Positions 1 to 64,000 are shown, counted from the first letter of the stretch. The stretch: DNA of 64,000 bases from Tubulanus polymorphus (GCF_964204645.1 NC_134029.1:23802950-23866949); one strand, 5' to 3'. Numbers and translations are program-made. Notes: generated by a model from the letters alone, not told the origin.

Positions 1-1843
1 ACCCTATTTATTTTGTTGGTAATGATGAAACTAACCAGCGTATGCTTGCCAGCTCGGCAGATAGTAAAGAGCAGCGAAAGACAAGGCACCGAACAACCAC
101 CAGACTTTACTCTGAGCGTAAGATCGTGGAATGAAGCAAACCCCGAAACAAATCGCGAATAATATTCCCAATCTGAAATCAAACATCACATAAACCTTCG
201 ATAAAACAACACATCCGAGTCTGTTGTGATATTATAAAATCCCAGAAAGAGAAACAAGTGCGAAATGTTTTCAGCATTCATGAAGATGACTATTAACAAT
301 GTCGTTGAAACATTGTATCAAATCAACAGCTCAAGAAGGAAACATTTCCGACCTCATTTTCTTACTAAATCTTATTGTCGGTTTTATATCAACGTTTTGC
401 ATCATATAAAATCATCGTAGTTGGTGGAGATGATTTCTAGCAGAGATCATACATACCCGTACGGATAAGGCTGTGGACCGGGGTCAGGATACCCGGTAAC
501 TAACCATCGGCTCACTAACGATACTTCACCAAACACCCAATGTGTCAGATACAACAAACTTCCAAACCCGAGACCGGTGAAAATCCAATAGGATTGTCTC
601 TGTTTCACCGGACGGTCATCTTTCGGCGCATCATCACCTGAATCAATTCATCAAATGTTAAAAGTTTCGTTTTGATTTGGTTTAAAGTAATAGACATCAA
701 ATAATAATCAGTTCTTTTTTTTTAATCACTGACCTGATATGATTTTATCCAATGTTGCTATGAGTGACAGTGTTAATACAACCGAATTGGAGTGATTATT
801 CCACCAGGTTGGAATAAATGTTGTATACCAAATACGCCCAACAAGAACACCTATGAAACCTAGCATCAAACTCCACAATGAAGTAGTCCTAAAATAGAAA
901 ACTGGTGGAATAACATCTACGGTTGTTTCAATAACTGGTGGTTTCACATTGTGTGTGACACTATTGTAGTGTTCTCCACGATAGGTTTAGAGGGGCGGCC
1001 AACCCTGTTCAAAAATCTGCTGCCTCTGCACATGAGTTGTTGTCAATGTTCTATCACAACTTACAATGAAAACAGTGAGTTAAAATTATGCTTAATAATC
1101 CCCTGACTTTTCTGAGTAATTACACAAAATTCCCCGAGTGAATCAGAGAAATTTCTAGGTTTAAAATGTTTCAATTCATTCATTTTTCATTGAATCACGT
1201 ACTGATATACATGATCATTACGATTATCTAAATTCCCCCAGTTTCGCAGGACTGGCCACTCTGAGCTCTCCCTCAGGTATTGAGAACACTACACTGAATG
1301 AGAGACATGAACAAACCTCTGAACGTTGGATCTACTCCAGAAAGTCGCCGTGAACACGAGCATCGCTGCACCATTTCCAACAGCTAAAACGACTAATCGA
1401 TTCAACGTGGTCGGCGCCTGGAACGACGCAACGCTCGCCGCTACAATCAATCGTAAAACACCTAAAAACCATCGATTCTGAATCAGTCGAAAAACGAATC
1501 CAAACGCGGTAATAATCGGCATGAACCAAAACGCAGCGTACGCCTCATAGCCGGATATTTCTAATTCATTCAGAGGATAGAACCAAATCATAGGCCCTAA
1601 ACCTTGAAATAAACTCCAAAATGTGAAACCTGCAAAAATAAGACAGCATTGCGTACATATGACGATTGAAAAGGAAGGCGTTGATAATAATTGCCCAGTT
1701 TCGACGATTTAGAATACATCACACTAGACAACATTATTAGTTTCAATTACCGGCACCAGGTGGCCGAGGAGCACTAAAATGACAGATATCAGCCACTTAC
1801 CCAGTATTGTTTCACGTAACAACAAACGCGAAGTCCCGATCAT
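1..1843 (-). CDS. CWH43: PGAP2-interacting protein / CWH43 homolog, 5' part (multi-exon, runs off window start)
   Basis: Exon 1 [15 protein letters not shown] (ATG at 1843, donor GTAAGT) splices to [30 protein letters not shown], resembling the N-terminus of vertebrate CWH43. Further hydrophobic exons at ~730-890, ~456-638 and <175. Confidence 0.85.
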
Positions 1844-2200
1844 TGTTACAACTATCTATTCAAAAAATGATCTACAGTCGAATTACTCCGGAAACGGTTT
1901 ATTTCGGCCAAATTCCAAAGCGCCTTCACTACAAAGTTGCTTGCGTGGTACGACGCCGGTGGCTCGACGACCTCTAGAAAACGCCACGTAGTCACCGAAA
2001 TACTCACTTGCCACAGTCAGCATGACTTAGTAGACTGGTTACAGGTCTACTCCTATCTTCCATAGAACAGGCAACCAGTCTAGACGACTCACTTGCCACA
2101 GTCACCTCAATACTCACTTGCCACAATCAAATTGACAAGTAGTTATGCCAGGGTTTTTTTCGTCTTTTTTCACACATCGAGGCCGTTACTGCTCATGGTA
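1844..2200. promoter_or_regulatory. Probable bidirectional promoter (CWH43 / ABHD8)
   Basis: Head-to-head genes; ABHD8 5' exon donor CATG|GTAAGG at ~2197; repeated ACTCACTTGCCACA motif (3 copies, 2002-2125). Confidence 0.5.
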
Positions 2201-2446
2201 AGGGAAAATGATTGATCGTTTCGCTTCAAATATAACAAATTTAATTCCTCTAAACACTGAAATAGACAGCAGTAGAGGAAACAAAAATAGACGAACTGTC
2301 ATTCAGTCGAACTAATTACCGAATAAAACCTACAATGAGTTGTTGACTGTGGTGTAAATGAATGCTGTTTTTTTCAGATGGGATACTGCTGCTGCTGCTG
2401 CTGCTGCTACTTTGTGGAAAATGGTTCATGAAACGGTGTTAATAAA

Positions 2447-4397
2447 ATGGCGTGTGGTTGCACGAGTCGTCAGACGAGAAAAGTGTTACCGGAACCCGGT
2501 GCCGATCACGACGACGATATCTACGCATCTATAGAGGTCCGCGCTAATCGATATTTACGGGTTATTCGTGTAAACGATTCATCTTCAAACGGTGCTCCGT
2601 CGCGGCAAACACCTGAAAAATGCAGTATTATCAGCAGCGGAAAAATCAACGAGTTCGAAGAATCAACAATAACCACGGCAACTAGTAGTAATAAAGACAC
2701 TGTGATATATTTCCTCCATGGAGTTGGTGGTTGCGCCGATGTTTGGCGTGGACAGATCGCGTATTTCTCAAATCTCGGATACGATATAGTAGCTCCGGAT
2801 CTGATCGGACACGGTCTCAGTATGGCGCCCGATGATAAGGATGCGTACACCTTCGAAGAGATATTTGATGATATGTTAGCGATGTTTGATAAATTCAGCA
2901 AAAAGACTAATATTCTCGTCGGCCATTCCTACGGGTGAGTATTCACCTGAGAGGTGCAGTGGCCGAGTGGGTTAAGCCGCCGGTTTCGTCAATCCAGGGT
3001 TTATGGGTTCAAACCCTGGTGGTGACTGAGTTTCTTGGTCGAAGGGTTCTTCTCTGGTCTCTCCCCAAATTGGGCAAAAGAAGCATCGAACCCGCTTATA
3101 ATGCCCTGCGTGTTGCTCAGTGGGTTGAGGGTGTAAAAAAAAATGAAATTGATTTGCCTTATGATGACTCAGTAGCTAAAACATTGCTAAATACAAATCA
3201 CTTCTAACAGAAAACTTCATGGTTTCTCGATGTATTGCAGGATTTTCTACTTATACGGGAATTGTGCATTGATCTTATTGATTCAAAAAGTTAGATTTAT
3301 TTTTTCAGAATTTCGAATTTTGGATTCTTTTTCAGAACTGCTTTTGTAACGAAACTTGCCGAAATGCGGCCGTTACTCGTGAAGAAATTGATACTGATTA
3401 GCGGAGGAGGACCTACAGCACTGGCACCTCAACCCGGGATATTCACTTTACCTATCTGTCTCCTCAGTTGCGTTCAACCTGTGATGGTTTGTGGATTCAT
3501 GAGGTAAATATGAAGAACTTACAAACTGAAAAATGAATGGAAGAACTGCTGGGCCTAGTTCTACATTTAATACAGATTAAACCCAATCGAAAATGAACTG
3601 GTTTATTTTTAAGTTAACTCGGAATTGGGCCGTGAATGTTCAAAATTTTCATATTTTAGGAGTGCATTTCATAAGAAAACTAAAGACATTCCGATGTCGA
3701 AAGCTTTTGACGTTCCGACATATGTGTTGAGTCATATTATGCGTGGTCAGAATTGGTTGGAAGGAGATGAAGAATATCACAAACTCATATCGACCTCAAC
3801 TTTACTCATTTACGGCAATAAAGATCCATTAGTTACGTTGGAGGATGAGTTAGAAATGGAAGATGTAAGTTTGAAATATGTGTAATCAATCAGTATTATG
3901 TTAGTTAAGTAGGGGGTCAGGAGTTGATCTAGGGGTCATTTCAAACATAGTACCAATATAATAGGCACAAGATCTTCTATTTATTCTGAATCCTCTGTGA
4001 CAGTTTTATGGGAACTTTCTGGGGTATAAATTACTTAAGTTTAATGGCACAAAATGGGTTGAGTAAATTTGTGATTAATTAATTGAAAAAGGCTTGGCCG
4101 ATATCTCGACTATATGTACTACCCGCTGGTCATTCAGTGCTGTATTAATTTCAGACATTACCCGAAGCTAAATTGGAAGTCATACAAAACGCCAGTCACA
4201 TGGTCATGATCGAATATCCGGAAAAAGTGAGCGAATTAATTCACAGGTTTATCACCGATCGTGAATCGACGCGGCGCACGCTATCGCAGGATTCGATACA
4301 GCTTTCACCGAGACATCGACGTCCGAGTTCTTCAGCGAGATCGCGTAAACGTATCCCGGCACCCGGTAGTCTGATACGGGGTAGTCTTACTATGTAA
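2447..4397 (+). CDS. ABHD8: Alpha/beta hydrolase ABHD8-like (4 coding exons)
   Basis: FLHGVGG, APDLIGHG, nucleophile GHSYG, GNKDP and ASHMVM triad motifs. Exons 2447-2934, ~3336-3502, ~3660-3864, ~4155-4397 with GT-AG junctions. Confidence 0.88.
2949..3143 (+). mobile_element. tRNA-derived SINE, copy 1 (ABHD8 intron)
   Basis: A-box GTGGCCGAGTGG, B-box GGTTCAAACCC, A-rich tail; closely similar copy at 30229-30434. Confidence 0.8.
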
Positions 4398-5435
4398 CAC
4401 TGCTATATGTTAGTCCAGCGTGGAGGCACCGAGAAAAGCAAACCGAAGAACTTCACGCGCTGAAATCGGTCGCTATAGATAATATGTTCGTATTGGAAGA
4501 AAAACCCACAACGTAAAGAAAAACTAGAGAATTTTAAATTTTAAAAAAAAGGCGCAAAAGAATTGAGTTGAAACGTCAAATACTCCGTTGACAGTTTATC
4601 CGCATATTTTGGGTTTTTCTTCAATTGTGAATCGGACAGTTACTCATGTAGGAAAACTAACATTGTGTAGTTTGTATTCAGTGGATCAAAATCTCAGCCT
4701 CACAGCTTCAAAAAAACGAAATTACAAAAATAAGCGCTGCATTTGGCAATTTATGTTCCTAGTGAACAACACGGGAAAGTTTATTTTGTACGATTGTTTA
4801 TAGTATATATTATGAATCTATTTATTACGGTTGGGTAAAAGTGATTACATTAAACCTTGCCTAGCTCAGAATTAACCAACTTTGGAATTTACCTCCCTGT
4901 GACAAAAACGAAATGATAAGCTTTCACGATCCTGAACTCGGACCAATTTTACCAGAGTTAGGCGAGGCTTACTGTATTGGCGTTTCGAGGAAAGTCTTCT
5001 GTTAATGAAGGATTAGTTGAACGTAGATAATTAGAAACTGTTGTATTAATTGATATTGTATAGATTACAGTATGTTTTTTACATGCGTTGTTATATTCAT
5101 TCGTGCTGGTCATGAATCAATGAATCTCTGTTGAATATTTGTCGTTAAATTAAATTGCACTGCTGATCGTTTATTTACATTTTGATACATACAACATATA
5201 AATCAAAAATAACGTTCATTTCAACTTTTTCTATTGCATTTTCACGTATGAATCATCATTTTATAAAATCGACCACTGTTGTGGTATATTCGTATTTTCT
5301 TCACTTTTATTTTTCGAAATGAATCTCCAAAATCAGATAGAAATTAGTCTTGATTGAATGTTTAGATTTTTGCTGGCTAGTTATCCGTCCTCTTTTGTTA
5401 AGTATATTTTACTTAAACTAGTCAGTAATCTGTCT

Positions 5436-5520
5436 GTGGTTTGGTTTCACGATCGGATATTTTCACAAACCACATATTGTTGCGGCCCATCCAATTAATT
5501 AGGTAACTAACTATCCTAGC
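5436..5520 (-). repeat. Dispersed ~130-bp repeat family R
   Basis: Shares TAGTTAGTTACCTAAT...ATATGTGGTTTGTGAAAATATCCGATCGTGAAAC with copies at 6276, 6810, 32287, 32463 and 63456. Confidence 0.75.
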
Positions 5521-5757
5521 AGTCACTGACTCTGTTCTTTTATTTTGTGTCGTTTTATTGCTAATGAAATGGCTTAGCAAATTTTGTTGTTCAGAAAATA
5601 AATCAAGGCTTCATATGAAAACTGGTACTTCTTTAATTATTTTTTTGAAATATCTTTGGGATTCGAACACCCAGTGCTATTTTCCAAGATGGCCGCGCCC
5701 ATGGATAAATTCATCCCGTCCGAAATCCAAAATCTAGAATGAAAATCCGATAAAACA

Positions 5758-9746
<3,989 letters not shown>

Positions 9747-10131
9747 CACATCGAAACTGTGATAGTTATTCATATGTAGACATTGAATCTTGTGTAGAAT
9801 TTTGTGAATATTTACCTTATTTAATAAATTGTATGAAGAAAATTATTGACTATTGTGCAATTTCTGACTAAAGAGACGACGATTGTTGTGGAGGCAAATA
9901 TAATTTCCAGCCTAAACCGAAAATATAAAGAAACAAATTGTAAATGTATATTTTAGGAAGCATCATATATTTACACAGATCTATATGATAATAACGAATA
10001 AAGCATTGAAATAAGTAACAAGTACATTCAAATTACAGTCCAACAATAGACTCGACACCAATCCTCGAGAAAGTGATTGAACTACTGATTAATAGAGACA
10101 CTTAAATCCCTTGGAACATTCTATCTCGTAT

Positions 10132-13100
10132 TCAGCTGTCGACTTTCTTAGGAAGAGCTTTCCTCTCTGATTCTGTGACCATCTGATCCCACATGACAAA
10201 TTCTTTCGATATTAGATTTACCTGACGGTGCCATCAAGGAAGACATTGCAGATGTGATATCAGCTACTGCAGTTACAGGTTTTTTCTTGGGGATTATTCT
10301 ACATTCTCGAGTACCAGTTTTATATAAATATTGTGCGTAAAAGTTTTGAGAGAAATTTCAAAAGGATACAACACTTTGATATTGGTTTAGCAGATCTTTG
10401 GTTTCTTCAGAAAATTCTGCAACTCGATCCTGGAATAAGATGAAATAAGATATAAATTTAGTTCTGTTTTTAAGACACCGAAAATGACTAATATAATTTT
10501 AGCCGGCTGCCGGTAGATATCCAGGGTCGCTGCTTGATATATGGAGAAATTTTGCGCATTTCTTTTACAAGAAAATTTAATGACTTTTGAATGTGTGATA
10601 CTGAGTCAACTGCGGTGTACAGATGGACGGAATTGCAGAAATGACTAAAGATAATGTGGACATTGTTTACATCGGGCAGACGCCATGCCACGTATACTCG
10701 GGTAACATGTGTTTACTATAGTGAAAAGAACATTGTTGTAAATCAACAAACACAGGTGTTACTGAAATAACCACTCCAAAAATAAATGCGTAGTAACCTG
10801 AATTAAATTTATTAGTTTGGCAATAAAATTAGTACCGATCCTTGGACACATTTTGAATATTTTTTTCCACAAAGGATTGGTTTATTTACTGTATTAATCA
10901 ATCTAGTTGGTTCAGCTCTTTGATAATCTATTCTCACCTGTTGCTCAATATGTCGTTTGGTCAATTCTTGGAATTTCTCATTAAGACTAGGAATAACTGG
11001 AATCGAAAAATGGTGGCTAGAATTTAGCGCAAATCCTTACACCGAATGACCTCAAATGTACGAAAAAATCCAAATAAATCAGAAATCTAGAATTTTTCAA
11101 TATTCAGTAAAAATTCTCTAAACAAATCAGGATTTTATCAAGTTGAATTTACCTTTAAGATGTTCACTATCAAGAATTTTCTGAAGTTCTTGTAGCCTCT
11201 CTAGGTCAGCTGCCTGTTTCTTAATCCAATCTTCCTCTGAATAAAATAGCAATTTTCAGTTTTTTCTCCCCCGGAGGAGGCTTATGAGCTAATGGGATAG
11301 AAATGAAAACAAAATTAAGAAGTCTGGTAAACTTTTCAGTAACTCACCTGCTAAAAGTATGTCTAATTTAGCAGGATCGGATAATGTCAATCTGTCGGTG
11401 AACCCATGGTCCATGTAACGCTCTACTTCTGGTACTAGAACAAAATCGAGCAAAAATTCTAACATGTAAACTTAAGCCTAGCGCACATCGACACTGCGAT
11501 TGGAGACAACTAGTTGCTACCGAACGATTACCCCGCGCACATCGAAATCTAGTTACAACCGGTCAGTTGCAGCAACTGCATGGCGCGTGTCGATCGTCGA
11601 GATCCAGAGCGCGCACATCGACGGATATGACTGCGATTGAGTACAACCAGTTGCTCAAAAGTAGAACATGGGCAACTGGCTGGAACTGGAGATAGATCGA
11701 CGCTTACCAATCGTAAGCTCGCTCACATCGACACATTCAAGCAACTGATCGTATCCAGCCAGTTCCTCTCATGCGCCGAAAACTGCCTTGCAACTAGTGG
11801 TCTCCAATCGCAGTGTCGATGTGCGCTAGGCTCTAGTAATCGTTATGCACGAATGCAAGATGGCTATAATAACTTTCAACAATAGTTCAATAACTTGTTC
11901 TTTTGACTTACGTCTATTGAGTATCTTTGCAAACTTTTCTTTGCCAGTCACTCCACTTACAAGTTTTGTATTTATTGCCCCCAGTGTATCAATACACTGA
12001 AATAAACGAATAATTGCTGAATTATTAAAGAATCAGAAAAAAATGTAAATCAAACAAAGAGATTTTTCAGAAAAATTATCAAATGCTGTTGTTAGTGTTA
12101 AACAAATCAGAAAAAGGAAGGCTTTATGTATTATAAGAAAAAAAGTGTATGTGATGTTTCAGTTCAGTCGAGCAAGAACAGAAAACAAAAAGAAAATTTT
12201 GATGAAAAATGGTGAAATGGCATAAAGAAGAAGAATTATGTTAATATAACCCTCAACCAGGTTCATAAATGGTGAAATATAAATGCGTATATATCGTATT
12301 TTTTATTTAGTGCAATATCATATGGAATTAATATATATATATAAAGCATGTTGATTTCACCGAAATTGGATTAAATAAAGCAAACTGGATCCCCTTTAGC
12401 ACTGAATGCGGTATGCATGGAATCCCAGAACCATCATCCCTATAAAACCATTTTATAAATAACTAATGTTCTAAAACATTTAAAAAGAAATTACGACCCA
12501 TTTGTACCAACGAAAATATCTAAATTCTAAGACCTTTTGAATGCATCAATTTGTGACCGCATTTAAAAATGGCAAAATATCTAACACCTCATTTTGAAAA
12601 CACCTTGGTTACATTGGATATGATCAACAAACAAACATTGGACGCATCAACAAACAAATAACATAGTCACTGCTTAAGAATTTTTAAAAATTTCTTGACC
12701 AAAACTAAACCAGCAAAATGATGTCTGTCATTTAATGTATTACTTGAAAGATCCATAAATTGTTTGTTGATGAATGTTAAATATAGTTTTCATAACTATT
12801 CTAAATCAATGAAGTAGAAAGAATTACCGGCTCAAATTCACCCATCTGAAATAAATCACTCACTGTGTTATCAATAATCAAGAAAATGAGATTCCGATGC
12901 CATTTATTGCATTGCAGTTTATTTTTACAAGATGGAGGGATAGTAGGCCTGCTGTAAAAAGAAATGACCTAATTTGTTTTAACATACTAAACATTGGTAT
13001 TTGTGGAATTGAACAGAGGAATAAGGACAAACATTCCATAAATGGTAACGAGATCCAGCTGTAGATCGTTTCAGTCATGAATTCTCCTTACACTTCCGCG

Positions 13101-13321
13101 ATTTGTGGGTTTTACCGAACCCGGAAGTAATTCGCACACCGGATTCTCGCTCGATTCTCTCAATTCCTGCTCATCTCAACATTTTTAAAGCGACTCATTT
13201 TGATAAATAATAAATCGATGCTTACGCGGGGGTACATTGCATCCTTATCATTGTCACCAAAGATGAATTGTTCCAGTTTTGCGACGCGGTCCTCCACTGT
13301 TTCGAGCCACACGTCCGCCAT
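10132..13321 (-). CDS. DCTN3: Dynactin subunit 3 (p22/p24), 7 small exons, missed by the ORF track
   Basis: Spliced translation MADVWLETVEDRVAKLEQFIFG...CIDTLGAINTKL...LPEVERYMDHGFTDRLTLSDPAKLDILLAEEDWI...LDSEHLK...HIEQQDRVAEFSEETKDLLNQY...LISKEFVMWDQ matches the DCTN3 pattern (KLxFILAEE, HIQQQD, SKQFVQWD). Confidence 0.9.
11475..11832. mobile_element. Non-autonomous Harbinger-like element in DCTN3 intron
   Basis: ~43-bp TIR AGCCTAGCGCACATCGACACTGCGATTGGAGACMACTAGTTGC, flanks TTA/CTA, internal GCGCACATCGA subterminal repeats. Confidence 0.8.
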
Positions 13322-13665
13322 TTTGAGATCTTGGTGAGGGGCCGTCTCAGTCCGAGTGTACTTAACCTAAAATGCTCCCTTTTCAAGCATTTATAGTTTA
13401 ACGGTCCAAGACTACCGAAAACATTATGATTTGAATATTACAGTAATTTATTCGAGAAAAAACCGTCTATGAATAATGATTTTTGGTCTGGGGATTTGGG
13501 ATTATTTAAATATATGACATGACCCCTTCGTCAATGACCTGAAATTACTTCCGGGTTGGAAGGAAAATCCTTGACGGCGGCGTGACTTCCCGAAATCGGG
13601 TCGTTTTCCCACGATTAAAAGCTTCAGCGTTGTGTTTGCAGTTTCGCCGAAATTGTAGATGTCCA
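13322..13665. promoter_or_regulatory. Bidirectional promoter DCTN3 / LARP6
   Basis: Start codons ~345 bp apart head-to-head; ETS-type ACTTCCGG (~13547); YY1-like AAAATGGCG overlapping the DCTN3 start and the LARP6 ATG at 13699. Confidence 0.6.
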
Positions 13666-15704
13666 ATGAGTGAAGTAAGTGGCGAAACATCCGTAAAAAT
13701 GGCGTCGAACAACGAAGAAACATTTAAAAACTTGGTAACATCTGGCGCCGGAGAGAGCGGTGCAGCGATGACTCACAGTCATGAATCGCATGACAACGCG
13801 GCCAATAATGATGATGCAAGTGCATTAGCAACTGTCAGTGACAGCGAAAAGGCAGTTATAAAAGAAAGATCACCAGATCAAGCTCATCACAGTAATAAGA
13901 AGACTACAATCATGGCACCAGTTCTCAGAGTTGAACAACATGAAGATGGTGTTGTTGAGAGTTCTGTCTATTATGATAATGAAATCCCTACATCGCATGA
14001 GGTCGAAGTGTCGCCATCGGTTTCAGATCAAGAAAGTATTCAATCTGGTAAGTAATTACGTTAAATTTAAACAGTTGAAAAATTAAGCGATAGGGGTTTG
14101 TGCATCAAGTTTGGGAATTTTGAAATGGAAAATTTTGCTTTGGTCAAATTCAGTCAATTGAATTGATTCAATTTTGATCTTTGTGGAGTTGAATTTAGCC
14201 TAACGCATTTATTTCATTTCTCTTTTCAGACCATTCAGCGAAAAAAGACGTCAAGCAAAAAATCCTGCCCGAATTAGTTCTGCCTGACGAAGAGACGAGA
14301 GACAAGATCATCGCTCAGGTCGAATTCTACTTCTCCGATGAAAACATCCTGAAAGACGCGTTCCTTTTGAAGCACGTTCGTCGTAACAGACAAGGCTACG
14401 TTAACATCAAACTGATCACGTCTTTCAAGAGAGTGAAATCGTTGTCGAAAGATTATCGCGTCGTCGCTTACAGTTTGGGTTTCTCGAGTAAACTATCGGT
14501 GAACGAAGAAGGCACGAAGGTCTGTCGTAATCAACCGCTGCCGGAATTCGACGAGACGACTCCGTCTCGTACGGTCGTCGTCGTCAACCTTCCGCTCGAG
14601 AATCCGACCATCGAGAGCGTCGCCGAGATATTCAAAAACTGCGGCGAGATCGCGCTGGTTCGAATTCTACGTCCGGGAAAAACGATCCCCGGCGACATCA
14701 AGAAACACAGCAATAAACACCCGGAGATCGGGCAGACGATGTGCGCGGTGGTCGAGTTCGAACAGCACGACTCGGCGAACGAAGCTTGTAAAATGACGGT
14801 GGAAGGAAACGATATGAGAGTCGCTTTATTAGCGGCGAAACAACCGAAGAAAGAGAAAACACCGAATAATAACAAGCTCGTCGCTAAACCGAACCACGGT
14901 AAGAAAATACGAATTCCGACTAAGGAGCTGGACGCCAGGTCGAATGAGTTCCGTCCCGGTTACAAATGGAGGGACGGTAATCGATCGGATTCGTCGGACA
15001 AAAGCGAAGGCAAACCGGCGAAGAAAGTTCTCGAGAAACCAAAGATTAATAAACCGGACGGCGATAAATCGGACAGCGACGCTGAATCGAAGCTCGCCGG
15101 ATGGAAGGACGTTCCAGCATCGGGGAAGAGAAATAAAAACAATAAGAAACGCTGGAATAAAGATCACCTGACCGAAGCAGACGTGACGTGTAGTAGCGGT
15201 TCAGAGATCGAGATGTCGTCTTCACCGAGCGAACGCGATAATAACTGGAGGTGTTCGCTGAGTCCGGGAAAACCCGTCGATAGAAATCACCTCAGTCCCG
15301 CTAGTACGCCGGCTTCCAGTCCGCGAGGTAGTCCGCGTTCCAGTCCCGGTCAGAAACGCAAGACTATGCCGCAGAAGTCTCCTCTGGCAGCCGAAGGAGG
15401 TCTCAGTCCGCGTCAAAGTCCGAAGCCGAGTCCGTTGAGCAGTCCGGAGTCGATTAGGCGTAACCGCGCCGATTCGAACGAGGCCGTTTCGCCTGGTGGA
15501 AGTCCGTGGGTCCAGAGACGTCTGAAAGCCGCTAAAGAGATCAGTCCGCTCGTGTCGGCGATTAGTCCGTCTGGTAGTCCTCTGATTCAACGTAAAGGTT
15601 TAGACGATACAGCGCGTATTACGAGACAACCACGAGGTCCCGATGGAACGAGAGGGTTCGCGTTCGGTAGAGGTAAGCCTTTATTGACCGTCGAAGCTTC
15701 TTAA
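13666..15704 (+). CDS. LARP6: La-related protein 6 (2 exons: 13666-14047, 14230-15704; start may be 13699)
   Basis: La motif QVEFYFSDENILKDAFLLKHVRRN, RRM (PSRTVVVVNLP...AVVEFE), SP-rich linker and C-terminal LSA/SUZ-C motif ITRQPRGPDGTRGF. Confidence 0.95.
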
Positions 15705-15969
15705 ATGAAGCGTTCGATTTCATAAATGTTTTGAATTCAGCTGGAAACTTTGATCGCTCGAAATAATTGTGAAATAATCTGATTTGTCGTTGTCTGTGAC
15801 ACTGCAGTTTAGATTAGAGTTGTAGTATACATACTATAGTTGCACTAGTGATGAATTTTACTCGGTCTATTCAGGCAAGCTATACTACCATACAGGGCAT
15901 GAACAGCCCAATATTTAGATCTGCTCTATCAGAAAAAAGCCGCAATCGCGTAGCGCTAATTTCGATCTG

Positions 15970-16077
15970 GACCCAGTTCCACAGCTGTGAGTTAGGGTTA
16001 ACTCTGAGTTAAAGTTAGTTCATTTTCAATCAGTTAACTCAGAGTCAAATCTTAACTCACAACTGTGGAACTGGACC
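15970..16077. mobile_element. ~110-bp palindromic MITE family H (in probable LARP6 3' UTR)
   Basis: GACCCAGTTCCACAG...CTGTGGAACTGGACC flanked by CTG/CTG; copies at 24598, 26889 and 31793. Confidence 0.8.
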
Positions 16078-19000
16078 CTGGTCTTTTCATAAAAAACCAA
16101 AACCTTAGGAATATCTTAGTGAATTGAATCTTATTGAATTATCGTAAATGTGGTTTAATAGATTATTATGTATACTTGAACTCGATTGCGGTGAATCGTT
16201 GGTTTCCCCTGAAATTCATTCGTTCTCGTAGCTTTTCGTACGCGACCATAAATCGTTTGTAGTTCGTTTGGTGGCAGCCATTAATCCATCGTTATTGAAA
16301 ATCAATGTGTGTTTTTGACGCGCGTACGAAAAATTTGCTTAAAAACTGGAAGCTGGATTTCTTCTTATAAACTCGGTGTGCGTTCATCATCTTGTATACG
16401 ATATTTATATATTTATAATGAATTTCATTTTATTATTGATTCTCAGTCTTAATCGTGTTACTACTATATCGGTTTTTACCGTTGTTTGAAGTGGTTTGGT
16501 TATATTTGATAAACTCTTAAGGGAAACACCGGTCCGTCGGGGGTTCCGTCGCTCGAAATGTACCGACGATATTCTAGAGATGATTCGAGCGTGGAATTCC
16601 CGGCGCTGCTGCTGCTGCTGCTAGCATTGCTCCTGGTTTGTGATTGATTGATTATACATACATAGTTTAAATCGTGTAATTTGGTGAATCGTGTAATTTG
16701 GTGAAATGATATTTTTTTTTAAAGGAAACAGATAATTTATAATTTAATACTTTAAATCATGTCACACGAAAGTATCCACCTTTTTAATGTGTATTTGTTT
16801 TACATTACGTATTTTACAAACTGTTTATGTATAGGAGAAATGAAGATATTTGCTGCCTGGATAGAAATTCATGAACCTCTTTCTCGATTATCATTTAGCA
16901 ATTGTTATTTTTGTACTTTGTCGTGCAACAATTTTATCCGCTTATCGTATTAAAATCCATTCCGACTATACTATTTTCAAAAAAGGCTCATGATTATTCC
17001 GGTGGCGAGATCTTATTTCGAGGCTATTTTTAACCGAGAAAAAACCAAATCTGCGAAAGAAGCGTTTAATCAATTTAATAGACGAACTTCGTAGCTTTAT
17101 ATAAAAATGATTGGCTGAGATAACGATGTTTAAAATGTTGACACGTTATAAGCACAAATACAGTGAAGTTTTTAAGATGGATAATTAATTAATAATGTGA
17201 GATGTAAATCTGCCCTTTGTCGCGGCTTTTCTCGTTTTCAAACTGCCGAAATATCGGCAAAATTTCGAAACAATGAAACGAAACTTTCGCGTAGACGGGG
17301 AACGCCGCCGCTGTACAAAGGTTGTGTTATTTGAGAATCTAGGAATCTTCTTAGAGAAAATGACGATAGATAACGATCAAAGCTAAACATGAATCACCTG
17401 CGTTTTTGTTCTTCGAGTTGTTTTTTTTTTTCTCATTTTTATAACCGAAGCCATGAGCAACTTTTTCAAGCTTTGTACGTCTGGTATTTTCGCCATTTAT
17501 CTGCACAATTAATAAAACTGTGCGCAGAGAAGAAGAGAGGGTTCAGAAAATTATGTGTATTTTTTGTGTCACTTTTTACGGTTTACTATCGTAGACTTTT
17601 TTTTACAAGTGGAATGTGCATGCCAATACTTATTTACGATGACAGAATATGCATTTTAAGTACTGGCTCGGAAAATGTGGTATATTTTACAATGTTTACA
17701 ATGTTTATGTGATCAAAGGACAAGGGTACTACTATATACAGTGCATTTGCGATTCAACCAATTTACAAAAGTGTTTGGAGTCCAATTATTCATCTGCAAA
17801 AATGATAGAAAAATTGCATTTTCTCGATTAAACTTTTATCCATATTTTCCTGATGAATGAATGCAGGTATATGACTTTATTTGTAATTAGGTGAAATATA
17901 TCGCTGAAATCTAATCAACGGATATGATCAAATATTGTAATATTATTACAACGTTTATTACTGATATTTATTATCAGTTTATTAATGAAAGTTTTAAACG
18001 ATTAGGAGTTTTTAAAGGTGATTCTTGTTACGCGCTATTAAATAATTATTTTCGTCGTCAGTTGAACATCGTAAAATGAATGATAACACTTATCGCAGAT
18101 ATTGTTCTCTAAGACGGCTTCGCGGCTGCTGATCCAACCAAACGATAAAACGGCTCTGATTTTTAGAGTTGACGAACAAATGCTCCACGTTCCTCGGATC
18201 ACTGGCAGCTGCGATGAATCTAATATCAAATCTTCCTTGTCTCATTCGGTGTTCGGTTGAAATACGAATTGCTCGGCTCGAAGCTGAACTCGACTTTGTG
18301 TTGCGAGACAGACACACAACGTCAGTCCATTATGTTGTTGTTGTGGGTGTTAAAAAAATCTTTTTATAAGGCAGCATATTATCCATAAAAATCGTACATT
18401 ACGATCGGCGATAAAAATTGATTTTAAAATGTGGCAAATTCTTTCATCGGAGTAAAATTGTGCTTGTTTTTGATGGGATATCCGATCACGATTGATGTAC
18501 GTTCGATGTTTATATATCGCCTGGCTAAATCTATAATTGATTTTTACATCTATTACGTAAATTGCATTCCTCGTTAATGATTATAACGATCTTGTATATA
18601 GATATAATATAAGCTAATTAATTATATTATTAATGAGCAGATTGTTTATTGTAATAATGTTATATAATACTGTGACTGAGTTGTTTGTTACGTAAAGAAG
18701 AGACAAGCATGAAATCCATCGTCGGAGAAAGATTATTCTGTACTTGAAAAAAATTATGAAAAGAAAACAAACAAAAAAATATTGAAAACGTTTAAAAAAA
18801 AGAAAACAGCAAAAAATTGTAAAATGCTTTTTGCAGTGAATTGAGTGATGGGAACATTTTGGTTTATTGTTCGCCTTAGCCCTGTCTCATTATTAAAAAA
18901 AAAAAATGTTTTGATCTTGTTGAATGGAATTATGGATTTGGGATATTTTTTTGCATTAAGAAGGTCAACAATAATCTATGTATGAAGTTCCACCTGATAG

Positions 19001-20698
19001 ATGATGACACTAATTCGATACTCGTTATTTTTAAGTACTCAAAGATGTGGACTTTGTTATGTGTGATTATTTATGTCTCATCATATTATAATAAAATGTT
19101 GATGTTTTGATGTTTGGAAATTTTAAAGGTTTTATTTTGTTGTCTATGGTTTTTGTTTTTCCCAATCAGGAGATCAGTTCTCTTGTAGGAAATGTCCATA
19201 TCAGGTTTCGAACGCAGTCTCACAGCTTAAGGCCAAACATTTGATATCGAACAACAGAATGGAGTGATGAATAATGACAAGAGATGTGAAAATGAGCTCT
19301 ATTGGAGTCCGAAGTGATACTGTTAACCTCAGAACCTAACGACTATCTAATGGTGATCTCAGATTTTATGTCTCGCTACAGAATGTACCGGTAATTTAAA
19401 CAGTTATTTTATAGTGCTTCAATCAATTCTGGACTTATTTGCTCGGATTTATTAAGGAAACTGAATTTCACTGGCTTCAACTGGACACCTTAATATTTTA
19501 ATTGAGTCTGGAAACTGGTTCTAAATACACCGACAAATTCAGCAGAATGAATGACTGTTTAGGAGGAATGTGAGGGGGGCCGGGAATGGACTGAGCTAAT
19601 GCGGTCCGGTCATGCGTTAAGTTGTTATCTCGGATGAGGTGGCTTCATACATGTTAGTGTATAAGATGGACAACGACATGTCGCAACATTTTAAATAACG
19701 GGTTTCAATTCTTTCATTGGTCGATACTGGGATCGGAAAAGAATGAATTTGTGAGGTAAACACAACGAAACCAAGTTAACGAAACCAAGTTAACGAAACC
19801 GATGTAATGCACGACAATAGAATTATTTATTTCTATTTGAACTGTACAATAACAATTGGATGATAAAACAACTTTCATACTATAAATATGTTTTACAATC
19901 AATTAAAACAACAAATACAAAGCAGAGAAAATTCTGCTGAAAACTAACACGTTATACAACATTATTACGAGCAAGTTCTTTAATCACATATAAACTGATT
20001 GTTAACACAAACTATTATTTCGCTCATATCATTCTTCATCTAATTCGCTGCTTTCATTGATAAACTTGAACATTAGAAATTGATTATCATTAAAAATTAA
20101 ATTTGTGCAGATATGAATCTATATATATCATATACCCTTAATATTCGTTTTCGTTGATTATCATCAAAAATGAAGAAATTAATGCAGATATAAATCTCTA
20201 TATCAAACCCTCCAGTCGTAATCGTTCTTTAAGATACGTTCTCATAATGTCATCAACGCGTAACACTTCAATCACTGAATACTGAAACTCGCTCAAGTCG
20301 TCATAGCTGCAACAATCATTATTGTTGAAGACTTATCCTAACGACGACTTACGATTAGTAGGAAATACCAATTCACATCTCAAAATAGAGTCAACTGCTG
20401 CAACAAGGTGATGACTTATTCGGTGGTGATATTAACCGAGTTTGACTTTATCTTGACATTAATAAAGCTAGTATTTATCATTGAGTAACGGTAATAACTT
20501 AATCTGTATCAGAAATCACAAAACAGAATCAAGACCAGAAAGTCTCGAAATAGGAAACAATTTTTAATAATGAAACCGAATATGAAAAGATTTTTAAGAT
20601 AAGATGAATTAAATGCAACAAGTTGATTGGACAGATTAATGATTGCCGTGATTAATTCTCAAATATTACCATTTCAGTGAAATCAACGTACGACGTGT

Positions 20699-23600
20699 TT
20701 ATTTCGGGAATTTGAAGTATTGTCCTGCGCCGGCGCCCCCGCGTGGTGAATTATGTCGTTGTTGAGGTGATGAATTATTTCCTCGTTGTAGAATGACGAC
20801 GTTCTGCTGCGGTGAATTATGGGATTGCGGAGGCGATGGGGAATTGAAATTCGGCATCTGCCGAGGCCCGTACGGAGAATGATGCGGGTATGAACCCGGA
20901 AACACAGCGGCCGGCGGAGAACTCGAATCCGACCCGCGACTCTCGCAATTACGTTCAGCGCCTTTCGGTGGAATGTTCGGTAGTCGGTCCCACAATGCGA
21001 TTAACTGTTCCCCGACTGTCGGCTCAATTTCCTAAAATTAATGAAGATCTATTCAGCAATCATCTATTCATAATGATGTGACCCATCGTAGCTCAAATTC
21101 GCGCAGTCCTGCCTGGCAGTGGCTGTCTCCACAGTGTATCTACGTTGCTCTACGATCCTGTGTAACCACCCACCCAGACACGTTCATTCAAATTCGCGTG
21201 ACTTTTGCCGACACAACTACTAGCGGCATTTTTGCCTATGTTCAAACTGCGATATCTCAGCAAATAAACAACCGATTTTGATAAATAAACTATCTACACT
21301 AACCTGGTTTAAAGTCACAGTGATTTAAAAGTATTGAGAAAATGTCGTTCGTGTCTTAGTGTCTGTGGTACATCAGACACTAAGGTTCTTGGTGAAAGCT
21401 CAAACTGCCTCAGAATTTGCTGTATTCTAATAAACTGTAATTCTTACCTGTCCATCACGACTCACTTGGACACGCCTATTTTCATTCCAAGGATTTATCA
21501 AATAATGCGTTTGTTGAAATGGTAAATTTGCTCTATGACGAAATAAAGATAAGATCAGTTAACTGTTTCTGGGTCAGATAGATACCGAACGCGAATCATC
21601 GATCATTTGAATACCTCTTGATCCATTCGACGACGAAATTTGAACCCTGTCCGGAGCCGCTGAACTCTTGCGATCTCTCCTTCCCCGGCAGGGATATCAT
21701 TCGTGCGTAACCCTGGAAATGACCGCTGCCTTGAACGGAGAATACCAGATAGACTTCTTTACCTTCCTACAGAAATAGAAATACATGTTAGAAACATTTC
21801 AGTACATGTAGCATCACTACTACAGGGTGGCCACTCATTATCTTTCCCTGACTATTCCCAGACATGTAGCGTATTTTCTCAAACTCAAGAATTCACATCA
21901 ACTAACACAGTCAAATACGTAAGACATAGGCAGAAACTGTTTGACTTTATGCGCGATCTAGCATTCTCAAAACCTCAAATTCCCTAACTAAAAAGAATTT
22001 TTCTAAGAAAATCTTTTCTATAAACATTTCCCCGACTTTACCCTGATTTCCAGTGACCACCCTGTACGACATAGTACTCGTAAAAATGTTTGAAATCTTG
22101 CCTTGTAATATTTGATAAGTTTAGCCTCTTTAGCCTGCGGTACTGCCCAGATACCCTTCATATAGGAAATATCCAAACTTTTGTGATTGCTGCTTTTAAT
22201 CACGAAAAATCTACAAAACAAAACGGAAATTCATTAATACGAGCTACAAATAAAAGGTATTCGTCGTAAATAGAACAACTTTCCGGCTGGAACGAACCTA
22301 GAAGGATGAAGTAAACTGCCAGGATCGGCAAATCTTCCCGGTGAATTCAACGGTTGTGGACTAGTACACGGTGTACTAGAGGCACTACCTCGTAGACTAC
22401 TCTGACCACTTCCACCGCTCAACGAACCATGACCACTCCCACTACCTGATCTAACAGACGACATATCAAATCTCTCATCGGAACCACGTTCTGTAATATC
22501 ACAAATTATTAAACTAACGCCCGAAATGAGTCGGTCAGTTGTTAGATACTTCAATAGAATATTGACATCCACTTGAGTAGAGGCAGCAGATATTTTAGAA
22601 GGGGTGGCTGATTTTCAGAGGGGTGGATGTAGAAATGAAAGGGGTGGCTGCCCCTCTTAAACCTACTGTGGAGAAAACTGCAAAACTTACTGAAAAGTAG
22701 ATCCTTGCGTTTCGGAGGAGTTGCAGATCTCCACATTTTGCTATTACTATCCGAATATGGGCTGCAACGCCAGTTTTTACTGCCAGACGATGAGGAATCA
22801 TCAGATGTAATATCTCCGTCGAACGACGCACGCCAATTACTATCACCAGCTGCGCATTCATTAGCTGAAACAAAACATACATCATAAGATAAAAAACCCA
22901 CTGTTTACAAATTAAAAGAAATCTACAATCGAGAATTTATTTGTTGAAACAATCTAGAATGTAAAAATGTTTTAACAAATAAATTCTCGATTTTAGATTT
23001 CTTTTAATTTGTAAATAGTGGGTTTTTATCTTATCATCTGTTCACCAGTTTGAGTGTGGTTATCATTCTAAAACATACATCAGTAATAGTGTGTGATTAC
23101 GTATCGATTAGCTGAATTAGTTTGGAAGACTTCAATCAAACATCTCCTGAAGACACACTTACACATAGGTCTTGGTCTCTGTCCGATTCCGGCTGGTTGC
23201 TGTAATCCGAGCGCTTGTTCTTCGTTAGTTAATACGTTAATTACCGTACGAATAACGTTCTCATCGACCGGCGACCACGGTTTAGCCGGAGCGCGCATCC
23301 TCCGTAAGAATAATGAATGCCATTTCTGTCTGAGTTGCAGCGCCAGTGAGGCAGCCTATTAGAATCATACAACAGCTCTTTAGTAAGTTACCGGTTACAT
23401 GGAATACATCAGGGGCCATGTTTTATAGACTGGCATTAGGCTTAAGTTGATACCAGTCTTCTATAAAACCAGACCCAGGAAAACAGGGTCTCATTGCGAA
23501 ACAGCGAGTTAGATATAACTTATAGAGTCAATTCTCAATCATTTTCAACCTTGGAAACTATAACTAGTGGTAAATATAATTTGGACACAGTTTCACCAAA

Positions 23601-26600
23601 ATAATTAACTGAACTAATCAAGGAATTGAGAGTTTATCCTTATTGTGAAACTTGGACCTTGTTTTCACTTTGAGTGGAATCAGTTCGTTTCAAAATCTTA
23701 AAAGAGTCAAATCTATGTAGAATAGGGTCTGAAGGTTTTACGCACCTCTGAGTCAACTTTGAAAGCGATGAAGTCATCGATTTTGATCGTAGTTTTAGAT
23801 GAAGTTCCTTCGATTTCGTTTTCGCCATCGCTTTCACTACTCAATACATCACCTGTATAATAATCACCACTTCCATCTATAAAACACATACAAAACCAGT
23901 TTATAGTTTCAAATCATTAAATCTACAGTGTAACAAATGAAGGGAGAATCAGGGTGACGCCACTTTTATTTGACTTGCTTGTTCCCTGACTATTCCCTGA
24001 CATGCACGTTGTTTTCCCTGACTCGATCTGCTAAGAATCCAATCAATTAACACATTCAAATACCGGTACTTAAGACATAGACGGAAACTGTTTGATTTTT
24101 TACAAATTTACTTTACTTTTTTCCTGATTTTTAGCTTCTTTACAAAATTCCCTGACTTTTTTAAAGAAAATAAAATTTCGTGACTTTTCCATGGATTCCC
24201 TGATTCGCAGCAGGTAGGTGGCGACCCTGAGACTGACGATTAAAACATGAAAGAATGATAAAATGATAATTACCGAATCCAGGAGGAATATGCGGAGGTA
24301 AAGGCATCGATTCCGTCGTATTCACGGCTTCTACCGGTAATTTCGCCGGTCCGGTAAAAATACAAACGGCGATCGGAGAAACAACCGAACAACACCTGAC
24401 GTGAGCCATCCTGTGAGATCGTGTCATTTCCTCGAATAACAACCAATCAGTCGGTAACGACTTCACGACGTCTCGATACGAACTGTCGACTCCTGGATGT
24501 AGAACTGATGAATAATGCAAGCGAACTTTACTCTCCTTCCTGAAAATTCATTAAATTTCTTGAAAGTTAAAAGGGTAAATAACTTGGTTAACAAGCAGGA
24601 CCCAGTTCCACAGTTGTGAGTTAGAGTTAACTCTTAGTTAAAGTTAGTTCATTTTCAATGAGTCAAATCTTAACTCGGAACTGTGGAACTGGACCCAGGT
24701 TCTACTAACTACAACAGTTCAAAATCATCTTTCTCACAATTACTTACAATGTTGTCAGTTTCTTTTTGTCCTGGTCGACCCTGATCAAGTTCGGGTACAT
24801 GCCCGCTAACAACGCCGCTTTCACGACGGCCCAGTTTTCAGAATTCGTATTCAAATCGCGTATATCGCCTCCTCCGCGGGCGCGAACGAACCCGGACGCC
24901 CTCAGCTGACCGAGGAGTTGAGTTCTACGAAAATAAATATACCCTCAAAATATCATACGGGTAACATATTGAACAGGGCAGCCACCTTTCCCCGAATTTC
25001 GATAGAAATCGATATTCATACCTCATTCCTAGAATCATCTCCATCGTAGCGCCAGAAATGAAGTTCTTGTCGCAGAATGATTTTTCCCAGCCGTCTGCGC
25101 GGGCTTTCTGCCACGACTGGAACGCTCGTAGTAACGCCATGTGATCGCTGAAAGTTCCCGCCGCGAAGCTCTTGCGGGAAAGCATACTGGCTCGCTTCTG
25201 TGAGGGCTGAGTGGCGAGATTAACTGTAGGACAGAGAAAACTGTTACATCATAAGAGATCGTTAAAACTCGATTTAGAGATTGTTTAGAGCTAGCGAAGT
25301 GGAGTTATTTATCAGTGTTTGATAGACAGTGCCTGGTAGCCGGGCCCAAACATTGTGCATTCATTGACCAGGTACTCTTGATTGTACCGGACATCAGTTA
25401 AGGCACTTTAATCAGAATTCATTCGTTACAATTCATTCTCATTTTGTGACCAGTCGTTTGTATTGAATTCAGAGATGAAGGTTAAGACGACTTACACGGG
25501 TCTCGGTACGCAAGAGCACAGGATATCGTGAGAACTGGATCGAGACACTTCAACACAACCGAGTATAAAACCATTTTACCGTACTGCGGTTCTACGGGAA
25601 GGTCAGCTAAATGATGTCCCAACTCGGTTAAATCTTCCCATTGATCCAACGCATCGATTTGCTAGAATCAGAAATATTCAAATGTATTCGTCATGTTCAT
25701 CTAATTTCACGTAGCCTAAACTAACGGTAATCGTACCTTCAGCAACGTGACAGCGTTTCTCGTCAACAGGAACGCAGGTGGTTCGGGTGCTTTCGCTAAG
25801 AAATCAGCAATAGGAACCCCAGACGGAGTTAATAGTTTAGTGTGTAAACAGAGCTCCTGAAAATATGGATGAAATTCATCTCGAAGATTCACGACAAAGT
25901 TTTAAATTCATCAGAATTTTACAAACCTGCAGCGGATATCGTAAGATTTCTGGTTCAGGAAATTCCTGCATGATTCCGAAACGCACTTTACTGAACAGAT
26001 GATAACAAACTCCAACACGACATCGGCCGGCCCTGTTTATAAAATATCAATTATCGATATATCATCGATTCACTCAATCTAAGATGTATCAGTACGTGTA
26101 CAGTATACTTACCTTCCTTTTCTCTGTATCGCTGATGCTTTCGTAATCCACTGTTTTTTCAACATAGTCACCGAAGTCAAAGCGTCGTAAGATTTCTGTA
26201 ACGGAAAATAGAATAATCGAAGCTTTACGTAGTAGCGCTTTGAACCGGATACAAGAACGGGCGTCGTTTTAATTTTTCTACCTCTTTGACTTTTCCAGAG
26301 TCAATAACGAACACTACATCGTTGATAGTGATACTCGTCTCAGCGATGTTTGTAGCGAGAATCTGAAAACACGACGATCAAAATCACATGAATTCCTGTT
26401 AGTCGAGATTTGATCTCCACGGAATATTCACAACTTACAATTTTTCGAACGCCCGGAGGAGAAGTTTTGAAGACTTTCTTCTGGTCCTGAGTCTGCATCG
26501 CGGAATGCATCAGAAATAGTGAATAGCTCCTGTAAATACAAACATCATTTAATATCTATTTAAAACATTCTTTAACAGTCTAAATTTTTTACGGCAAATC

Positions 26601-29600
26601 TTACCTCGAGTTATCGCCAAAACATTTTTCATCGTAGATAATTCGATTGCGAAGATTGACAATTTCCATATAACCGGGTAGAAAGATCAGGATGGCTCCT
26701 AGAAATTCAAAAACATCGAAACAGCTTGAATTGTTTCAGTAAAATTTCATCGAAATATGAAGGAAAATGTTCAAATCAATCAATAATCAACAGTAAGACC
26801 CTCAGTAACATCTTTCATATATCTGTACACATCAAACAAATCAAACCAGTATTTCTTGTTATAAAATAGTAACAAATACTGAAAATCAGGATCCAGTTCC
26901 ACAGTTATGAGTTCGAGTTAACTTTGAATCAAAATCAGTTCATTTTCAAAGTTTCGAGTCAAATGTTAACTCAGAACTGCGGAGCTGGGTCCTGGTTACT
27001 ACGACACATACCTTCACCCATAAACTGATGAATTTTAATGAGTAAAGTCATGATTAAATCTAAATCAACTTCTTCATCATCGAATGAAAGATGATATGCG
27101 TTTAACAGATCTTTTTCTTCCGGAGTCAGAGCTTGCGACTCTTTCTTAACTAACAACGCTTCATCGTGTGAACTGTCTGAATTTGCGGCTCTAAAAATAC
27201 ATGAAACCGTGAAGTACAATGAGAGATATTTCAAATTTCTGGTAGCCTTTCTGCCGTTATAGACTTACAAATGAGCTTCTAATAGTTCCAGTACATCGGT
27301 GCGATCCATTCTCTTCGCCCAGTCCATAGCCGTCCAATCATTGCGAGCTCGGATGTTCACGTTAGCCCCGAGACTCAACAACTGTTCAACGATCGTGTAA
27401 AACCCGCGACCGGCTGCGACCATCAGCGGAGTAACTGTCGTCTCAGTCGACTGATAATCAACTAATAATCAATATGAGAAATGAAATACAGAATGAAACC
27501 TGAATGAATGACAATATGACAATATCCGTCGAGTCCTAGGTAAATGAGAATCCAACAATTACACAACCATCTGAACAACACTTCACTCCTTGTCTCTCAG
27601 ATTGTATCATCGGAATTGATTTGGCTGATGTGCATTTGATAAATTGTCCTCCAGGGGCCGGTTCCATAGTCGAGACTTAAGCCTGAAAGTGGTCTTAAAT
27701 CTTAAGACTGGTCTTAAGCTGTTAGATTAGCTATATAACTAAAATAGTCTTAGACTAGTCTTAAGTCTAAACCATGACTATGGAACCGGCCCCAGAGATG
27801 TAAATGAATAAAATTCCCGCAGACCCATCTGATCTGGCAGACGTGCATTTGGGACATTAGCTAGGGTTAGGTTTAGGGTTAGGGAATTCCTTAACCGCGA
27901 CCGCAACTCATTCACAAATACACAACTTACCGCTGACATTCTCACTCAATATCAGATGAAAAATCTGATCGAATCCTTCATCGTTTCCGGTCAACCAAAT
28001 ATTCGCCAGTAATTCGTCCATCTCGGCGACGATCCACGGTTCCAGTTCGTCTTTTTCCTCTCCCGCGTCGGTAACGCTGTCCTGTATGGCGGCGCGATAA
28101 CTCGCGATCTCCGGCTCGTCGGACGTACGATCGGTGATCGTCATACGAGCGCACATCGCGTTTAACAATCTCTGCTGATCGCCGAGACGGTCAGCCTCTT
28201 TCTCGTATTTCTCCATCGTTTTATTCGTGTATTTCGTCCACTTTAGAATGTCGCCGAGGAAGAATTCTTGTACGTCGAACAGTTTACCGGGGATATTAAT
28301 CACCGGGCAACCGGCGAAATAATCGACGAACAACTTAGTATTCAACGCGGCGCTCATTAGGATGATTTTAATGTGTTTGAATCGAACGACGATGTCACGA
28401 ATAGCGATCAACAAGAAATCACAAAATCTATCTCTTTCGTGAACCTCATCCTGGAACGGAAAAACATCGTTGAATTTTGAAATTGTTGAAAGGAGTTTCT
28501 CAAAATTAGAGATTTGTTGATAATTCTTCGATTTAGATGCCGTTTCAAGGAATCAAGTAGCACGCATTAGAAATGATTAAGGCAGTGTTCCCCACAAGAG
28601 GTTTTGGAATGGTGGCCTTTACATTCACCTTTCTGAAAATCAGCCAGCCCTTATGAAATATGTGCTGCCTGTACATTTTCATGTCACTGTTCTATCAATA
28701 CCGATAATTACTTTGTAAAGTATTGAGTAGATGTGAAAAATAGAAAATTGCACCAAAATTGGGTTTAACTTTGTATATTTTTGGGGTATCAAAAGCTTTG
28801 CTAGAATGAACGCAGTAGAATAGAACGATAACCACACTCAAACGTGGTGAACGGATAATAAGATAAAAACCCACTATCTACAGATTAAAAGAATTTAAAG
28901 ACAAGAATTTATTCATTCGATCTAAAATATATAGAATACACGACGTTTCGATCTCACCCTGGAGATCATCGTCAGGCGTTTAAATTCTTTTAATCTGTAG
29001 ATAGTGGGTTTTTATCATAACGAACGCAGTCTGTCTAAAATTCTCTGAGAACGCTCTGTTAGGTAATTATTAATGGTGAGTTAATAAAGAAATAAATACC
29101 AGTAGAATATGAGTGACAGTTGACATAGAGTTCTCTCCGCCTCCCATTAACGTTCTCAACAAAACTCCATTCGTACAAAATGTCAATAATGTCTTCGGAG
29201 AAACTCTACAATTACAAACATCAAAGCGTTCGACAAGTTTTCTAAATGATGTCTATAGAAAATACTGAATAATAGACACACGAACCTGCTCTCTAATCTA
29301 ATCTGATATCCGACTGTTTGACCGATCTTTTCACCTCGCTCGGCAGCGACTCTCTCCGCTACCGATAACGCCGATATTCTCCTCGGTTGAGTACACAGTA
29401 TACGACATGGTCGGCCATTCATCGCGCAATCGTCTAAAATCAACTGAGGAACCTATTGAAATAATTGACTTCATTGTTTAGAGTTTTCGATCAAGTTCTG
29501 ACTGTATTTGCTGATTCTAGTACCCTGCTACAGCGCTTTGAACTGCATGAATCCAGAATTAAGAACGCCCAAAATGAAATGAATCAAATATGACAGCATG

Positions 29601-32204
29601 AACTAGATTTTCAAGATTTTCTGGGACAACACCTTAATGGCCCCTTGGTTTTGCATTGACCCCTGTATGCGTCGAGGAAAAACAAATGATTTACTCTCCA
29701 AGATCGATTGCTCCTATTAATGGGGTAATTTTTTAGGAAAATTTATAACTGCAACGAATCCTAGTGACCTGTAAATTTTAAGTTAATTAATATTCATTCT
29801 CCATAAGTTTTAATTTACTATTTCATCAGCTCATGTTCATCTTATACTGATGTAAAGTGCGCTTATTAAAATTTGTAGGAGTGCCCTATATAAGAAAATA
29901 AATCATTATCTATTATAAATTACTGTCTAGTAAGAACAGTGATATGAATATTTACCTGTGTAGTTTTACCGGAGCCAGTTTCACCCGATATCAGCATCAC
30001 TCGATTATTGTTCAACGTCGTCAATATTTCATCCTTCAACGCCATTACGGGTAAAGTCTCACGGAAAACGGTCAGGTCGGATTCACTACGTTTAGGAGGA
30101 ACCTGCGGCACGCCATTATTCAACCGTCCCGTCGTAGTTTTATTCAGCTCTTTGGCGACACCTATATTTAACAACAACAACAACACACTGACTGTAACAT
30201 AACAAACTAACGTATCATCAGTGTCATGGAGAGGTGCAGTGGCCGAATGGTTCAAGCCACCGGTCACTGGTCTCGTCAATCCAGGGTTTATGGGTTCAAA
30301 CCCTGGTGGTAACAGAGTTTGTTGGTCGAAGGTTGTTCTCTAGTCTCTCCCCCATTGGGAAAAGAAACATCGAACCCGCTAATAATGCCCTGTGTGGCGC
30401 TTAGCGGGTTGAGGGTGTAAAAAAAAAAGAAAAAGTTTTCAAGGGCTTTTCAAGGAGAACATTTCAAATTTCGAGTAGTGTCTGCATCACTTTCGCATCT
30501 CAATTACTGGCGACTCGTTTCGGTTATTTTTGGTTTAGAAGGAGTTTTCGAAGAATCGAGGAGTCGTAGAAAATAATGAACAATGTTGCACAGATTTATC
30601 TAAATCCCTCATCTTCACAGAAACAGTTCTCATTACTGTTTCTGTGATGATGAGATTTAGATAAATCTCGTAAATGTCAGAATAATACACTTCAGATAAA
30701 ATCATCAATTGTAGAATTGTTCATTACACTTGCAGACGTCATTAAAATATATCGGTTAACAAATGATGACTTACAATCAGTAATCCCGCGTTCAATTCTC
30801 GGTTGTAAATCCTGGCGTTCTTTGTTCGTCAGAGGGAATCTTTGAACTAACATGTGAATTTGATGTCGGGAATTACGAGCCAGTTGAAACGACGCCGATG
30901 CCTCGACGATTTGACTGCCATCTTTCTTACTAACAGTCAAATATCTGTTACTCCCTTTCCTGAGACAATAAACATAAAATCAGACATTCAGAGAGAGAGA
31001 GAGAGAAGTTTCGATGATTTGATTAAACTGGTTTTGATTGATGAGTGGATGGATGGGGATGGCTCAAGGGTGCCTGCCTTCCCATTGAGTTTTCCCTATT
31101 TGTCAAGACAGGTTTCGTTAACACCTACAAATTTGACACTCATCTTTTCAGCGGGAAATTGCATCTTTGCTTGTGGCCTTCAGCGTGGCTGCATTATTCC
31201 AGATATGCCTATTGATTACGTTGATCCTGTTGATCATCCTCCCCCCGCAGGGATTCGAACCTGATGGCATCGAGATTGCCACGGCACGAAACCCTGCCAT
31301 AATCGACCGTGTGCGCAGATACATGCGCAGTTCAGATGATGTGATTTTTAGCCAATCAGAAATCCCGTTTTATTTTAGCCCGGGTTTACCCATTTATAGT
31401 TCTTCCTTGAAATTTGCCTCAACGATTATACAACGAGCAATCTGATTGGTGCCGCCAGTTTTCGTTCGGAAAGCTGCGCATGTACCTGCGCACCCGGTCT
31501 TCTGATGCAGGGGTTCGTGCCGTGGCTGAGTGTAGCGATGCCATCAGGTTCGAGTCCCTGCAGAGGGAGGATGCCTGTTGATTGGTATGAACTCACCCGT
31601 GACTACGTGATTTCAGGCTGTATTTCGTACACAAACAGTGAATGTACGCTCTTTCTGTCGACGTCAAAGAAGAAGGAAATTCTAATTCTGTAAATAATTC
31701 GCATCGATAAAGTGGCATGATTTTTGTAAATTTAGAAATCGCCCACAATAAATAAGATGTAAAAATAAAATTAACGATAGTATCATTGATTAGGACCCAG
31801 TTCCACAGTTCTGAGTTAAGATTTAACCCCGAGTTTACTAATCGAAAATGAACTAATTCTAACTCAGAGTTAACTCTAACTCACAACTGTGGAGCTGGGT
31901 CCTGGGTTAGACTTAGGTTGAGATTTGAGACCACTTTTGGACTTAAGTCACGACTGCAACTCGGCCCTGGATTTATTGTCTATTTCTAGTTTATTTTTTT
32001 ACCTTTTTGTTCTTCGTTTAGTCGAAAACGTTCTAACGCGATATGAACGGAAATTTTCAGTTCTTCGCCGACGCAAATGTCCGAGATTCTCGGACGTTTA
32101 CCGGTGCTGCGGCCGCTGCTAGCGTTACTCTGTACACTGCTTACACTGGATGGTCGCGGTGACTCGGCGCAGCCTCTCTGCTGCTGCTGCTGCATCATCA
32201 TCAT
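20699..32204 (-). CDS. YTHDC2: 3'-5' RNA helicase YTHDC2 (R3H, DEAH-box helicase with ankyrin insert, HA2, OB, YTH), multi-exon
   Basis: [15 protein letters not shown] (R3H), [26 protein letters not shown], ankyrin exon ~27268-27460, [18 protein letters not shown]...GIW...[14 protein letters not shown]...[20 protein letters not shown]. An additional upstream exon cannot be excluded. Confidence 0.96.
21823..22064. mobile_element. hAT-like MITE (CAGGGTGG...CCACCCTG)
   Basis: Short TIR plus TTCCCTGAC subterminal repeats; related copies at 23950-24229 and ~990-1263. TSD not clearly preserved. Confidence 0.6.
22886..23032. repeat. Foldback element related to the hammerhead-bearing element at 28861
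   Basis: Arms GATAAAAA(A)CCCACT...AGTGGGTTTTTATC shared with 28861-29016; no ribozyme core in this copy. Confidence 0.7.
23950..24229. mobile_element. hAT-like MITE, second copy
   Basis: CAGGGTGACGCCAC...GTGGCGACCCTG ends; internal similarity to 21823-22064. Confidence 0.6.
24598..24696. mobile_element. MITE family H copy
   Basis: GGACCCAGTTCCACAG...CTGTGGAACTGGACCC with CAG flanks. Confidence 0.8.
26889..26991. mobile_element. MITE family H copy
   Basis: GGATCCAGTTCCACAG...CTGCGGAGCTGGGTCC. Confidence 0.75.
27655..27793. mobile_element. Related Harbinger-like palindromic MITE
   Basis: GGGGCCGGTTCCATAGTC...GACTATGGAACCGGCCCC with CAG flanks; relatives near 23411, 31906 and 61231. Confidence 0.75.
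28938..28979 (-). ncRNA. Minimal type I hammerhead ribozyme (Penelope-like) within foldback element 28861-29016
   Basis: Minus strand ACGC-CUGACGA-U-GAUCUC(CAGGGU)GAGAUC-GAA-ACGU-C-GUGU: intact core, 6-bp stem II, palindromic ACGU in place of stem III, 4-bp stem I. Confidence 0.75.
30229..30434 (+). mobile_element. tRNA-derived SINE, copy 2 (YTHDC2 intron)
   Basis: Same A-box/B-box, body and A-tail as 2949-3143. Confidence 0.8.
31235..31573. mobile_element. Long-TIR MITE with 9-bp TSD (Mutator-like)
   Basis: CCTGTTGAT directly repeated at 31226-31234 and 31574-31582; ~100-bp imperfect TIRs starting CATCCTCCC. Confidence 0.8.
31793..31901. mobile_element. MITE family H copy
   Basis: GGACCCAGTTCCACAG...CTGTGGAGCTGGGTCC. 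Confidence 0.8.
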
Positions 32205-32286
32205 CACTGGAATTAAACAACATGAAATTCTGAAAATCTTCGAATCAATTGTTCTATCTTTGGTTGTCCGTGTCATAGTCAGTAAC

Positions 32287-32575
32287 TAGTTAGTTACCTA
32301 ATCGTTGGTAATTTTCACAAACCACATATCTGTTGGTATAAGCCCATCCGATTATAAAAAGCTTACCGCCAACAATTAGGTTACTAACTATCCCTGTCAG
32401 TGATTGCATGAATAACCAGGCAAACTGTAGTTTTTCTTCAACTTGTTTAGCTTGGTAACAACTAGTTAGTTACCTAATCGTTGGCGGTAAGCTTTTTATA
32501 ATCGGATGGGCTTATAGGCCTACCAACAGATATGTGGTTTGTGAAAATATCCGATTGTGAAACGACAACCAGACA
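32287..32575. repeat. Two oppositely oriented copies of repeat family R upstream of the first recognisable YTHDC2 coding exon
   Basis: 32287-32395 and 32463-32575 match family R. Confidence 0.75.
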
Positions 32576-33810
32576 GGTTATTGACTAGGTAACAACGGCC
32601 CTGGCCTAGATGCTAGCATAAACCAGGGCAAGCAAATTGGGCCAGCCCAGAGCCAAAGGCAGAGCAGGAGGTCAGGGGCACGAACGTCAAAACTGTGCAG
32701 TCAAAAGACAAGACAAGTCAGTGCAAAAAACGGAAAATTTCACCCGTCCCAAGCCCGTTCTGTTGTCAGGAAAATAAACTACTATTCTATGAAGCATTCT
32801 CAGTGGCTATTGAATAAGTAATGCATGCTAACAGGTAACTTTAGGGGAAATTCTACCTTCAGGACATTTCTATCTATTTTGGAAATTTCATGTATTTGGA
32901 AACTGGTTAATTAAACTGCAGTAGTGCAGCATGTTCCGTGAGAGGACCAAGTCCCAATGTAAAATGAAAAGTTTGCATTTTATAGACGAAATGTCGAAAG
33001 TAACTGAACTCGATTGTTTTACTATATACACTGAAAATAATGTTAAGAACATGTCAATAATCTAAATTTATTCGTAATTTGATTATAAGATATAAGATAT
33101 CGTCAAATCGAAACATTAGATGTAATGAAGATCGGACCAAGAGAATACAGAACAGCTATCGATCGAAAATTAAGGCCGTGAATGTATCTTTTGGTGCCAT
33201 TCACTAACCCAACCGTACGAAATATTCCAAAAGCTTTAAATGTGAAGACTTGTGTTGGTGTGAATTTTTAAATGAAGAGCTATCGGTCGGTATAGATTAT
33301 GAATTATTCTAAGATTTAAGAACAAAAAACAGGTGGCGCCTAAATTAGGTGGGGAGCTGTTGGGAATCAAGTAATTTATTTTCATGGCCTTTTCTAAAGT
33401 TCCACGTTAATGTTCAGCTGGCTACTGGCGCGTATTCAACTGGGCAGTAGAACCTTTTCATTCAACAATAGAGACACAATTGCGGTTTTTCAGAGTTATT
33501 GATATCATTTATACGCGCCATTGAATACGTCACCGGCTGACCACGGTGTACACAAGCATAGACCATTCACCTCTGCACACTCACACTGTGAACATGCTAC
33601 CGTGGATTCTCCTCCTGGCGATTTTCGCTGCGCTCCCGCTCCTGCTCCTGTTCCTGCTTCCTGAGGAACGACGTCTTTATGTTTTATGTGTTACTGTTCG
33701 TCTCCGTGCTGTCCTGTACTGTTCCGTGTTTATTAATCCATTCTATTTTTCAGGTTCTAATCCGTTTAATTTTTCAGGGCCGATTTCTCTGTCGAATTTC
33801 AACGTTTGCT

Positions 33811-34045
33811 GGAACAAAACTAATGTCCGAAAGCGTCAGCTCTCCTTCGCCGGTCATGTGTCGAGGATGTCAGACAAAGAGTCGGTCAGGAAATTCTGCC
33901 CTCTTCACGCCCTCATACGGAACACGAAAACCAGGATGACGAGGCCTCACTGCCCCCACCTATCTACAAAGTGTGCTGAGTGATGTCAATGACGGGCATA
34001 TCTGCGGGATTGCGCGGGATACAAATGGAGCGGTTATACTGGATT
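33811..34045 (+). mobile_element. Degenerate RTE-type LINE ORF2 C-terminal fragment (left arm of foldback)
   Basis: Translates RKRQLSFAGHVSRM...ALFTPSYGTRKPG, like the RQLxWxGHVxRM...GxRxRGRP tail of RTE-clade elements; frameshifted. Confidence 0.6.
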
Positions 34046-34322
34046 GTCACGCTACTAGCATTCATTGTGTCCTTGTGACCGCCCGGATGAGGGATGATTC
34101 TACTGTCACGCTCTTTGTTTCTGGTATTCTGAGTCGGCTGAGGGATGATTCTACTGTCACGCTCTTTGATTTCTAGTTTGAGTACTAGTTTTCATTGTGT
34201 CCTTGTGACAACCTCGGTCAGTGGATGAAGTCTCTCGTCGGCTTGTGAGTGCTAGTTTCATTGTGTCCTTGTGACAACCTCGGTCAGTGGATGAAGTCTC
34301 TTGTCACGCTTTTGAGTGCTAG
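34045..34322. repeat. ~60-bp tandem repeat (4-5 diverged units) in foldback loop
   Basis: Recurrent TTCATTGTGTCCTTGTGAC...GGATGA...GTCACGCT units. Confidence 0.75.
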
Positions 34323-34344
34323 TTGAGATCCTGAATCTCAACCC

Positions 34345-34586
34345 GGTCAAGCTGGTTGTACTGCGCTATTTGTGTTTCGTGCAATTTTACAGGTGTGTCA
34401 GTTACTGACGTCGCCCAGTACATCCTGCAGTTAGATGGGGAATGTGAGGCGTTGTCATTCTGGTTTTCGCGTTCTGTGTGAGGGCGTGTAGAGGGCAGTA
34501 TATTCCTGGCTGGCTCATTGTCTGGTGTTCTCGGCATGTGACCGGCGACGGAGAGCTGAAAAGCTTTCAGACGTTAGTTTTGTTCC
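34345..34586 (-). mobile_element. Inverted second copy of the RTE fragment (right arm of foldback)
   Basis: Reverse complement aligns nearly without gaps to 33811-34045. Confidence 0.7.
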
Positions 34587-37500
34587 GTACCAGGTTTTCA
34601 TCGCTCTTCTCTTTTTTTCATTTCAGGACTCCCAAGATGAAGAAGATGCTGAAGGTGACTACAACGAAGACGATGCCAAAAAAGAACACTGAACTCAGCA
34701 ATATTGAAAGTTAAGTTGATACACATGTAAATTACGATGCATGATACGGAAAGGATTGTGTAACTACAGAATAGCATTCTTTTACTCATTTCAGGTTAAT
34801 CCGGAAAGGCCCATCTAAAAACTGCCCACCAGAAGTGACCACAAAAGACTCCACCTTGAAGTACCACCAAACACCGAAAGACCTGCCGCAACCGAAGCTG
34901 GCAGTCTTGACCTCATCCTGCATGGCAACAGGAGTACATACATAAAGCTAAGTTGATTTTTCATATCTGGGGTAGAATGCATAGGCGCTGGTCAAGCTCA
35001 CCATCTCCGCACTACTTTATTGAAGCTCTGTGGCCGGTAGTGAATTGAAATATAGCTAGGCAATGATTGCTTGAATATTTACAATATTAGACGAAATGAT
35101 TGAGTGAGGTCCCTTAAATATTCTTTGGTCTGATGATTAAAATGTAGATTGGTCAGTTATTGATTAAAAGATTTTGTAAGTACGTACAAGTAAGGTAAAT
35201 TCAATATCTTATGTGACATTTGAAATTATTCGAATGTACCGTAGATATTTCAGGCCTCATATGACTATTGTTTAACTGACAATCAAGATATAGATAGGAC
35301 AATTTACTAATTAGCAATTCAATATCTTGTAATGTTTGATGAGACATTCTTTTGGTGTAGATATTTCAAGGCCCCATATACATTTAGGCTGGCTTTACGT
35401 AAAGATATATCAATTAAACTTTATCATCGGTTAATAGATTTTTCTTTACAAATAATATATTGATAAATTTATAAAGATTGAGGCCATACTTTATAGTATA
35501 CACTGTGTGCTGCCTCACACATAACAGTAATGAATTTCATAAGATAGTGTCCAGGGCTCTATCGAGGTCTGGTGTTATATGGGGAAAACTTTGGACTACG
35601 GGTCTTTATGAAACAGTGATTTGGTCGCAACACTTTGATAAATCCAGAATAAACCAAAGCTTTAATTGATTTAATTCATTCCTGAAACACTGCGTCTTGT
35701 TTTGGGCGATATATGTTTTGGATGATAATTGTTGTTTGACTGACATACAGCCAGGAAAAATGGCTTAGATATTCACAATTAAGATGAATTCAATATTTGA
35801 TGTTAGATCAAAAACTTTTTATATCATAAATATTTATTGAAATATAGCTGAAATATATAATATATTGAGCACATCTATAAGTGAATCGGTCTCATTGACT
35901 GATTAGTTCTGTATCGCCAACTGCTGCGCTTACGATGACTAGCCATGCTTTTCATTATTGGCAAAATTTACTCAAACCTAACTGATTCAATTAATATCTA
36001 AAAGCCATACTGTGTGTCAAGTGACGCATATTAGATATAGTTTAACTGAAAATTAGAATCTAAGATGAATTACTCATTAGCGTTTTACTTAGATCGATTA
36101 AGGTTAATTCAATTGTTATGTGAAATTATTTCTAATTCCATGGACATTTAAAATGTAGCTGATACATGTGTATCTGAGCACATTTATTTATCTGTATCTA
36201 AGTGAACCTATGGTGTCTTCATACAGCTGTATTAGTTTTGATACATATTGCCAAAATCATTTAACGCAGATTTACTTCTGATCGAATCTGTGCACAAATA
36301 CATTCCTGGATTTGGAAGGGGGAATATTTCAATTTCACTGTGTATGTCAGATTGAAAGCCTTATTCTGACAGGATATCCTAAACTTAGGTCTTATTCCTC
36401 TTGCTAATAGCTCTCTTTTTCTAACCCCTCTCCTTCAAACTATTTTCTAGCATCATGACTCGCACCGCACCAGGGAGGTCCGGTCATAACAAGGTCTTTT
36501 GGTCCTTATACACAGTGTACTATATAAGGGAAATAAAGATTATATAGCCATTCGGCTAAGGGAATTTCACCACTAAAAATATGTTTTTTTATTTTTAATT
36601 TCTGATGAATTCAAATAGTGACGAATTCACCACATCTGAAATTCTACTCATGTAGATTTTCAGGCTCCATATAAATATTGTTCAACTGACAATTAAAATA
36701 TAGCTAGTATGATTACTAATTAATGGTTCGCTTAAATACCTAGAATTTAATTAAAATTAATTCAATGTAATGAATATAAGTGAAACTTATTCAAAATTGC
36801 ACAGTGGATGAGACGACTGTATCGTGCAATGTCGTCTGCGTCTAACCGGGCCACATGTGTGTGTGTGTGGGATCTGTTGAATCAGTTAGGTTTTGGGGGA
36901 TTCTGGGTTAGTTAAGCTAGGTATCAAAAGCTCTGATGCAAAATTAGCAGTTCAAATAGTGATTAATTCAAATTCGTACCGGATCTGAAATTCTTCTCAT
37001 TAGTTATATTATCATAATTACAAAATCATTGTATATGTTAGGAGCAATATTTAGAATTAATGAAATGGATTAGAATACCATTCACTGGGTACAGATGTCG
37101 CCATCTGTGGGTAGAAAACATCTCTTAAGTTTAATAACTGACGATGAAGTAAATTTGATGATACGAACATGGTTTAGCTGACAATCGAAATATATATATG
37201 CTAATATTACTAGCAGGTTTGCACTGTATGATGGGCCTGGGTTTCAATAAAAGACACATCAAGAATTTCAAGAAGATAGAAGAGAAAACAGTTCAAAAAC
37301 GATTTGATAAGATTGATTATGCATTACTAAATTTGTTGTAACTCTGGTATTCCTAGAGATGACTATAGATGCTTTAGTTGAATTGTTGTTAAACTATAAT
37401 AATCAACCATTGCTTAGATATTTAGAATATAGATGAATTACTATATGAGTTGAATTTCATAAATATCATTTAAGACTATTACTGAAATCTATGTATCGAT

Positions 37501-37721
37501 CTACATTGCTGATCTTATATATGAATTGACATGATAATTATGATCAGTGATATTCGAAAGGATTTTCTGCTCAAAAGGTTCTGATCTTTTCTTCAGCTTG
37601 CCGTTTCAGACTGATTGGAAGATAGTTTGAATGAACCGGAATCGAAATTCCCAATTATGTACTTCGATTCCAGACATAATCGAGAAAAACTTTAACAATA
37701 AACTTTAAAGAATTAGACAAA

Positions 37722-38400
37722 TTTAAACGGTGAAAATGACAAAAAAATTAAAGTTAGACAAAATTCTCCCACCTTGTAAACTTTCGGACTAGTTACATGA
37801 AAAAAAGACCAAATATTGTAGAATATTGTTATTTCCAAAATCTCGATGTCTTAAATTAGGCAGAAAAAAAATAGATAAAATTATTCAACCTTGTAAACTT
37901 TCGGATAGTTACATGAAAAAAAGATCAAATATTGTAAAATATAGTTATTTCCATAATTTCGATGTTTTAAATTAGGCAGAAAAAAAATAGATAAAATTAT
38001 TCAACCTTGTAAACTTTCGGACTAGTTACATGAAAAAAAGACCAAATATTGTAAAATATAGTTATTTCCAAAATCTCGATGTATCAAATTAGGCAGAAAA
38101 AAAATAGATAAAATTATTAAACCTTGTAAACTTTCGGACTAGTTACATAAAAAAAGACCAAATATTGTAAAATATAGTTATTTCCAAAATCTTGATGTAT
38201 TAAATTAGGCAGAAAAAAAGTTAACCCAAATCAGTCACTTAATATGTGCTTCGACTATTTAAACGGTGAAAACGACCAAAAAATTTGAAGTTAGACAAAA
38301 TTATTAAACATTGTAAACTTTCGGACTAGTTACATAACAAAAGAAAAAATATTGTAAAATTATCTTCACCCTTGTAATATAGTTATTTCCAAAATCAGAA
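37722..38400. repeat. ~117-bp tandem repeat array (about 4 units plus a degenerate fifth)
   Basis: CCTTGTAAACTTTCGGA(C)TAGTTAC recurs at 37772, 37889, 38005, 38122 and ~38310; detached copy at 42727-42870. Confidence 0.9.
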
Positions 38401-41039
38401 TTAGGCTGAATAAAAGATTGTTTGAATGAACCGGAACCGAATTACCAATTATGTTCTGGGACTTAAAAAAAAAAGATCTGTAAAAACGACCGACGATCAC
38501 GCAAGTATATCTGTACTTCGATTTCTGATTTTGAAAAAAACCGCCGTTTCGCTCCCGGCAGGTGTGGTAGGTTTGTAAGGGACGCCAACTCGAAAAGTCA
38601 AACGAGAGTTTGAGGTCAACAACTCATCAAAAATCTGCCGATTAGAGAACAGTGCACAGAAACCAACCGACTTAGGAGATCCTCGTCAATGATGAAACCA
38701 GCAATCATAAAAGGTAACTTGATATACATGGAGTTATTACGATGATTTCTAAATGTCGTGATTACAAGATATATTTATTTACTCATTGCAGCTAAGTTTC
38801 AACTATTAGAAAGAGACCAGCTTAAAATCAACTACTCATCTGAAATCTACGGATTTGAACAACCCACAGAAGAATCAAACTCATTAGATGGAAATTACCG
38901 GTATATAGAAATTTCAGGCCTCATATGATTATCATTTGATAAGTAATTATCATCGAAATCTATTTACCTGTCCACATGGCTGATCTTAGAACTTTTATCT
39001 TTACTAGTCTTACACCTTGGAGTAATGAATTTTTCAAATGATTTCTCCAAGCTTAAACATTAATGAACTAGTCCTACTACTGCAATTGTTTATTGGGGTT
39101 TAAATCGGCAATTGACGTCAATGAACCTAATTCTGATTTTGGAAATAACTATATTAACTAAGTGAAAAACACGGTGGCTTGTAATTTGAAATGACATGTA
39201 AGTTATGATAAATCTGTCTAAAATGTTTTGCTTTCTTCACTTTGTTTCAGTCAAACTACATCCCGGAAATAATGGCCTGAAGAAGACACAAGTAGACAAA
39301 TACCCATGGACCCATTTGCTGATGAAAACTGCCGAAGCCCAGATGAGAAGTTTAGGAGCCAGCGACGGATTAATCACTCAACGATGGAATCTTCTACAAT
39401 CGGTGGTTGATTTCTATAAAACATTTTATCAGGAGCAGCAGAGATGATAGTGTATCTTATAAACACTGATCCGCGCAGCAAAGACAATGGATTATCTTAT
39501 AAAATCTGATTCAGGATAAACACCGAAGCAGCAAAGACAATGGTTTATCTCATGAACACTGAGATCTAGCAGCGGCAAAGACCTCTGTAGTAAAGTATTG
39601 ATTTTTTTACTAATATCACCCTTTTTCAGACCAGTCTGATAGGTAACATAGTTTAAAATATTTACCTGATTGCGTGGAATGGAGTATGAAAATAGTTGTT
39701 GAGTCGAATATTGAAAATAGTTAGATAATTAGTTAGATAATTAGGTTCCTTCAGCCTGAGAAAGGTTTGAATATTTCAATATAGAGAAAACTATTTTATA
39801 ATGAGTTAGTAAAAAGATGTGTCATGTGTTTTGCAATGTGACAGAAAAATCCTTCTTAGAGTGTAATAAAAGCTAAGCTCCATTAATTCACGATATTGGT
39901 CTTTGATCTTTGGTTGATAGATAAGTCGAGTTAGGTTAGGTTGATATTTTCGAAGGCCCGTGTAACCAATTTGAGAAATGAATCATATATGTCGATTTTC
40001 ACATGGAGTTTTAACTTTGAGCCTCCATCAATCTGTTCGATGCTACGTATTTGAAAGCAAAAGCTTTATCTAAAAGGAGACCATTATTTACATTTGAGAG
40101 GTAAAGCTAAAGTTAAAGCTAGGACTAATTTTGAACGTTTCAACATTGTTTATAGCTGTTTGAACTTCTTTTATTGTAATGGGTAAATCGTTTAAACGAG
40201 ATGGCTCTCGTGAGTTATCACTTAGCTTCAAATCGGGTGTATAATGATTATTAAGAAGCGGCAGTGAATAAGTAGTGCTTTTTTAAAATGGGCCCAGAAC
40301 TTTACTGTGAAAAAATGCCTGCAGTTGTAAATAGAGGAGTATAAATAATACATGATACAAAATACAAGTACATGAATAAATAAGAAAAACCAATAAATGA
40401 AAAATTATAAATAATAGATAGTAAATAATACAAAATACAAGTTCATAAATAAATGAATAATATTTTTAAAAAAAATAGATATAACAATAAGCAACAATAC
40501 AAACAAACAACAAATTAATACTCTATTTACATGAAAAGGCATTTTTTCAAATATTTATCGAAAAGGTTTTCTCATTTATCGAACAACCTTCCCTAAGTAT
40601 AGCGAACACCCGAGATCTTTTCTGTTGTTGATTTTAAGCATTCTATCAACTCAGTTATTGTAATAAACAAAACAAATAACCATAAACCTTAACTTAATCA
40701 AACACACTAAAAAAATATCTGTTTCGATAGAATGCTTCTAATAACTGATGAAAGATCATGCGTCCATTTACCTATATATCACACCCTATCACTACTGTAA
40801 CTGTTAATTGTTTTAGGGATAATATCTGGGACATTTTATTCTTTTTTAGAAAGAATGTTGAACAGCCATAAACGTGATTAGTTATCGTTAGTAAAATTAT
40901 TGTCATGTTTTCCCTGAAATAACGTTGTATTAAATGAGCGAACTGATAATGTTTGAAAATCTCAGGCAAAGTTAGAAAAACTCTAGTTATCTTGTAAAAC
41001 TCTAGTTATCTTAAAAATAATTTTAATGAAAATGAAAAT

Positions 41040-42380
41040 AAAGATTGATTAGCTAATCTCAAGCTTTCCAGAGTTAATATTTAGGTTTATCTCTGATTTT
41101 AATGCTTTTATGTTGAACTGTTTTTTTTTTTCAAATACAGTTCACCCATTGGTTAACGAAGAACTGATAATTCCTCGAATCCAAAGTAAAGTTTGCAACA
41201 TTTCAGTTTTCTTGTAAAAATAATGTTAATGAAATGAAATTAAGACTAATTAATTGATACTAAGATTTCCAGAGTGAATCTGATTTTCTCATTTCTAGTT
41301 TTAATGCTTTTATGTTAGAGACTGTTATTGTAACACAGTTTGCATGTTTGGAAATTAGGAACATGCATGATGATTCCTCGATTAAGATATTATTGTTGTG
41401 TGAATAAAACGATGTACATTTTCATCATTCGTGTTGAAACATTTCAGTTGTTAAGTTTTATAGCAACAATTTCACCTGGTTTTGATGTTTTTATATTGGA
41501 TACTGTTTTTTGAAATACAGGTCATGTTTTTGTAAATGACCGAGGCACTTCCTCAAGTACATAAATACTTATCATTTAGGTATAACTATTGTTGTGGGGA
41601 TAAAACGACATGTTCATGTCAATCGTTCATATAACACTGATTCAATTAGGCCCTAATCGATTCTAGTTGAGCTTTTTCTTGATAATTAAATGTCATTTGA
41701 AAAGTTGACATGATAGATGCATATTTCATGAAATATAACTAAGTGCGGTTATATTGACCTCATGAATTGTCAAATTCATAATCTTAGACTTTCAGACTAG
41801 TCCAATTTTCGGTGTTTTATGGATCAAAGTTTACAATTGTGTATTTTTGTTATTTTTCTATTGATGCAAATTGTATAAATCAGCTGTAGTGGAAATGTAT
41901 CATATATAAAGACTTATAAATACCTTACATGTAACTTTTGTGGTTTTTTAAAGTTAGTACAATTTCATACATAGTAATAGAAATACAATTACTATTAAAA
42001 TTTGAGAAAATAGGCTAAAAGTTAACAATTTGATATGTGAAAATAAAATGATGTAAAAATGTAAATCAGATTGATAACTTAATCTTACGCTTTCCAGAGT
42101 ATTTGGTCAGGTTTATCTCTGGTTTTAGTGCGGGGGCCATGGGCAATTGAGTCCATGGTTGGGCCATAAGACTTTTTTGTTTTAGAGTATATGGTTGCAC
42201 CATGGGCGTATAAACTCTCATATATAGTTTATATGGTGGTTGGACTAGTTGTTTTTTGAAAGTCCACGTGTTTGAGGAGCTTACATTATAATTCCTCGAG
42301 CACTCCTGGTATTGATTGATTGATTTTGTATGATTGTTGTATGAGAATAAATATGATTGATTTTGAAATTTGTTAAGTTT
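41040..42380. repeat. Highly diverged ~200-bp repeated units
   Basis: Recurrent TTTCCAGAGT...TTTTAATGCTTTTATGTT...ACTGTTTTTT...ATTCCTCG blocks (~41060, 41265, 41480, 42090). Confidence 0.5.
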
Positions 42381-44779
42381 TAATATAGCAACTCATGGAT
42401 AAAGGCCTAAATCGATTTAAGATAAACTGAATTAATAAAGAAATTAAATCGATTCAAGTGTTAAACCTTTTTGTGAAACTGGGCCGTGGGCATTGTTGTT
42501 GTCCAATCAGTTTCACCCAGGGATCCCAATGGAGTTTTAGAAAGTGTAAAAACGATAATCTGTTAATCCAATGTCTGTTAATCAACAGTTTTTATACTAC
42601 CTACAACTCTGATACGAGCCCCTGTGTTTTATTCTTGCGATGTACTTTTTCAACCCAATAAATAATCCCAGTAACTGCATAGTCCACCAGCAAACTTTTA
42701 CACGTTCAGAAGACATGATTATGTTTGGACTAGTTACATGAAAAAAAGACCAAATATTGTAAAATATAGTTATTTCCAAAATCTCGATGTATTAAATTAG
42801 GCAGAAAAAAATAGATAAAATTATTCAACCTTGTAAACTTTCGGACTAGTTACATAAAAAAAGACCAAATAATGATTATATATGATTCAATGGCATAACC
42901 AATACGACTTTGCACATTACACCGGGCCCGTTAACAGTTGTTGACGGAAAAAGTCGCACAATTCGAATTTTATATGAAATGATTTATTAAAACGAAACCA
43001 ACCGCGTTTCGACTGTTGACAGATCAGGTGGAATGACCAGAAAACGGAAGTAACGTAGCATATAAACTGACAGGACATAAACAAAAGAAATATGTCCGAA
43101 CAAATGTAAACAGAACAAGTGAGAAATGAAAACAACCAGCGGTACCGTACCGGAGAAACCACAAAATATAAAATACCTGCGTGGTGAATTCATATCCCCT
43201 ATTGTCCCCCCTGGCCCTGCAGTAAATAAGAATTTATCGGTAGGCCTTTATCTATTTATAAATGAAATCAAATTGGAAAATGTAATAATTACAATCGATG
43301 GTTGAATTTATTTATTTATAATCGTGAGAAATGTTACTTCATTTTTCTCTTGAAAGACTTTTTGTGTAAACGCTAGAAATCCCACAATAAATACAGCCAA
43401 AACGAGATGATGGCTGTGGCAGTCTTCAGCCGAAACGTTATTACTCTTTCTAACTGTCAGCGGCGGATGATGGTCTACCGAAATCAAATTTCTGACTTTT
43501 CGATAGAATTGTTGTTTATATAATCTTCTATTTGTATATGATTTTTATGTAGTGAGCTTTTATTAATAGTGCTATATCTATTCACCACGTCCGATTTGAA
43601 GGTGCGTAATCCACTTTTCTCCAGTCGTGGATCTACTGCCACCAGAACGGCCCGCCCGGCAGTTGGAACTCGGCTTGTTCGTCTCGGCTGGATCTGATTT
43701 CGAAAAACCAATTTACGAAAATGTTTCAAACATTCGTCCGTCCGTGAAGTAATGACTTCCGTGATCGATACGACAGCAGTAAGAAGTGTCGCATTTCTTT
43801 CATTGACAGCTGTTTCTCCAACCTTCATTATAAACTACTTCACTACATTGCATTACATACTCGTGCTGGGGAATATATATGTATTTCCCTTTTTCAAAAT
43901 GAAGTATCTCTGGTTTTATAGGATTCCGTCCATAACTGAAGCCAAAAAAATACGCAAACAGTCCTCTTATGTAGGAGTAAAATCCTAAAATAAATAAATT
44001 GATGGCTATATAGTATATTTTTGAATAAAATGTTTAGCTATCAGTTCATTTATTGTGGGATTTTACTCTTATCGTTTTATCATCGGATATTGTGATCTAC
44101 AAAAGATGTATATTCTTACAGAAGTGTCTAATTCATTGCACGCACCGGTTTATATTTCATCGAGTTAAACCCTTAGTACCCGTAGTAGAATCAGAAGTTC
44201 TTGCCGGACACGTTTTCAAGAAGGTATATATCAAAACTTGACATGAAGCATCGCACAAACGGAACCCTTCAACGAATAGGATACATCGGGAAAGTCAGAC
44301 CGCAACAAGCGCTGAAATATTATACACCTAACGTTTTGAAATATTTACTCTTGAAAGAGGCGCAATATTAAATTGAATGTCACAGTAGCATCAGGTGATC
44401 AAATAGCATGAATTATACGCGGATACGCAGATCTGTTGCGATAGGAGTTAGTCAGGTGATAGGACAGAGCACTTGCCACATGACGAGAGTGCGTGTTTCC
44501 ATGAAAACACACACGCATGCGATAAGCACTTGCACAGTTTTTCAATTTGTTTAAAACGTAAAAAGCCACGATAACAAATATATGATTTATGGCAGTGATT
44601 TTAATTGAAGTTTTGTTTGTTGTACACGCGAACAACTTTTAATTGTGGTGGTAATTTCCAGTCATCGCAAATTCAGTCGTCACCAGTTGAAAAAGCGCGA
44701 TGTGAATATTGCGTACTGTTTGAAGTTGGTCACAAGTCGCGAAGATTTCATTTCTGTGCGTGATTTATGATATTCAAAG

Positions 44780-47700
44780 ATGAAAAAAATCAAAATGTGG
44801 GTAAGTGAAAATTTGTTAATTAGCTGTGATAGAAGTGTGATTATAATTTAGCTTATGATATTAGTAATTTGTTTTAGTTAGTATCATATCCTTCATATTA
44901 TTCAGTGCCCATCTATCGAATATCTCCTACACTCTATTTTCATCACATATTTTTCTATAATGGCAAGTAATTAATTACAATAATCACGTGTAATTAATAA
45001 TTCATTAGTGATCATTAGTAAGTAGTTTGTTAGGTAACATCTCCTCTGTCACATATGATCCATAATTATTCATTCACAGTTATTCATGTTTTGCTCGCGA
45101 GTCTGACACACTAGACCCCCCTCCACCACCCCGCGTCCCGCTATTTGTTAACCTATACTCGGCATTCTGTGAATAAAATTTTTAAGCCATCCGCTTCGTT
45201 AAAGACTGGAGTTAACCCGGGTTGCAGTTGACCAATCTTGTGAGTTTGAGAGTTAAAATCATTTCATTGTCAGATCTTCATTATTTGGAAATATATTATA
45301 GATAAGTCGATGCGGTCGGTGTGGTTAATAGCTATAGTTCCCGCGGCGCCATTTCGCTAGATCTCACCGGCTGGTTACACTTGGAATCAGGATCCGGTTC
45401 CGTATAGTTGTAGCATATATGCATCAAACATTTCAATAGGCCCCGGTAGCCATACCGATTCTATAGTCAAAACATCGGCAATGAATAATTACAACTCGAT
45501 GGTCAAACACGGTGGAACTTGGTCTAAAAATTCCCCGATTTAAATCATTCGAGGGTATATTTGTTACAACTGGTATAAGCCACAAACAGCCGACAAAAAC
45601 AGCTGGACGTAGAGAGAACATATCAATCAATAATATTGAAATATTGAAGTATCATCGGCCTTTTCTAGGTTTCTATGATGACTACATTCTGATGATTTTC
45701 GATCATTATATAAAATAATTGAAAATATGAATATGAAAAAAATTAATGCCGGTAAGGTTTTTACGATACCGTACAAAAATAAACCATAGGGGATGTATTT
45801 TTGATGTCACGCAATATCTCGTGTGAGATTTTTATTGTTGGTAGCGGACGCTCAGTCAAAGAAAAATCATATATAGAATTCAAACTAAACTCGTAATCTA
45901 TGCCGGTTTTCGTATCGAAAGTAGCTCTTTTGATTCACTGATTTTCATTTTCAAACGCTGATGCGCTTCGAAACAACGATTAGTCCGAGGTAATGAAATA
46001 TGGACCCAATTTCGCTAAAAGGTCTAACTTCTAAATCGATTTTAACATGAACTGAATTATTGAAGATAATTTAAATTGTTTTTATGAAATTCGACCCTAG
46101 AGACTATACGGTCTAAAATAATGTCATGGGATTTATAGAACTTTATAGCTGGGTCTGATTTGATAGAAGTGCTCACATATAATGCGAAACAGCGATGTAT
46201 AAGTCAATAGGAAATTGGAACTAGTTGCCTTGATTCATTCGAGATAGAGAGTCCCTATAAGGCATTTAGGAAGAGGCTGAAATCTATGGCTCGACATAGT
46301 TTTATATTTATATAATCTTATTGCTTATTTTGTTTCATGTAAAGCGTTACGAGTCCGTAAAGGGAATAACGCTATCTTTAAACATTATTGTCATTATTAC
46401 GATGATTATTAGCTGAAAAAAATGACATTCGTTTTAAAATTTGATACAAACAGTATCAATATTTGGCGCCGAATCGGCTCGTACGGGATAGATGTAGTTA
46501 ACCTTTGTATACCTGTCTGGTGGATTCATTCAATTGCGCTATAGTTGTGGTTTATTAACGCAGTGTCGATATAAACGGGGGTTTTCTGTTCATCATTTGT
46601 CAGATTGTTTTGTTGATTTATCAGTATTGAAAACACACCAAACTTGCACTCATTACTGAATACAGATCGCCGCAGCTGAGTTCAATTGTCACATTCTGCA
46701 TTACAATGATAACATTTTCACGGTATAATATCCCGTTGAGGCTCAGCAGTTACATTGTTCTGATACACGAGAACAGAGAGGAAAAGTTCATTATCTAACG
46801 ATGTTTCCAAACAAAACTCTGCGATTGATGTAGCGATTATGGGTATTTGAATGTTATTCAATCACTAGTCCTTAAAAATCAGCTGCCACGATCGTCTATT
46901 TTTAATAAATGGTGTCCATTCGAGTCCCATAAATGGATGAATAAAACTGAGTGAATCACTCAAAACCAGGCGACATACCACAACGGTGTCCATGGAAACT
47001 GTTAAAATGTTCACCGGCACGCGACCAACCTGTTGTTTTTATGTGGATAGACATTCAATTACCGAGGGGCATTCAATATAGTTGCAAAACTCCCAAATGT
47101 ATGGTGTAATCTCCGGTCCGCAATGCGATTATCATATTGTCTGTGTTGTTTAAAAATGCAGCGCTGAATTATGTCTCAAATATTACAACGTTACAGCAAA
47201 GTTTCCGTCAATTGAAACAAAATATTAAATGAAATGTTTATTTAACACTTGTCGTCAATATTTGCCTCGGATAGAGTCATCGTTATTAGGAACAGTCCGT
47301 ACAAACAATACGTAGAATCAACTCATAGAATATGAGATTGTGACGCTTTCGAAAAAGTACCATATTTTTTTCATAAGAATTATGGACAATTCCAAAGTTT
47401 GATGTCAGGGTCAAATTTTAATTCGCTTCCGTGATTGAAACTAAGTCCACAAGACTGTAGTGAACTTATGTAAATCTCAGTATAGTTAACGAATAAAAAC
47501 TCATGATCTGAAGATGAGGTTTAGTTTTAACCTCGAAACCGTTAGGAAATAAACTGTTTCTACAAATCTACGGGTTTTTATTCGTTAGCCCACATGTTCC
47601 ATGTTCTCAATCTTCCAAAATCTTGATATCTTTTCCGAGTGAATTAGTGCATATACGTACATCTGTTAATGATCTAGTAATCAGTTGTGATCTTCTAATT

Positions 47701-50700
47701 CATTTTCAGACAGCTATAGCAATGCTGATTGCTTGTTTTGTAGGTAAGATTCGTGCGATATGAGAATAAAAATATAACCGAATGTCGATTCAAAGACAAG
47801 ACATGAGTAAAACTAGTTCGCGAAATTATTTTCTTTTTTTGTATAATATTTCAGTTGCGGTTGAGGCGGCAAATTTCACAACTCAAGATCCCTATGTAAC
47901 TAATGAAGCAACGACGTCAGCGGAAAGCTATCAGAGTTCAACACACGCCACTACATCTGCTACAAACACTACTACAGCTGCAAACACCACTACAGCTGCA
48001 CCAGATACAACTCACGCCACTACATCTGCTACAAACTCTACTACAGCTGCAAACACCACTACAGCTGCACCAGATACAACTCACGCCACTACATCTGCTG
48101 CAAACACTACTGTAGCTGCAAACACCACTACAGCTGCACCAGATACAACTTACGCCACTACGTCTGCTGCAAACACTACTGTAGCTGCAAACACCACTAC
48201 AGCCGCACCAGATACAACTTACGCCACTACATCCGCTACAAACACTACTGTAGCTGCAAACACCACTACAGCTGCACCAGATACAACTCACGCCACTACA
48301 TCTGCTACAAACACTACGGTAGCTGCAAACACCACTACAGCTGCACCAGATACAACTTACGCCACTACACCTGCTACAAACACTACTGTAGCTGCAAACA
48401 CCACTACAGCTGCACCAGATACAACTCACGCTACTTCATCTGCCACAAACACTACGGTTGCACCAACAAGTTCAGTCGCCCCATCAAGTTCAGAAACCCC
48501 AACAAGTTCGGTGGCCCCATCAAGTTCAGTAGCCCCATCAAGTTCCGTCGCCCCAACAAGTTCTGTTGCCCCAACAAGTACAGTAGCCCCAACAAGTTCA
48601 ATCGCCCCAACAAGTTCAGTTGCCCCGACAAGTTCAGTAGTCGCAACAAGTGCGACTTCCTCAACAAGTTCAACTTCCTCATTAACAAGTTCGACTTCCT
48701 CAACAAGTACGGCTGCAACAACAACTGTATCGACGACAGTTCAAAAACCACAACAGACGACCACGGCATCTACGGTGACATCTAAACCTACAGCCAGTAA
48801 AGAAACTGAACGTCTAAGTGGCCAGTCACAAGCACTGGTTAATGTAAAAAATGGCGCAGAATTAGCTACAAAAGTTAACAAGATCATGAGTGAACTCAAC
48901 ATCAGACCTCCATCGGTATGAATACACTTGTATCTATATCCATCTCAATGAGTGTTTTAACGTACGATTTCTTTACGAGACTACAATATAAAATCTAAAC
49001 CACCATCTTTAAAAATTGTGAGCATTTCAAATTTTATTTTAAAGCATTAACGGGGATCAATTATCCGTTTTTAACACGTTTCTTTGCATCATCCACTACT
49101 ATTGTAGAATACTACCACGGATAATGGACTACAGGTTGATACAAATGCTGAGCACTCCTTGCGGGAAAAGGTTCGAAGAAAAAGTTTATTCTTTTCAATA
49201 ATTTAGGACATGAAGGGGCCTTCTTTCAACAGTTTGAAATGATTATGCATGGCTACTTTCAGATCAGATTAGATGCTGTAACAGCCATCGACAATTTTGC
49301 TAAAGTAAAAAAGACTGATCTTAAAATGATAAACAAATTATCTATTTCATTGGGAAAAACGACATCAAAACAAGAGGAACTTTCATCAGCTATAATGGTA
49401 GGTCACACTGTGCTGGTCTAATAGTTTTAGCCTGATCGTTTTAATATCGAAATACAGTGCTAATTCATTCTAAAGAAAAATGAAGCAATACAGTGCTAAT
49501 TCTTTCGAAGGAGAAATGAAGCTTCAACCTTCAGCAACTCAAACCGCGCCTCCAAACTTTCAATTTTACAAACTAAAACCAGACTTTTAGACTTTTATCA
49601 CTCATTCTTGTCAGGGAAAAGGCATGGATGCATCTGACACCTTATATGCAAAAGGAGCTGCGCTTGTGAATTCAGTTCAACAAGTGGAAACTTTAACAAA
49701 CGGTAACGATTTCACTTTAACCTCTTTACTATCAACTTCAACGCATATATCTTACATAAACCAACCATGTTAATATCAGAGAATATAATTGGCCCGCCGA
49801 TTGTCGCACCGCCTTTAAATCACTTTAAATACGACGTTTTTTATCATTGTATATTGTTCTGTCCGTGTTCTGAATGTGAATGTACACTGTATTTTCCAGA
49901 AGTGGCCGCTACACCGGATAATATCATCGGAGCATTGGTTGAAAAACAGAGTCAATCGATTAACAAGAACAGCGTCATCGATCAACAAACAAAAATAGAG
50001 GTACAGAATCATTGGCCACACCGTAGAAAATAAAAGATCCAGTTGCTGAGAGCACAGTGTATATAGATTGCAGTATGAACACGGAAAATAATATCTGTAT
50101 TTGAACATGCGAGATGAAAATAGAATACACAACTATACATATTTTGATTAATATTTACACAGCGATGACGATATTATTCGCGCACTTGTTTATCGTCTGA
50201 GCTGATGATTCATGTTTAATTGTTTTCTGTTCTTTTGAATTGAGATTTTTAATATGGGAAATTCCCTACAAACGAGTATAACATGCTATTCTATCGAGCC
50301 CGGTAACTTCTTCTATTTGGCTTGTAGGCGAAAAACGTGATGGAAAAATCGGAAAATCTAGTGAACAAAATGCAAGATCTTATGCTGTCGAAGATTGAGA
50401 CCGCTACGGAACGAATTGAAATTGTTAAGTCCAATTTTGCTATCACAGTCGCTAAAATGGACTCGACGTCATTGACGAAAAAATCGTCGTTTCCCGCAAA
50501 AGCTGCGACATTAAAAATGCCAAGTGACTTATTACAAACATCATGGAAAGGAAAACTTCATATAAAGGTATCAACTTTAAAATGAAATGAAGATTGATTT
50601 CATTTATTTACGTCAATGTCTCATTTTCCTACTTGATTGTTTAGGTTACATCGTTTACCAAGAACCCGTATCTGTTCGTAGATAACTCCGAACTGGTCAA

Positions 50701-53700
50701 CTCAGCCGTACTGGTAGCTGACGTTAGAGATGAAAAAACTGGACAGCGCCCGCAGCCAGACCTGTTCCGTTCAGATTCTGGGGTTTGTGGCGGCGTGCTT
50801 TCCTCCCAGGGTGACAATTCAAAACCGATAGTAGTACCCGTAAACGGCAGCTTCCCGGCATTAGGCAAATTACACACCTTCACATTCTCCAGTCCGCATC
50901 TGAGTTTTCGCTTCACGTACACGAGAAAATTTCAAGGATCGTTCGACTTGATTGGAAAATATACGACAAACAGCGCGCTAGCGAGTACCGGCCGACTGGT
51001 ACAACCGTCAGAACAGGATTACGACTTCCATCTGGTATCGGTAACTGATCGCATTCAGAACAAGAAAATAACGACCGGGTGGCAGGATATGATAATATCA
51101 TTCAAAGATGATAAAAATCTCGTCATTTTTATTCCATCATCAGTGGTCAGAAAACCCGGTAAACTGCTTATAATAATAAAGGTCAAATTGATTCAAATAG
51201 GTTTGTGTTATACTTTGCTGGCCACTTTATCAATTATAGTTCCACTTTCCCAATAGTCTTGAAAGTTAATCTTTTTTTTACAAAAAGGTCAGTTGCGGAA
51301 ACGCCGGGCCGTACCTCTTGATCCCAGGTATATCATCACTCCAGTTATAATGCAGCTTAGAAATTGGAACAAAAAGACTAATAGTTGGGAAACAGCAGAT
51401 TGGATTCAGGTATAGTCAATTTCTTTTTAATTTGGCTTACGTGATTCGTGATTCAGCCTGATTCATTTGATTCTGTTGTCTTTTAAGTTTCATTTTACAA
51501 CAAAAACAATCAGTAAATAACTTAATGAATTGATTTCTGAAAACTTCCAATGTTCCGATGTAAATAAAAAAATTTATGCCGAACACAAATTGACGAAATG
51601 TTAGTAAGAATTTTTCTAACTCGAACCATAAATTACTGAGAAAGAATGTAAAATGTGGAAATGAAATGGAACCGATGCTGATTCCATGATTTCTAAAAAG
51701 CACTGGTTGAATGGCGGACATTAAGTTGTAGATGCATTTAACTGCAGCTTGTGGGAAAACTAGTAAAACATACACAATAACTACAACAAGAAGAGTTTTA
51801 CTGGCTGAAGATTGATGATGATCTGTTCTCTTCGCTCTCATCTCAGATCTCTTATTGCGTAATACAGCAGTTAACACTGATAATATTACAATCATTACAG
51901 AAGGAAATATATCTTGTAAAAATGTTTTTACAGCACTCAATGATTCTCTAAACCAAACATTTGGATATCTCATTGTCTGATCACATGTTAAATGGTCATA
52001 TGTTTCATTGTATCTGCGATTTTTGTGGAGGTTAACACGATTGCGTATGATTGCTGAATCCAAGTTCATAAAATACGCCCAGAAGATGACAAAACCTACT
52101 GCAAGTTTACGCCGAGTGACGGTGAAATGTTTCATATGAAAGAAAGGAAAACGAATAGAAACAAATCTCTCGATAGCAATCACTATGACTGTGTAGTTTG
52201 ATACAGATATTGCCTGGTTATAAAATAGGTTTGAAAATATACACGAAGGAAACAATCGTCTGGGCAGATAATAGAAATACTTATAGAAATAGTAAAGTGA
52301 TGGACATAGTTTACTGTGTTTAGCGAATGTCAGAAAAGTAGTGCGACATTCTCTATAAAATCCTAGACGAGAAACCAAAAACGTTTTCAAATGTCGTGGA
52401 AATTTCTCTAACTCAAACAGCACGACAAGTTGATCTGAAACCGCCAGAGTTATGAGATAGGGGAACGTGTAACGAACTGACTGATATCTGCGACACTTTA
52501 TCAGTAAAATTATTGTCAGAAAGTTAAGCACACTTCCCGGCGGAAGCAAGAAAACATATCTGAATATTCTGTTATATTTATAAATGAAGTCGGTGAATCT
52601 TCTAAAAGCTATGATATAATCCGGTGTCTTCACAACAGTGCGGTATATTCTACGAGTTGTAGTGGTGATAGTGGTGAAATTATCCATGAAGAGAACAGAA
52701 CAGTTTGATGCGACGATCTGCGTGGAGTAACTGCTTCTCTCACATTGTGTGTTACTGCGGAATCACAGAACAGAATTTCACACTCTATAATCATCTAAAC
52801 ATTTCACACGATGCTGTGTTGAAATTACTACTTGCATATTTACAAAAAAATCAATCTAAAATTGCTGTAGAAGTTACATACGAAAATGTTGCAATTTTTA
52901 GACGCGAATTTATATACATATATATTCATTGCCAACTGTAGTTTTGTTGTAAGTACATCGCAGTCGTCTCTCCTGTCTTTACAAGGATACATAAGTTTCG
53001 AATTCTGAAAGTTGACCAAGCACCAATTTGACTTTCAGAATTTGACTATGTGTCAATCTGCTATCTCCATCTACCTTACTTAGTTACATAATCTGTATTC
53101 ATTCTGAACCATTAAGAATTTCTGTGGCATCTACGGCACCCCGTGATGTTTTTATTGCTTGGTCTGTCTGACATATAGCTTCTGTTTAATCCATCATCCT
53201 CATTCAGCGAGTTATTATATTTTGTTACTTGATTTTCTGGTCATCCCGCCTGATGATGGCTCTTGAGTCGACGGCCGAAACGTTGTGATGTAAGAACCAG
53301 GGACCACAGGAATCCCACCAGGGACCACAAAAAGTGACCACACTAAAGCGGTCACTTTTTACAAAGAAATATAGTTTAAAAGTTTAAAGTTTGGTCACTT
53401 CCACCCGTCGTCAGTCTAGAACCACCCGGAATATCTTAATTAAAAGAAGTTTCAAATGTTGGATTTTTACATTTCTAATAATTTTTCAGATTTTACCGCC
53501 AAACAGTGGTTCAGCTGTGCAGTTTAAGAGTAATTTCTTCGGAACGTTTACGGCCGGAATGTTCGCACCTCCAAATACGATTGATTTTGCGAAGATATTT
53601 CCGGATTTTTTGACGTTGCTGTCGGACAATCCTTACGTACTGATAACAGTGTGCATATCATTGAGTTTGTTTTTATTATTATTGATATGGGCTCGTCGTG

Positions 53701-56700
53701 CTGACCGCAACGATCGACTAATGGTGAGTATCGTTCTTTTCATTCTTATCTTGTTTTTCTTTATTTTGGGAAATCAAGTATCCGAATCCAGATATATTCG
53801 AAACTTAACAAAATTTGTTGAAGAAATACCACTGTATACTCAAGAAATATACCTCCTATTGTACATTTTTCAATTTTGTATATATGACATTCGTGTAATC
53901 TATGATTTACTTATTCAATCAGTGGTTGGCGGCCCCGTTATTGGACAACGAGTCAGTTGATCAATACTCCTATAAAATAACAATTCAAACCTCGTCATTA
54001 ATGGGGGCAGGAAGCACTGCGAACGTTTTCATTATGCTGATCGGAGACAAGAATGCTTGTAGACCACATACTCTTTTTGATGGTTTTCGAGAAGTAAGAT
54101 TCCCAATATTATCCTGTTACATTTTTCTTCGTTAACTTGTATTTGTATTTGTAATAAATCTAAATTTAAATTCCAATAAGTTTATCTTGTCAACTAACGT
54201 TAGATTTTCCATAAATTGTGTGTAGGCTAGATGTAATAAGTGTGGTTAATATTATGTTTCAGAATTTCAAAAGTGGTGCGATGAATACGTTTATATTGAA
54301 AACTCCGGAGGAACTCGGTCACATTCAGTACATATTCATCTGGCATGATAACACCGGAAAATCGCCGGCCTGGTTACTGAGCAACATCACAGTCGAGGAT
54401 ATTCATACTAAAAACTCGTAAATATACCATATTACAGAACCCATTAACCAATTCATCAACGCTGGTCTAATCGCGTTGTAAAATCTTTATGATCCATAAA
54501 AGTCATTGACGCAATAAAGATTGAAATGAAGTTATGACTCTGGTGGTGTCTCCTGTTTCATCCGTTGTGAAATTTATATAACATCATTTGATTTTCAACT
54601 GAAATAATTTTGATTTGGTTCTAGTTATTTCTTCATGTGTGGCAAGTGGCTATCGGAGGAAAGAGACGATAAAAGAACGAACAAACTACTAAGAGTAACC
54701 CATCCGGGAAACTTGGGTCAAGTGCAGAAGATTTTCGGAAAACATTCGCAACATTTTTTGTTCGATTCGCACGTTTGGTTCTCGGTGTTCAAAAGACCAA
54801 ATAAGAGTCGTTTCACGAGGGTTCAGCGCTGGTGCTGTTGTGTAGCCTATCTATTTCTGGTAATGGTGACCAACGCTATGTGGTTTGAAGCCGGTACGAC
54901 TAACACATCGTCAGGGTTGACTATCGGACCATTTAGAATCTCGTTCCGAACTGTTTTCGTGGCGCTGATGTCGAGCGTGATCACTTTACCTCCGTTGATT
55001 CTGCTGATTGAGATTTTTAAGAGACTCAGACGACGGAATTATATCAAAACGTCCCCGGAATTCGATTCCTTGTCATCGAAAGCGACGAAAAAGCGCAAGA
55101 AAACTCTAATGCTGCCCTGGTGGTTCATCTTCATAGCATACGGGCTCGTGATCATCTGTATATTTCTGGGTGCATTTTTCAGTCTTTTCTACAGTCTACA
55201 GTGGGGCAAGCAGAAATCGTGCGACTGGCTGGCGGCGTTATTTTTGTCGTTTGGTGAAAACGTATTTCTCATCGAGCCGTTGAAACTATTGTTTATCGCT
55301 GGTGTGATGACCTGCATCCTGAAATTACCCACGCACGAAGACGACGATGATCTCGACGAAGATTTTTTGAAAGTAGAAACGGCACTTTTACCGAGTAAAA
55401 CTGACGAAATAAATAGTAAGTCTGCAATCTCATACATTGACCAATCATAGAGGTATTAGTTGTACCCACAGTGAGAACGATCTTACTGTACCAAAAACAC
55501 TGATATCAGACATTATAAAGACGAATTTATCGAAAAATACATAATTCTTGGAAAGTTACTTGACAAGTTTAGGGTACTCAATTCCGGGTATCCGAAGAAT
55601 AGGGTATTCAATTTTGGATATCCTTTGTGAGTTATTGGGTTTAGTTGCAACAAATAAGACCGAGATGCATACGAATGGCCGCAACATTTTTCTCGGGTAT
55701 ATTCGGGTATATTCAGGGTTACCGGTAAGGCAGTACCCGAAGTTGAGTAGTACTACCTTGGATGAATGTGCCGAATATTATACTTGAAGAGTTGTTGATG
55801 TTTCGATGAATTCGCCTTAAAGTTCTTGGTAAAATATTGACCACGTTTTTGCACTGATTATCAGAAGTTTGTGTATAAATCCTCAACATTGAATTTTGAA
55901 TTTAAATGAAAAATCATCAACATTAAATTCAGATTTCGCAAATTGAGTCGATTTTTAAAGCCTCCCTAATTCACCGTATGGGACTGAATTATTACTTCAT
56001 GTTGTATAATTACAGTACCGAAGCCGACCGAAATTCCCGATCTACCTGACGACTTGGACAATTGCTACGAGAACGAACGAACGCGAAAACAGCGAGAAAA
56101 ACGGGATAAAGTGTTGTTTCATTCGGCAAGACGAACTGGTTTACAGGCTGTATTTCTGTGCATGGTGATCATTCTGTGCACGAGTAATCGTAGCAGTCAA
56201 TTTTATCATCAGAACTGGGCGATGACGAATGTGATATCGCTTCAATACGAAATAAACGGCATTAAACACACGGTAAGTCTTATCAGAGACACAGCGTACA
56301 GTGTCACCTTTGAAACCAGAAACGGTTTATTTTTGCTATATTCCTAGATAAATATTTATTTTGAATTTTACGTTGGGTTTTTCTATTGTCCGATCTGTGT
56401 CAATATTTGGTTAGTTTTCATTGCAAATTTATAACTGCAGTTGCTTAAATTCGAGAACCGACAGCCCATTTTCGGCGGTTCTGTCAAATAAGACTCTTCG
56501 AAGTTTTAGCGTTGATTTCGCAAATTTACTTCTTGTAGTTAAGCAACTTTGATGATATCTGGAATTGGTTGAATATCAATGTTTTGCCCACAATTTACCC
56601 GACCACGTGGTACAATGGTCAACCGATGTCCGCCATGGACCGGCAGTTTATCAGTAATATGGACGGCTTACGGATCGGACCAGCTAGAATAAGACAAAGT

Positions 56701-59302
56701 CGCGTTGAACACGGTCAGTCCTGAAATTACACATACAACTGCGGTAGTTCTTTGGAGATTCGCAGAGGAGACGTGTTTAACTGGTGTAGAATAAACACAA
56801 CGAGACGGATAGCACTTTATAGGTTAACTAGTTTATTAGACGCACAATGAAAAGCTCGTGATTCTAAATAGACTAGTTAACCTATAAAGTACTAATCGTC
56901 CCGTAGTTCTTCGTGAAGTTCTTTGAGTAATAGTCATTAGTTTAAGACATATTTAATTCGAATAGCTTTCTAAAAAATTCATTATTGTCCATTAGATATT
57001 CCCATACGTATTTGTTTGAAATGGAATTTGAAAAAACAAGCGAATCAAATCATTTTTAACAATCTATTGCAGTAAAATGCGTGCCGCATCTGATATACTC
57101 ATATATACCGAACTGTAGAATGAATTACAACTTGTTCAACAAGGAAACAAATAACTTTAAAATCTGTAAGTAAAAACTACAGAGCATTTTATGAAGCCTA
57201 TGAAGGTTTACTTTGAATGTTGTCCTCGTGAAGATCCCAATAGCAATTATACAAATTATTTGAGGCTTCCTTTTCGTGAAACCCGACTTTGTACTTCGTA
57301 ATTTTCGTTTTTTATTCTATAGTCTGGCGACCCATGAATGGATCACCGGCAGGAAAGACGCCTTTCACATATAGCAACCCGGCTACAAATGAGTTACCCA
57401 TATCGGGCAAATTCTCCACCTACGATGGAGGAGGATACGTAGCCGAACTCGGTCAGAGTGTCGAATTGGGTCTTTTAGTTGTAAATCAATTGAAACAAAC
57501 CAACTGGTTAGATCAGTACACCAGAGCTCTCTTCGTCGAAGCTACAATTTACAACGCGAATACGAACTTATTTTCTTCGTTAAAATTGATGGTTGAGTTA
57601 CCTGCCGATTCTGGTATTTTTCCCAGTATCTCGAGCTGGACATTTCGCCCATACCCGTACGTCAATGTGTGGGACCTAGTACTACTAGTACTTCAGATAA
57701 TCTGGATTATAGTCGTTATAATAGTAACGATTATGCAAATACGCGATATGGTTGTGATGCGTAAGACGTATTTTCGCGACGCTTGGAATTATGTGCAATG
57801 GATGAATATTCTGCTATCTTTCACCAGTTCGGTTCTATATGTTCTGCGTACTGTTAAAACAGTGAAAACCGTTGAGGCCACGCTTACTAATACCGGTATG
57901 TAGCGGTACAAAGGAACAAAACCTTTCTTTTTCAAAACTTTGTTTTGGATTTTGTAACCATTTATTTAGTACTTTTGTAGAGGAACCGGGTTGACGAGTA
58001 GTACTATATAGGTTAACTATTTCATATGACGCACGAGCTTTCGCTTATATCAGCTTCATCAGGTGAATGAGTGAAATGTAGTGAAAGCTCGTGCGTCAAT
58101 TAAAATAGTTAACCTACAGCACTACAAATTTAGCACTAAGGGATTCGTGTTTTGGTAGTCGAATCTCTCTTCTTGCGAAATAAAAAAACAATTTGTATTC
58201 TTTTTTTTCAGATAAATTCGTGTCATTTGATGAGATCATGTTGTATGATGATCTGTTCACGTATATGCTGGCGGTTGTCTGTTTTATCTCAATACTACAG
58301 CTTCTGCAACCGCTTTCTTATAACTATTTCTTCGCGCTATTCAAAGTTACGATCAAGCGATCATTCCGCACGATCATCTCGGCGTTCGCTTTCATGATGA
58401 TCTTTATCGTAATGATCGGTCAGGTGATGGTGATAACAGTCGGGTATTCGGCACCGGGGGTTCGTACGATCCCGTTGGCGTATTGGAATCTATTCCGCCT
58501 AATGCTCGGGCATATCAAATACGCCGAGATGATGGTCGACGTGTCCGATGTTTTCCGCGCTTTCACCTTCTCCGCGTCGCAGCTAATTTTGAACCTGGTG
58601 TTTTTCAACTTGTGTATCTCGGTGTATATATCAATGTACGATGCGGTGCGACGTTCGACCGAGGATCCCGATGGCTACGACCGAGTAATGAACGAACATT
58701 TCTGGTCACGGTTGCATATGTTATGGGCCGCGATCACGAACAAAGATCCGTCCATGTGGTCGTATGATGTCCAGAGAACTCTACACGAAGAGCACGTTCC
58801 CGGACATCACGGTAATACCAGAAATACAGCCGCGTGAAGTCTTACAATTATGACACTGATTAAAATATGAAATATGATTTTGACAGATGATACCATGGCT
58901 TTGATGCCAGAGCAGCGGTATGTCCACGAAAGTCCGAATATTTCGGCCTTTGAAGTCGTCAGGCTGACCAACATGGTTTGTATGAAATCTACATTGAAAT
59001 CTTAACGCTTCCCAAGCGTTTGAAAGTTCTTAAACACATGTTTATGTTTATGTTGTTACGTTTAGATCGACGGAACTTTATCTCAGTTCATTAAGACGTA
59101 CAGATCGGATATGGAAAATGTAAAGAACGATGCCAAACAGGCTCGACGAATGTCTGATCTTGTGAAGGAACAACTTAAACATACACAGGACGAATTGGCT
59201 AAAACCACGCAACACGTATCAACATTGAAAGCAGTAGTGAAATCCGCTGTGAATAATACAGATCTACTCGCACACCGGGAACTCTGGAATACAATCTGGT
59301 AA
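44780..59302 (+). CDS. Polycystin-1-like (PKD1L2/L3-type) receptor-channel: signal peptide, mucin stalk, GAIN/GPS remnant, PLAT, multi-TM PKD channel, coiled coil
   Basis: Signal peptide MKKIKMW|TAIAMLIACFV|VAVEA from exons 44780-44800, 47710-47743 and 47855-; APPNTIDF...NPYVL...WARRADRND; PLAT YKITIQT...AGSTANV...IWHDNTGKSPAWLL; HVWFSVFKRPNKSRFTRVQR; TYDGGGY...NWLDQYTRALFVE; YFRDAWN. Confidence 0.9.
47508..47545 (+). ncRNA. Degenerate hammerhead-like core in foldback element 47486-47589
   Basis: CUGAAGA-U-GAGGUU(loop)AACCUC-GAA-ACCGUU; stem I poor. Confidence 0.4.
47944..48650 (+). repeat. Coding mucin-like tandem repeats: 69-bp (23 aa) x ~7.5, then 18-bp (VAPTSS) units
   Basis: Unit starts at 47944, 48013, 48082, 48151, 48220, 48289, 48358 and 48427; two N-x-T sequons per full unit. 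Confidence 0.92.
51437..52687 (-). CDS. Intronless rhodopsin-class GPCR (FMRFamide-receptor-like / invertebrate expanded family), nested antisense in PKD intron
   Basis: 416 aa, seven hydrophobic segments; GSVLN (TM1), LAVSD (TM2), IAIERF (DRY equivalent), INFFIY (TM7). Confidence 0.88.
   Translation of the reverse strand: MDNFTTITTTTRRIYRTVVKTPDYIIAFRRFTDFIYKYNRIFRYVFLLPPGSVLNFLTIILLIKCRRYQSVRYTFPYLITLAVSDQLVVLFELEKFPRHLKTFLVSRLGFYRECRTTFLTFAKHSKLCPSLYYFYKYFYYLPRRLFPSCIFSNLFYNQAISVSNYTVIVIAIERFVSIRFPFFHMKHFTVTRRKLAVGFVIFWAYFMNLDSAIIRNRVNLHKNRRYNETYDHLTCDQTMRYPNVWFRESLSAVKTFLQDIFPSVMIVILSVLTAVLRNKRSEMRAKRTDHHQSSASKTLLVVVIVYVLLVFPQAAVKCIYNLMSAIQPVLFRNHGISIGSISFPHFTFFLSNLWFELEKFLLTFRQFVFGINFFIYIGTLEVFRNQFIKLFTDCFCCKMKLKRQQNQMNQAESRIT
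53242..53290 (+). ncRNA. Minimal hammerhead ribozyme (Penelope-like)
   Basis: CGC-CUGAUGA-U-GGC...GCC-GAA-ACGU-U-GUG; cleavage-site base is U. Confidence 0.6.
58032..58065 (-). ncRNA. Minimal hammerhead ribozyme within foldback element ~57999-58126
   Basis: Minus strand CAC-CUGAUGA-A-GCU(GAUAUA)AGC-GAA-AGCU-C-GUG; a related element lacking the core lies at 56812-56892. Confidence 0.7.
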
Positions 59303-59379
59303 TTTATTTCAGGTCTTTTAAAAGCGCTCGAGTATCTTTTATCGGTCTAGTTTGGGTCATTGTTTAGATTTTCTGTCAG

Positions 59380-62332
59380 TCTCAGATATGAAGAAGATGA
59401 TGGTATAGCTTGTCAGATGCGGAGTATGTCGGATGAGATGTGCGGTGATGGTGCTATTGCAGTAACCAGAGAAGATGTCATTACACCGCAAACACCTATC
59501 ATTTCTCGTGTATACGGCCCTGCTCGCAGATTCAGTTTGAAGGTTTATCACGCGGCTAAAGAGGTACGCATAGACAAATACGAATAATTTACCAAAATTT
59601 TCATAACAAGAAATGATAGCCAAAATGTATCGTCGTATTCCTGATCTATTTATGATCCGTAAAGAAGATGCCTTTTGTAGTAACATTGCCACTTAGAAAT
59701 CAAAACCTGCCCTAGCAAATCCGTAGTGGAAACCAGAGTCCCGGGTTCAAATTTATGGTTAGAACAAAGTTATACAACGTCAATCTCATTGAAAAGCATT
59801 CGAAGTTTTTGGACGACGGAGCTTGGAAATTCTAGTCTGCCGATCTGGACAAGCCATGCGCATTTTTCTATTCGAATTATTTTGCCTCGTATTTCAACAG
59901 GAGGTATTGTACCTAGCGATACCTGTATCCAAAACACCAATATCCGATCATGAAGAATTTGTTATAATGGTGAAAAATACGAATGAAATTGACCACTGGC
60001 AAGAAATGCCATCGACATTGGAGAAATTTGAGCTAGCACCTGAGGATCAAGAGTTGTGTGATGTAAGATTTTCGGGATTTTGATTTTACTCGCTACTTTA
60101 TCTGCTGGAGTTCGTATGTGTTATTTGTTATTTGATGAATGCTTATAAAGATAAATGGACATTTTCTAGGACGAATTTTGCGTGCTAGCTGCCTTGAATA
60201 ACCTGCCCCTTTTAGCCGTACCAGTTGCTATTTGGAAACGTGAACTATTCATGGCGGAACCTTCAGGAAGCGTGTTCGATTCATCCGTAAATAAAGGAGT
60301 CAAAATCTCAGTACCCTCAAATTGTTTTGATTGTCCGACACCGATCACGATGCATGTATGTACTTCTCCTAGAGAATATAGATATTGTATTATTGAATAT
60401 TCTTTTCTTACTATTAAATATTTGCCTTGTAGGTGATTCCAGTCGATAGAACTATCAATCGTCTCACCCAGGAGAATATATGTATTTCACCAACTGTTAT
60501 TGTTCAAATCACAACTACATGTAACCGAGAAGTCCAATTCATTTTACCTTTCTTTCGTCCAGCAAGTGATACAGGTATATTTCTAATCTAACTGCTTATC
60601 ACTTGAATCTTATTATATACTTTTCATCTATAAACATGTATATATGTGTATATCCAGGAACCAACTTTCGGTATCCATTTTTACTCACGCGAAAAGAATG
60701 TGGTGAATGGATCGATGAGGTTTCTACCGCTGGAGTGACCGTCATCGCTGATTCGGTTACTATCAATCTGAAAGTGCCAAGTTCGTACGTAAACCGCCAA
60801 ATCTAAACGATATTGAATATGAAGATATATATTCGGTTTTTTAAAGGTTTCGTTACTAACAGAGGTTTCCATTACTGTTACAGCGTGACGTTTAGTTTCT
60901 TTGTTAAATGTCGTGATGGCGGCTCATGGGTATGTACGGAAATGCAGTACTCGTTCTGGGAATCTGCTTTTTTGGCTCGGGTAGGATTCAATTTTGCTAG
61001 GACGTATCATCGGCTCTATTCTATCGCCTTCGTTGTAAAGTCAAGGTTTCAGTTAGTTAGTTATCTGATGTTTTTAACGTATTGTCTCGCACTGATGATT
61101 CACCTTTCATACACAATTTGCTTCAATGCTGAGTTTTTATAGGAAAAGAAAAACATTCTAAAAAATGTTTATTTCATTTTAGTTCCGTGATGATAGAAAA
61201 GGACACCGTTTAGGTAAATGCACCATGCAGTGGCCGGTTGCACAGTTTTAGCTTAGATTTTAAGCCTGTCTAAGCCAAACTTTGTTTTATACCCAATCTA
61301 ACAACTTATGTCGAGTAGTCTAAGATCTGAGACACGTTTTGGACTTAGGTCACGACCGTACAACTGGACACAGTTTTCGAAAACGTCTAAATTAATACAG
61401 ATATGAGATTATATGTAAACGTTAAGGTATGAAATGATACAGTGAAATGTTTCAGATCCGGTAACGGCAGCATTTCTGGCGCATATCGGAAGTGATATTG
61501 GCTCATCGTGGCGTGAGATGGGTGTTTACCTTCAAGTCTCTCAAACGTTGCTGAACACGTTGAAAAGAAATAGAACGATGAACAATATGCAAAAAGCAAA
61601 TGCTGTCTTATCGAAGTGGCTCGGTACACAAGAGATGTCATCTGATAAAGTAAGCTCTGATGAATCGATTTCATACCATATACACAATACATTAGAAAAT
61701 CAAAGTAGAAATTTTTTTTCTAAAATGTATTTGTATTTATTTGCAGTTGACTAAATTGAGACAGAGTATGGAACTATGTCGAAGATATGACGTCATCGAA
61801 ACTATTGACCAATACTCGAGGGAATTCAAGAAAGTGACGATGAAAATGACCACTGGTTAGTGCCATCTTTGGGGTCTAAAATAAGGGAGTTATACGTCTC
61901 AATTATGCGCTATCACATTTTTCAGAATCCAATCTAACGAAATCAATAAATGCCGTCATAAAAAGTAAAAGGGTCACAGATAATTGGAGATTGCTAGCCG
62001 AAGGGCTAAACATTTCTGAAACATTCGTCAAATCTCTGGATGACGCTGTTCCGCCTATGGCCACGACAGAGAAATGCTTCGCCGTGTTGATAGAATGGAA
62101 AAATAATGACCCGACAGCTAATATCCATCAGTTACAACATCGTTTATCAAACATGGACTGTAAAACGATCAGCAGTAAGCATTCGCAGTAATATTTAATG
62201 AGGGTGAATCCACCACACAATATGATAAAAGCTATAAACTCATCAATCATTTATTACTGTGCTATTAAATTCATACGATGAAATGGAAATATTCATTCTA
62301 CTTTTGCAGACACTATGAACCGATTCACCTGA
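59380..62332 (+). CDS. ZU5-like x2 plus tandem death-domain module (11 phase-consistent exons), probably the C-terminus of the PKD1-like protein
   Basis: GVKISVPSNCFDCPTPITMHV...ISPTVIV...VQFILP (ZU5-like); IGSDIGSSWREMGVYLQVS...AVLSKW...RYDVIE and DNWRLLAEGLNISE...CFAVLIEWK (death domains); stop TGA at 62330, AATAAA ~62416. Confidence 0.72.
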
Positions 62333-63455
62333 TCAGAAGTCCATTCAGAGTTGTGATCAACCGCGCGTGATTTATTCCGTTAATTTGTATATTCAACATA
62401 TCTTTAGTTAGTTAAAATAAATATCTTTTCAAACGAATTCTGTACAAGTTCAATATTCTTAGTTGTTGGCAGTTTGGCAACCTAAACACCGGACAAAACG
62501 GAGCAGATGTTAGAAAATTGCCAAGGCCGGCCGGGGTCTAGCGGATACGACCTCGGTGAGACCTGTTCGGATGCGGCCGCCGTTGGAAGCCGTTCTGGGC
62601 TCGGTGTTAGATATTTTAGAAGAAATCAACGCTTAACGATGCAATTTCCGGGAGTATGCGTGTCAAATAGGCTGGGACTGGTTTTTAGACTGGTCTACCT
62701 TTCAACCCCCTGGGCGCTTACTCGAATTGTTGAGTTTGCCCCCGGGTTAAAGGTACCGGTCAAAACCGGCCCCGGGTTTTTATCTCTCCTCCGCCCGTTC
62801 ACAAGTCTGGTAGATCTCAAGACTGTCCACTAGTTTCTGATTTTGACTAGTTTCTAAGTTGTGCACCGAGTTCCAGGTCAGTCACCCCTCATTATTGATA
62901 TTGACTGCAAGTCGCGGCCAGGGATGATGCCAGGCAAGCAATCTACTCACCGACCCCCAACCACCAGCAAAATCCGTCCTACCACCGACTCGACGCATGG
63001 TACCCTAGCCCTGTTCGTAAAAAGAAAAAATAAATTCTGTTTTTATTTTCGAAAGTTTTGCGGTATTAACGCCCCGCAAAATAATCGTGTCCGTGAATAT
63101 TGTTACGCTAGCTGTATTCGCATTCCGCGTCTGAATCCGCGTTTTTATCTGCAATAAGTAAAACATGGTTTTGGAATTTACGGACCGGACTATGAACCGG
63201 ACTGATCAAACATATCCTATGTAAATAGCAACAACATGATGACATTTGATTCGTGAACACACGTATCCCGCCACAACTACAGTTATTTAGACAAAACGGG
63301 TAATACAGCATGCTAGATGGCTGGCTCAATTTTAATAGTTAATAGAACTGCTTCTTGGGGTGCAAATCGCAAGTGTCATTTCCACCAGAAACTTTTTTAA
63401 GTCCCAACCAGTCCATCCACGGTTTCGCCCCCAAACAAAGTCCTTAATCTGTCAG

Positions 63456-63562
63456 TGGTTTAGTTTCACGATCGGATATTTTCACAAACCACATATAACC
63501 ACATTGGTATTAGCCCATCCGATTATAAAAAGCTTGCCACCAACGATTAGATAGCCTAACTA
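63456..63562 (-). repeat. Dispersed repeat family R copy
   Basis: Matches 5436-5520 and 6276-6405. Confidence 0.75.
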
Positions 63563-63577
63563 TTTCGTCCCTATGCC

Positions 63578-63735
63578 CTGAATACGTCAGTCGTTGTTAC
63601 CGGTTCCCTGTTGTTTGTGAAACGACGGCTAGTAGGTACTGGGGCGAAATAGTCTAGTACCTAGCCGTCGTTCTACAAACAACCCGCAGGGAACCCGTAG
63701 CTTGTAGGGAACCCATAACAACGACCGGTATTCAG
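63578..63735. repeat. Imperfect inverted repeat
   Basis: CTGAATAC...GTCGTTGTTA...GGTTCCCTG...AACGACGGCTAG pairs with CTAGCCGTCGTT...CAGGGAACC...TAACAACGAC...GTATTCAG. Confidence 0.6.
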
Positions 63736-64000
63736 ACTAACTCCTTTCCTGACACTGACAGGTGCTCTATTGAAAAACAGTATAATGGAAAGTGCAGCTT
63801 TTAACTTGACTTGTAAAGCTAGTTTGTTCAGTTGAACAGATTGTAGCTGAGTTGAAAAGTACAGAACACCGATGAATCCACAATTGCATTTGCGTGTTTG
63901 AATAACTAGTTCAGCATAGTTAAAAATCTTTGGCTTCCTGCTGTTCATTTCAAGTCACGAAGAGTCAAGAAAAGATTGATCTATGATATGAATAGTCACT

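What the first reader, a model, noticed from the sequence alone, without database searches (positions are those of the whole stretch)
58888..62332. Polycystin channel apparently fused to a cytoplasmic ZU5-like + tandem death-domain module
Seen: after the last TM exon, phase-consistent exons give a coiled coil (59066-59298). The donor ATCTG|GTAATT can then join TTTTCTGTCAG|T at 59380 (TG+T = Cys) into 11 further phase-consistent exons encoding ZU5-like repeats and two death domains. Only ~80 nt separate the parts, with no AATAAA and little room for a promoter. Known: ZU5 + death-domain tails characterise UNC5, PIDD, ankyrins and DTHD1; characterised PKD1-family tails are short coiled coils. Inference: a mucin-GAIN-PLAT-channel receptor wired directly to a death-fold signalling platform (immune, apoptotic or cytoskeletal). 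I do not know this architecture from described polycystins. This is the strongest candidate novel system in the window.
Basis: partly seen in the sequence, partly recalled or inferred. Interest (0 to 1): 0.85.

Follow-up and report, generated by a model that had tools for sequence, protein, structure and literature searches.

The report
Polycystin carrying ZU5 and death domains
This polycystin-1-like membrane receptor gene is predicted to run on, as one protein, into two ZU5-like and two death domains, a layout shared by uncharacterised brachiopod and mollusc database proteins, which likely links a sensory channel complex directly to death-domain signalling.

Summary
A 31-exon model (47722-62332, all GT-AG) is open for 2377 aa: mucin stalk, GAIN-like region, PLAT, polycystin channel, coiled coil, two ZU5-like units, two death domains. 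Spliced contigs of run X4 show tail junctions directly. The best support is homology: Lingula XP_013384714 and three Haliotis proteins carry a homologous tail behind the channel, and mussels and scallops carry shorter versions. All fall in one clade (SH-aLRT 100) that has lost the GPS self-cleavage motif and mostly has a convertase-type site instead. A profile of the relatives' tails hits ankyrin-2 ZU5-ZU5 (E 6e-7). There is no room for UPA and no HFS autocleavage motif. Against: one scallop locus is split at this point by RefSeq, both folds failed, and function is untested. Seven paper searches found no description. The scan reported the same layout before on other DNA (e1-8672202, octopus and abalone). 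Verdict: new variant of PKD1-like polycystins; likely a receptor with a built-in death-domain scaffold.

The parts
47722..48915 (+). Exons 1-2 (47722-47743, 47855-48915): hydrophobic leader and Ser/Thr-rich mucin-like stalk. The true first exon may lie further upstream.
   Evidence: model; S+T 51% of residues 21-330; an AG acceptor at 47708-47709, just before the ATG, suggests an earlier exon.
49108..51409 (+). Exons 3-9: GAIN-like ectodomain
   Evidence: Pfam GAIN E 0.017 on 50328-50567 (below cutoff); BLASTP to clade members starts at model residue 419-480.
51296..51307 (+). RKRR, a predicted furin-type convertase site about 50 residues before the degenerate GPS
   Evidence: RxK/RR or RRLL-type site in 18 of 22 SNFFG-type rows against 0 of 36 HL(T/S)-type rows. 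Rows are related, not independent; motif definitions are recalled.
53529..53549 (+). SNFFGTF in place of the GPS C-x-HL(T/S)F self-cleavage motif
   Evidence: motif list; shared by all ZU5-tailed relatives checked.
53490..54417 (+). Exons 10-12: GPS-like stretch, TM1, PLAT
   Evidence: Pfam PLAT E 1.1e-8.
54625..58811 (+). Exons 13-18 (54625-55415, 56016-56272, 56539-56713, 57073-57165, 57323-57895, 58212-58811): TM segments, TOP/polycystin domain and channel
   Evidence: Pfam Polycystin_dom 1.1e-22, PKD_channel 1.4e-13; X4 record 26 pieces; exon 57073-57165 found from the 269-nt gap in that record.
58887..58975 (+). Exon 19, linker. Holds ACCATGG (ATG 58896), a possible separate start under the rival reading.
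   Evidence: Phase-consistent; junction 58811-58887 not seen in RNA contigs.
59066..59298 (+). Exon 20, predicted coiled coil
   Evidence: X4 record 27 aligns at 59065-59297 and leaves the genome at both ends; heptad count.
59380..60245 (+). ZU5-like unit a (exons 59380-59563, 59901-60062, first part of 60170-60355); its first half is degenerate; ends approximate
   Evidence: Profile of relatives' tails scores the window's beta region 28.2 bits against at most 4.3 for 500 shuffles; that profile aligns to ankyrin-2 across the ZU5a/ZU5b boundary.
60246..60929 (+). ZU5-like unit b (rest of 60170-60355, 60433-60574, 60658-60784, 60884-60929); ends approximate
   Evidence: Atlas lead ZU5 0.78 for exon 60170-60355 (lead only); joints seen in X4.
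61183..61855 (+). Linker exon 61183-61213 and death domain 1 (61456-61649, 61747-61855)
   Evidence: Pfam Death E 0.002; joints 60928/61182, 61211/61454, 61649/61747 in X4.
61926..62332 (+). Death domain 2 (61926-62174) and last exon 62310-62332 with stop; AATAAA at 62416
   Evidence: Pfam Death E 2.3e-4; FADD DD E 0.002; X4 record 28 runs to 62160; the last junction was not seen.
58812..58864 (+). Possible short-isoform end: read-through of the 58812 donor gives TGA at 58835-58837, with ATTAAA at 58859
   Evidence: Sequence only; no RNA evidence either way.

Best explanation
One gene is predicted to encode a PKD1-like 11-TM polycystin whose cytoplasmic tail continues through a coiled coil into two ZU5-like units and two death domains, and this tail likely works as a built-in scaffold that recruits death-domain adaptor proteins when the receptor-channel complex is stimulated. 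Shown: the open spliced frame, the domain matches, the same layout in relatives, and the loss of the GPS and HFS self-cleavage motifs. Inferred: the ectodomain is cut by a convertase at RKRR instead of by itself; the protein pairs with a PKD2-like channel through the coiled coil; the ZU5 pair stays uncut and docks on, or masks, the death domains much as in UNC5; unmasked death domains bind FADD/RAIDD/RIPK-type partners to give NF-kB-like or apoptotic output. About 0.88 for the fusion, about 0.5 for death-domain signalling given the fusion.
For: Open 2377-aa model, 31 exons, all GT-AG. X4 spliced contigs: 5 tail joints listed and a sixth evident from adjacent pieces of record 28. Record 27 (477 nt) equals 24+233+184+36 of the model, and the 59201-59800 bin needs 279-281 bases at that contig's depth, against 282 for the model, 98 if the contig left the region, 318 if unspliced and 276 for the stop-forming AG at 59385. 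The same arithmetic reproduces four other bins to within 0.05 and exposed a missed 93-nt exon. Of 81 stored relatives with an alignable channel (157 stored), P0010 (Lingula) and P0040 (Haliotis) match the tail at E 1e-12 and 3e-7, and P0113 (Mytilus) at 0.005. One BLASTP alignment to P0040 spans model residues 733-2361 across every disputed junction. PLAT + channel + Death at E<0.01 in Lingula, three Haliotis, four Mytilus species and Mizuhopecten. The tail profile hits ankyrin-2 4d8o (E 6e-7), ankyrin-3, and the death domains of PIDD, RIPK1 and CRADD (E about 1e-3 to 9e-3). All 10 rows labelled as ZU5-tailed lie in one 20-row clade, SH-aLRT 100.
Against: Junctions 58811-58887, 60062-60170, 60355-60433 and 62174-62310 were not displayed, and 59298-59380 and 58975-59066 are inferred, not read. 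One Mizuhopecten locus is fused in GenBank (OWF36259) but split by RefSeq into a channel gene and a 410-413 aa tail gene starting in the coiled-coil region. 10 of the 20 clade rows show no ZU5 tail, and the label needs 4 changes. Three scallop proteins keep the ZU5-like pair but have no death domain, so the death domains are dispensable in some lineages. The bivalve ZU5 assignment rests on weak profile scores (E 0.01-0.6) and on reading the alignment. No Pfam ZU5 hit in any window exon or relative. The closest ZU5 pair is ankyrin's, a cytoskeletal adaptor. No binding partner was tested.
Confidence: 0.55

Rival explanations
1. The fusion is real but the tail is an ankyrin-like tether that fixes the polycystin complex to the membrane cytoskeleton or ciliary base for mechanosensing; the death domains are structural, as in ankyrin.
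For: The best solved match of the beta region is the ankyrin-2/3 ZU5 tandem; Atlas neighbours include ankyrin fragments at 0.93; the ZU5-like pair is kept while death-domain number varies from 0 to 2; there is no HFS/SFS motif in the window tail.
Against: The first half of ZU5a is degenerate, and the DARGG spectrin-binding motif (recalled, not from a call) is absent in 15 of 15 tails, with a looser D.RGG in 1 of 15. There is no room for UPA. The death domains score better against PIDD/RIPK1/CRADD/FADD than against the ankyrin-3 DD (E 0.5).
Confidence: 0.28
2. Two tightly linked genes, or one gene giving mostly separate products: a short-tailed polycystin ending at TGA 58835-58837 and a soluble coil-ZU5-ZU5-DD-DD adaptor starting at ATG 58896, with fusion only as a minor read-through form.
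For: In-frame stop and ATTAAA (58859) just past the 58812 donor, and ACCATGG at 58893-58899; junction 58811-58887 not seen; RefSeq splits one scallop locus at the equivalent place.
Against: Only 75 nt lie between the exons; the phase is right; annotated fused proteins exist in Lingula, Haliotis, Mytilus and four scallop genera, including a 92%-identical Mizuhopecten copy that RefSeq itself fuses. Those models are predictions whose RNA support I could not see.
Confidence: 0.12
3. The tail is released by proteolysis and signals away from the membrane, as PIDD fragments or the cleaved polycystin-1 C-tail do.
For: ZU5 domains of PIDD, NLRP1 and CARD8 self-cleave (PMC3210808, passages); PC1 C-tail fragments are released and move to the nucleus (PMC9672506, passages).
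Against: HFS/SFS is absent from the window tail; 3 of 15 tails contain such a triplet somewhere, none shared between them. At the end of ZU5a the window reads NNLP where ankyrin reads RDFP. Release by another protease is not excluded.
Confidence: 0.05

Closest known systems
PKD1-like polycystins (PKD1, PKD1L1-3, PKDREJ; molluscan TRPP1-like)
   Same: Large ectodomain, GAIN-like region, TM1, PLAT, TOP and channel domain, coiled coil in the tail.
   Different: Tail of about 640 aa with ZU5-like pair and two death domains, against a short tail (under 200 aa in PC1, PMC9672506; 'short intracellular C-terminal tail', PMC5318412). GPS motif replaced by SNFFG, with a convertase-type site upstream. 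No REJ or PKD repeats detected in the clade members scanned.
Ankyrin-2/-3 ZU5-ZU5-UPA-DD tandem (PDB 4d8o, 6m3p)
   Same: Tandem non-cleaving ZU5 pair followed by a death domain; best solved-structure match.
   Different: No UPA, two death domains, no ankyrin repeats, fused to the membrane protein itself; recalled spectrin-binding motif absent.
UNC5 netrin receptors (ZU5-UPA-DD tail)
   Same: Transmembrane receptor with a cytoplasmic ZU5 plus death-domain module (PMC3210808, passages).
   Different: UNC5 is single-pass with Ig/TSP ectodomain (recalled) and one ZU5 plus UPA; this is a multi-pass channel subunit with two ZU5-like units and two death domains.
PIDD1
   Same: Two ZU5 domains and a death domain; PIDD DD is among the best death-domain matches (E 8e-4).
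   Different: PIDD is soluble, has LRRs and UPA and self-cleaves at HFS; the motif is absent here.
Uncharacterised database proteins XP_013384714 (Lingula), XP_071110902 and XP_046351489 (Haliotis), XP_076071050 (Mytilus), XP_021360857 (Mizuhopecten)
   Same: Same core, same degenerate GPS where checked, homologous tail.
   Different: Different N-terminal modules (fn3/CUB, EGF, lectin) and one or two death domains; names given by the sources do not mention the tail.

Membership tests
PKD1-like polycystin | PLAT domain after TM1 | tested here: met
   Pfam PLAT E 1.1e-8
PKD1-like polycystin | TOP/polycystin domain and PKD channel domain | tested here: met
   E 1.1e-22 and 1.4e-13; alignment over residues 5-956 of the partial model to PKD1L2-like proteins
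PKD1-like polycystin | Eleven TM segments | tested here: inconclusive
   Crude hydropathy scan gave 9 hydrophobic stretches in the core, three long enough for two helices; no dedicated predictor run
PKD1-like polycystin | GAIN domain with cleavable GPS (HL-T/S) | tested here: not met
   GAIN-like region present (weak, E 0.017) but motif reads SNFFGTF; no Pfam GPS hit in clade members scanned. Filed as a variant: the family descriptions read call GPS typical, and non-cleaved members are recalled
PKD1-like polycystin | Short cytoplasmic tail | tested here: not met
   About 636 aa after the last TM motif; this is the novelty
PKD1-like polycystin | Forms a channel complex with a PKD2-like subunit | not testable with these tools
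   No partner gene or assay available
ZU5-UPA-DD supramodule (ankyrin, UNC5, PIDD) | ZU5 domain(s) | tested here: met
   Indirect: relatives' profile hits ankyrin-2 at E 6e-7 and the window tail at 45.9 bits against at most 5.4 for 500 shuffles; Atlas ZU5 0.93 for the Haliotis region; Pfam ZU5 itself not hit
ZU5-UPA-DD supramodule (ankyrin, UNC5, PIDD) | UPA domain between ZU5 and DD | tested here: not met
   ZU5b runs into DD1 through a linker of about 10-20 aa
ZU5-UPA-DD supramodule (ankyrin, UNC5, PIDD) | C-terminal death domain | tested here: met
   Two, Pfam E 0.002 and 2.3e-4 per exon; above cutoff in whole relatives
Autoproteolytic ZU5/FIIND (PIDD, NLRP1, CARD8) | HFS or SFS cleavage motif at the end of ZU5 | tested here: not met
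   None in the window tail; motif from PMC3210808 passages
Ankyrin-type spectrin tether | Spectrin binding through the first ZU5 | tested here: inconclusive
   Recalled DARGG motif absent; binding not testable here

The most novel reading that the evidence does not exclude
A lophotrochozoan class of polycystin 'death receptors': a PKD1-type channel subunit that traded GPS self-cleavage for convertase processing and carries its own ZU5-gated death-domain platform, so that a chemical or mechanical cue at an epithelial or ciliary surface nucleates a death-fold signalling complex directly on a TRP-family channel.
Probability: 0.35. Interest if true: 0.8.

Novelty: new variant of a known kind. Interest (0 to 1): 0.58.

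Why it matters
Polycystin-1-type proteins are orphan receptors whose output is still argued over, and described members have short tails. A natural, long-conserved fusion to a ZU5/death-domain module points to a testable effector arm, and hints that unfused polycystins elsewhere may recruit ZU5-DD proteins (ankyrins, PIDD- or UNC5-like) in trans. The joint loss of the GPS motif and gain of a convertase-type site gives a natural experiment on whether ectodomain cleavage, rather than the self-cleavage chemistry, is what matters. Abalone, mussel and scallop homologues are experimentally reachable.

Tried and rejected
No whole genome is held, so paralogues and free-standing tail genes in this animal could not be checked. 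No listed run is on record as RNA; X4 is treated as RNA only because its contigs skip GT-AG introns. A closer view of the X4 joints was not obtained, which leaves the 58811-58887 junction open; depth arithmetic does not decide it (residual 6.24 fits spliced and unspliced forms). The rise in contig depth towards the 3' end was not used as evidence, since contig depth cannot rank parts of a gene. AlphaFold on the Lingula tail alone (pLDDT 37.5) and on a three-sequence alignment (36.8) gave no verdict, so no fold search was run. Word-based protein searches were weak: 0 hits among 173 candidates, 8 among 1142, 2 among 4792, the first two limited to 2000 aa. Exon 60170-60355 found nothing useful in the PDB. 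Direct BLASTP of ZU5a against ZU5b was not significant (E 2.2), and segment-wise pairwise scores of the ZU5 units against single relatives were weak or absent. Alignments mixing short window exons with whole tails misplaced the exons and were not used. My first model missed exon 57073-57165 and misplaced the 55415 donor; the tree and searches used that 1576-aa version. No complex was predicted, as no partner is known.

Full report
The observation. The window is intron-rich animal DNA and no assembly is held. Building the gene by hand and by script gives 31 exons from 47722 to 62332, every intron GT-AG, one open frame of 2377 residues. Per-exon Pfam scans give PLAT (1.1e-8), Polycystin_dom (1.1e-22), PKD_channel (1.4e-13), a weak GAIN (0.017) and two Death matches (0.002, 2.3e-4, each just under cutoff); none of the five beta-region exons scanned hits ZU5. 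The second death exon matches FADD's death domain at E 0.002.

Transcript evidence. Four runs of one study hold the stretch; none is on record as RNA. Run X4 has contigs that skip introns. Record 28 joins 60571/60655, 60784/60884, 60928/61182, 61211/61454 and 61649/61747, and its pieces continue across 61854/61925 to 62160. Record 26 joins channel exons; the 269-nt gap between two of its listed pieces equals 1+175+93 and revealed an exon (57073-57165) that I had missed. Record 27 (477 nt) aligns at 59065-59297 and leaves the genome at the predicted donor with 221 nt to go. The table was cut, so its other pieces were not shown. The model accounts for its length exactly if it ends at 59936, where an X1 contig also ends, and the mean depth in bin 59201-59800 requires 279-281 bases at this contig's depth: the model gives 282 (281 with the listed end), a contig leaving the region 98, an unspliced one 318, and the nearest other acceptor, which makes a stop, 276. 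The same sum reproduces four other bins to within 0.05; the remaining seven of twelve bins hold unlisted contigs and leave positive residuals. So the coil-to-ZU5 splice is inferred with good support but was not read. The junction from the last TM exon (58811-58887) is not shown, and reading through that donor gives a stop at 58835 with ATTAAA at 58859, so a short isoform is possible.

Relatives. An unindexed search with the largest conserved exon found 2214 proteins and listed 150; with 8 that made 157 stored. Of 81 with an alignable channel, the two with the longest tails (about 600 aa) match the window's tail: P0010, Lingula XP_013384714 (E 1e-12), and P0040, Haliotis XP_071110902 (E 3e-7); P0113 from Mytilus matches the death domain only (0.005). 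Pfam finds PLAT, channel and Death together in Lingula, three Haliotis species, four Mytilus species and Mizuhopecten. A single BLASTP alignment to P0040 covers model residues 733-2361. Three scallop proteins have a tail that aligns with the ZU5-like pair but ends before any death domain (weak scores). Against this, one Mizuhopecten locus is fused in GenBank and split in RefSeq, the tail gene starting in the coil; a 92%-identical copy is fused in RefSeq. All of these are gene predictions whose RNA support I could not inspect. Only the best 150 of 2214 hits were seen, so the range beyond brachiopods and molluscs is open.

What the tail is. A profile of three relatives' tails hits ankyrin-2 (4d8o, E 6e-7) and ankyrin-3 across the boundary of their two ZU5 domains, and the death domains of PIDD, RIPK1 and CRADD. 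It scores the window's tail at 45.9 bits against at most 5.4 for 500 shuffles, and the beta region alone at 28.2 against 4.3. The Atlas puts the Haliotis beta region next to ZU5 clusters at 0.93, with the caveat of a low recognition value. The second ZU5-like unit runs almost straight into the first death domain, leaving no room for UPA, and the HFS/SFS self-cleavage motif of PIDD, NLRP1 and CARD8 (PMC3210808, passages) is absent. Two structure predictions failed, so the fold is assigned by sequence only.

The clade. A tree of 74 cores (73 of 168 stored proteins with a hit, chosen for covering the core, plus the window; quick search, midpoint root) places the window gene in a 20-row clade at SH-aLRT 100, beside Lingula proteins (93), with a mollusc sister group. 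All 10 rows I labelled ZU5-tailed are inside it, but 10 rows lack the tail in their listed model and the label needs four changes; one gain with later losses or truncated models is the simplest reading, not a tested one. The clade has SNFFG in place of the GPS motif, and 18 of 22 such rows have an RxK/RR or RRLL-type site shortly upstream, against 0 of 36 rows with the canonical motif (related rows; motif definitions recalled). The animal is therefore probably a lophotrochozoan (inference).

How it likely works. PKD1-like proteins pair with PKD2-like channels (PMC5318412, passages), in PC1 through a tail coiled coil (PMC9672506, passages). I infer that this protein does the same, is cut at RKRR by a convertase, and uses the uncut ZU5 pair as a dock that gates two death domains, which recruit death-fold adaptors. 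UNC5 is the model for a receptor with a ZU5/death tail. The main rival is an ankyrin-like cytoskeletal tether, favoured by the ankyrin match and by the loss of death domains in scallops, and disfavoured by the missing UPA, the degenerate first ZU5 half and the closer death-domain matches to signalling adaptors. Separate genes and proteolytic release are less likely. None of the functional steps was tested.

Novelty. Seven full-text searches aimed at this layout listed no paper that describes it; three others were for background. I saw passages only of PMC3482391, PMC8260672, PMC12749960, PMC3210808, PMC9672506, PMC5318412, PMC13402157 and bioRxiv 10.64898/2026.05.15.723513, and passages plus a term search of two supplementary files for PMC12980990. 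The abalone TRP survey lists eight TRPP1-like genes, and neither its figure legend nor its supplements mention ZU5 or death domains; the cephalopod survey has neither term. Subscription papers, figures and bioRxiv supplements were not visible. Verdict: real, a new variant of PKD1-like polycystins, present but unremarked in public annotations; interest 0.58.

Noticed in passing
window 51437-52762, minus strand: Intronless rhodopsin-family GPCR frame (441 aa stop to stop; Pfam 7tm_1 E 3.7e-13) nested in the 2-kb intron between the RKRR exon and the degenerate GPS exon; high contig depth in X1-X3 suggests a multicopy family.
   Followed up: partly
window 51296-51307 and 53529-53549: Clade-wide swap of GPS self-cleavage motif for SNFFG plus an upstream RxK/RR or RRLL site: 18 of 22 rows against 0 of 36 canonical rows (related rows, not independent).
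   Followed up: partly
window 56797-56907 and 57993-58116: Two related palindromic elements (arms 37-41 nt) in introns of the channel part, MITE-like.
   Followed up: no
window 63401-64000: Very high-copy repeat (contig depth over 37,000 in X1).
   Followed up: no
P0004, P0005, P0006 (scallops): Clade members whose tail ends after the ZU5-like pair with no death domain; Mytilus trossulus isoform X2 (P0178) also lacks the death domain, so alternative tail ends may be regulated.
   Followed up: partly
P0144, P0174, P0175, P0177 (Mizuhopecten): The same locus is annotated as one fused gene by GenBank and as two genes by RefSeq.
   Followed up: partly
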